This document shows positions 1 through 64,000 of a stretch of 64,000 bases of DNA, piece by piece. The position numbers were made by a program, and so were the translations under genes. Within the stretch, counting starts at the first letter, position 1, and every line of letters begins with the position of its first letter. Origin of the DNA: Epithemia pelagica (taxonomy: Eukaryota; Protista; Bacillariophyta); contig OX337239.1 of assembly GCA_946965045.2 (NCBI GenBank), positions 682,001 to 746,000 on the forward strand, written 5' to 3'. Under the pieces are notes generated by a model. It worked only from the letters and a program-made list of their open reading frames with translations. It made no database searches and was not told the DNA's origin.

Positions 1-700
1 AATATTGAGTTGCTGGTAGAGAAACTATTCCAAGGATACAAGTTACAGACAACAGAATCACACGCCAACCATGGAGATGGATTGCAATAGCACAGGTTAC
101 TGGTGCTTTCGTATGAGAGTCCAAAATAGAAAGAGACAAGTTCTATCTACTAGGCTAGGGACACACGCCGACTGCAATTTTATTTTATTTCATGAATTCA
201 GGATGAAGACGAAGAAGAAAGGCTTGGTCATGTCCCTCCCTGTTGAGAGAGTAGGAGTGGTAACATGGTGATGGACAAGGAATGAAACTCTAGGAGAACC
301 TACCTACCTATCAAGAAAGGTAAAGGTGCAATGGTGTGGTGCGTCTTTCTTCCAATTTGTGAGGGGACGTTGGGGGATGAGAAGCGGTGTTAGGATTCTA
401 TTGATTCTGGTAGGGATCTATCATGAATTCTAGATCGCGCCAGAAGACCTCATGACCACGTACGTGGTTGTCGGGAATTCTCCGAAGCCCAAGTAGAATC
501 CTTTTACCCTACCAATATCCAGGTCGGCATGGCAACTCGCCACATCAGTCGCAGTCGCGGAAAGCGGCCACGTCTGTGATCGACTGTCACTGTTACAGTA
601 CACAAACATCTGGGACTGATGCCCACGATTTGCCAAAAAATCTCAAGACGTCTTTCGGTAGTGGGCGCCACGTTGTCTTGGACGATGGGGCCTGCAAAAC

Positions 701-718
701 GTGTGTGTGTGTGTGTGT
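701..718. repeat. (GT)9 microsatellite
   Basis: Directly visible gtgtgtgtgtgtgtgtgt upstream of the ankyrin gene. Confidence 0.95.
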
Positions 719-824
719 TGTTTGTGCGAACCGGTTCATCTGTTTCGTGACACTCCCAGCAAGAGTCAGTATTGAGACCAGAGAGCCGTTCGGGAAAAAG
801 GTGCTTTGAAGTGACACAAAAAGT

Positions 825-846
825 CAATCCACAATCCACAATCCAC
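825..846 (+). repeat. (CAATCCA)3 heptamer tandem, about 100 bp upstream of the ankyrin gene start
   Basis: caatcca caatcca caatcca c is visible. A promoter role is not established. Confidence 0.8.
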
Positions 847-942
847 TCTTTTGGTTGTCGCTTCGCTTGATCCATTAAGCCATAGATCCGTGTCAAACGT
901 CTCTCGATCCTCGTGTCGCCTGGAGCCGCCACATCTCTCAAC

Positions 943-2223
943 ATGACAACCACCATGTCGCACCCCAAATCCAAGACCGATTCTGCTGAAATTTCCGCCA
1001 TGTGCAACAAGACCAGCCGTATTCCCTTGTCGGTTCAATCACTATTCCTTCAGTGCAATCTCGACGAGCCAACGGTAGACAACCACGAAGAACAACCACA
1101 AGAAGCACCTCAATCGTTGGCCCAAGAAATCAGCTCATCGACGGTAAGCTTGCCTTGGTTCGTTTCCTTTGGAGTGGTGTTGTCATGTCTCTTTCCACTC
1201 AATCATCCATTTCTCGTCCCTTCTTTGTGACTCTATCAACAGGCTAGTCCTCGTCCATCGACTTGCACCTCGACCTGTACCTTGCATGACTTTTTGGTTC
1301 AATTGTTGGAAGAACGTGGCTACACGGCACTTCCCACTTACGATACCTTGAAGACGAGCTACTACAGTCCTCCCACGGCCTGGCAATTGGCGAGTCATGG
1401 TCCCAAGGTTGCCGAAATGCTCAAAACCAACGACGTGGTGGGCATGTGCGAAGCCTTGGCCGTGGCTGGTTTGTCGCCCAATCCTTGCAATTCGTACGGC
1501 GAATCCTTGGTCCACATGGCCTGTCGTCGAGGACACGTGGTCTTGTTGCAACTCATGGTGGACGCGGGGGCCAGTTTGCAAATTTGCGACGATTATGGCC
1601 GCACACCCTTGCACGATGCCTGTTGGGCCGCCCAACCAGCCTTTGACATTGTGAAACGACTCACCTTGGATTGCGATCGAGCCATGTGGTTCCTCCGAGA
1701 TACCCGCGGATCCCTGCCCCTCTCCTATGTCCACAAGGATCATGAAGCGGAATGGAAATCGTGGATGGAGGCCAATATCGATGCCATGTTCCCCGCCTTG
1801 TCAACCAATGGCGAGGATGCTTGCCAAACGGTGATTCAAGAAATGGCACGGCAATTGTTCCAATCGGACGACATTCCACCACCTCCACAAGATGGTAGAC
1901 ATGTCGTCGTGGTCAAGAAACCGGTGGAATCCGCCAATGTTTCCTTGGAACTCATCAAAATGGTGGCCAATGGCAAAATGACGCCGTCCGAAGCCCGTCT
2001 CATGGCCGATGACATGGCGCGACAACGCGAGGCGGAAGAAGACGAAGCGACCATGGAAGAATCGCAAACGACAGATTACAATGACGATGAGGATTGGACG
2101 GAATATGACGAGTCCTATTACAGCAGCAGCCACTACGACAATGACTTTGACGAAAGTGAAGAAGAAGAATTGGAGGAATTGGAGAATGAACTCGTGGAAA
2201 TGTTGCGAGGCATTGCCTACTGA
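943..2223 (+). CDS. Ankyrin-repeat protein, 2 exons (943-1143, 1243-2223), acidic C-terminal tail
   Basis: Ankyrin motifs GESLVHMACRRGH and YGRTPLHDACW. A phase-0 intron 1144-1242 (GTAAGC...AACAG, 99 nt) joins ORF 913.. to the frame of ORF 1282..2223. Confidence 0.85.
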
Positions 2224-3225
2224 GAGGGCAACCCGACCGGATGGCTGTCGCGACAAATGTAGGCAGCCTTCTAGCAATCCGTTTTCAATGTTCCCTTTCA
2301 GCGAGTGGTGCGCAACCTTTTCTACTGCAAGAAGCGGACAGTTGTCTGTTCGACCCTGTTCCAGTTTCGACCTCTTGTGGATTCGAAAAGTATGGAGTCC
2401 CTCTCTCGAGGGCTCGTTCTTCTTGGAATCCTTCATGCGCATGGTTGACCCGCATAACCTTGCTGGTTGTGGAAAAACCGACTTGAGAATATTCATTATC
2501 ACTCTAATATAATTCATAGTTCTGTATACCACTTTCCATAAACCAAACTCGTACTTAGATAGATACTCCAATGTACTATGTGCCGACGGGAAACATGGGA
2601 TGGCCAAACCAGCTAGTACGCATTCTTTAAAGAGCACAACCTTGAATCGCCACAATGTCGTGGTGGTGCATGTACCGTGCCGAGGCCACGCAAAGCATGT
2701 TTGTTGTCAATTGGTCTTCCCGACTGGTGCGTGCATAGTGCTCTGGTTATGAAGGACATGGTCCGTCCCGCCACAAACAAAAACACCAGACTACCTACCT
2801 AGAGGAGCGTATCAGGTTGTCATACATGAACTTGTGAAAATGGCATGGAGCGGGTTGCTGTTTTGGTTCTCTTGGTTGAAGCAGCGAAACAAACTAGTAC
2901 ATGAACGACATTGAATGGGGCAGAGTTTGTACACCTTCTATATCGTCTTGTCGTTCCTAGTAGGCACACCTAGAATTCCCCACGAACTCAACCACACACT
3001 GTAACCCCTTTTTGTTCGGTGCATGGCTCTTATGGTCAAGCACTGTCGTGGAAGCAAAACACCTGAGCATTGGTAGCAACTACTCCCAAAATGTTTCCGA
3101 AAAAACCGCTGGATCCATCCTAAATGCTTCATTCTTCCCAGCGCACCGACTCCATAACCGAAACGAACCACACCATGCAGATCCAAGAAAAGTGTTTGAA
3201 GCCACGCGCACGCAAAAGCGTCTGC

Positions 3226-5100
3226 TTACATGGACCGACGCCCCCGCCACGGCCGCTGTTGTTGTTGTTGTTGTTGAGGCTCCATGGAACGTCCTCCTGG
3301 AAGGGGTGCCGCCCAATGCCGTTCGTCACGGGGAGGCATACCACCAACCGCACGAGGGGGTGGTGGTGGTGGGGGCGGCGGTGGCGGTGGTCCTCGTCCG
3401 GTTCCACCTCGATTCATGTAACTATTGTGGTTATTGTTATAGGAATTTCGTCGATGCAGCGGCGGTGGTGCACTTTGGGCACGGCCTGGATACTGTTGAT
3501 TCCCATAGCCCCGTCTTCGACCTCCATTGCGAAGGGCCCATTGCGCCGCTTGTTCCTTTTGTTGTTTGCTGCGTTCCACCTGGGCAGCGCCCAAGAGTTC
3601 GTCACGACTACATTCGTCCGCCGTAGGTCGCACACAGCGAAAGCCGTCGTGTCCCTCCTCTCCACAATTCCAACACGTCATGGCTGGTGCTTGTTGTTGT
3701 GGTGGTTGTCGGTGTCGTGGTCGGCCGCGCGTGTCACGATTCTCGTCGGGAAGATCAAAGGTTTGAACCTCGCACGACACGTGTCCAGGTTTGCCACAAA
3801 CCAGACAAATGGCTTGAGCATGGGCGTTTCGTAAAGCTGCAGCAAACTGTTGTTGAAATTGGTCTTGTTGAAATCGTGAAGGTGACGGTCGCACCAACCA
3901 CGGGCACTTATGGGTGCTATGGGCCTGTATATGATAACAAATGGTACAAATCAAGGTGGGTGGTGGACGGCCGGTATTGTTGGGTGGTACCACAAAGCAT
4001 TGCCGGGCAACATGTCCAGGAATACCACAGGTAAAGCAAATGGCCTTGTAGGGACACGACCGAACGTCGGAATGATCCGTGGCGGCACACAGGGGACACG
4101 TTCGGGGTGCCTTTTCGCGTGCCGAGGAGGACAGAGCCGATAACAGCAAGGCGCGATCGGCGACAAAATACCGACTGTCCGTATTGCTGTTGTTATTATT
4201 GTTTGTGACAATTTCCACACGCACGGGTCGTCCATCCAGACTGGTCAATTGATCGCGACAAGCCTTGGCTTCGGTCAAGGAGGCAAACGTGACAAAGGCT
4301 CGACCCGCATTGAGTGGGGCAGAACTAGTGATGTTCGAGTTTTTGTCCTTTTCGTCACCGTCTTCATCGTCCGATTGCATGATAAGCTTCAGATTTTCCA
4401 CCGTTCCAAAAGCTTGACAAGCCTGTTCCAAGGTTTGTGCTGTAGTGGTATATTTGAGATTGACAATCTTGACTTTGACGGCGTCCTTGCTGGTGCTGCT
4501 CGTTGTACTATTGCGCTTGCGTTTCCGACTGGGCTGATCAGGGTCCTTGACATTGGTTGGGGCGGCGGTTTCTTCTGTTTCGTCATCGCTGAGGGGGACG
4601 GATTCCATGGTTCGTCCCAAACGACCATCCCAATCCTTTTCATTCCGTCCAAAGGCTTGAAGAAATTCGTCATTGAGAGGAATCACCGGGGGCGCCTCCA
4701 GAACCTGAGGCGTTCGCGCCTGTTGCAACAAGCGCTGGGCCAATGCTGATTGCAAAACACGCCGTGTCGGAGAATTTGCTAGTGTTGGTGTTGTGCCGTT
4801 CTCTTGTTTTTCGTTCACAGTGGAAGGATTTTGCTGTGAAACCATCATTCCTGCTCCATTCTTCTTGGTTTCCGAAACCATCTTTTCATCCTTGACCCCT
4901 TCGGAATCCGATGCGGCAAACAAATCTTCCTCCTCGTCGTCCTGATCTGTTTTTGAATTGTTCTTGTGAGTGCCATTGGCAGCATCGCCAGTGACCTGTA
5001 CTGTCCCTGCGGCCTCGTCCATTCGTATCACATTTTCTTCTTCTTCTTCTTTTTCGCCGCTTTCTTCCTCTTCCTCACTTAACGATCCCACCAAGGGCAT
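3226..5100 (-). CDS. RRM plus multiple CCHC zinc-knuckle RNA-binding protein (Air1/ZCCHC7-like)
   Basis: RRM with an RNP1-like RAFVTF and about 5 knuckles (CPLC..H..C, CFTCGIPGHVARQC, CTICYH..H..C, CLVCGKPGH, CWNCGEEGHDGFRC). RG/Pro-rich tail. First ATG at 5100. Orthology to Air1 is inference. Confidence 0.8.
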   Translation of the reverse strand: MPLVGSLSEEEEESGEKEEEEENVIRMDEAAGTVQVTGDAANGTHKNNSKTDQDDEEEDLFAASDSEGVKDEKMVSETKKNGAGMMVSQQNPSTVNEKQENGTTPTLANSPTRRVLQSALAQRLLQQARTPQVLEAPPVIPLNDEFLQAFGRNEKDWDGRLGRTMESVPLSDDETEETAAPTNVKDPDQPSRKRKRNSTTSSTSKDAVKVKIVNLKYTTTAQTLEQACQAFGTVENLKLIMQSDDEDGDEKDKNSNITSSAPLNAGRAFVTFASLTEAKACRDQLTSLDGRPVRVEIVTNNNNNSNTDSRYFVADRALLLSALSSSAREKAPRTCPLCAATDHSDVRSCPYKAICFTCGIPGHVARQCFVVPPNNTGRPPPTLICTICYHIQAHSTHKCPWLVRPSPSRFQQDQFQQQFAAALRNAHAQAICLVCGKPGHVSCEVQTFDLPDENRDTRGRPRHRQPPQQQAPAMTCWNCGEEGHDGFRCVRPTADECSRDELLGAAQVERSKQQKEQAAQWALRNGGRRRGYGNQQYPGRAQSAPPPLHRRNSYNNNHNSYMNRGGTGRGPPPPPPPPPPPPRAVGGMPPRDERHWAAPLPGGRSMEPQQQQQQQRPWRGRRSM

Positions 5101-5884
5101 ACTGTTCAAAGTCACAATTGCTTGTTTTCTGTCGTAGCGCACAAAGGGTTCAATGTCTCGCGGTGCGTTGTCTTGGTAGAATCAACCCGAAAGGATGGCC
5201 AACCAATCGTACGGTCAATCTCCGTTTTCCTCGTTGTTCACATGCCCAGCTTCTGCTGCTGCTTCTCTTGTCCGGCAACAGCCAACCACCAATCCACCAA
5301 AAAAAGAGACAGATTCTGTTGATGGGTGTTCCAATTGCAAACGTGAAAATGGAATCCAAGACGGCAACGACAAGACAATCTTCCATCCACAAAGGGAGGC
5401 AATCAGTTTTACATGCAACGATAGAGGATATAGAGGATGGATCCCCAAACCTCGCATAGCGGATGGCTGACAGACTTTTAAAGCGACTCCAGAGTATCCC
5501 GTGAAGCGACCGGTAGCGCGATTCGGTGCTCGGGGCTCTAGCTAGAGCGGAGCAAGTTTGACCATGGTACCATCCATGACAAATCCTGTTTGGCGCTAGA
5601 GAATGCCTCGAGTCAGGAACTTGGAGAATGTTCTACAAGAAGTAGAAAAGGCTTTTCGTCCTTCCTATTGTGTAGTCGAAAACCACCACAAGTCCATTCA
5701 TTGCTATTCAACGCTATCCTCTCTACCTCTCTTTCTACCGCTCTGTCCGTCGCTCGCCACCATCCGACAGCAGCATTGCGTTTTGCAACGATCCCATTGA
5801 TTGTGTCACACGACGAGAGGCCGTGGTTCAGCTCTCTTTTATAGTAAACACAAAGAAGCAATCGCCAACCGCATCAGACGCACC

Positions 5885-6511
5885 ATGGCCAAGGGACGAT
5901 TCAACAAACGTGGAGGCGGTCCTCGTTTAGATGCTGAAAATGCCGATGAAATTGAACAACGAAATGCTCGTTTGGCCGAATTGGAAGAACAACGTGCCCA
6001 ACGACGAGCCGATGCCGAAGACGAAGAGGATGAGGAGGACGACGAAAAGGACGACGATGACAAGGAACGAACGACGACAAGTAGCAACCACGAGGCTTCT
6101 TCCACAGCGGCTGCCGCTGCCAGTGGAGGAGAGGGAAAAAACAAGACGGCAGCCCCTGCTGGACCTGTCACGACACAAGCCGATCACAATCGCAACATGG
6201 CCAAATTGGCCGAAGTACGAAAACGTCGAGAAGAAGCAGAAAAACGACGCAGGGCACAACAAGAAGAAGAATCCAAGGTTTTGGAAGAAGAGCGACAAAA
6301 AATGCAAGCGTTGCAAGTCGATGACGATGAGGATGACACTGGCAAAAAGAAAAAGAATGCGGCCAAGAACATTCCCAAACTGGATAAGATTGTTATCAAG
6401 AAAATGAAACCCACACAAATGAAAGAAGCCTTGAAAGAGCGAGGATTGGATATTCAAGGCAATGCGAAGCAATTGCAACAACGATTATTGGACTATGAAG
6501 CTGCACGGTGA
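5885..6511 (+). CDS. PP28/PDAP1-like protein with a C-terminal SAP domain
   Basis: NMAKLAEVRKRREEAEKRR resembles the PP28 core (DLARLAxIRKQREEAA). KKMKPTQMKEALKERGLDIQGNAKQLQQRL fits the SAP consensus. Transcribed divergently from the 5100 gene. Confidence 0.7.
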   Translation: MAKGRFNKRGGGPRLDAENADEIEQRNARLAELEEQRAQRRADAEDEEDEEDDEKDDDDKERTTTSSNHEASSTAAAAASGGEGKNKTAAPAGPVTTQADHNRNMAKLAEVRKRREEAEKRRRAQQEEESKVLEEERQKMQALQVDDDEDDTGKKKKNAAKNIPKLDKIVIKKMKPTQMKEALKERGLDIQGNAKQLQQRLLDYEAAR

Positions 6512-6599
6512 TGAAATGTATTCAAACAAAAACTGGTTAATAGACAAAAGTTTCTCATGGACTGTCGTTCTAGGATGAATAACATGTCGTACAACTAAC

Positions 6600-6661
6600 C
6601 CAAATGATCTGTAGGCAGAAGAACTATGTTTCCAAATGATTTGTAGGCAGAAGAACTATGT
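6600..6661. repeat. 32-bp tandem duplication between convergent 3' ends
   Basis: caaatgat(c/t)tgtaggcagaagaactatgt occurs twice with period 32. Confidence 0.9.
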
Positions 6662-6982
6662 AATGGAAGGAGAAGCAAATGAAAATGATGGTCTATATCT
6701 TCTTCAATTGACAGATATATTCATGCAAGAAGAGAAACTGACGGCTTGCAATAGAGGATACTGGGTGTACTCGTACAACATGATTGGCAATTAACATGTA
6801 GGAGGGCGAATTTCCTCCACGCACCGCTGCTAAGGAAAGAGGGAATTAAGGATTCACATGTTCACATCCGTCCTGGACAAGGAATCGAAAACTCCATATC
6901 GATGTGGATGAAAGCCACCCAAACTATGGAACTCCACTCTCTACGCTCGATATATCACCGCCTCAAAGGATTCGGCCTTGAA

Positions 6983-9289
6983 TTAGGAGAGTTGACTCAT
7001 GGCGACACCATATTCTTCGTCATTGTCGTCGTCACCAAGACTCGGTTGTTCACTGTGATCCTCTTCCTCGGTGGTACTGTTGGTATGATCCTCGCCAAGG
7101 TACGACAGATTGTACGAATACTGGTTGTTCCGACAATGTGGTGGGTCATCCAGTAGAATGGGGTCCGCAATGGGCATCCATGGATGTTGCCACCCCCAGC
7201 CCCGCCTAAAGGCACTAGGCATGGGCGCTCCTTGTCGTCGTCGACGAACGACCAACACCGCGACACCCGTCACAGCAACAAACAAAACCCAACCAAGTCT
7301 GGACAACATGAACCTCCCTCCTTGTTGATTTTGGTCTTTTGATTCTCCAGCAACAAATGTTTGGGGAGGTGGTGTTTCTCGCACCAGACTCAACACACCA
7401 CTCACGGCATCCTTGTCCTCCGTCGTCGAGGGTGGACAATACTGCAAACTGACACAGGCTTGAGGATCGTGACAAGTGGCGCATGCTTGACAAACGGGTG
7501 GTTTCTCCTGAGATATGGGAAAACCAGCACAAATGGCCCAAAACGCCGTGGCAAAGTTGAGAGCGCCACGTACAATGGCACCATTGACTGTCAAGGTGGG
7601 GACACGAAAGACACTGGATGACCGTTCATTCAATTCCAATGAAAGCAAGGTATTCGGCCTATCATGCCGTGTCCCTCCAGCCTCCAACATGCAATTGTTT
7701 ACCTTGTCTGCATCCACTCCAGCCATGTTCATGGCGTGACTAATACAGTCCGGGAAAACAAGATTTGGATCATAGGAGATTGGTGGTTTACAGAATTTGG
7801 AATAACTCTTGAGATATTCCCACCATGGCAATCCAATGCCATTAGACTCCCCATACAGCTTCCAAATGCAAATGCGACGTAAGCCTTCTTCCACGGAGCT
7901 TCCTGGTAGTTGTTCAATGAGAGGGCTCTTTGCGTCGCAGTAACGGCCGCCATTGGAACAAGAGTTGACGCAATCGAATCCTTGATAGACATATTCGTTT
8001 GGATCATCATTATTGACACGACAACCGGCAAAGTTCCCATTATACAATAATGTACGTGGCGTAAAAAAGGCATGCTCTTGGAGGACTTGAACGACTTGCA
8101 GCAAGTCTGGTACATAGTCTTGGGACAAATCCACACTATGGTTCGCATCCTCGGGTGCCATGGTCATGGTAGGCGACAACCACAAACTATATTCGACACG
8201 TTGTGGTCCTGGATTGATCTCCGGCTGGTCGGTGCTGGTTATTGACTGGTTGGAGTTGGAGCCAATTTGTGTCGGTGGTGGGGGTGGAATGGGAAAGTCG
8301 AGTTGCACCCGAATATCGGATAGTGAGAACTTGGTCTCATTCTTTGGCAGTCTGGGGTGATTGTCCCATTCCATCAATGTCTCTTTAAGGAGATCGGCAT
8401 CGTGTTGAAAGAGTAACATGGAAGGAATTGTTATCTCGTCCAGCATGGCGGGATCGTCCCTTTTGCTATCGGGCAGCATGGTTCCAGGCCTTGATAGGTT
8501 GAGATACAGAGAAGCAAAGGTGCGTACGAATGTGTTAGGAGTCCAATAAAACAAGGATGAAAACCATTCTCTCCTTCATTTGAAACCTTACAATTCATGA
8601 GTACATTCTTGATTCTTGTGGCACACTGTGCTTCCAGCGGCATGGCCGCATACACAGCGGTTGTCAGCGATTAAAACAACCGAGGCACCAAGTGAGTATT
8701 GTGCCATGTGCACTTGATGCGCCACTGAACATTCATCTTCGGGTGCCTTGTCCATTAAGAGGGCAAACGGGCCCAGACTCATCCACGAATGTCTTGGATC
8801 GCCTTTGTGATGATGAAGATGGAATTGATTATGGTGGAGGTGATTAGGTGGCTGTACGGGAAGCGATACATTCAGAACTGATTCGGGCCCATGGCATAAG
8901 GGAGATGTGTTGTTGATGCTTGGCGGCAGGTAATAATAATACAAGGGCAGTTCTTGGAGGGTTTGTCCATGAGGGTAGAGGCCGAAAAGAGCATCGCGAT
9001 GATCGTATCCACGGGCCTTGTACAACTGTTTTGGCAACTGTAATCGCTCCGCATGGAAGTAACGAAGAGACATTCAACGGACAATCATTAGCATTGTATA
9101 GTACGGCCACCGAAAGCACAACGTATCAAGAATGAAAAGCGTACAAGACAAGAAAAGATAAGGGCGGAAAGTTCACATCATCATTCTTCTTACCGGTATG
9201 TTGAGAACGGACGTGGGAGTATCTGGAAGGCCATCACACCCTACGAAGGATAGCATAAGAATGAGCAACCATCGAGGCAAGGCGTTCAT
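6983..9289 (-). CDS. Vacuolar sorting receptor (VSR/BP-80-like, PA domain, type I membrane protein), 3 exons: 9289-9194, 9037-8592, 8489-6983
   Basis: Signal peptide MNALPRWLLILMLSFVGCDG. Introns 9193-9038 (GTAAGA..TACAG) and 8591-8490 (GTAAGG..TCAAG) restore the frame. Motifs GYDHRDALFG, AQYSLGASVVLIADNRCVC, NGGRYC, RRICIW..WWEY and PTLTVNG..AICAGF, then a TM helix LGWVLFVAVTGVAVLVV. Confidence 0.85.
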
Positions 9290-9596
9290 TGCATGGAACA
9301 ACATCATCATTGCCATTTCGAGAAGAACGAATCAACCAAATCTATATGAAAATCATGAGAGGAAATCTGTGCGTGTGATGGCCCGCGCTCGCAAGCAGTC
9401 CAATCACGAGCAACTTGTTCGTTCCAATCACGATCGACCCAATCTCTTAAGTCACGTGCTATATGCTCTACCTTGGAGTTGGAGGGCAACTTCCACTCTA
9501 GCAGTGGGAGTAGGTCGTATACAAGAAAAGAACAACAATCAATCCTATCTTTCATGCTCGAGTAGATGACCGAACAAATCCCTGGTGCTGCTTGTC

Positions 9597-10631
9597 TCAA
9601 TTTGGCATACAGTCATAAGCCACGAGGACAATCCAGTAAACTTTGCCATCGTGGGGGATGTTGTTGGCGGACGACTTGAACTCTAGGTATACCTCGGCAT
9701 CATCCCGATTGATTTCGCCTGGCAAACCAATACTGTCGACAAACTGGTGCGAATCGCTGTAACCATCACCTCGATATTCCGTATTGGTTTCTCCAATTTG
9801 AGGCAGCTTGAACTTGACATCTCCCTTGCCACTGGACCGAAAATCGAACTTGACCTCTAAATTTGCCTTTTTGCCCTTCCCCTTGCCCTGCGACGGCGGT
9901 ACGTCCTCGGGATGTTTTTGGTCCCAATATACAGCATACAATCGATACCATCGTTCATAGCCACTTTGCAGAGGCGGTTGTGCATCGGAACCAAAGGGAC
10001 TGTATAGCTTTACCAGTCTCACATGGTTCTCATTACTGGCAATGGTAACAGGATCATCGTCTCCGGTGCCATAAATGGGGCGTCGATGTACTTCCTCGCA
10101 CTTTTCATAATCAGGTTCCTTCTTTTTCTTAATGTCCTTATGGTAACATTGGATCCTGCCATTAATGGGTTGGTAATCATCAGGTTGGGTAAACCAAATT
10201 TCACAACTGCCAGTAGAACTTGTGGTTGTCGGACGAGCAAATTCAAAAGCTAGACACTCTGATATCATGACGGAGCACATATCTTGACACTCCTGTAAGG
10301 TCTTACCCGCGTGTCGGACATAATCCTTGTCTTTCTCTCCCGCATACCCATTATCAATGCGACAGGCTCCATCGTACATTTTGTATTCAAACGTGGGCAC
10401 AGTGGACAAAGTGCGAAGACGAACTTGATGCATCTTGTTTTCACTTTGTTGTTGATGCTGCTGTTGTCCTCGTTGTCGTTTCTTTGGTTGTTCTGCTTGT
10501 CTCCGTCGCGCACGCTCGCGTTTCTTTTTTGTTTGACCATAGCTTGTTTCGCTTGAGACACCGAAAGGCGTCATGAGAAGAAGGACAAGACATAGTGTAC
10601 AAGTCGCATTGACGAGACGAAAAGTTTTCAT
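9597..10631 (-). CDS. Secreted PAN/apple-domain protein with an uncharacterised C-terminal domain (paralogue 1)
   Basis: Signal peptide, then a PAN cysteine pattern GACR..ECQDMC..CLAFEF..CEIW..CY. The C-terminal domain is shared with the loci at 11357 and 15308. Confidence 0.85.
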   Translation of the reverse strand: MKTFRLVNATCTLCLVLLLMTPFGVSSETSYGQTKKKRERARRRQAEQPKKRQRGQQQHQQQSENKMHQVRLRTLSTVPTFEYKMYDGACRIDNGYAGEKDKDYVRHAGKTLQECQDMCSVMISECLAFEFARPTTTSSTGSCEIWFTQPDDYQPINGRIQCYHKDIKKKKEPDYEKCEEVHRRPIYGTGDDDPVTIASNENHVRLVKLYSPFGSDAQPPLQSGYERWYRLYAVYWDQKHPEDVPPSQGKGKGKKANLEVKFDFRSSGKGDVKFKLPQIGETNTEYRGDGYSDSHQFVDSIGLPGEINRDDAEVYLEFKSSANNIPHDGKVYWIVLVAYDCMPN

Positions 10632-11356
10632 TGTAAATGTCTTGCTGATGGTTTGACGGAAACACTAGAAGAAATTGTGAGAATGTTGCTTGTGTTAGGA
10701 GAGAGGCATGTTGCGCGAGTGGGAAGAAAAGAACATCTGTTGTCGATGTCATCATTGAAAGCATGATGGACCTCCACTATTGTTGCGTATAGTTGGTCTA
10801 TTAAAGCTTATCATTCAATGCCTCCAATCCAATTTCGCATCCTTTCTTCTATTTCGCATCTCCATTTCGCAACCTCTCTTCCAGCTTCCGGATCACATCT
10901 TCAACTTCCGTACGCTCCAGCGATAGTAAAATGGAACATTTAAGACTGGTGCATTTTTTTATTTCTTGAACCACTGAGTTTTCAAGACTCAGATTCAATG
11001 AGTCTCAGTCACGGAACTGCAGGGGTGCTATGCATGCTATCCAACGGTTATGTTCTCTTCCTAATACTCCTACTCCTAGAGTAGTAGAGAGCACAACAAA
11101 GAAACGTAAAAAATATGGGATAATGATCACCCAGAGATTGGAGTCATCGGAATGTAGGACCAGCCCAAACCCAAATAGGTTGCGCATGTCACTATGCGCT
11201 CAAAAGTCGATGTATTCTACTTTCTACAAACGTCAAATGAGCCAGTTGTTTGTTGCCTAACGATACAATACGACTGACAACAGGACAAACTATCATACTC
11301 AAAACATTTCTCTTAGCAACAAATTGTTCATGCGATCACGCAGGACTCGCACGCCA

Positions 11357-12666
11357 CTAGCAATCATAGGCGTCCAACACAATCCAATAGATCACCGCCA
11401 AATGATTATTCGTGCTTGTGTTGGCAGACGACTGAAACTCCAAGTACACGGTGGCATCGTTCGTGTTGATTGCATTGGCTGATCCCGAATCAAATTGGTG
11501 TGAGTCGCTGTACCCTTCACCTCGATACTACTTGTCCGTTCCGGCAATTTGGGGCAGAGTAAAAATGACATTTTGACCCGTTGTGCTGCTGCATCCATCA
11601 AAGTCAAACACCACGCGGACATTGGCTGTGGTCGCTGAGGTAATGGAACTACTGCTGCTTGCTGCAGGATGTTTTTCATCAAAATACACGGCATACACTC
11701 GCCACCATCGATCTTTACCACTGCTCGGTTCCGGTACGTCGGGATCAAAGGGACTGTACACTTTTACCAATGACTGGAGACCCACATCACTCGTAATATC
11801 GAATGGAGCATCGCCACCTGTTCCATAAATGGGACGCCGATGAACACGGTCGCATTGTTTATAGTCTGGTTCGTTGTCCACTACCGTGATAGGCGGATCT
11901 GGCTGTGGCTGCGATGGTGGTGGAGGAGGAGGAACCACGACTGAAGGGATTGGATCTCCCTTGAGATAGCACTTGAGATCACTCACTTGACTAACTGTAT
12001 TGGGAAGAGTTATCCAAATTTCACAATCTCTGCTATTCTCCGAAAATTCAATGGCCTCACAATCGGGGCGGATAGAGTACATGGCCTGGCAAGTCGGCAT
12101 AGTTTGGTTTTGATATTTGAAGAAGTCCGTATCCTTCGTTCCAGAATTCGAAGGAGAGTTAATGCGACAGGCGCCTCCCGGTGCTAACAACATTTCGTAT
12201 TCATACGCAACCGCAGGAGGTGGTGGCGGCGGAGGAGGAGGAACCACGACCGAGGGGATTGGATCTCCCTTGAGATAGCACCACTCACATCACCAACTTT
12301 ATTGGGAAGAGTTATCCAAATTTCACAATCTCCGTTATTCTCCGAAAATTCAATGGCCACACAATCGGAGCGGATAGAGCACATGTTCTGGCAAGTCGAC
12401 AGACTTGGTTGTTTAGATCTGAAAAAGTCCGTATTCTGCGTTCCCGAATTCGAAGGAGAGTTAATGCGACAGGCGCCTCCCGGTGCTAACAACATTTCGT
12501 ATTCATATGCAACAGCTGTCGGAGTAGAAAGACTTCGAGCATCGTCCTGGTGACCCTTGCTGTCTTTATGTTGGAGTCGTCTTCGAAGGTTCGATGTAGC
12601 AGAGGTAGTGGAGGTACCAAGAAGGACCAACGATGTGATGGCATGGAATGGTATGGAGAGCTTCAT
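11357..12666 (-). pseudogene. PAN-domain paralogue 2 with a duplicated PAN module, a 7-nt deletion and a premature TAG
   Basis: ATG at 12666 (MKLSIPF.., signal peptide). Two PAN-polyPro repeats with period 302 bp; the first lacks ATCTCAA relative to the second. An in-frame TAG at 11528-11530 lies where paralogue 1 has E (TEYRG), and homology continues to YWIVLDAYDC*. Confidence 0.85.
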
Positions 12667-13437
12667 GATGATGAATGCAAACAAGTGAAAGAGAAAAATT
12701 ACAACACCGAGAAGTTTCTTTGGGAGTTTCTCGATTTCTCTCCAAAAATATTGTGAGACTGGATTGGATTCTTGCTCAAGAAATCGAAAGTCGAGTAGCT
12801 TCACGATTCTGTGTTGGTTCTCCTTTGTGGGAGCGCGAGTGAAACACACAACATGATGTCATCTACTTTCCGAACCAGACAAGGAGAACACGTCATGTCT
12901 GAATCCTAATTGTTTGTCTCACATTCAATGTCCTGTGAACACCAATCAGCTGCCAAGTTGATCGGACGTGCTCCTTGAATGCATGTATGGGAAATGGGAA
13001 TGTGAGAGATGCAACTTTCGCATCCCCGACATGGTCTCGCATCCTCCTCCTCCGCATCCTTCAGGCATAGGTGATCGCACATAGGTCGTCTTTGTAAGGA
13101 AATCGCATGCCGAGAATGGACGACGTCCATTCCGGAGGACAAATCGTCGAACCGACACCATGGTATCGTCCACGCCATTTCACTTTATTCGAATCACACC
13201 AATCGTTCCCCTGCTCTTTGAGTTGTGTTTCTAGAGGAGCACCGTCGCAACTAATCAAACTTATTTGGAGCTCTGAGAGCTCTCACGCTCTCTTGTCGTC
13301 ATTTTTGTACAGGTAGCTAGCATAGCTTATAGCTTTTCGTCACTCGTGACGTCTGAGTATCTTTTTTTGTGATGTTCCCAAATCACTTAGAGTCGCGTTT
13401 TATGGTGTTGATTGATATACAGAGCAAATAGACGACG

Positions 13438-14970
13438 ATGGCTGCCTTCTTTTCTCTGGGCTTGGCATATTCTCCAACGAGAACGGAGGCATCGATTCTT
13501 AATGAACATGGAGCTGGTGTGAAGTACAACGAAAATGGCTGTTGTGTCATCCACCCGGATGTTGTGCTTCGGGAAAGAGTCCGGGGCATCCGGCGCGTGG
13601 GTCGAGAGACTGAATGGAAGACTTCGAAAGACACCTGTCCCAAGTGCGACGCCTTCTTGCCGTTGCAGCTGGAAGAAAAAGCCACGGCCGTGCGCGACAG
13701 TGCACGGGAGCGACAACTCGCTCTACAAGAGAAGGAACTAGATTTGAAAAAGAAGCAAATGGAGCTGGAATATGCAGAACATGAACGCAAGGCACAACGA
13801 GAACGCCAGGAACTCGAACATCAGCATCGAGGCGAAGATGCGGCAGAGACGTCCAGAGAAGCACGTATCAGGTCATATCTTCCGTGTCAGTCCAACAAGA
13901 TAGCCAATATGCCATTCCAGATTGTACTGCATAGCATAGAGTATGGTGAGTGTTTGATTGACGGTACCTTTGTTGGTGACATTGACGGGAGCACCAGAAT
14001 GCCTCATGGACAAGGAAAGTTTCATGGAAATCACTTCCTGTTCACTGACTATACCTATAAAGGAGCTTTCAAGAATGGAAAACTTCATGGATATGGTGAA
14101 TCCACATACAAACGTCTGGATCTTGAACTTGACGAAATGATGGTTATCACCTACAAAGGGGATTTTGATGCGTCACAGGAACACGGTACTGGAAGATGGA
14201 CAAAGGTTTCTATAGATGGTCGTTTTGAGGAGTCTTATATTGGTAGCTGGGGAGCTGGCCAAAAGGCAGGAAAAGGATGCTTGAAATTTTATGACGGTGA
14301 TTCCTATGATGGGGAATGGAAAGGTAATCTACGCCATGGAGAAGGAGTTATGGAGTATGCAGACGGTCGTTCGTATGCTGGTGAATGGAAAGATGGTAAA
14401 ATCAATGGAAAAGGATGCTTCAAGTATCCCAATGGTGCCTACTATGATGGTGAATGGAAAGATGGTAAACGCCATGGCCAAGGATGCTTCATGCAATCCA
14501 CTGGGGCCTACTACGATGGTGAATGGGAAGATGGTGAAATCAATGGAAAAGGATGCTATAAATTTCATGAGGGCGATTTCTATTACGGTGACTGGAAAGA
14601 TAATTTACGCCACGGAACAGGAGTTATGGAGTATGCAGACGGCGGTTCGTATGAAGGTGAATGGATAAATGGTAAAATCAATGGACAAGGATGGTCCAAG
14701 TTTGCAGACGGTCGTTCGTATCATGGTCAATGGAAAAATGGTAAAATCAATGGACAAGGAAAGATGAAGTACGCCTACGATGCTTTGTATGATGGTGAAT
14801 GGAAAGATGCAAAGAGACATGGGAGTGGAAGATTCGTGCTGCCCTGTGGTGATACATACGTTGGGCCTTTTGTCAATGACAAGAGGCATGGTCAATTCAC
14901 TGTCCACCGTGCGAAAGGTCTGAGACGGATGGAACGTGTCACATTTGTGAATGGCCTAAAGCAATCGTAG
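13438..14970 (+). CDS. MORN-repeat protein with an N-terminal Cys/His motif and coiled coil
   Basis: Many 23-aa YxGEWKDGKxxGxG repeats. N-terminal CCVIHPD..W..CPKC is followed by an E/K/Q/R-rich coil. Confidence 0.9.
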   Translation: MAAFFSLGLAYSPTRTEASILNEHGAGVKYNENGCCVIHPDVVLRERVRGIRRVGRETEWKTSKDTCPKCDAFLPLQLEEKATAVRDSARERQLALQEKELDLKKKQMELEYAEHERKAQRERQELEHQHRGEDAAETSREARIRSYLPCQSNKIANMPFQIVLHSIEYGECLIDGTFVGDIDGSTRMPHGQGKFHGNHFLFTDYTYKGAFKNGKLHGYGESTYKRLDLELDEMMVITYKGDFDASQEHGTGRWTKVSIDGRFEESYIGSWGAGQKAGKGCLKFYDGDSYDGEWKGNLRHGEGVMEYADGRSYAGEWKDGKINGKGCFKYPNGAYYDGEWKDGKRHGQGCFMQSTGAYYDGEWEDGEINGKGCYKFHEGDFYYGDWKDNLRHGTGVMEYADGGSYEGEWINGKINGQGWSKFADGRSYHGQWKNGKINGQGKMKYAYDALYDGEWKDAKRHGSGRFVLPCGDTYVGPFVNDKRHGQFTVHRAKGLRRMERVTFVNGLKQS

Positions 14971-15307
14971 GCCATGACTACAACTCAGTTCCTTCCATAT
15001 ATCTATTGTGTCCAAACTCGATGTTGTGGGAGCGAGAGGAGTATTCCACATAATTGCTTCTTCTATTTTAGGAACACTTGACTACATAGCCAAATCCTGA
15101 ACGACGATAGATTGATCCCGTGCGGCCTGGGCCCACCCTTGAGTGAAATTCTACATTAGTGCTATGTCCTCCTGGTTCGTAGATGAGATGTGGTGAGAAG
15201 CCGCACCAAGGCTAGCGATTTGATCATGCCTCTCACTATTTAAACTCTAGAATCGCTTCCGGTGTACATACATGGGCAAAGCAACCACCCCCTCGGCGGT
15301 TTAGTGA

Positions 15308-16297
15308 TTAGGTGTCGTAACAATCATAGGCCACGAGCTGGATCCAATAAATGCGTCCATAGAGGTTGTCGGATGCATTCGAGTCTAATTTGGCATACAC
15401 CTTGCCATGGCGCTTGTCCGCGTCACTCGACTCTCCCGATCCAAATTGAAACCAATCACTATACCCTTCTCCACGATAGTCATAGTCATCCTTCTCGGTA
15501 TTGTCACTGCCCCCATTGTCATTCCTGTCATAGAGGGAGGGCAACGTAAACACGGGATCCTGAATGGTTTGACGTAAATCAAACTTGATTTGAATCGTCG
15601 TTCCGTCTCCCTGTGAGGACGACCCCTCTTCATGCCAATAGGTGGCATACAATTTCCACCATCGCTCAGCCCCATTGTTTTGGGGAGGATCTGGCGCTTC
15701 GTAGCCAAAGGGATGATAGAGTTTGGTCAAAATCTTCCATCCTCCTTGCCGCGTCACAGTCTCGGGCAAGTTTCCTCCCGATCCATACACAAGTCGACGA
15801 TGAATTTCATGACAATTGTCAAAGGAATGCGGTGGAGGAGTGGACGGTGTTTGTGGGACGCGGACAATCTTGTGATAACACTGCAATTGACCGACTCGTT
15901 CATGATCCTCTGGACGGTTGGACCAGATTTCACACGGTCCCGTGCCGGACCCAAATTCAAACGCCACACAGGAGGTATTGGAATCGCAGAGTTCTTTGCA
16001 AGTATCGTACGTTTTGCCATTGTGCCGCACGTAATCGGATCCATTGCTTCTAGTCCCACCCGAACTGGTGCGACAGGCTCCTGGATCTGCCGTGTACTCA
16101 TATGAGGGCGCCTCTGATGACATGGCGTTGCGATGGTGGTGGTATTCATTCGCAGAGTCTTGTGGTGGTGGTGGTGGAGCTTTGGGATTCGACTCGTGTG
16201 GTTCGCTCGTGGTGATGGTACGAAGATGTGAGGCAGCTGCAGAATTCAACGCCATGGTGAGGACGGAAGCTTTCAGGAATCGAGATGCAAGTTTCAT
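15308..16297 (-). CDS. Secreted PAN/apple-domain protein (paralogue 3)
   Basis: MKLASRFLKASVLTMALNSAAA signal peptide, GACR..CKELC..CVAFEF..CEIW..CY, then the shared C-terminal domain ending YWIQLVAYDC. Confidence 0.85.
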   Translation of the reverse strand: MKLASRFLKASVLTMALNSAAASHLRTITTSEPHESNPKAPPPPPQDSANEYHHHRNAMSSEAPSYEYTADPGACRTSSGGTRSNGSDYVRHNGKTYDTCKELCDSNTSCVAFEFGSGTGPCEIWSNRPEDHERVGQLQCYHKIVRVPQTPSTPPPHSFDNCHEIHRRLVYGSGGNLPETVTRQGGWKILTKLYHPFGYEAPDPPQNNGAERWWKLYATYWHEEGSSSQGDGTTIQIKFDLRQTIQDPVFTLPSLYDRNDNGGSDNTEKDDYDYRGEGYSDWFQFGSGESSDADKRHGKVYAKLDSNASDNLYGRIYWIQLVAYDCYDT

Positions 16298-17084
16298 GTT
16301 CTTATTTCTTTTGGTGGTTCGAGAGACGAGTTTCTTTTCAATGCGTATAATTTTTATGACAACCATCATCATCCACAACAATCGGCCTACCGAAAGTTCC
16401 GTTCCTTTGTCATGGTCTTGGAATTCGCCATTGTCCCGTCAGGAAGAGAGTACACGGAGGTATCTCATCGTTTTGCTGTCGTCGGGACCAAGATATATAA
16501 GTCAATGTTTCTAAGCTGTCGTTACTTCCGGTTCGTTCTTGTTCTTCCGGCAACGCGCACTCTGTTGGAACCAGAGAATGGCGCTGTCGAGAACCATGAG
16601 ACGACCCAGAGACGAGACCCTTTTTTCGAGTCAATCCCACTTGTGCCGTGCAATATCCAAGACAGGATGATAGCGCGTGTTGAGCGTAAAACGACCATGG
16701 TTCTCTGGACCAAGAAGCGGCTCGGACGTCACACCAATTGCGAAAAGATTTTTGCTTCCGACAAACCAAAAGCTCCACGGTGACACTAGATGTGGGACTA
16801 AAGTCTATTGGGTCAGTCACGAAAGAGCCTTCATCTACCCTGTAAGGTGCACAGGAATTCGGATGCATGGACTATGCCAAATGAATTCTCATGGTTAGGT
16901 ACCGTGTTTAGCCCTCTATATATGCTGTCGGTTGTGAACATGACCATACAATGCCCCTTCCCCCTGCTCTGTTGGTTCCTGTGCGCGTGTATTGTTTGGT
17001 CGACAAGACGAGTGTATGGACCAGCCGCTGCATCCCCCAGGTTGGTAGAACTGTCCTACTATAGTTGTATCTGTCCGGCGAGTA

Positions 17085-18602
17085 TTATTCGTACTGTCGT
17101 TGTTGTGGTTGTGCATGTGGAGACGACAATGGATGAGCCAGACACATCAAGGTTCCCACCCGGTCCATGAGGCTGGGTCTTCGCTGTCGTTGTCGGTGGC
17201 GTCGTTCGGGAGACGATGGGACTGCTTGTTCGGGTCGAATCATGGGAGGCATACCGCAGGAAAAGGAGGAGTGGTTGTGGTGGCAATCGTCCTGGCCCGG
17301 ATAATTATAATAGCCCGTCGTGTGCGTTGTAGTGGAAAGGAAGGACGAAGAGGAAATGTCCTGATACTTGTCGTCATCATAGTCATTATTATCATTGTGG
17401 ATCATTGTGTCATGGCTCCATGGATTTTTGGGTTTGATGACTTTTTGGTTGTGGTCACTGCCGGAACGACGAGGTGACACCACTGCCGACGTCAACGACG
17501 ATGAAAAGGGAGGAGGAGGTGGTGCTGCCGCACCCGCTGCGGCTGGTGCTCTGCTGGTTCTTGTGGAATGACGGCGACCCTGCGGCGTGGACATGACTGA
17601 TTTTTGAGGTGACGGCTGGTAGGAGGAACCGTCGACTCGTGCCGTAGCGGGAGACGGTCGTGAGTGCAAGCTTGCTCCTTCTCCCGATACGAGCCGTCGT
17701 TGGGAGTTGGTTCGTGAGAGTTGCTGCGGGGGTATACTACTCGAATGACGTTGTTTCGATGGTGACTTGGGAAATGGCGATGCACATGGCATGCCGGTCA
17801 TTTTAGGATTGTTGCGGGTTGGTTCGAAAGGAGGAGTGGGAGGCCCGCACGGAGGATGGGCCGGCTTCTCATGATGTTTGCGAGGTGACAAAGAGGGAGA
17901 CATCAAAACAGGAGTATTCAAGGAATGGCGGTCCACAACCGATCTACGTTGTCGAGCAGAGGGTGTCAATGGGTGATGATTGGAAGGTGTCGGGTGATGA
18001 GGAGGGCATGTGTTGGCTCCGGCACTGGGCATTGGTTGTGCCGAGGAGGACACCAATGGTTTCGGGTTGTCATCCTTGTGAGTGGGAGAATCGATAGTGG
18101 GATCCATCAAGGATGCAGGGTTGCCCAATGGACCTGGTTGTCGTACAGTCGGATCGAGGACAATCATGGAAAAGGGTGGAGGAGGCCGAATGGAACGCGT
18201 GGATGTGCTTCTCTTTAAGAGGGCGTTGTTGGGTTTCGAACGGCTGGTGCTTGCCTTTTGTTGCTGGATGGAGGCACCAGTCGTGGAATTTCGTCGCTTG
18301 GGTTTGGTCGAAGCAGCGAGACGAGTCTTGCTGTGGCTGCTCTGGCTCAGGCCAGTGTGGTTCGTTTTGGTTGAGAGTTTGAGTTTGTGTGGGGGACTGA
18401 CCTCCTTCTTATTGGAACTATCCAGTGCGGATGTTGGTTCCGTTTGTGGTGATGCCGGATCTTCCTGATCCGGTGGCTGTTGTTGTTGTTGAGGCTGCGA
18501 CAAGGACGAGCAACCATTCGGGATCGTGGCATCATTCCCATCCTCCGTGTGGTTCGTTGTGGTTGTGGAGTGAATTTGTGGTTCGAGTAAAAGCGGCGAC
18601 AT
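17085..18602 (-). CDS. Ser/Pro/Thr-rich disordered protein of unknown function (copy A)
   Basis: 505-aa open frame. The motifs PPPFSMIVLDPTVRQPGPLGNP and RRPSLxDRVGTLMCLAH are conserved in the copy at 38760-40403, which supports the frame. Confidence 0.75.
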   Translation of the reverse strand: MSPLLLEPQIHSTTTTNHTEDGNDATIPNGCSSLSQPQQQQQPPDQEDPASPQTEPTSALDSSNKKEVSPPHKLKLSTKTNHTGLSQSSHSKTRLAASTKPKRRNSTTGASIQQQKASTSRSKPNNALLKRSTSTRSIRPPPPFSMIVLDPTVRQPGPLGNPASLMDPTIDSPTHKDDNPKPLVSSSAQPMPSAGANTCPPHHPTPSNHHPLTPSARQRRSVVDRHSLNTPVLMSPSLSPRKHHEKPAHPPCGPPTPPFEPTRNNPKMTGMPCASPFPKSPSKQRHSSSIPPQQLSRTNSQRRLVSGEGASLHSRPSPATARVDGSSYQPSPQKSVMSTPQGRRHSTRTSRAPAAAGAAAPPPPPFSSSLTSAVVSPRRSGSDHNQKVIKPKNPWSHDTMIHNDNNDYDDDKYQDISSSSFLSTTTHTTGYYNYPGQDDCHHNHSSFSCGMPPMIRPEQAVPSSPERRHRQRQRRPSLMDRVGTLMCLAHPLSSPHAQPQQRQYE

Positions 18603-19718
18603 GGTGGTTGGAGGCGGAAATGATGCAGATAGTCACCAACGGGATCTCTACGAGTTTCTTCCTCCAGAAATAATGGAGCAGGTTGTTGTTCGTAACAACT
18701 CTGTTCGCTAGAAAAATTGGGGTACAAGCAAAGACCTTTTGTATCTCGATGTGAATGGAGGAATGCAGCAAGTGCGTTCACAACAATATTTGAAAGGATA
18801 CTATCTTGTTCCTCTTTTTTCTTCTGCTGACCAGATGTCGCTCGTTGGGGGATGGCAGTGTGACAAGTCCTTTTGTCGTTCACAGGGATGATGTTTCCTG
18901 TTTCCTCCTCCGCACACTCGCAATGACACACACATACATCCGTCGAGGTCAACGCCTCTCTCGCTGTGGTCGTGTTTGCGTTCTTTTGTTGGTTGGGGAA
19001 TTTTTCACTGAATAATGAGAGGCGAACCATGCCACGAGATGAATAGCCCCCGACAAGATGCCAGGGGACAATGCGCGACCAACTGTACACGATTACAACA
19101 TTTTTCAGTAGCCACAAATGATTCTAGTCATGAAATCGACTTACGCCACCAATGCATCATATTTTGGAAAATTGGTGGGGAATGGGGAGAAGTGAATGAT
19201 TCGGACGCTTTTTGCCCTCTCACCGAAAGATCTGGTTGGGGCGGAGAGAGGCGAAACGAATCCACATTCCCATTATTTTGCTTCACACCCATGGAGAAGA
19301 ACTACAAAGCAACATTATGGATTCCAGGGAGGGAGACGTTTTGACGAGAGGAAGAGACACGATCCTTCCTTTCGTTTCTCGTTGTGGCGTTCCAACATTA
19401 AATGTCAAAGAAAGATCCGCGGGTCGCCTATTTTCAGTTTTGGATCGTTGACACATGTGAAATCATGGTGGGTAGTCGATGGACTGGACCTGGCACAACG
19501 GAGGAGGACCCCGAGGCAGTTCTTGTTGTGGATCGCCTTGACGGTTTGCCCATGGTGGTGGAAAAATGACAAGTGTGTTCGGGGGGTCAAAACCATGCAT
19601 AGAACTTTTGGACGTGACGACTCGAGTTTTCTATATTTTGCACGATACTTCCAGACAAACTTTCATGGAACTTGTTGTAGCTCTATTCAATCATGGATCA
19701 AATTCAAGAGTCTACGAC

Positions 19719-19740
19719 TACCTACCTAGCTAGGTAGGTA
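19719..19740. repeat. 22-bp perfect palindrome TACCTACCTAGCTAGGTAGGTA
   Basis: The sequence equals its own reverse complement. Confidence 0.9.
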
Positions 19741-20624
19741 ATCTACGGATAGGTAGATGTTGTGTGATCGTAGTCGCCCATAGCATTAGCTTCTTACACG
19801 CCCATTCAGTATCCCAAGTCCACCAAGGATGGAGAAAAGCGGCAATGGCCAAAGCATTGCGACGACCAAGAGACCCAACTACTTACATAGAGCACGCCTA
19901 AGGCGAGCATTGTATTTAGAATCCGATGCCGTAACGAACCGGGGTGGACTGTATGCGCGACAACATGGTAGGGACCACTGACTGTGTCATGAGAGAAAAG
20001 CTACTAGGAGGAAGCCGCGCCTACGAGAATAAGTAAGAGAAATCACCCATCCTGACGACTCATTCGCATTTGGACCTAGGCACACATTCACGAACGACTG
20101 TATTAGAATGATGACACCTTGGTGGCTTTGTACTTGTTGGTGTCGGCGGAGGCCTGTGTTTGGGTACGAGACAACAAGGCAATGTTTAGAACAACGGCCG
20201 TCTTGGACACAACAACCTACTAGTCTCCCAGGCAACCTCAAGAATCGACAAATGGATGGAGGAAGAGCTGTTTCTACAAATCCATTCACCATGGCTTGCT
20301 TACCGAATAGGGATTTACTCAGAGGAACCACTTTCTCGGAACAGGGAGGCCCATGGGACGCCAGAAATGCGCACCGTTCACAAACGGTTCATGTCACGGC
20401 TTGACATGGACACTACTCCACGATTATTATTCGATCCTTCCAAACGTCAGTCGGTTCATTTCGTGCCACCCATCAAAAACATTACGACCCTTTGAGACTG
20501 TCCACGTCACGTTGTTCGTGGTTTGTGGTGTTGCAATGGATCACTGAAAGCAGAGAGATTGCTCGTGATGATGGTGCTGGGAGGTCCATCACCTTGAGGT
20601 TTTCTTGCTTTGTGCTGTTGGGGT

Positions 20625-20673
20625 ATTTGACATTTGACATTTGACATTCGACATTCGACATCCGAGATCCGAG
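20625..20673 (+). repeat. Heptamer array with stepwise drift (ATTTGAC x3, ATTCGAC x2, ATCCGAG x2)
   Basis: Directly visible, immediately before the tandem duplication. Confidence 0.9.
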
Positions 20674-20889
20674 TACTCATACTAACTCCATACCAGACTG
20701 TGTAGGTAGTTCGTCTCACATATTTATACTACAGTAAGAATTTTTTGTACGACCGGGAAGTAGTTTTGTGCGAGTCGCGCGGTTTCCCTCTCCTGTGTGA
20801 CACTTGTGTGACACTTGTGTGACACTTTGTGACATGGCTTCCATGAATTTCTCACTACCTACACAGCTTGATAGGGAGTAAGTTTACTA

Positions 20890-21059
20890 CTTCCCTGTGT
20901 CTGGCCGTCCTCTCGCGTCGGGCGCGCCCGGCTTGTCGGGAGAATGACTCGACGGGCAATTGTCTTGTCGGGCGTGCGCCCTCCTCGACCATTGCCCTCC
21001 TCGTCATTCTACCCTCCGCGCCGGGCGGTCCCTCCTTGAAAGGACTCGACACCGGGAAG
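20890..21059. mobile_element. Foldback MITE, 170 bp, TA-flanked (Tc1/mariner-type), copy 1
   Basis: TA|CTTCCCTGTGTC ... GACACCGGGAAG|TA (TIR 11/12 match). The internal arms gagaatgactcgacgggcaattgtc and gaccattgccctcctcgtcattcta are also imperfectly inverted. Confidence 0.7.
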
Positions 21060-21264
21060 TATTAATACTAACTCCATACCAGACTGTGTAGGTAGTTCGT
21101 CTCACATATTTATACTACAGTAAGAATTTTTTGTACGACCGGGAAGTAGTTTTGTGCGAGTCGCGCGGTTTCCCTCTCCTGTGTGACACTTGTGTGACAC
21201 TTTGTGACATGGCTTCCAGGAATTTCTCACTACCTACACAGCTTGATAGGGAGTAAGTTTACTA

Positions 21265-21424
21265 CTTCCCTGTGTCTGGCCGTCGGGCGCGCCCGGCTTG
21301 TCGGGAGAATGACTCGACGGGCTATTGTCTTGTCGGGCGTGCGCCCTCCTCGACCATTGCCCTCCTCATCATTCTACCCTCCGCGCCGGGCGGTCCCTCC
21401 TTGAAAGGACTCAACACCGGGAAG
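21265..21424. mobile_element. Foldback MITE copy 2, 160 bp
   Basis: Same TIRs and TA flanks as copy 1, with a 10-bp internal deletion. It arose with the tandem duplication. Confidence 0.7.
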
Positions 21425-21436
21425 TATTAATACTAC

Positions 21437-21674
21437 TGTTGAAACTTCTAACAAGCCGTGCCGTAAAAGCAACTCTTTATAGGCTTATCGAACTACGTAT
21501 TCTCCATTGAATGAGCGTTGGCTCTCTTGTTCGTTCTTTCGTTGCTTTTGCCACGTCTACAAACCAATGTCCATGATTCCGCATCTTGCGAATGGCCTAT
21601 ATCTTGCGAATGGCCAGTCGCACCAGTCGCACCTTGGTCCTCTATATTCACCGGTTGCTCTGCTATCCTCAACA
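21437..21674 (-). repeat. 3' LTR (TGTTGA...TCAACA)
   Basis: Terminal inverted hexamers. The sequence matches 27376-27613. Confidence 0.97.
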
Positions 21675-24600
21675 CACTCCTTTGTGCCGAGGAATGATAT
21701 TTACTATCCGATGGTACATTCATGATGATATCACGCAATTGGTAGAAGATGCGACCTTGTAATGGCTTGGTAAAAAAATCGGCGACCATCTCTTCAGTCG
21801 GACAGAATGCAATATCCATCTCTTTCCGCTTGATGCAGTCCGTGATATAAAAGTAGCGAAGGTTGATATGTTTGGTTCGCTTCGAACTGGATAGCCCTCC
21901 ATTTTTCGCCAATAGAATACTACTCTGATTGTCTTGATGTAGGGTTACGTCCTTGATCTCATGGCCTTGGGCCTGTATGAAATTCTTGGTCCAGATGATA
22001 GACGGGAGTACATCGTGTACCCCAATGAGTTCACATTCAGTTGAACTACGGGCCACGAGTTTTTGTTTCGATGAAGCCGTCACCACTGCTCCTTTTCCCA
22101 TGGTCATGAAACCCCCAGTGTGTCCTTTTAGATCGGGGTGAGTCGCATAAGATGCGTCAACCCACCACCACAGATGCATCATTGGGTCACCTTCTAGACG
22201 CAGGATCAAATCGCGTGTGGATTGTAAATACTTCAGAACCCGTCCGAGTTTGCGGTAGTCATCATCATCAGGAGCCATGACACGGGTGCTGAGAAAAGTT
22301 ATGGCAGTCCGTATATCAGGGCGACCACGTTGTGCCATGTAAGCGAGTTGCATGGTCACACTGTGGAACCGGTCTGATTTTGTTTCATCCAGCTTGTGAG
22401 CCTTTGGGTTCACATGATAAAGGTGTTTGGCTGCGGGACTACGGGCTCGACCGATCCATTCTTTTGGTAAGTCAAGTAGGATGGTCTCAAGATACGATCT
22501 CATATCCACTTGAACCACACCATCTTCCCCATAGTCGAGGAACATGCCAAGGTAATCGTGTCGAGTACCCTCAGACACTGAGATCTCGCCCAACTGTCCG
22601 AACTCCGCTCGTAGGTCATCCAAAAATTGATGAACTACCTTGCCATCAACGTGCGAGACTTTTAAATCGTCAATATGCCACGTCACAGTGAGCTGTCGAT
22701 CGTTTACTTGTTTGTTTGCAACACACGAGTCATATGGATTGATAACAAATCCCCAACTCTTGAGCACGGCGGTAAGCTTCTCCCAAAACAAACGAGCGGC
22801 ACGAAGCGTGCCGTAAAGAGCTTTCAACATCTCCACATAAATCACCGGTTGACCCTTCTCATAGGTCAAGAAAGGAGCGTAGGTGTCATAATCCACTTCC
22901 AGCAATAGCTCAGCCATCAACCCATCTAGTCGCATATATACGTCGGGGTCCATGTCGGAGTGCATGAATGCCCCTGGTATATCAGCTACTGCAACCACGC
23001 GTCGTTCTAGAGCGTCAATCACGGCAGTGATGAAAACGGATTCAGTAGCAACTGTGGGTGATGCCGATTTGGGTTTGTCAATATAAGCTCTTTGCTTTCT
23101 CCCGTCAGCGCAGCCTCTTCCTTTGATTTTGCCACAGCGCTTGCGTTTTAGGAACATCAAGTATCCTAACGCTTCTTGCACTTGGTTCCAAGTTAGATCA
23201 GTTTTATGAACAGCCCGTAGAACACCGCGGTCGTGTAACTGCTGTATCTCCACTTTCACAGCAGCCACGCCTTTATCACCGAACAACTTGATGCCTTTTT
23301 TCATTGGCATTTGTGGTGTGGCCATATTGATTTCTGTTGACACCAAATACAGGATTCCATCACGCAAATAGCCATCGTAACGTCCACGCTGAAGCTTGTC
23401 CACAGCGGCATAAGAATGTCCGTAACGGTGGGCATAGCTTCTTTGTCGATTCGGCCGTAAATTGTATCGGGGTTCATTTTCGGGTTGGTTGTTGTTCTCC
23501 TGTTCAGGATCTACATCCATCCCTAAGTCCTCATCTGTGAGAGATGCTTCTTCTTCATTCTCCTCCTCTACTCCACCGGCTAGCTCCCTTCCCTCATCCT
23601 CCTCATCAGCATCCATATCCATCACAACATCCTCCAAAGCATCATCATAGGTCGAACCGTTACTGTCTTGTTCGTGCGCATCATGATATTGTTCATTGTC
23701 TACTGGGTCAGGCAGATTGACTTCTGCCCCCACTCCTTGGATTTCCAACGGTTCAAGATCCAAATTGTCCAACGGCTGGTTGGGCTCTGGCTCGTTTATG
23801 ACATTTTCAACATCAGGCACGTCATCTTCAGCTAATTCGTTCTCAACTAGATCATCGTCATACCGCAGATCCTCATCCATGTCCTGTACATCTTCATAGG
23901 ACTCGTCATCATCATCAAACAGTTCATTGTTCTCGTCTAGGAACAAGATTCTGTTGTCACGATTGCCGAACGCTAGTCCCGGTTGCATTTCCTGACTTTG
24001 TGCCAACTGATGTACTCGTTGAATGACTTCTGCTGGCATAGGTAAAGCGGTGGCGTGATTCCTTGTGATTACTCTGCCGCTAGCGAGGCTAAGGAAGTAA
24101 TAACTACCTTGCCTGTTACCGGTTGGCCTCAATGCGATAGCTCCGATGGTTCTTGGGGCCATGGTGTTATCGTGCTGTTCATGGCACTGCACGTATTGGC
24201 CAAATTCATACCGACAATGTTTGTTGAAATCGACATGCTCACCGGTCACGAGTAGACGTGGACTTTGTGTTTTGGAAATGCCGGTGTGATGTGGGAAGCA
24301 GTTTAACCAAAATGTGGCAAATTTGGCCAGTTCTATCAACATGACCTTCGGTAGGGCATCGAAAGGAAGCGTGTTATAAACACAGCGCATCCTCTCCTTC
24401 ACAGTCCTGATGTAACGTTCCACATCACCTACATGCTCGTCCCTGGCAGTGGGATTGATGGTGATGCCGAGGAGTTGAAGACTGGCTTGCATATCATCAC
24501 TTGTAAATGCACCATCAGCCAACACAATTCTCGGTCTAATCCCGCCACGTCGGTAAACTGCCACAGTCTTCTTCAGTGATTGTATGATATTGGTGTCAGT

Positions 24601-26613
24601 GGTTGATTGTATGGCGTCTATCGTCCCGAAATGTATTTTCCTTGACGTGGTGACCAGGAATGGTACATTGTTCACGTGCATGACGTCAATGGTCAATGTA
24701 ACATCCTTGTGCTTCTCAGCAATACGAGGTGGTACTGTCGTGGACGTGTCGACAAATGGGGACTTACGTCTCGTTGTCTTGCCTTTGAGCGTTCCCAAAT
24801 CTGGTCCGTAGATCTTCTCGGCCCTGTATACATCGTCAGTAGTAATGTCAGCGTTTGGTAATAGGTTGTGCCTTAGGATATGAAGATAATCCTTGGTAGA
24901 AGGCCGTCCTATCTTCGCTAAGAGTGATCTGGCCAGCTTGGCTCTACGAATTTCTTCCGGGGAGTAAGAATCTTCGTTTTCGCTAACAGTTGTTACGAAG
25001 CTACTCTGTAACGTCGATGTATCCAGGTAGAATTAACCTTCTGGGCTTGGATTGAACTTGTGTTTCAGCCTACCAGTGGCTCGGTCATGTAAGGCAAATG
25101 AATTTCCACGGTCGCTGTCATATTTGATGTGAAATCTTGTGTGTGCGTTGTTTAGGGAGATGATGTTGGCTGGACCCTCAGGATCATGCCATACGATGCC
25201 ATATCCAGGCAGGAGTCCTCGCAACTGAAGAGTCCTCTGTCCGGCATGACTCTGAATGACGATGGGAGTCTCAGACGAGTGAATATTTTTTAATAAGGAT
25301 GGATCTTTGATGATGTCAACGGTGGACTGATTGTCCAGTAACAGCCATTGAGGGGGAATGCTAGCCTGCATGGTCGAGGAAGAGAAAACATAATCAGGTG
25401 AGTCGCAGTTGACGGTTGAGCCCCAGTTTAATGAGGTTAGCACACCTCGATTGGATTCATTGTTACCCTCGGCTTGTGAGTTGGTTCGATTTGAGCGACT
25501 CTGTGTTGTCGATGCTTGGGAGCCACTTGCATGTGCTTCTGTTGCCGTTGTCGCATTGGAGTGGCCTGTCATGGTGGAATCGGGCAAACTCGTCTCTCCA
25601 CTTGTTACATACGCCACACCGGTGGCGTTGTCGGGCTGACCGTTGCTCTGACCAGGATTGTTCTTTGGTTTTCCTGTCATTCGATTGTCCAGGATCGCAC
25701 GAGCATTGGCAAGCGTCTTGGGGTATACATTCTGTCCATCCAAGAACATATTTTGCAAATGTGCTTCGTACTCCTTGTTGCCACAAGATCGGATGAATCG
25801 AATGGCAATACAACGATTTTGGGCGTCCTCGTGGTCATCGGAAGAAGGTGTTGTGTGTTTCTTTTCCTTCGCCACTCGTTCCAACATGTCCTTATCGTAC
25901 AGGACAATACCGGCTTCATTCATGACCTTGACTTTGGCTCGGAATACCTCGTAATATGAATGGAGGCTTTGATTGTTTCGTCGCCTCAGACTATAGAAAT
26001 CTTCCTTGAGCTTATCTCGGGCGACAAGAGTGAATATGCGTCCGGAATCAAAGGTGAATGTGATTTGCTTGATGAGTTTCAAGAGATCCACACCGTCACG
26101 CATCTTCTTGATCTCTCCAAAGGTCTCGTGGGCCTGTAGCTTATCCTTGAGTAGCGGAGTACACTGTCCCATAATCAAGCTGTATAGAGCTGCCCGAAAG
26201 TTTTTGTAGAGGACCATTTGATCTTGGCGTGCTTTGTACGCCATCTTCCACTCTTCCACTTGGATCATATCTGTGGGGTCTTTTGGTTTTGTTGCTTCTT
26301 CTGGGTCGGGTAGTTCCAATGCTTCGAGTGCTTGTTGGAACTCTTGATTGTGTCGATCAAAATTACTACCGACGTAGCCGATCAATAACTCGACGTTTCG
26401 TAGATAGCGCTTCGATTGCGGATCCTCACTGTAGTCGAATATGCATTCTTTAAGCGACGGTTCTTGGCCTTGAAATCTAGGCGAGTTGGATTGTTGAGCC
26501 TGATTCTGCCATCCTCGTCCTCTTCCTCGTCCGCCTCTGCCTTGACGTTGTCCACTCGACCGGGAGCTAGACTCAACCGTGTCTGGACGATTTGCGTTGT
26601 CTTGTTGAGACAT
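21493..26613 (-). pseudogene. Copia gag-pol polyprotein interrupted by a single in-frame TAA (25033-25035)
   Basis: Protease LLDNQST, integrase D..D..E (TIDVMHV, LADGAF, VERYIR), RT (DIPGAF, LYG, HIDDL) and RNase H (VDASY, SSTECE, QDNQS, ADFFTKPL). ORFs 25033..26613 and 21493..24798 share a frame, and the intervening 78 codons are open and CoDi-like. Confidence 0.9.
21675..21683 (-). other. Polypurine tract (AAAGGAGTG on the minus strand)
   Basis: Purine-rich run abutting the 3' LTR. Confidence 0.75.
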
Positions 26614-26618
26614 CTCGT

Positions 26619-27317
26619 TTAAACAATCGCAATGCTGTCACGATGGCGGCGGTGTTCTTCTGTATCTTTGGTGATGGGATTCCAAATCTTGATAAAGTGA
26701 TATAATGTGCCGTGGCGCGACACTGTGCCTTGGAGATGTGTTCGTCCCACTGTTTCCTTCAACTTGAGAGTATTTAATACCCAAACGCGAGTTCCAATTG
26801 GAATCCACCGTGGGAGTACGCCTCTTTGTGGTGGAATAGCGGGGATGATTGTTTCTGTTTCGATTTCACCGTCCGGTGTTTCTCGGCTCAGGTCAACGAG
26901 AGCGACTGAAGATGCGCGACGCTCTTGATTCTCTTCCGAATTGTTTTCTTGGTTCGGGTTTTCTGGGTTCGGTTCCACAAGATACGCTTCAGCGGAGTGC
27001 TCTGGGTATATAGCCGCGCAGGTTGCTGGGCCTCGCTCAGCCCGCTTGATTTTGTCTAGCAACGTGCGTCGCTTTTCTTGTATCTCCTCGAAGATCAGCT
27101 GTTTCCGAATCTCCGTTTCCTCGTAATCGTTGTCTCTTTCGATTTCTCGTTGTCGCTCCAGTGCAGCGATGGCCTCGCGATGCTGCGCCTCCTTGGTGCG
27201 AAAGCGTTGTTGGTAGCGCTGTTCCGCTTCGTGTAAGAGATCCTCTTGTTCGATAGTGAGTTGGGCCAGTTCCGATAATAAAGATTGTACGCGGTCACTT
27301 GTGCCCTCTTCACTCAT
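26619..27317 (-). CDS. Extra ORF upstream of gag inside the retrotransposon (coiled coil plus a putative SH3/KOW-like barrel)
   Basis: Intact 232-aa ORF between the primer-binding site and gag, ending 5 nt before the gag ATG. The fold assignment is inference. Confidence 0.8.
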   Translation of the reverse strand: MSEEGTSDRVQSLLSELAQLTIEQEDLLHEAEQRYQQRFRTKEAQHREAIAALERQREIERDNDYEETEIRKQLIFEEIQEKRRTLLDKIKRAERGPATCAAIYPEHSAEAYLVEPNPENPNQENNSEENQERRASSVALVDLSRETPDGEIETETIIPAIPPQRGVLPRWIPIGTRVWVLNTLKLKETVGRTHLQGTVSRHGTLYHFIKIWNPITKDTEEHRRHRDSIAIV

Positions 27318-27361
27318 AAGAGTACTTCACGTCAACAACGGAGGTACTTAGTGTAATGAAT

Positions 27362-27375
27362 TTCAATGGAGAATA
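27362..27375 (-). other. Primer-binding site complementary to the element's own LTR (self-priming type)
   Basis: Minus-strand TATTCTCCATTGAA abuts the LTR and is the exact complement of TTCAATGGAGAATA at 27450-27437. Confidence 0.8.
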
Positions 27376-27613
27376 TGTTGAAACTTCTAACAAGCCGTGC
27401 CGTAAAAGCAACTCTTTATAGGCTTATCGAACTACGTATTCTCCATTGAATGAGCGTTGGCTCTCTTGTTCGTTCTTTCGTTGCTTTTGCCACGTCTACA
27501 AACCAATGTCCATGATTCCGCATCTTGCGAATGGCCTATATCTTGCGAATGGCCAGTCGCACCAGTCGCACCTTGGTCCTCTATATTCACCGGTTGCTCT
27601 GCTATCCTCAACC
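27376..27613 (-). repeat. 5' LTR (outer terminal base altered, TCAACC)
   Basis: 237/238 identical to the 3' LTR and followed by the TSD ACTAC. Confidence 0.95.
27448..27455 (-). promoter_or_regulatory. Initiator-like element GCTCATTC, predicted LTR transcription start at about 27451
   Basis: Matches a TCA(+1)TTY initiator, resembling the oomycete GCTCATTY motif. The start position is inferred. Confidence 0.55.
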
Positions 27614-28583
27614 ACTACTCGTACTCCGCATCTACACAAAGGAAAGAGTATTCGTAGTTCGTAGAGAAGTAATCTGCAATCTTCATTCGTCAGGTTGGAC
27701 TTCAATGACTATAAGACTAGCTAGGATTGCTTGTCCAGCTGGTTGAAGAACACAAATTACAAATTCCATAATTGATCTTGACTTTATCAGGATCAAATTT
27801 TAAGTTTCAATCCAGATATTTTCTATTGAAAATAATCACACTAGGTATTTGCTGTATACGTCTCAGTTGACCATTGTTCATGGTCTACTCCTCATGCCTC
27901 CGTTGCATTTTTTGAAATACAAGTCGGCTTCACTTTCAAAGTTTTGTGATTTCAGACCCCAAGAGCCTCCCCTTTCCCCTTCTCCATGTATTGAAGCATT
28001 CCGAAAAGGGGCGTATTTTGAAAACGAACTTTCCGCCCCTCAAAACGACCTTGAAATTTGTAAGTTTCTAAAGGGGTTATTTTGATATCTCCTTGGTCCT
28101 AATGAATGTTTCGGGGGAGAGAGAGGCTGAAATTTTCCTGTTCACTTGGGGGGGACATGACTGCGCAAAACTGCGTCAGTGACTTTCTGAGATTCTGACC
28201 GGCATGGTTCGGGACAGATTGTATCAATGGCTCCTGATTGGTCACCATGACCTCGTACGTACAAGCGCGTTGGCTTTCGTGTTTCGGTGCGATTTATCGT
28301 AGCTACCACCAAAAATGCAACTGCTGGAAGCAAAATTCCTGTATTCTTCATTCTCCTGTTGGCTTTTGTCCTGGGTGAACAACAACGGCCTTCGTTCATA
28401 AATTTTCGCCGTGTGCCGTTCCAAAATTTCATTTGCTCCCTTGAGACCACAGACAGTAGTGACTCGCTCTGTATCGCAGCAGCAGCTTGAGAGTGAATCT
28501 GTCCTTTGCGCAGAAGACGACAGGAAGTCTTCAATCTATTCATTGCAGCGGAGAAAGAGACCACTGCTTGATAATTGTTTACC

Positions 28584-29651
28584 ATGATGCACGATACTGC
28601 GCAACATCAACGAACAAGCAAGAAACGCTGCCGGACTCATGACCACACGGAAACCAACCATCATCCACACAAATTGGAATATGACGGAGAATCTGAAGAT
28701 GAGTGCTTCATGACTACGCCATCGTCAACGGCCAGTGGATGCCTCCGCTCGAGCATTTCCTGCCATAGTTTCTCCAGCACAGAATCCCTCCCATCCACCA
28801 AAAAAGCTAGAACGACTCGAAAACAAGTTCGATTTGCCGAGGCACTTGTCTCTCAAGCCATTCCACCCTTTTACCAATATTACGCGGACGACACTTTTCA
28901 AGACCAGGAGAGACTGGACCTTGAGGTTCATCAAGATGGGTGCCTTCCTTGTTTAAATAGAAGCTCTATGTGGTGGACGGCTTCAGAGTATGAAGCCTCT
29001 CGGGTTACCCTCCGTGAATTGTGTAAGGGATTCCGTCAAGCACGACGCTACTGTGATTGTTTGTCCCAGGTGTATCAAACCGCATGCACCCTGGCCGTTC
29101 TCAAAGAACCCCAAACCGTTTCTGGTCTGGGCCAGGTATCTCAACCCCGTGCAAACGAGAATCTCTCACAGGGCCCTTTCAAAGAGCAACAAAGCATCCC
29201 TGCTTCACCGCCTTCTCTACAAGAACTTTTGTTGGCATCTTCTTCGTCCAGCCATTCAGCGAATCAAAACACCATGCCAAACCTTAGCTCGAATATGGTT
29301 CCATCGCCTTTCCAGCAACAGCAACAACCTTATTCAATGCCAACGCCAGAAAGTTCAAAGCTTGTTTTACCCCCTCGAGGATTGGAAGGATATAGTAGTC
29401 GTCTGCATGCCTTGCGGCGCGCGAGACATGTGGCTGAAACCAGACGAGCCGTCTTTTTGGAGCAAGCCATGCAATCCATATTATCGTCATCTACTTCTTC
29501 TAACAACAACAATAGTGACGAGGCTATTCAACGGTTGGCGGAAACATCAGCTCAAGCGAGTTTGAACTCGCGATGGATGGCCATGGTTTGGGGACATGCC
29601 GATGCCGCGTGGGTAGTCGAACAGCAAAAGACCTTGCAGGAGTTGAATTGA
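28584..29651 (+). CDS. Diatom-type hypothetical protein (VRF..WW..RGLE..AVxxEQ family)
   Basis: Motif order KQVRF, MWWTASEY, PRGLEGY, RRAVFLEQ, SRWMAMVWGHADA is recalled from an expanded diatom family. Function unknown. Confidence 0.75.
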   Translation: MMHDTAQHQRTSKKRCRTHDHTETNHHPHKLEYDGESEDECFMTTPSSTASGCLRSSISCHSFSSTESLPSTKKARTTRKQVRFAEALVSQAIPPFYQYYADDTFQDQERLDLEVHQDGCLPCLNRSSMWWTASEYEASRVTLRELCKGFRQARRYCDCLSQVYQTACTLAVLKEPQTVSGLGQVSQPRANENLSQGPFKEQQSIPASPPSLQELLLASSSSSHSANQNTMPNLSSNMVPSPFQQQQQPYSMPTPESSKLVLPPRGLEGYSSRLHALRRARHVAETRRAVFLEQAMQSILSSSTSSNNNNSDEAIQRLAETSAQASLNSRWMAMVWGHADAAWVVEQQKTLQELN

Positions 29652-31056
29652 GTGAAAGCAATGCTCAAGTTGAACCGTATTCCCTTCGACTCGAGCTAAG
29701 GCCTTGAAGGCCTAGCCCTTCAGTCACCGTTAATAACATGGCAGCACAGTACCTAGACAACAACAAAATGCTGCCGCTCAATCAAAGTTTGATTCTAAAA
29801 ATGATTATCTCGTATGTTCCAATTTGACTTTTTTTATTGCCCACAGCAACCCCCGTAGTACACAATATCCAGATGGCGTATCACAGTCCATCCATTAAAC
29901 AGCTTTGCGAACGTACACTCTCGTGAGATGCCATAATTGCATCGAGATGAGAAGCTAAAATGTGACGCAGCGTCCAGAGATTTTCAGTTGCTGCTAAGCG
30001 AGATGGCCCCAATCGTGAGGAAGAGGGTTGTTGTTTCGTATCGATTGAACCGTTCTGGTCATTATTCTTTAAAAGCAGTTGGTGTGAATGAGTCGATTTT
30101 GAGAAGGAAGTTTTAAAAGCGAAAGTGATTGTCCAGCATTAGCCACAACTCCGTGTCATCTTGTTGTTGATTCGGTGTTGTTCTGGAAGACGGATTGTTG
30201 GCATGTTGCCGAGTGGTTTGAATGAGAAGACCCGATTTTGTCCGGGACACTTTGGTGGTGGACCTTCGCGATGGTGAGCGCATCCCATGCTCATAGGAAT
30301 CGAGAAATTCATTTCTCCATTGTCGATTTCGTTCCCGCCTTTGTTGAATCGAGAGAGTGGAAGTTCGTTTGCTTCTCAGTGATGACTGTGGTCCACAAAG
30401 AAGCAACCTCTTATTGTGTTGTGTCGGTGATGCAAAATTCGATGAGAGGGAGCTGCAACAAGCAATGAGACCATACACGACACCACAAGAGCAAAAGACG
30501 TCAGATGATGTTTTTGTGTCAAACTACTTTTGCTTCGAGTAATGTTGCGCACCACTTCAGCTTCAGAGAACTGTTACGTACCAAACTTGTCCGGCATCTT
30601 CCATGGACGCATCCTCCCAGTCCCTTGAACAAGAGACGAGGCTCAAGCTGTTTGTCGGATAGGAATGTCTTGGCATGTTGATTGTCACACAGTATTATTT
30701 GATCTTCTCCTCACACAACGTTCCCCTCTTTCTTGCAGTTTTTTTTCATGCATCCGTGTGGAGTCGCCATGCGAGGTTTTTTGCTCATGGTCAAATCCGA
30801 CCACAAGACCAAATACTTAACCATGAAATCCACATGATGTTGATCCCGTTCCTCTATCAATCGATCGTGCAACGATTGACTGGCGCGCATGCGAAACTTT
30901 TGAGGAACGCGGAACGGACAGGCTAGAAATTTTGAAACCTCAACCCTTTTGTAGTAAAGTACGCCTAGCTACCCATGAGGTAATCTAGTGGGACCTCTAG
31001 TGGAGTACGAATATAACTTGTTCCTATGAGTATTCCACACTCAGGTCGTCATCTCG

Positions 31057-32466
31057 CTACAACTCGTCTTTGATTGACGATGATAGGGGAGTGCTTGTAT
31101 TCGTCAACGAGGGTCGTTGAACAGCCGCCGTCGCCGCTTGCAACAGCAAACCAGCCATGGGTCCGCCGTCATTGTCGTCCTCCTTCTCCACTACTGCCAG
31201 GACCTTGTCTTGCCCCAATTCCCACAAAAAGACACCCTGTAGGTTCAACTCCTGTTGTGCGTAACGTACCTTTTCTTGTACGACACGGGGAGAATCCAAA
31301 ATATATCCTTGCCATTCGGAGGGGATGCCTTCCACCAAATCCGACAACAAGGCTGGTGTGTGGAACGTTGTCGTTGTCGTCGAAAGGGAATCATAAAATT
31401 CGGCAAAGGTTTGAACTTGAGCATGTGGGGGTGTCACCTGTCGTCCATAGGCTGGAATTCCCAAGAGTAGTTTGTGGGGATCCGTTTGTTGCGCCACGGC
31501 CTGCAGGGTGGGTTTCAAGACTTGGTCGAATCCATCCACACGGGGGGCATGCATATCGTAGGCCATGACATGAATGGCATTCACGGCTTGGACCATGCGC
31601 GGCGGTAACACCACACCTGCTTGTATGGTAATGGCCAATTGATAGTGAAATGCGTGCAAGGTGGTGGAGACGGTTTCAATCAATCGATTCAACTGCATCA
31701 CTTTTTGAATGTGTTTCATGTTCCGGGGCGAGCCATATTCCAAGACACGATTCGCGCCATGAATGCTTTGATCGTCCAAGACAATTCCTGTCAAGTCAAA
31801 GCGACGACACAGGTGCAGCAAAAAGGTGGCAAATTGCACAAAACAATCTTCCTCTGTTTCTTGATTCTTGGCCTTTTGTCGTTGTTGTTGGGCGGACCAT
31901 TCCATGAGGGTTTCAAATCCCGTCGATCGTTCGACGCCTCCAATCGTCCACCACACACGCAAGGGTTGGCCGTCGGTACTGCGCTGACGTCGATAGTCTT
32001 GGGCTTGTTGGACCGGTCGGACATGACGATTTCGATCCAAACAACACACACGATCCGTCGCCACCAGGTCGTCCACAATGGTCTCCCACTTGTCGTCGTG
32101 GTCGTTATTGTCCGTGTTGCTGCTGCTGCCGGTTTTCCACGAGTGGGGATCAAAGTCGGTCGAAAACAAGTACAAATCGGTCAACAAGAGCGATGTGTCG
32201 TTGAGCCAGGAATCTTGTGATGATGAGGATGAGGGTCCCGTTTCGTCATGATCCTGATGTGGAATGCGATATTCCGGAAGGTATCCTCCCACCACAAAGT
32301 GCGGCTCCGAATCCACCGTGGCAGCAACAGCATCCACCCACCACGACGGCCTGTCGTGGACGAGCATCAGCAGCAGCAGCAGCAGCCCAGACACTGCCAT
32401 GGTCGTGGTCCTCCTGGGTCGTCCTGTTGGTTGTTGTGGCCTCCAATCATCGTAGGGTGGCGCCAT
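31057..32466 (-). CDS. GH18 chitinase-like protein, catalytic motif degenerate, C-terminal KDEL
   Basis: VVGGYLPEYR, WWTIGG, IHVMAYD, LLLGIPAYGR and GVFLWELGQD. Hydrophobic leader MAVSGLLLLLLML. The start could be 32466 or 32400. Confidence 0.85.
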   Translation of the reverse strand: MAPPYDDWRPQQPTGRPRRTTTMAVSGLLLLLLMLVHDRPSWWVDAVAATVDSEPHFVVGGYLPEYRIPHQDHDETGPSSSSSQDSWLNDTSLLLTDLYLFSTDFDPHSWKTGSSSNTDNNDHDDKWETIVDDLVATDRVCCLDRNRHVRPVQQAQDYRRQRSTDGQPLRVWWTIGGVERSTGFETLMEWSAQQQRQKAKNQETEEDCFVQFATFLLHLCRRFDLTGIVLDDQSIHGANRVLEYGSPRNMKHIQKVMQLNRLIETVSTTLHAFHYQLAITIQAGVVLPPRMVQAVNAIHVMAYDMHAPRVDGFDQVLKPTLQAVAQQTDPHKLLLGIPAYGRQVTPPHAQVQTFAEFYDSLSTTTTTFHTPALLSDLVEGIPSEWQGYILDSPRVVQEKVRYAQQELNLQGVFLWELGQDKVLAVVEKEDDNDGGPMAGLLLQAATAAVQRPSLTNTSTPLSSSIKDEL

Positions 32467-33488
32467 TGTCCTACTTTCTTGCTTGGACCTGAAAACGAAT
32501 AGGAGAAGAACGTCCGACCGGAGCAGTAGTGATTCTCTTCTTGTTGGGATGTCTATTGGGAGAGGATCGAGGATCGGCCGTGTGGCCACAACAGACCGAC
32601 GGAGACGAAAGATTCGCCCCCAAGATTCGGTGGAATGGGAACGCACATGAATCGCCCACAACAGCAGTCTCATTGATCCCAACACGATTTCCCACTCTCA
32701 AACCGACGCCCCGGAACGAACATTGGTCGGTCGCGGAATCTGGAATATCCTCCGATTGAGAGTTGAGAGTCCAGCGTTTACACGCTTTGAATTTTCTCTT
32801 TTCTCGGAGGACATTACCACACTGGTATCAGACAACTCTGTGTACTAGGTAGCTCACCTTAGTTAGAGTCGAACTATTGTAGTATTGATTGTACCGCCTC
32901 GAGTCCCAAATCGAATTTGGCTCGTGCAGTGCGATCGTGAAAGGACAGTCCCGAAGCATTCCCGATTGCTCTATTTAATTCCTCGTTGGGAAAACCCCAA
33001 TCAGATTGTGTAGTAGGTTAATTCGCGAGGACTTAAGAAGCGGGTTCCGTTGCCCGGGATTTGGCATCGGGTGTTTCCCTACAGAATTCTATATTATGTA
33101 GAGTAGAAATACGACTACCTTGTGTACAGTCGAACAACACCCCAATGGGGTGGTGTCGTTCTCGAGTCTACCCCGACCATCTGTCTCTCAAGGATCGGAA
33201 ACAAAACATGCATACAAGAGAGAGGCACATGACAAAGAGCCTTAGTCCCGCTTTCTTTTGTCTGTGTGGAGTTTGGATGTAGCACAGTCGTTGCTGCAGC
33301 AACCACAATTCCGAATCCTTCCAAGTTGAGAACGCAAAGAGAGCATTGAAAACCACACACGTGTGTGTTGCCTTTTGTGTGTGTGTGTGTTACGACAACC
33401 ACAACCACAAACTTTGTGTTGCGTTCCTTTGATTTATCTTTTGTTGGCGCAACAACAACACCAAGGTGCTTTTCGATCTATTCATTCC

Positions 33489-34393
33489 ATGACGAGTGCA
33501 TCACCGTTTCGCATTCGGCGTGCCTCTCTCACCTCCACATCTCCAACGACAACTCCATCAACTCCATCAACCACCATGCCTCCTCCCTTGGAACAACAAC
33601 TCATGCATCAATACAAGTTTTTGCGGTATCGAGAGGCCCATGCCATTGTGCAAACGGCGCGGCGGCAGCACGCGCAACCATCGACTAGGAGCAGTACGAG
33701 TACGACACGCACCACGGCCGCCTCTCCCGAAGTGTGGCAAGCCTGCCAAGACGAGTGTCAACGCTTGTTCGTGTTGCAGCAACAACAACAGCACGAACCA
33801 CCACCAAAATTGGACCCCTCGGCGTCTTCTCCCAGTAGCAGTAGCAGCAATCACCGCAACTCGAGTCCTCACAAAATCCCCACCACCGTTGTGACTCCCA
33901 AGAAACGATCGACTACCATCACCACAACTTCTCCTGCTTCTTCTCCTCAGTACAATGGAGGCGGCGGCAGTGGTCGTAGTACCACCAGTACACAAAGTAC
34001 CAAAACCAATACTTCCATGGCATCCTCCTCCTGGTCCACTCTGGACGTGGAAGAAGAAGTAGGGGTAGTGGCGACTTGCAGGGACACTCACACTCACCAC
34101 AGTTGTGCTGCTGCTGCTACTGGAGGAACCACTCCAAGGACAGCCACGACTCCATCCGTCCGAATGGAGGATCCTCCTCCCAAGGCCGTGGTCTTGGTTC
34201 GCAAACAACGGCAGTCTCTCCTGGCTCACAATCCGCACCAAGGATCGTCGTCTCCCAAACAACCCCAACGCAGTCCCACACCGTCCAAGCAACAACAATC
34301 TCAACAACCACAATCTCAACAACAACGACTGGTCGAGGCGGGCCCCCGAAAACGAGGTGGTGCCTCTCCCTTTCGGATTCGAGTCAAGGCACC

Positions 34394-34435
<42 letters not shown>

Positions 34436-37400
34436 ACCACCACCACCCCAATCGTCTTTGTCTCCCACGGCGTCTCACGTTCCGGCGGCCCGCAAACGAT
34501 TGGCCTTTCCCCTCTTGTTTCGCAATCCCACTCCCACCAAACCCCGAACCACGAATCCTGGCTCCTCCAACTCTTCTTCCTCCGCGCCGTACAACGAGGA
34601 CCCGAATCATGCTCCTTCACAACCCCAACAACACAAGAAGAACCACCACCACCACAAGAGTCCAGGTGCCATGGTGACTGAGACTGGTGGCCGGAGTACC
34701 ACTCCTCGACGACAAGCCCGTCGATCGTCCTTGCCGTCCAGTCCAGTCTCGACAACTCCTCTGGTCACCAAGAAGAAGGTCCTGTTGCCGAGTAGTGGTG
34801 CTAATTCTCCAGGTCATCACCCTCCTACGACTCCCACCACAGGAGGCGGCACCCACAATCATCGACGTCAGTCACGACGATCGGCTCTCCCCTCCAGCAG
34901 CACCACTTCAAGTCCCCAACCGGAACAAGGAGGAGATTCCTCCTCACCGTCCAGTGGCTTTTATTACCCGGCCCAAAAAAAGGTTCGATCTCCCACCAGT
35001 GCTACCACGAGTACTACGAATGGCAGCACCCCATCCTCCAACAACAACCACAAGACGACTTGTACCAGCAACACCCCTCCTCCTCGTTCCTCCGAACCAA
35101 GAGGAAGCCGACGAGCCTCCCTCTTGCCCTTGGCACCCTTGGCCTTGGGTCGTGAGACCCAACCACAAGAAGAACAAGAAGAACCTACGACAACAATGAC
35201 TGCAGCTCCAGTAGTCAGGGCTCGAAAAAAGACCACCCACGCAGTCCGAACCGCCGCAGCCGCACCAAGTCCACAACCAGCCAAGAAACACCACCACCAA
35301 CAACACCGTGTCTCCTCCAAAAAGAAGCACCCGCAACACAAGACCACCACCACCGTCGTGGCTGCCCCCACCACCACCACCACCACGCATCATCATAGCA
35401 ATACGACAACCATTACCATTACCACCACTGGGGAACAACCACCACCACCACAAGAATCGTCCTCTGGAACTACCACCACAGATGCCGGACCACAGCAACA
35501 ACAGCATCATCCAGGAGTCGTGGTGGTGGTCAGCACGACACCCACAACGACGCATCCACCAACGGAAGAAGAACAACAAGAACAAGAAGAGACAACGGAA
35601 CGTTCCGACGATACGGCGTGCTTGTCTCCAGCGGCTCGACTGTTACCCACCTCCTTACAACAACAACAACAACAACAACCATCATCACCATTGCCCAGTC
35701 AGCACCAGCATCACCGTCGTCGTTCGCTCGCATCCACCACCACCACCACAACTCCAACGTCACCCATTCAACGCTTATCGCCCCGAGTCTTGAGTGTCTT
35801 TGAACAATTTCCGCATGCGGCACCTCCCCTGCCTCCTCCTTCTCCCCATGTGACACCGTTACGACAACGAAGGAGTAGTATTGGTACGACGAGAACCACT
35901 CCCATTCAGAGCCGTTGCAGTACGCCCCACCACCACCAAGCCGCACAATCACCACAACCACTTCCCGTGACGCCAGGCTCCTCCTCTCGTGGTGGTCGGG
36001 AACGATCGTCGGCCCCCCTGCGACAACGACAACACCAACACCAGTCTCCCCCAGCAGCAGCAACGACCAAGACGACGACAATGAAAACAACGAGACCTCC
36101 TCCTGTGGTCGTCGAATTGACTTCCAAGAAACCCCAGGGCAGTGATGTCGCGCCTTCGGCAGCAGTGCGAGCACCTTCCTTGGTCAAGAATCTCTGGGAC
36201 GACGACGACGACGACAAGGATCCAGTTGGAGTCCAACGTTGGAACAGCAGCCGTCCCGATGAGGCAGCCAAGGATACCAGCAGTGCCAGTGAAGACGAAG
36301 ATTATAAGGATGATGATGAAAGTATTCAGAGTCATGAATTTGATGTGCAAAGTCAAGAACTAATGCAAGATCCAGACGATGACGACGAGGATGACGACGA
36401 GGATGACGAGGATCATGATTGTCACTTGGACGATAGTTATAGCAATGGCGAAGATGAAGTTGTCATTTTGTTTGAACCCAAGGAGGAAGAAAAGGGCAAG
36501 ATCCAGGACAGCAATTCTTGGTGGATGCTCTTTGAGGATGAACCCAACAACAAGACCACGGGTGGTTCCAACGGTTACAGCAACAACAATGATACCACAC
36601 GATCCACCCGGACGTCGACCACGGCCATTTCTGTGGGAGCCTCCGAACCAGCCGTACCAGCACGACGACGATCTTCGTTGGCTGCCAAATGGACGGCAGT
36701 GGTACAGAGTTCCAAGACCAAAGAGGTGCCCTTGTCATCCTCCCCATTGACCAACACCATGGAGACAACAACATCACCCAAGCCACTCTCCCCCCATGTC
36801 TTGTGCCGGTTCAAAAATGCCGTACCACCCTCCACGTCACCTCCGGCACCGTCAGCCTCCGTGACCTCGACGGCATCGTCACTCATTTCAGACTATCTCC
36901 ATCCTTCTCCACAATCGTCCCAGTCGTCCCTCCAGATGCTGGGCCATGATGATAATGATCGTAGTAGTCGCAGCCGCAAGTCACGCACCAGCTCTCCCAG
37001 CCGATTGGTCAATTTCCCCAACATTCAACAGGCGAAAAAACAATTGGAACATGAAGAATTGTCCACCACAGAGGAACCACGACGACGACGGTCCTTGTCC
37101 GTATCACGATCGGCATCCAGTGAAAACCTCATGCTTCCAGCTTCCTTGCGCATTGACAAAAAGGCTACGAGTTACAAAAAGAGGAGTGATGATCGAAAGA
37201 GTTGGTGGAACAGTCGCGATCGTGGTGATGATGAGGACGACAACAATAACACGAATGCACCCCTCCATCGTCATTCCGTAACAGGTGTCGTGGGACACTC
37301 GTCGTCGTCCTCTTCATTGTCCGTGTCATCGTCCACAACTGGTCCATCGTCCCCCTTGAAACGAGAAGAAGAACCCTTGTTCCCTGGTAGTCATCATCAA

Positions 37401-37604
37401 CTATCTAGGCGATCCATGCGTCGCATGATCTTGGTGGCTGGATATGATGGCTACGATTACCAATTGCAACAAAATTCGACACGAAGTAATCGCACCTGTG
37501 GGGGAAATAGCTTTTGCAACAACAACAACAAAGGCTCGACCGATGATATGAGTGTCACAGAAAGTCTCACATCCACTGGAAGCTCCTTGGAGTTTGCCTG
37601 TTAA
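33489..37604 (+). CDS. Large (1371 aa) intrinsically disordered S/T/Q/P/H-rich protein
   Basis: Uninterrupted 4.1-kb ORF with poly-Q/T/S tracts and a short helical segment near the N-terminus. No domain was recognised. Confidence 0.7.
34395..34436 (+). repeat. (CAACAG)6 CAACAA coding poly-Q14
   Basis: Directly visible. Confidence 0.95.
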
Positions 37605-38759
37605 CACAAACATGAATGGTCCCAACTATATGAATAGAAACCAAATGTCATCACCACCTACTTTTATCTCTCTATAGTATAGAATCATGTAGGATGCTTC
37701 GAGGGCCAACCCTTACTGTATTCTTGCCATGTCTCGTTTGGCCGGATACAAGAATGTTTGTGAATGTGACCACATGACATGCAGTCGACAGAAAGGCATT
37801 TTGTCCGCCTTGGTGAAGATTGACATCGAGAAAACTACCTATTCCAAAAAGTCCTTCTTGGACCGGGACGCCTGTACTCTTCTACCGAAACGTGTTGTTG
37901 TGGATGGAAACACAACGAAGAATCTCGTCATTTTTCCGATTGAGTACTTACGAGAACTTTGTCCTCTTTCCTCATTTATGTACCGTCCTGCAACAACACG
38001 AGCCCAAAGTACCAGAGTATATGCCCATCTGGGACTATCCTCCATTCGGATCGCATCCTCTCTCTCTCAGACACGTGACGTGGTCATGGTTGATTGATCT
38101 TCGTACCTTTTATTGCCTGTGTTCTTGTTGGTTGTTAGCTCGTCTTCTCTCTTAGTCTCTCCAGTCGCTCCCCGAATCAATTTTGTGAGAGGACTTGGCG
38201 CTTGTACTCGTAGAGTCCCCACTCCCCACCATTTTCCAGAATATGGGCATAATCAAATTACATCCTTTGATCTAACTCGTACGACTACTCCTACAATAAT
38301 AGGAGTATATGAGAATGATGTACGAGTACCAGTAGTGTTGGTCGCGCACCGTCCACGTGCATCTTGGTTGGGCTCATATGGAAAGATTGGCTTCGCCTCT
38401 CCACACGATCTCTCGTGCGAGAACGTGATTCGAAACCGTGAACAGTCCACAACACAAGAGAACATACCTTACTCTAAGAACCGATCATGGGAATGACAAA
38501 ATAATAATGTCATTGTGTGTAATGCATCTTCGCGTTGGGCGCTCCGTTTGGGACGATTACGACACCATGATTCCAGAAGAAGAAAAAGACACCCAAAAGA
38601 CAAAAACGTTGCCGTCCCCCACAAGAGACCTCACACAGAGTTTAGTCTCCTTGTCCTCATCATCATCCTTGCATTCCTTCCTTCCTTCATTTTCGCCTGA
38701 TTCAATTGTCCCATTGCGATCCAAAAGTGTCTGCCACTGTCTCATTTTCCGCTACCACC

Positions 38760-40403
38760 ATGCCGCCCCTTTTAGCGGAACCACAATTTGACTCCACAAC
38801 CACAACGAACCACACGGAGGATGGGAATGTTGTGACGATCTCGAATGGTTGCTCGTTGTTGCCACAGCCACAACAACAACAACCACAACAACAACCTGAT
38901 GACAAAGACCCGGCAGCACCAGAAACGGAACCAACATCAACATTGGATTGTACCTATGAGAAGCAAGGCAACTCCCACGACAAACTCCAAACCAAAACGA
39001 ACAAGAACGCCAAGAATGACAACACGAGCCAGAGCAGCCACCACCACCACAAGACGACAACTCGTCCTGCTTCTTCCACCACAGCCAAGCGACGAAATTC
39101 CACTACTTGTTCCTCCTCCTTGAAACAACAAAAACAGCAACCAAAGGAAGGCACCAGAATGTCCAAGTCCAACACCACCACCCAAAAGAGAAGCACATCC
39201 AAGCGTCCCATTCGTCCTCCTCCTCCTTTTTCCATGATTGTCCTTGATCCGACTGTACGACAGCCAGGTCCATTGGGCAATCCTCCATCCTAGATGGATA
39301 GTACCGATTCTCCTACTCACAAGGATGGCAACCAGGAACCATTGGCCTCCTCCTCGTCTGCACAACCACAATCACCAATGCCCAGTGCCGCAGCCAACAC
39401 GAGTCCTTCTCCTCCTCCTTCAACTACACCGTGCAATCATTACCCATTGACACCCTCTCCTCCTCCTCGACAAGAACGGCGGCATAGTAGTTCTGTTGTG
39501 GACCACCATTCCTTGAATACTCCCCTTGTCATGTCTCCGTCTGTATCACCTCGCAAACATCATGACAAGTCGGCCCATCCTCAGTGCTGGCCTCCTCCTC
39601 CTCCTCTCGAACCGACCCGCCACAATCCTAAAATGGCAGGCATGCCATGCGCATCTCCATTCCCCAAGTCACCCTCCAAACATCGCCATTCGAGTAGTAC
39701 CCCTCAGCAACTACCATCACCACGTTCCCAACGACGAGACGTGGGAGGAGAGGGAGGAGGAGGCTTGCACTCATGGTCATGTCCAGCAGCGGCACGAGCC
39801 GACGGTTCCTCCTCCCAGTCGTCGAATACCTCGAAATCTTGCATGTCCTCTTCTCCACAGGGTCGTCGTCGTCCTTCCACAAGAACCAGCAGAGCACCAG
39901 CCGCACCACCACCACCTCCTCCTCTCTTTGCATCTTCGGCAGTGTTGTCACCTCGTCGTTCCAGCAAGGACCACAACCCGCAGAAACTCACCAAACCCCA
40001 AAATCCACAGAGCCATGACACAAGGATCCAAAACAATGATGATCATGACGACGACAACGACGACAAGTATCCGGATATTTCTCATTCGTCCTTCCTTTCG
40101 ACTCCAACGCACACGACGGGATATTCCAATCCAAATGATGATTCCAAGGAGTGCAACTTTTACAAAAACACGGACAGTTCTCTGCGAAACGACGCTGCAC
40201 CTCCCGAACCATGCCATCGTCGCTTCTCCTCCTCGTTCGGTCCTACACTTCCCCCACCACTCCCACCCACATCACCAACCGTCCAACAACGACGACGATT
40301 ATCGTCCTACGAACGACGACCCAGTTTGTTGGATCGAGTCGGAACCTTGATGTGTCTGGCACATGCGTTGCCCGCAACAACGGCGTCGCAACCATCCCAC
40401 TAA
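38760..40403 (+). pseudogene. Disordered-protein copy B with an in-frame TAG at 39291-39293
   Basis: Colinear with 17085-18602. Copy A reads GCA TCC TTG ATG and copy B reads CCA TCC TAG ATG. Confidence 0.75.
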
Positions 40404-40849
40404 CGAACCAACTATAGAGGTAGAGGAGCTGAACAGTGCCAGGTCCCAACCACCACCACTGTACCTAGTAAGTACCACCACAAAAGCACCAGCACATGGC
40501 ATGTGACCGACCAAAGAAGAGGAGGGGGCAGAAGAGAGAATGGCGGCGAGCCGTGGCCATTCCTTTCGCTGCTCGACCGGCAACACAAACACACAAGCAA
40601 CAAGAGGACGTTGGGGCTGTGATTGCTTGCTTATTTGCATGGAACAGATTACCAGACCACACTGCATTGTTGTTTCTTGAGTTTTTGTCTAGCGGTATAT
40701 CCAATGATTGGGGGTTTAAAACTAGATTTTCGATGAGTTTATCCAAAAGGACGAAAAATGGTTCGTGGTGTCTCTTGCTGTTGCAGGAAGGGTCTTTTTT
40801 GTAAAGGGGAATACTCGTGTATACCAATAATACTCGAGGAGAGTTTCTG

Positions 40850-41605
40850 TCAATTCTTCTTATATGTCCGTTGTGTTGGGTGATTGGACACACGGTTGTC
40901 CTCCTCCTGCTCCTCCTCGTCGTCATTTTCCATTATTATTATTATTATGCTTTGGTGTTTTTTTGGCGTGGTTTGTATAGATAGTCGTATGGTTTGTTCT
41001 TGTTTTGGTTGGTTGTTTTTACGAGGCCCACAAGGCGCATCCATCCAAGGGCATGCGTTGACACACCGTGTTACCATTCTGTGGAGTAGTAGTGATCCAC
41101 AAGGTGGCCAATGGTTCGTGGTGGTGTGTGGCTGTTGGTGGTGTGTGGCATCGTGTCCATTGGCTCGGGCCGATGGTGGTTCGCGCAAAACGGCCGCAAA
41201 CCAGTCGTGCCATTCCAATCGAGCCAAGCGTGCCACGAGACGAGACAGGGTGGCCAAATTGCCCGATGGAATGGACAAGCCCAAGGTGTGACCGACCCGT
41301 TGAATGTCGGCAAGGTGGGTGGCGGTGGCTCCCGGTCCTTGTGCTTGCACGACGACAAAGTCCAACAATTCTTGTTGCAACCGAGTACAATTGGGTGGAC
41401 CGACCAAATTTTCTCTTCCATGAATTGGTGAGGGAATGTGACCTCCCGAGGAGGCATAGTCACGGGCCTTGTACCAAAAGTCCTCCAAGGCGGCGCTATT
41501 CGAATCCAACAAATCCAATATACCCGTACAAGTAGAAGAAGGAGACGACGAAGAAGAAGAACTTGCAGTCTTGTCCAAACCTTGATTTGCTGAAGCACTA
41601 GACAT
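40850..41605 (-). CDS. Hypothetical protein; gene model uncertain
   Basis: Open frame with a globular-looking helical core (LEDFWYKARDY..LARLEWHDWFAAVL). It may extend into 40465..40926 by splicing or frameshift, which is unresolved. Confidence 0.4.
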   Translation of the reverse strand: MSSASANQGLDKTASSSSSSSPSSTCTGILDLLDSNSAALEDFWYKARDYASSGGHIPSPIHGRENLVGPPNCTRLQQELLDFVVVQAQGPGATATHLADIQRVGHTLGLSIPSGNLATLSRLVARLARLEWHDWFAAVLREPPSARANGHDATHHQQPHTTTNHWPPCGSLLLHRMVTRCVNACPWMDAPCGPRKNNQPKQEQTIRLSIQTTPKKHQSIIIIIMENDDEEEQEEDNRVSNHPTQRTYKKN

Positions 41606-42270
41606 GATGACGATGAGATAATGGGGATGAGATAATGAGGAGGGGGTGGAGGAGGATAATGGAAGTAGCCTTGCACGATCCTTCATGCATTTCGTGGTGT
41701 TGGTGGGTTCGGTTGTGGTTCGCATTTTCTACCCGGAACCAGAACTAACCCGGATGAAGAAGTGCGACCTTCTGTAGAATTTGAAGCGGATAGAGACACT
41801 TTGACTGTCGGATTTCCAGTAGATGACACACTGTCGGTGACAGCCGGCTGCTTCCAAGGGGTTCGGTGGAAGTTCTTCCATCCATCAGTCCTGTTTCGAG
41901 CCAAATTGGTTGACATCATCGGTCGTTGTTACACGACAGAACACACGCCATGAGGATGCCAACGTCAAGATCGCAGTCTCGACACTCGACACCCATTCAC
42001 GTTTCACCATTGATGACCCAAGCATTCTCACTCCTCTCTCTTGTTGTTGTTCGCCGTGCTGTTCTCAAAAAACAACAACATCAAACTCCAAGAAGAACCA
42101 ACCCAAAACGTTCTTACGCATTCATTTACTGAATACTTTATACTATCCAAAGTCTCTCGTGTCAGACAACAACCACGCTCTTGTTGACACCACCACACCA
42201 CGACCGTCTTGCTTCCTCCGTACAGGGCTCCTCACAAAACGACAAGTACAGCAACAACAACATCTACCTC

Positions 42271-43785
42271 ATGTTACTCGTAACTTTTGCCAATCTGATG
42301 CGTCATCATTATGCTGTCCAACGACAACAACACCACATGGTGGTGTCCCTGCTGACGGGTCGACGACTCATGATCTGCTGGTGGACCGTCCTTCTCCTCC
42401 TTGTCGTTGGGTGTGAGACGGTGCGAGCCCCTCCTCCCACTTCTGTGAGCATGGGTTCCAGCAGCGAGACGGCCACCACAACCACCACAACCATGCGGAC
42501 ACCGTGGTTCTACCATTCTCCAGTTTCCTTGCGACTACTGGGTCCTGTCGTACGGCACGAAGCCGTGACACCATCACCACCACAACATGACGACAACGAC
42601 AGCCGGTTGCTCTTTTGGTCGTCCTTTGACTTTTCCTTGGATGCCGCCTTGCAATCGGTGGGTCCCATTCATGACGTCTTGCAGCAGCAACAACAGCTCC
42701 AGGACAAGAACCAGGAAGGAGAAGGGGTTCCGCCCCACAATCAGAGTCTGTTTGGTTCACCAACGGACCGCACTCCCGAGGAAACCAATGCTTCCTTGTT
42801 CCGGGCCCACGAATCGGCCGTCCTGTCCCCGATTCCCCGTGGTGGAGCCAATCTCTTTGGTGGAGGATCCGCCCATCGTCCCTACACGTTTCGCTTGTAT
42901 CAAAAGGGCGATGGGAGTGACCAGGATCCCAATGGCATTCCCACGCGATACTTGGCCATGCACCAGGGCAATCGAGACCTGGCGAAACAATCCTTGGCGG
43001 CCACCTTGACCTGGCGTCAGGACAATGCCATTGACGAAATTTTGGCCCGTCCCCATGCCCAATTTGATCGAGCCAAAGCCGTGTGTCCGCACTACTTTTT
43101 GGGTCGCGACGACGCCCATAATGTCATTTTTTTGCAACGACCGGCCCTCATGGATTTTGCCCGGGCCAAGACATTGGGATTGACTCATGATGACATGTTG
43201 CGCCATTACATTTATGTCAATGAATACTTGTGGCAAGTCTTGGAGGGAAACAAACCATTGGGAACCATGACGAGTATTTTGGATTTGACGGGCTTGCAAA
43301 TTTCCATTTTGCGACGTCGCGATTTGGTAGCCTTTTTGAAAACCTTTGTCCAAACCATGGATGCGCACTTTCCCCAACGCGCGCACAAGACGCTCCTTGT
43401 CAATGCGCCCCACTGGGTCAATGCCTTGTACAAACTCTGTGCGCCCCTCATGCGAGAATCCACCAAGGCCAAGATTGAAATTCATTCCGTGGGACGCAAA
43501 CAAGATGAGGCCCTCCGCAAATACTTGCCCCTCACGGTCCAACAACAATTGCCCGACAGTTTTTGGAGCAAGAACAAAAAGAACAAGAAGAAACATGGCG
43601 GCAAGGGAAAAGAACAAGAACAAGACGAGGCAATTGACAACAACAACAAGAGAACCAAGAAAGCCAAGGTAGCTCCTGAGTCGGCTGTCTTTACCTCCAA
43701 ACTCGAAGACGATCTTCGAGCGTTTGTGGTGGCACGACTCAAGGATGCCAACACCAAAATGTTGCCCGTTCCCCCCACCAAATGA
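42271..43785 (+). CDS. CRAL-TRIO/Sec14-domain lipid-binding protein with an N-terminal hydrophobic leader (paralogue 1, intronless)
   Basis: IPTRYL..TLTWRQDNAIDEIL, HYFLGRD, SILDLTGL, MDAHFPQRAHKTLLVNAP and STKAKI are Sec14-type motifs. Confidence 0.9.
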   Translation: MLLVTFANLMRHHYAVQRQQHHMVVSLLTGRRLMICWWTVLLLLVVGCETVRAPPPTSVSMGSSSETATTTTTTMRTPWFYHSPVSLRLLGPVVRHEAVTPSPPQHDDNDSRLLFWSSFDFSLDAALQSVGPIHDVLQQQQQLQDKNQEGEGVPPHNQSLFGSPTDRTPEETNASLFRAHESAVLSPIPRGGANLFGGGSAHRPYTFRLYQKGDGSDQDPNGIPTRYLAMHQGNRDLAKQSLAATLTWRQDNAIDEILARPHAQFDRAKAVCPHYFLGRDDAHNVIFLQRPALMDFARAKTLGLTHDDMLRHYIYVNEYLWQVLEGNKPLGTMTSILDLTGLQISILRRRDLVAFLKTFVQTMDAHFPQRAHKTLLVNAPHWVNALYKLCAPLMRESTKAKIEIHSVGRKQDEALRKYLPLTVQQQLPDSFWSKNKKNKKKHGGKGKEQEQDEAIDNNNKRTKKAKVAPESAVFTSKLEDDLRAFVVARLKDANTKMLPVPPTK

Positions 43786-44538
43786 TGATATGAGAATGCC
43801 AAACACAAACAGAACTCCAGTGAGAGTCAGTGTGGAATTTTTCGGGACCACGTTGGTACCAGAAGAGAGAACCCCCCACAACACAATGGCGACACAGTTC
43901 CAGGACATGGAATGTATGGACCGAAAAGCCTGGCAATAGACTGGTTCGCGTGTTACACGCAGGGATGCAGTTCCTGCAACTGGATCCATAATAATAATAA
44001 TAGAAAAGTAGAGAAACCACAGTATGGACCACAGCATTCTCTAGGAGTGTTTTATTTTTGTGGATGGAACCATGTGCTTGGTGCATGTCTCGTGTCGGTG
44101 TCATCCCAATCATACCATGCATGCACTGTCCAGATCCTCCACTGCACCAGAGGCGCCAACCAGCTGTGACGAGGTGTTGGGAGGAGAATGCCATTGGGTT
44201 TGCCAATCTCCGACTCCATTGCTCTCCATCCTCGTGGGCCTTTCTACAGGGGTGGAACTGATATTCCGGACTTGGGTTTTCTGGATTCTATACATAGTAT
44301 TATTCTTATTATTATGGTATTGGTGGATTGGACGTGGGGTCCTGGCACACGTTTGTGTCCGCGTTGGCGTCTTGGAGAGCATGGCAAAAGAGTCATGGAT
44401 GAATTGGAGGGTTCCTTCCAAACTCTTGGAAGGAATCAGGGTCCACATAACTGCGGTGCCCACTCTTCTTTGGACCATGTGCCATACCAGTCCCAATACA
44501 CTACCCTACCAACAAACCAAAGAAACAAGATGGTCGTT

Positions 44539-46222
44539 TCATTTTTGACTGGTAGTCGTCTTCGCCTTTTTGGTTTGTTTCTTGCCCTTGGGTTCCAAAG
44601 GAACCACTGGTAACATTTTGATTCCCGCCTTGTCCAAGTAGCTCATAGCCTGAATCAACAAAAGGAGGAGAACATGAGTGAATTGCCTTACAACAACAAC
44701 AACAAGCACAATGAAACAGCCCGGCCAGAGTACTACTTACATAATTTCGCAGTTCCACTTCCATTTTGCGACTCAACAAAAAGGATGCGACAGCCTCCCG
44801 TTCTTGTCGGACACTGTCGTCATCCTTTTTCCTCTTATTATTCTTGGAATCATCTTGGTCTTGGTCAGTATCGTCCTCGTCTTCTTCTTCGTCATTGTCG
44901 GCGGTGCTCCAAAAGCCCGCCGGAATACTTTCTCGCAATTCCGGTGTATCAAAATACTTGCGGAGCGCCTCATCTTGTTCGGGTCCATGCGATTGAATTT
45001 CAATCTTGGCAATGGTGGCTTCCCGCATGAGTGGCGCACAGAGTTTGAACAAGGCATTGACCCATTTGGGCGAATTGAGAATGAGCGTCTTGTGCGCGCG
45101 TTGGGGAAAGTGGGCATCCATGGTGGACACAAACATTTTGAGCATATTCACCATATCGCGGCGACCCAACATGGACAATTTCATGCCCGTCATATCCAAG
45201 ACACTGGTCATGGTGCCCAGGGGTTTGTCGCCCTCCAAGAGTTGCCACAAGTATTCATTGACATAAATGTAATGCGTCAACATGTCCTCGTGACTCAAGC
45301 CATTTTTCTTGCCCAAATCCAAATCCATCAAGGCGGGCCGAAGCATAAAGACCACGTCTCCCTGCGTGTCGCGTCCCAAAAAGTAATGCGGACCCACGGC
45401 TTTGGCAATGTCAAATTTGGGATTGGGACGGATCAAAATGTCGTCAATCTCGTTCTCTTGTCGCCATTGGAGGGTGGTCGCCAAAGACTGTTTCGCCAAG
45501 GCACGATTGCCATTGTGCATATCGAGAAACCGAGTGGGAATGCCATCCGGATCAGTGGCACTTCCATCGCCTTTTTGAAACAAGGAATACTTGCCCCGAG
45601 AGCCCGTAGTAGGGGCCCCGTCTTCGGTAGTACTACTCCCAAACAAGTTTCCAAACAGGGAAGAGGCGGCCGTGCCCTGCTGCTGCTGCTGCTGCTGTTT
45701 CTTGTGTTCGTCTTCGAGAAATCCCCAGAGTTTGGGAAGGGACGACAGGGCGGTGGTGACATTGTGCAGGAACGAGCCAATCCATTCATCGGCCGCCTCG
45801 AAAAATTCATCCAACGAAGGGGGAGACAAGGGTCGACAATGGGATTCATTGTGTGTCGTCCCAAAACAGGTGCCCGTATCGCCTTCGCGCAAAAAGGAAT
45901 CGACCGGTCCCAAATAATAGAGGGCGGCATCGACCGAGAAATCAAAGGTGGACCAAAACAAGAGACTTTGCTCTTCCAAACTACTTTGCAATTCTTCCGT
46001 CAAGTCGTTCCAAATGGAAGTAATGCTACTGCCAATACTTTCCTCGGGAGACGCCGCCGATACCTCGGGAGCTTGCACCGATTGGGGGACCATGGAAAGG
46101 CACAAGAGACACACCAGCAAGACAGTCTCCTTCCACCAACCGCCCGTTCTTCTTCTTCTTCGCCGTCTGGATGCAGCAGAAGAAACACATGGTGGAATGG
46201 TATTACTCTTGATCATCATCAT
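44539..46222 (-). CDS. CRAL-TRIO/Sec14 paralogue 2, 2 exons (46222-44741, 44649-44539)
   Basis: Same motifs as paralogue 1. A phase-0 intron 44740-44650 (GTAAGT..TTCAG, 91 nt) gives LRNYAMSYLDKAGIKMLPVVP, which aligns with paralogue 1 LRAFVVARLKDANTKMLPVPP. Confidence 0.88.
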
Positions 46223-47911
46223 TCTTCTTCTTCTTTTCTTTTGTCTCGATTCGTACAATTGTGAGTCTACGTGGACGCTCTAAATCGTGCGGAATGGGGT
46301 GTGTCTACACACGGAGCTGATGGCTGAGGATGGAATGTCACTGTCAACCAAAAAATAATGCAACACGCTCCAATCAGAATTTGTCCGACTCGTTGGCTTC
46401 TCGCGCTTTCTTCTTCTCGTGGTGCTTGAAAGGAGAGAGATGAAGAGGAGCAATCAAGAGTGTTTCTCTGGAGTCTTTTTTCTTTGTGTATTCTCGTTTC
46501 AATGGTGTTTCTTGTATGGCGGGTGTGTGTGCACCAAAACCGCGAGGAGAAGAAGAATTGTTGGGGAGCGAAAATGAGAATGCGGTCCAACAGATGCGAC
46601 CCGTGATGCCCTCTGCAGATGTCAGCGCTCTTGACTCTTGACGCAACAACGCGTGTAAGGGATGGAGAGAGTGCCTCAACGTCTAGGCCAAATGGTACCA
46701 CTTTGAAACCAAGAGTAGCCGATACCGGGCGGTGTTGACACGCGGGTGACTCATTGGCCGTCGTGCTCCGCGTCATCGCTTGGACTCGCGGTACAGTCGC
46801 ATAGTAAAATGGGACTGTCCTACAAAGAGTAGATGGGTGAGTCAGTTTTCCTGACATTTCTGACGCACGAAGCAGAATCCCAACGAATCACAGACACAGA
46901 GAGGGCGAGCCACACAACACATGATGTGGGATTGTGATGGGTAATTCGGAAGTCAACTCCCCATGATAAGGTATTGGATGTGGTCCATCTCTTTGGCAGG
47001 TGATGTGATGGAAGAGTGTCAAAGGGTGGAGCAACGTGTTGCTCTTTGGAAGACAGACAGAGAGAGTTGCTTCAACCATCATCCAAACCCAATGTCTTGC
47101 GTGAAAGTGGATTGGGAGCAGTCTGGAAGGGACAATCACCGTTTGTTGCGTGGAAGTAGTGGATTGACAGTCACTTGTGTTTGTCAAGACCCCGTTCGTC
47201 ATTCGTTCTTCTTGCCTTGAAGTTTAGAGAGAAGGATGACACGAGACCATCCTCCTCCCCACATGTCGATATACTGTAAGCGAAGTGGAAGGATGATGAT
47301 GATGTGGATGGGGGCCAGCCTCCATGTTGGTCACCACTCATGGAAACCAACCGTGTGTATAACAAATACTGCGTCCATCCTACAGCGTTATGGGGAACTT
47401 CAACGCGCCGCCCAAAACACCAAACGATACATCAATCCACCCTGGAAGCAATCATCGAACTATACCATCACCAAGTGTCTGTGGTGTGTTTGTTTCGCAA
47501 ACCAAGGCATGGACACTAGGAATAGAGCTAGCGATAGTATAGATTACGAATGGAACCCTTTGGATCATTTCATACTAGTGTAGCTATTGTAGGTCGGCGT
47601 CAAACAAATTTCATGGGAACTGGAAGAAACAACGACTCTTGGCAGTGTTGTCTTGCACTTCGACAAACCAATGTCGCAGAACACAGTGGGCACTGCTCAC
47701 CAAAAAGTAGCTATAGTCGCAGTGTTCATCCGGCCAGTGTTTCAAGAATGAAAAAAAGAACACACCGACCTCCCAGTATCACAGCCGCGGCAAAAGTCCC
47801 CTCATGATGGCGGGGATCAAACAAAACCACTCGACGGGATGGCAGCAGCAGGTGTGGCCCGCAACACACTTGCGCCACCCGGTCCTAGTCTCCGGGCGTG
47901 GACTCCCCCTA

Positions 47912-48754
47912 TCAAGAGTCTTGCGGTGAGTCGTCCACTCGGTCCACGACAAACTCCAACAAGGCTTGCAACACAGTTCGCACGGCCGGATTGCGTGCCT
48001 CTTGAATTCGTTGCTTCATGGTGGTTTGAAAACACTTGTATCGTTCTGCCATTGTTGTGCACAGAGTGTAAATGGAATTGGGATCGTCATCCAAAAAAGT
48101 GGTGCTGGTGAAGGGAGCCAACAAGAAGGAGGCATGCAATTCCAAAATCGATTGCAACCGAGAGGATTCCAGTGTCGCACTGCTGCTGCTTTGGGCTTGG
48201 AGCAATTCCGACAGGACTTGTTGCATTTGGGTTTGACGAATGGAAATCCGTGGAGTACCTTGTTGCGAACTTTGGACGGCCCGTTGATAGAGATTGGCTG
48301 AAGAAGAAGCAGAAGAAGAAGAAGTCGGATTCCATGGGTTAAACCCTGGAAGTGGGCCCGCCCCGTTGCTTTCCCGGTCGTCGTCGTCCTCCGAATCCTT
48401 GGAGGGAGTACCATGCAACCGCATACTTTGGAGGTAGTTCGTGCATTTCTTGTTGTTGTTGTTCCAGGCTGGACTTGATGGCTGGAACAGGACCTGCGAG
48501 GACACGGGCCACGTAGATTCCCACTTGTCAGTCTCCGACAGTGTCGTGGCAGTCGAGACAAAGGCAAGTCGGTCCCTGGACGACCTTGGGAACGAATGGT
48601 CCCTGCAAGTATCGCGAATGCCAGCGTTGCGGTTGATCCATGGCGTCGCGACGACAACGACAACCGGTTGCCACCCGAGGAGCCAGAGGGGTGCGGCCAC
48701 GAGCCAGAAGTGGTACGGCCGTCGCGGAGCCGAAACAGAGGAGGACCGCAGCAT
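47912..48754 (-). CDS. Hypothetical protein with a predicted signal peptide and helical C-terminal domain
   Basis: Hydrophobic leader, low-complexity linker, then SIRQTQMQQV..SIY..RYKCFQTTMKQRI..VLQALLEFV. Confidence 0.65.
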   Translation of the reverse strand: MLRSSSVSAPRRPYHFWLVAAPLWLLGWQPVVVVVATPWINRNAGIRDTCRDHSFPRSSRDRLAFVSTATTLSETDKWESTWPVSSQVLFQPSSPAWNNNNKKCTNYLQSMRLHGTPSKDSEDDDDRESNGAGPLPGFNPWNPTSSSSASSSANLYQRAVQSSQQGTPRISIRQTQMQQVLSELLQAQSSSSATLESSRLQSILELHASFLLAPFTSTTFLDDDPNSIYTLCTTMAERYKCFQTTMKQRIQEARNPAVRTVLQALLEFVVDRVDDSPQDS

Positions 48755-49910
48755 CGTTTCGGGACAGTTCGTACAAAGACTAAAAATGGTCGAGACACGG
48801 TCAATCCATGAAACAAGCACCACTGCAGAGCTTGCGCAATCGTTTCAGTACCTCTTCCTCTTGTGTGTGTTGAAACAGCCTTTTTTGGATCGCCGTCTTC
48901 TTTCTAGATCTGAACTTGTTTGTAGATATATTAGGAGTTGCGGCTCGATCCCATCAACATTGTTGAGATCGACACACACACACGCACTTTGGATATCGGA
49001 CTCATCAGCGACTGGATGCCTGATGTCGCCTGCCGGGTCGGCACTTGTGTGTGCGCGTTGGGAACTTTCCTCGACCGTTTGGAGCAGATGGGAAGAACAA
49101 TGACATATGCGAACCACTTTCTGTGTCTCGTCCCATCACTACTCCACGTTATTGTAATGGAAATTCATGACCATACTTATTAAATATTTTAATAAGTGCG
49201 ATAGGTTGTCAGAAGGGCTATTGTATATAACTTCTATCAGACATGTCTGAATCGGTACGACAATGAGGCGCTGTGTCCGAGCAAAAGACAGACAGCAGGT
49301 GAGTCCACAAGAGAGACTACGGCCAATGTTAACGGATACGGATGCGGACATGGAGAGAGTACAGTTTGATCGATACAGGAGGCGCACTGACGCAGGAACT
49401 TCCGACCTTGGAGTGTCCTCCGGTTCAAGACTCAACGGGCCAGAGTTGCGGTTTTCCGTATTGATTTACGTACAGTTGGAATGGATAGTACTGTAAAAAT
49501 TCACGTTCGCATCGCGTGCTTCCGTTTCGGTTACCGTAGAGGCACGGTTCTGGTTGTGCGCCCTCACATCTTTTTCTCTCTCTCGCCCAAACAAAACAAA
49601 CCAACCAACCAATTGAGAACCACCACCGCGACGAGAATCCGAGAATCCCCTCACTCTCATCCGTAGTACGAGTAGTTGTTGACAAATCGCAAAAAGTGAA
49701 AAGATCACTGCAAGTTTGTCCTGGTCGAAGAACGTCGAAACATCCATAGTCTTCGTGTTTTGACCACGCTCCACTACTACGAGACACTTTCCTTCCGTCG
49801 CTGTCTGTGTAGTTGCATCTCCAAGGTTCCCGTCTCTCCCTCGCACTAGTCCTCCGACGAAGAGAGATCTCAAAAAAACTTACAAAGCAAATCCACGGTA
49901 GTTTCCAAGA

Positions 49911-50828
49911 ATGAAGTACACCTTTCCTCATCATCGTCACCATGATGTTCTTTTGAAACCAAAGAAAAGCAATCCCCAGGAAACAAAGGATACTACTGGA
50001 GCATCCTCGTGCTCCAGTCCTTGGACAAGGACTCGTCCCTTGTCCAACAAAAAGACATTGCAACAACCACAAGCCCCAGAGCGTTGTACCGACTCGGGTC
50101 CCAAAGCGCCCGTGCCCACACCACAACCACAACAACGAAGGAGGCCCCTCCTCCTTCCGACCAAACGAGTGCGCTTTGGCAAGGCGTTTCTGTACGAGCA
50201 TCCCATTATCCCCGGGGACAATCCCGGTGGTTCGCACGGTGTTCCTCTCACCATTGCGTGGGAGTGCGTGGGCCACCAAGTGGTCGATGCCATTGCCTTG
50301 CAAGACGGCCGACAGGCCCAATCCGTATGGGACGGATCCGGTTCCTCCTCACGACCCATGGCCGAAGACCGATTGCACTTGTCGGCGGCCGCTCGCCAAG
50401 AATTGTTGCAGGGCTTGGGTTATACGCGCCAGGAATTGGTCCCATGGTGCAAAGCCGCCACTGTTGCCCGCGCCCAACGTCGCAAAACGGTGGAAACCTT
50501 GGGCTTGTTGCCCCTCCATCAAGCCCTGGAACGGACCCGCAAGGGTGTGGTGCATTTGTTGCTACCACCCAAACAACGTCAAGAACGACAACGACTCAAG
50601 CAATGGCGGTCCGTCGCCCATGGTCCTGCTTCTTCTTTGCGTACCACCAAGTCCTTGTCGGATTCCTGGTCGTCCAACAGCACCGATTCCACCTCGTCCA
50701 TCCTGACCGCCATGATCTTGGAGGACGACCATGAAGCGCCGGATGCGGTATCCTCCAGAACCAGCACCAACAACAACACCCTCGGTGGTGGTGGTCGAGC
50801 CAGACCCTTGGTTGTGGCTTCTTGTTAA
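49911..50828 (+). CDS. Diatom-type hypothetical protein (RVRF..GDNP..GVPLTIxW family)
   Basis: KRVRFGKAFLYEHPIIPGDNPGGSHGVPLTIAWE..RQELLQGLGYT motif set. Confidence 0.75.
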   Translation: MKYTFPHHRHHDVLLKPKKSNPQETKDTTGASSCSSPWTRTRPLSNKKTLQQPQAPERCTDSGPKAPVPTPQPQQRRRPLLLPTKRVRFGKAFLYEHPIIPGDNPGGSHGVPLTIAWECVGHQVVDAIALQDGRQAQSVWDGSGSSSRPMAEDRLHLSAAARQELLQGLGYTRQELVPWCKAATVARAQRRKTVETLGLLPLHQALERTRKGVVHLLLPPKQRQERQRLKQWRSVAHGPASSLRTTKSLSDSWSSNSTDSTSSILTAMILEDDHEAPDAVSSRTSTNNNTLGGGGRARPLVVASC

Positions 50829-51690
50829 TTCGCCAAGGATGACCCACGTGTTTTCATTGGCAATTGACACAGGCCGAAGCAAGTAAGACTCTCCTGTTCT
50901 TCGTTCCATATCATCCAACACACACACACAGGTCACAAAGACGACGACAACAACATGTTTGTTGGATTTCCCTCCTCCTCCTTTTGCACAAACGATACAG
51001 TTTCCCCTGCGATATCGTGCGACGCGCAGTGGAACTCTGTCTTGCATAATAATAATAGCGCTATGTAGTATTCATATGGACAAAGCCAGGATGGGACCTT
51101 TCTACCTGCCTTGGCATGTAGTACGTAAAGAAGGCCGTTGTAGGAGGATTGTCCCCAGCACGGTTCGCTCCAATCGATTGATCGATCCCAGCGGCAGAGA
51201 GAGAGAGAGACTCCTTCATATCGATTGGTCTAGACGCGTTGCCTGACTCGCTCCTGTGTTTCGTCGGAGTCTATGAAAAATAAAAACATAATACTGTCGG
51301 ACCATGGTCCACCTCGAGTGTTCTCTTACTTACCTAGGCAACAACCATTCGTATTCCATAGTGGTTCTCTACTAGCTAGCTACCCAGTCCGAATGATCCA
51401 CATTTCACCACGTGTCTCCATCAACACGCCGGACCAACCTCGCTCGATGAAATCACGACTCAATCTGGGGGACTCCCCCAAACGTTTGGCCGGCGTCTCG
51501 GTGGGGAATTCGCATTCCTGCCGGAGACTGGATCATCATCAGGTTGGTGGTGTTGCCATCACAATCGCACAGCCCAAACCGAACAGGACAAGGCCGCCAC
51601 TCCATTCTCTATCATCTACTACCTACTTGTCCTAACCACAACAACAGGGTTCCAAGAGTACCGCCGCTTGTTCTTCTTCTTCTCGTGTGG

Positions 51691-51694
<4 letters not shown>

Positions 51695-51732
<38 letters not shown>
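51695..51732. repeat. (TC)19 microsatellite
   Basis: Directly visible. Confidence 0.95.
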
Positions 51733-51737
<5 letters not shown>

Positions 51738-52489
51738 TGGGTGGTGTCGATTTCGGTCCCCCACGGGAGAGATTTCACGTTGGGGGTCCCCCACAAGAAT
51801 TTGGCCTGGCGTGCGTGCACCACCTTCGTTCTACAATATAAGTATCCAGTCCCCCACGACAACCAGCACAAACACGTGAATTTTGTTTCTACAACGTGAG
51901 CGAGAGAACAACAACGAACCACACAACACGACAAGATCGTCTCTCGGTTCCATCGATTCGAGCCAGACAGCAATCCACACGATCCACCGAACGAACCGCG
52001 GCTCTCCAGCAAACTCGTGAGAGGCTCTAGTAGAGCTAGAATCGATTCTTGTGGTACATTGCGCGTCGAGCAGGACGATTGTCATTGGGAACCGACAACA
52101 ACAAGAAGAAGAAGACGCAAAACAGTACCATCCGGAGAACGAGGGAGGAATCGAATTGATTCGGTGATTCACGAATATTTTGCTCGACTCGTCGGCAGTA
52201 AGAAGGGTGGTTGGTTCTTTGTTGCTCCAAGAAACGAAGCACACAACGTGGCATTGCAGTATTGCGCGCAACACTGGCAAGCTTCTGGATCGTTTCTAGA
52301 GTGTGTGGAGGAATCGAACCGCACACTCCCTCTATAATAGAAGCTCACGGAACGAGCCTCTCTCCTCTTTGGATCGCAAACGCGACACTACCGGGGTTCG
52401 GCTCCTACACACACACACACACACACGTTGATCCTGACACATACACCTCGATCCACAGTCTTTGGGTTTCGCAAATCATCCTTCGATCC

Positions 52490-53485
52490 ATGAGCATGAG
52501 TTGGTTTGGTTGGTGGTATTGGTGTGGTGGAACCCCGCGTCGAACGACGTGGCGCAAGGGCACGGCCGCCGCCTATTATGCCCGTCAACCGACGTGCACT
52601 TGTCGATCGTTGCCCGATGCTTATCGGTGCATTGGTCCCGCGGCACGACGCCAATGTCGTGTGCTGTTGCAAACGGTCCTCTTGTTGTGGGTCGTCTTGT
52701 TGATTGTGCTGTGGTTGGGCATGGAAGTGCAAGAATCGCGCGTTCAACAAACACCCGATACCTTGGAATTTTATACCACTCCCCATGTCTGTGGCTTGAC
52801 CACGACCACGACCAGCAGCCGCACGAGTGAAGAGGAGGATGCAATGGATGATTCTGTGCAGGCCGAGATTGCCGTGCATACCTTTGCGACAGTGGAGGAT
52901 GCGCAGTCGTCGACGGATACGATTGTGGCCCATTGTGGCGATTGTGGAGCCTGTAGCAATCCTCACGACATGGATATTTACGATGCTACGAAAACTTCGC
53001 TCTTGGCCACGACGGTGGAGTGTGGCAAACAAGCCTTGGTGTGGGGTCGCAAAACGGCCGGGTCGTGTCTCGACGAGACGGTGGGATTTACGGCCGACTG
53101 CAATACCTGTTGGATGGACAATATCATGTGTGACATTCGCAACTGTCTGTTTATTTGTTTGTGGCAAGGCTTGTTTCATCAAGTTGAAGATGGCAGTAGC
53201 GAATCGAGTGAGGCCTTGAATCGATGTACCTTGTGCGATGAAAAACGGTGTGGACCCAGTTTTATTTTGTGCGCCGGAGCCAATCGACGACGATCTGGCA
53301 TTGTCTCGGACATTGAACGCAATGCCCAACTCGAAGTGTGTGACACCGTCTCGGAACTGACCACGACGGGTCAACCCTGGTGGACCAATGAAACCCTCCA
53401 ACACATTTGGACGCGACAGCAACAAGAACAAGAACAACAACAAGACAAGAAAGACAAGGACGAGCGATCCTCCCGATTCTCCTAG
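52490..53485 (+). CDS. Single-pass (type II) membrane protein with a Cys-rich lumenal domain
   Basis: TM helix VLLQTVLLLWVVLLIVLWLGM, then HCGDCGACS..GFTADCNTCWMDNIMC..CDEKRCGP..AGANRRRSGIVSDIER. Confidence 0.8.
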   Translation: MSMSWFGWWYWCGGTPRRTTWRKGTAAAYYARQPTCTCRSLPDAYRCIGPAARRQCRVLLQTVLLLWVVLLIVLWLGMEVQESRVQQTPDTLEFYTTPHVCGLTTTTTSSRTSEEEDAMDDSVQAEIAVHTFATVEDAQSSTDTIVAHCGDCGACSNPHDMDIYDATKTSLLATTVECGKQALVWGRKTAGSCLDETVGFTADCNTCWMDNIMCDIRNCLFICLWQGLFHQVEDGSSESSEALNRCTLCDEKRCGPSFILCAGANRRRSGIVSDIERNAQLEVCDTVSELTTTGQPWWTNETLQHIWTRQQQEQEQQQDKKDKDERSSRFS

Positions 53486-54868
53486 GTATTCCAACAAGAG
53501 GTGCTTGCCTGGTTTCATGGACTCTTGTTCTCTGGTGTGTCATGGTTCCGTCTGGGTGAATTTTCACCCCCCACCGAACGTGTGCACCACCAACTGCCAG
53601 TACGTAAGCGGGTGCAAGAAGCAAAAGAAGCACGCCATGGATCCATCCCTCGGTGGTTGGTTCGGTTGTTTGTGGGGGCTGGAAGAAAGAACCTGGACGA
53701 GGACACTGGTGGGATTGCACAAGAGTCCTCCATGAGACCTGTGTGTTGCGACTTTGTTTGACGACAAGTGTGGTTCGGTGGACCTGGCAGGGATGAGAAC
53801 ATGTGGTGGTGTGTACCGTCAGGGACAAGCATCGTCATGCCTTGCTGCTTTCTGGTCTTGACTATCGAATATCGAAACACAATCGCATCGGGACACTGTT
53901 TGGGTGTAGAAAAAGACTTGCCGAAGGTACGCCTTCTAGTCTCTTTTTGCATGGACAACTTTGGGGGGTCAAGTGATTCGCCATTTGGCCTCGCTTTGTT
54001 GTTTCTCCCACATGCTTGTAGGTGTTGTGTGATTTCTCCTCCATCATGCCATGCTGGACATGAGGACAAGTCGAACTGATTTGTGCGGAATGGTGTACTC
54101 TTTCTCTTTGGCGATCCAATTACCGCAACGAAAGACGTAATCACCACAGTGCCTACATACATCAAGTGCCGTCCAAAACCAAAGAGGTTGATCCTTGTCA
54201 ACGCAATAGTAGTGGACTTTATAGTATATTCTACCCTTCCCTAGATTTGTACCACAAGATCTTGGGGGACAACGGTTCAATTTTCTTTGGCACACAGATA
54301 TTGCGCGACTGACCTCGTGCGGGTTTCGGTGCAAACTTCGAGACTGACATTTTCTCTTCAAGATTCTGATGCCTTTCGAACGACATTAGATATATTATAT
54401 TGTAATATGGCAAGAGGCGGAGGACGACGAAACAAATACAAAAAGGGTGTCTAGGTAGGTCGCGATGCGAGTTGGACGGGTGGAACAATTCTTCAGTGTA
54501 AAGGACCTCTGTTGCAAGCATGTAATATCTGCATTCGAGAGACTGACCTATCATCAAACTCGGTGATTTTGCGGCTTCACCGCCGTTTGTGCTGTATTCG
54601 TTCTGCTCTATAGACAGAGAACAGTTGCAGAAGTTTGCATCCAACACCATTGTACGATAATTGGTGGTAGTGGTGAAATTGTTGATTAGTTATTGGACCA
54701 CGAAGACAACTCACAAAAAGAAGAGAGATTTCTTTATCTTGCCGCCCATTCAAGTGTTCAAAGAGATCGAAAAGGGCACCAGTGTCGCTTGTGGACGTGC
54801 AACGAGAGTCGTCGAGAAATAATTCAGCAACAAGAGAACACCAAAACAAGCGATAAAATATATCGAGC

Positions 54869-57800
54869 ATGGCTGACCAAAAGCACAACAACAATGCCCA
54901 GCAACAGTCTTCCCACAACGACGCGGTAGACTTACTCCATCGAGAAGTACGAGCCTCGAATCTCGTATTACCCGAAATCGAGTGGACAAGTCACAATGCA
55001 ACGACGCCAGGCTCTAATACAGCTCCACCAGCCAACACAAAGAGTTTGTCTCCTCCTCCTTCGTGGCCTCCTCTGAAAGCGGGAGGATGCAGCATGAGAG
55101 TTGCCGTAACCTTGCCCAACACCAACGATCCTCACCAGGAGGGCGCTTTCGAAACCATTGTTGTAATAGGTGGTGGCTCGGGACCCGGCACGACGTCGGT
55201 TCAATGGTTGCCTGGAAGTCCTAGCACTGCTCCAGATGACGGAGGCAACGCATGGCAACCAAAGTGGTTGACGGGGCCTAGTATGTCTCACAAACGACAA
55301 GGACACGCCGCAGTTGTCTGCAATGAACACGTCTATGTCATGGGTGGTGTGGGTCTTGACAGTATTGAACTCATCCCTATCAAGGCCTTTGATCGTCGAT
55401 CTTATTTAACGAACTGGGTGGTCATGTCGTGTCGATTGACATGTAAACGATGGGGGTGTTCGGCAGTGGCAATACTCAATCGATACGTAGTTGTCATGGG
55501 AGGATATGATCTAGCATCGGTTGATTTGTTGGACACTCGGACCAACACTGTCGTTCCTGGACCAGAAATGCGACTGGGACGATGTTTTTTTGGAGCGGCC
55601 GTTCTGGAACACAAGAACCAAATTTGGGTATCAGGAGGTTGCAAGGGGTACAATGGAGAAACCTACGACTCTTTGGAATCGATCGAGTTTCATGGATCTT
55701 CTCCACCTTTCTTTTCGGCATCTAAGTGGGCCTTGTACGATGAATATAGCTTTTATGACAAGATGAGACTGCGCAAGCCACGTTGTGAGCACTCCATGGT
55801 GGCCGTGGGCGATTGCCTCATTGTCGCAGGCGGAAGAAAGTCCCCCCAATCGGAAGCCGTACCATTCGTGGAAGTTGTGGATACAGAACGACGACTTGTG
55901 TGGAGATTGCCCGATCTCACAATTCCGCGGACGCGAATGGCCATGGTGCGAATTGCAGACGAATATCTCTTGGTCCTGGGAGGAGAAACCAACAAGTTGG
56001 AATCGCTTCCCCTCTACAACGAAAACACACTTTGTGAAAAGGTAGGTCGAATGACTCGTTCACAGAATGACGTGGGGAATTTGCCTCTAATGGCTCTCAA
56101 CTATTTTTACCATGTGATTGATAACAGTTGTACCGACAGGCATTAGCAAAGGGTTCGCAACCACCGAATCAATTGCGAGTCATGGTGTGTGGTTCATATG
56201 GTGTGGGTAAAACCAATTGTGTCAGGTCACTCCGCAATTTGGAGTTCAATCCTGTTTATGAATCAACTGAAGGCATTGATGCTAACGCAGGACGGATCGA
56301 GCAACATTGCATCCGCCAGAACAGTGTGGAGCCACAAGATCAAACGAATCTGCAGCAAGACGAAACAAACCATGATTTTCGAAGGGGTCTCCGTTGGTAT
56401 TTGCAACAAACTCCCCTCAAGTTCCATGGTCGAACGAATCGGAAAAACCAACAAGATGAAGATGATTCTGAATGGGATACGTCCATTCAACACCCGGAGG
56501 CCGATCATCGTGCAGAGCCAGTCCAGCAGAAACCAGCTCAAACTGCACCAAAATCGAGACTCAACTTTTTATGGCCAAAATGGCAAGCTGCAAAATCACC
56601 AAGCCGACGTGGTGGTTCGGAAGCAAAACGGGAAAAAGTTGAGAAGTTTCAGAAACAAAACCGGCATTTGGAAACATTACCCGAGCCCTTCCGGGACGAC
56701 ATGAGACAAGCACAAAATTCGCCTCATGTCAACAAGAGGTCTGATGACTTGCAAATTGGCGACCTCACTCTGACGCTGTGGGACTTTGCGGGCCAAGTGC
56801 AATATCAAGGCATGCATCAGATCTTTTTTCGAGAATACTGCCTGTATATGCTCGTGATGAACTTGCAATATGACAAGGACCGTGATGAACAAGTTGGAAA
56901 GGAGGAAGAAATGATCCGCGATGCACAACTTTGGTTAAACGCGATTGTGTCATCGGCAGGACCACACGTTGGGTTGTTGGTGGTTGGCACCCATGCTGAT
57001 GATGATGCATTTGATTCAAAAGCCGACGCTGAAGAGAGGTTGAAATCACTTTTAGAAGAGCTCAGATCTCGAGCAAGTTCGACTGACTGGGAACATGCTT
57101 TGAAAAACGCACACACAGCTGTGGTGGACAACAAAAGTGGAAAATGGATCAATGAGCTACGACAGACCCTGTTCAAATGCTCCGAGTCTCTACTGCATGG
57201 AATGAAAGAAGTTCCGTTGCGATGGCTCCGCTTGGGAGATAAATTGAAGCAAATGCCGTTGGAGTCGGATCGGTTTTGCCTCCCGCTAGACAAAGCGAGG
57301 GAGGTGGCCATGACATTATCCTTCACTACTGGGGACGGTCTAACTGACGTCAAAGCGGCCTTGTCGTTTCTGGACAGAATGGGGAAACTTATCTACGTAA
57401 AAGAAAACGGGCTGGATCATTGGGTGTTTCCCCACCCCCAAAAGCTTCTCATGGTTCTCAAATCGCTCTTCGCACCGTTTGTAACAAAAAAGGAACCAGT
57501 TGAGTGGAATTCAAATGAATGGCAGGACTATGTAAACAAGGGTCTTTTGAATACAAACGCCCTCACTTCGCTGTGGAGGCATTTCGAGGACCATGCTCAA
57601 CTGCGAAGTTTATTGGCTCAGTGTGGGATCATTTTAGATTTGGGAGATCATGTTGTTGTTCCTTCGCTATTGCCCAACAATGAAAAGACATTGCCACAGC
57701 TCCCCTACAGGCAAGAGGATGGTGTACATATGGATATGAAAGTACAAACAGTCTGTGGGACGCATCTTCCATACTCTCTTTTCCCGTATGTTTTGGCCCG

Positions 57801-64000: not shown

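Follow-up and report, generated by a model that had tools for sequence, protein, structure and literature searches.

How does a retrotransposon begin to copy its RNA into DNA when the bases next to its 5′ long terminal repeat (LTR) do not look like a binding site for a tRNA primer? The question is raised by a complete LTR retrotransposon that lies on the minus strand (27613-21437) of the window, by which we mean the whole 64,000-nt stretch of Epithemia pelagica DNA that was analyzed. A first-pass annotation of this DNA had suggested that the element, placed in the Ty1/copia superfamily, is primed by the start of its own transcript. The sequence features on which that suggestion was built were reread on the minus strand and are all there. 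The 14 nt abutting the 5′ LTR (27375-27362) match the reverse complement of a segment within the LTR (27450-27437) exactly, with agreement at 14 of 14 positions. They follow directly on the LTR-terminal CAACA at 27376, and they lack the TGG with which a tRNA-type primer-binding site (PBS) would start. Pairing stops at both ends, with A facing A at 27451/27361 and C facing A at 27436/27376. The loop that would be enclosed holds the inner stem that had been described for it, AAGCC (27425-27421) with GGCTT (27396-27392), and this stem is paired in the minimum-energy fold.

The element itself is a young, recently inserted Ty1/copia LTR retrotransposon of a diatom. It has LTR ends of the TG...CA type, a 5-bp target duplication and a polypurine tract before the 3′ LTR, where the purine-rich sequence reads AAAGGAGTG. 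Between 27376-27612 and 21437-21673 the two LTRs are identical at 237 of 237 positions, and they differ solely at the base with which they start, where the 5′ LTR has G (27613) and the 3′ LTR has T (21674). The reverse transcriptase (RT) is located in the C-terminal part of pol and matches the Pfam family RVT_2 (E = 1e-13, 52-54 bits, with a cut-off of 31.6). The 550 aa before it gave no sequence match in Pfam or the PDB; a D..D..E pattern can be seen by eye in this stretch, which lies between protease-like and RT regions, and an integrase-like region ahead of the RT, as read from these letters, fits the gene order of Copia elements. A Pfam search with the 232-aa product of ORF1 returned no family match. 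The named homologues of Pol belong to Mayamaea pseudoterrestris and Nitzschia sp., both of which are diatoms. Table 1 lists the features of the element together with the predicted sites in relatives from other assemblies.

Table 1. Features of the window element, and primer-binding sites of related elements from other sources.
Element	Feature	Positions in window	Strand	Basis or remarks
Window	Target-site duplication GTAGT, 5′ copy	27614-27618	−	Identical 5 nt flank both element ends
Window	5′ LTR, 238 nt, TGTTG...CAACA type	27376-27613	−	237-nt exact repeat; ends and flanks read directly
Window	Initiator-like GCTCATTC	27448-27455	−	CTCA kept directly before primer segment in related families
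Window	Predicted self-primer TTCAATGGAGAATA, first 14 nt of transcript	27437-27450	−	Exact complement of PBS; covariation with PBS
Window	Inner stem AAGCC/GGCTT (helix 2) around U5 hairpin	27392-27425	−	Minimum-energy fold; 86% of cells paired
Window	Small U5 hairpin GTTG / 6-nt loop / CGGC (helix 3)	27399-27412	−	Inside conserved block GTTGCYTTTACRGCAC
Window	Predicted PBS TATTCTCCATTGAA	27362-27375	−	Abuts LTR, without TGG, complementary to 27450-27437
Window	ORF1, 232 aa	26619-27317	−	Between PBS and gag-pol, other frame
Window	gag-pol, first part, 526 aa; closes at in-frame stop 25033-25035	25033-26613	−	Sister copies without stop
Window	Rest of pol, 1101 aa; DDE-like integrase core (by eye) upstream of Copia-type RT	21493-24798	−	Pfam RVT_2
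Window	Polypurine tract AAAGGAG(TG) immediately before 3′ LTR	21675-21683	−	GGAGTG before TGTTG kept in relatives
Window	3′ LTR	21437-21674	−	Exact repeat and flanks
Window	Target-site duplication GTAGT, 3′ copy	21432-21436	−	Flank reading
L030	PBS TATTTTAAAAAGAA			Pairs 14 nt
L032	PBS TTTTCGCTATAGAG			Pairs 14 nt
L031	PBS TAATCTCTACGAAATTA			Pairs 17 nt
L035-L037	PBS TAAATCGAATAGAG			Pairs 14 nt
L038-L040	PBS TTTTACCCGTCGAA			Pairs 14 nt; LTR partner 104 nt from LTR end
L034	PBS ATTCACTAAAAAAA			13 nt after LTR, 14 with the terminal A of the LTR; LTR partner 109 nt from LTR end
L042, L043				13/14 pairing; older copies, LTRs 97.7-98.7% identical

Within the window copy the complementarity stands out clearly from its background. 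For a fixed 14-mer, the expected number of exact complements in a 238-nt LTR is about 8e-7 by simple arithmetic. As controls, the 20 nt that follow the 3′ LTR match over at most 5 nt, and 300 random internal 20-mers match over at most 8 nt, with a mean of 5.6. When the 94-nt RNA from 27451 to 27358 is folded, the helix between the predicted primer and the PBS closes the structure at −30.4 kcal/mol (z = −5.45), and none of 200 shuffled sequences folds as well.

Relatives of the element in the same genome (60.5 Mb in 23 contigs) provide a wider view, as it contains about 11 copies of the window family along with many related families. Of 20 elements taken whose Pol is 60-76% identical to that of the window element, 17 allowed their LTRs to be delimited. 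Every one of these 17 has, immediately behind the 5′ LTR, bases that complement a segment of the LTR lying 46-62 nt from its end; the pairing is complete over 14 nt in 16 elements and extends to 13 of 14 in one (L019). Counting the window copy, this genome uses six different 14-mers, each matched by its own LTR; besides TATTCTCCATTGAA, the PBS sequences are TAAACTCCATTGAA, TAATCTCCTTAGAA, TATTCTCCTTAGAA, TATTTCCAATAGAA and TTTTACTCATCGAA. A plain-letter pattern search on the LTR/PBS design yielded no new variants within the 80 letters shown per match. The pattern (TCATTC...TTTACAGCA...ACA...GAAA) also matches once outside any element, at 62561-62642 of the window, where the anchors enclose unrelated sequence and the match is probably due to chance.

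The paired design of PBS and LTR is also found in at least four other sources, probably diatoms, with identities in Pol reaching down to 42%. The PBS/primer pairs outside this genome have unrelated sequences. Overall there are 14 distinct pairs, 12 of them perfectly Watson-Crick and two, from older copies, at 13 of 14. Complementarity between the PBS position and the element's own LTR was seen in 23 of the 24 elements examined, and in 22 of the 24 the pairing begins at offset 0 from the LTR end. The exception is an element of Mayamaea pseudoterrestris (L033, GCA_027923505.1), in which the LTRs are 100% identical, the PBS position pairs over just 7-8 nt and the CTCA context is lacking; rearrangement of this copy, or a different arrangement in its lineage, may account for this. 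For one further sequence (L041) no LTR pair was found in the stretch examined. An internal comparison is offered by L031, where an element of the self-priming type (LTRs at 4971-5142 and 10613-10784) is nested, within 2144-14500, in an unrelated Copia-like element on the opposite strand. This host element has 378-nt LTRs, and the sequence after its 5′ LTR has no complement in the LTR beyond 6 nt, which shows that the method does not find such pairing everywhere.

Changes in sequence between these families bear directly on whether the two segments are held together by pairing. Twelve sequences, 11 from this genome and L030, were aligned and analyzed with RNAalifold and by counting pairs. RNAalifold recovers the helix between primer and PBS (helix 1) on this alignment: 100% of its cells are paired, and two-sided changes occur at 9 of its 14 pairs, with one-sided changes at none. 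None of 500 shuffles reached the observed values, and pairing falls to about 50% when the partner is shifted by a single column. Compensatory change between PBS and LTR among relatives, which the first-pass annotation had proposed as a check, is thus present, and it extends over 14 distinct covarying pairs. The intact duplexes contain neither a G-U pair nor a mismatch over 12 distinct pairs, whereas helices 2 and 3, inside the loop, have both G-U pairs and one-sided changes. Helix 2 shows two-sided changes at four pairs; it is kept in the closer families and is absent from more distant ones. In helix 3, 98% of cells are paired, with alternation between U-A and U-G, and the block that carries this 4-bp hairpin is conserved across the families of this genome, the variant in L030 having one substitution. 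When the R-U5-PBS segment of each family was folded, the primer-PBS helix closed the structure, with z-scores from −3.7 to −6.8.

The host genome was searched for another source of the primer. Exact copies of the 14-mer number 32 in the 60.5 Mb, all of them in the LTR/PBS sets of the window family, and none was found outside elements. A variant with one mismatch, TACAATGGAGAATA, has about 15 genomic copies and was considered as a candidate tRNA; it is part of the region that encodes the RT in a different Copia family, and at the nine sites of this variant that were examined ARAGORN identified no tRNA. All one-mismatch sites examined were either RT coding sequence or without a tRNA. Among the best 63 of 1840 tRNA candidates, none overlaps a site of the 14-mer with one mismatch or fewer. 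A host tRNA matching the PBS, for which the earlier annotation had advised looking, was accordingly not seen among these 63 candidates or at the near-match sites. Furthermore, since there are 14 PBS sequences and each is mirrored in its own LTR, a host RNA cannot explain the pairing.

The position of the predicted primer within the LTR suggests where transcription might begin. The motif YTCA, usually CTCA, directly precedes the LTR partner in 20 of the 24 elements tabulated. In those of them that belong to this genome an A follows the PBS, so that the helix ends at a clash of A with A. Kadono et al. have proposed TCAH+1W as an initiator-like motif of diatoms (PMC4686930). Applied to the window element, it would place +1 at 27450, the T that forms the first base of the 14-mer; the classical YYA+1 would place it at the A at 27451. 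Under either reading the 14-mer is predicted to form the 5′ terminus of the RNA, an arrangement like that of Tf1. Initiator-like motifs of this kind are short and common. Two sets of sequences were considered as evidence from transcripts and rejected. The element was found in three runs, X1-X3, whose contigs, with records of up to 509 kb, resemble DNA, and in no RNA run. The JGI and Logan contigs L035-L040 have ends that fit breaks made by an assembler at the repeated LTR, one of them entering flanking DNA, and for this reason their ends were not counted as evidence for start sites.

These observations point to a mechanism like that of Tf1, in which the window element would be primed by its own RNA instead of a host tRNA, and we consider this reading of the sequence quite probable. 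The first-pass proposal of self-priming for this copia lineage has gained strong support from the covariation and from the result that none of the examined tRNA genes carries the 14-mer. More broadly, the clade of related elements most likely begins DNA copying with its own transcript. The RNA would begin at the conserved initiator CTCA|T, some 75 nt from the end of the LTR. Its first 14 nt would then pair back with the 14-nt PBS next to U5 and close a loop of about 60 nt with small stems, and the RNase H of the element would cut after the duplex. The 3′-OH that is freed in this way could be extended through U5 and R, and plus-strand synthesis would later copy the primer while it is still attached, rewriting the PBS in each cycle. 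Because the PBS would be rewritten from the primer, the two segments would stay perfectly Watson-Crick while their sequence drifts between lineages, and the lack of G-U pairs in the intact duplexes is what would be expected from such rewriting. One of the relatives in this genome is informative in this respect. In L019 (G000:C7:3717169-3726252) the 14-mer of both LTRs ends in C and the PBS keeps T, which reduces the pairing to 13 of 14; this fits a cycle in which the 3′ R would supply nucleotides 1-14 of the progeny R, and the primer or the parental PBS would supply the new PBS.

Different explanations can be proposed for a conserved helix at this location. It could be a structure of the 5′ leader that serves another role, such as packaging, dimerization, translation control or strand transfer, with priming carried out by something that was not recognized. 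Leader structures are common in retroelements, covariation proves pairing and not priming, and the start site is a prediction from a motif, all of which lend this explanation some weight. The location and chemistry of the helix argue against it: the 3′ arm sits exactly at the PBS position (offset 0 in 22 of 24 elements), leaving no room for another PBS, there is no TGG-type site after the LTR, and the 5′ arm comes directly after the conserved initiator-like motif. G-U pairs should also be acceptable in an ordinary structural helix, and helices 2 and 3 contain them, yet the 12 intact pairs have none. On balance, we regard a leader structure with some other function as improbable.

An external primer has precedents, since priming by internal or half-tRNA sequences is described for Copia, for Ty5 and for several plant lineages (PMC6317226), and it is conceivable that a host tRNA, a tRNA half or another small RNA identical to the LTR 14-mer primes the element, the copy in the LTR being incidental. 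In our own reading the shape of the 14-mer is loosely like that of a D-arm, and the survey of tRNAs scored the best 63 of 1840 candidates. A single host RNA would be insufficient for 14 sequences in related families, each of them matched by its own LTR; no exact 14-mer occurs outside elements in the 60.5-Mb genome, and the near matches examined are not tRNAs. Priming by a host RNA is thus very improbable. Coincidence, or an artefact of low complexity or palindromes, has in its favor that the 14-mers are A/T-rich and that some are partly self-complementary. Set against this are an expectation of about 1e-6 for one element, controls that match over just 4-12 nt, and the recurrence of the pairing at the same position in relatives with different sequences, so that chance can be given almost no credence.

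Self-priming is established for Tf1 and Tf2 of Schizosaccharomyces pombe and inferred for the Tf1/sushi group (PMC7175516; PMC6317226), and experimental proof of it is confined to that group. In Tf1 the duplex with the PBS is formed by the first 11 nt of the RNA, which RNase H cleaves between nucleotides 11 and 12 (PMC7175516). The likeness to the diatom elements is considerable. In Tf1/Tf2, as here, the PBS abuts the 5′ LTR and complements the start of the element's own RNA (a predicted start in the present case), the fold-back duplex closes a loop with further U5 stems, and there is no site for a tRNA. There are also clear differences. Tf1 belongs to the Ty3/gypsy superfamily, whereas the window element has an RVT_2 RT with a putative integrase upstream of it, the order of Copia elements. 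The duplex has 11 nt in Tf1 and 14 nt (13-17) in the diatom elements, and the hosts are a fission yeast, S. pombe, and a diatom, in which start and cleavage are predicted. Members of the Tf1/sushi group have a Gypsy-type RT, and their integrase follows RT-RNase H. With its RVT_2 RT in the C-terminal part of pol, the window element falls outside this group, and the likeness is one of mechanism only. As two different superfamilies are involved, convergence of this lineage with Tf1 is plausible.

A prediction of self-priming also exists for plant elements. The first-pass annotation knew of no description of self-priming for Ty1/copia; this was wrong, as an earlier study had predicted it for TAR, a lineage of plant Ty1/copia elements (PMC6317226). 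The prediction was made by Neumann et al. in 2019, who also cite an earlier proposal of self-priming for Houba and Osr-1 (PMC6317226). The TAR lineage, which includes these two, resembles the diatom elements in belonging to the Copia superfamily and in having self-priming predicted from sequence (PMC6317226). It differs in its plant hosts, the host here being a stramenopile alga, and relative to TAR, which was compared by its published description, the diatom case adds broad covariation and a conserved initiator context. Among diatom elements, the CoDi groups, such as Blackbeard and Surcouf of Phaeodactylum (Maumus et al. 2009), are likewise of the Copia type; the paper of Maumus et al., which founded the study of diatom Copia elements, treats neither the PBS nor priming (PMC2806351). 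A literature search found no description of self-priming, or of priming, in diatom elements. In another example, the fungal GalEa elements of the Copia superfamily also have no tRNA-type PBS and carry a conserved hairpin in its place, termed the ‘Conserved Hairpin Site’ (PMC5445492). That hairpin is local and palindromic, and its authors found no complement to it in the LTR (PMC5445492), whereas the partner in the diatom elements lies within the LTR at the predicted start of the RNA.

The comparison extends self-priming, as predicted from 14 covarying pairs in a diatom Copia clade, to the stramenopiles and to a second Copia lineage, TAR having been compared by description. A broader interpretation, which we offer tentatively and with some doubt, is that a large diatom Copia clade, probably spanning several genera, does without tRNA primers, that the freely drifting primer/PBS pair acts as a lineage-specific ‘address’ by which every family favors its own RNA, and that the arrangement arose independently of both Tf1/sushi and plant TAR. 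If an independent origin in diatoms is true, self-priming would be either repeatedly evolved or very ancient in both superfamilies of LTR elements. The 14 primer/PBS pairs make up an unusually clean natural series of mutations for the selection and cutting of a primer, and the primer segment predicts where transcription of the elements would start. There is also a practical consequence for genome annotation, as these diatom elements, which are abundant and apparently recently active, will be overlooked or wrongly classified by LTR finders that require a tRNA-type PBS.

The window copy differs from its sisters in its coding capacity. Several sister copies at other sites of the genome keep a frame that stays open for 1714-1760 aa, and the stop within gag-pol of the window copy means that proteins from sister copies would be needed. 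At 25034, within this stop, the DNA contigs of runs X1-X3 have a different letter. The surroundings of the copy are also repetitive, with a tandem repeat in units of about 375 nt, seen as three overlapping repeat families that are 98-100% identical, occupying 20672-21435 of the window and adjoining the 3′ end of the element. The element may have inserted into, or beside, a minisatellite-like array.
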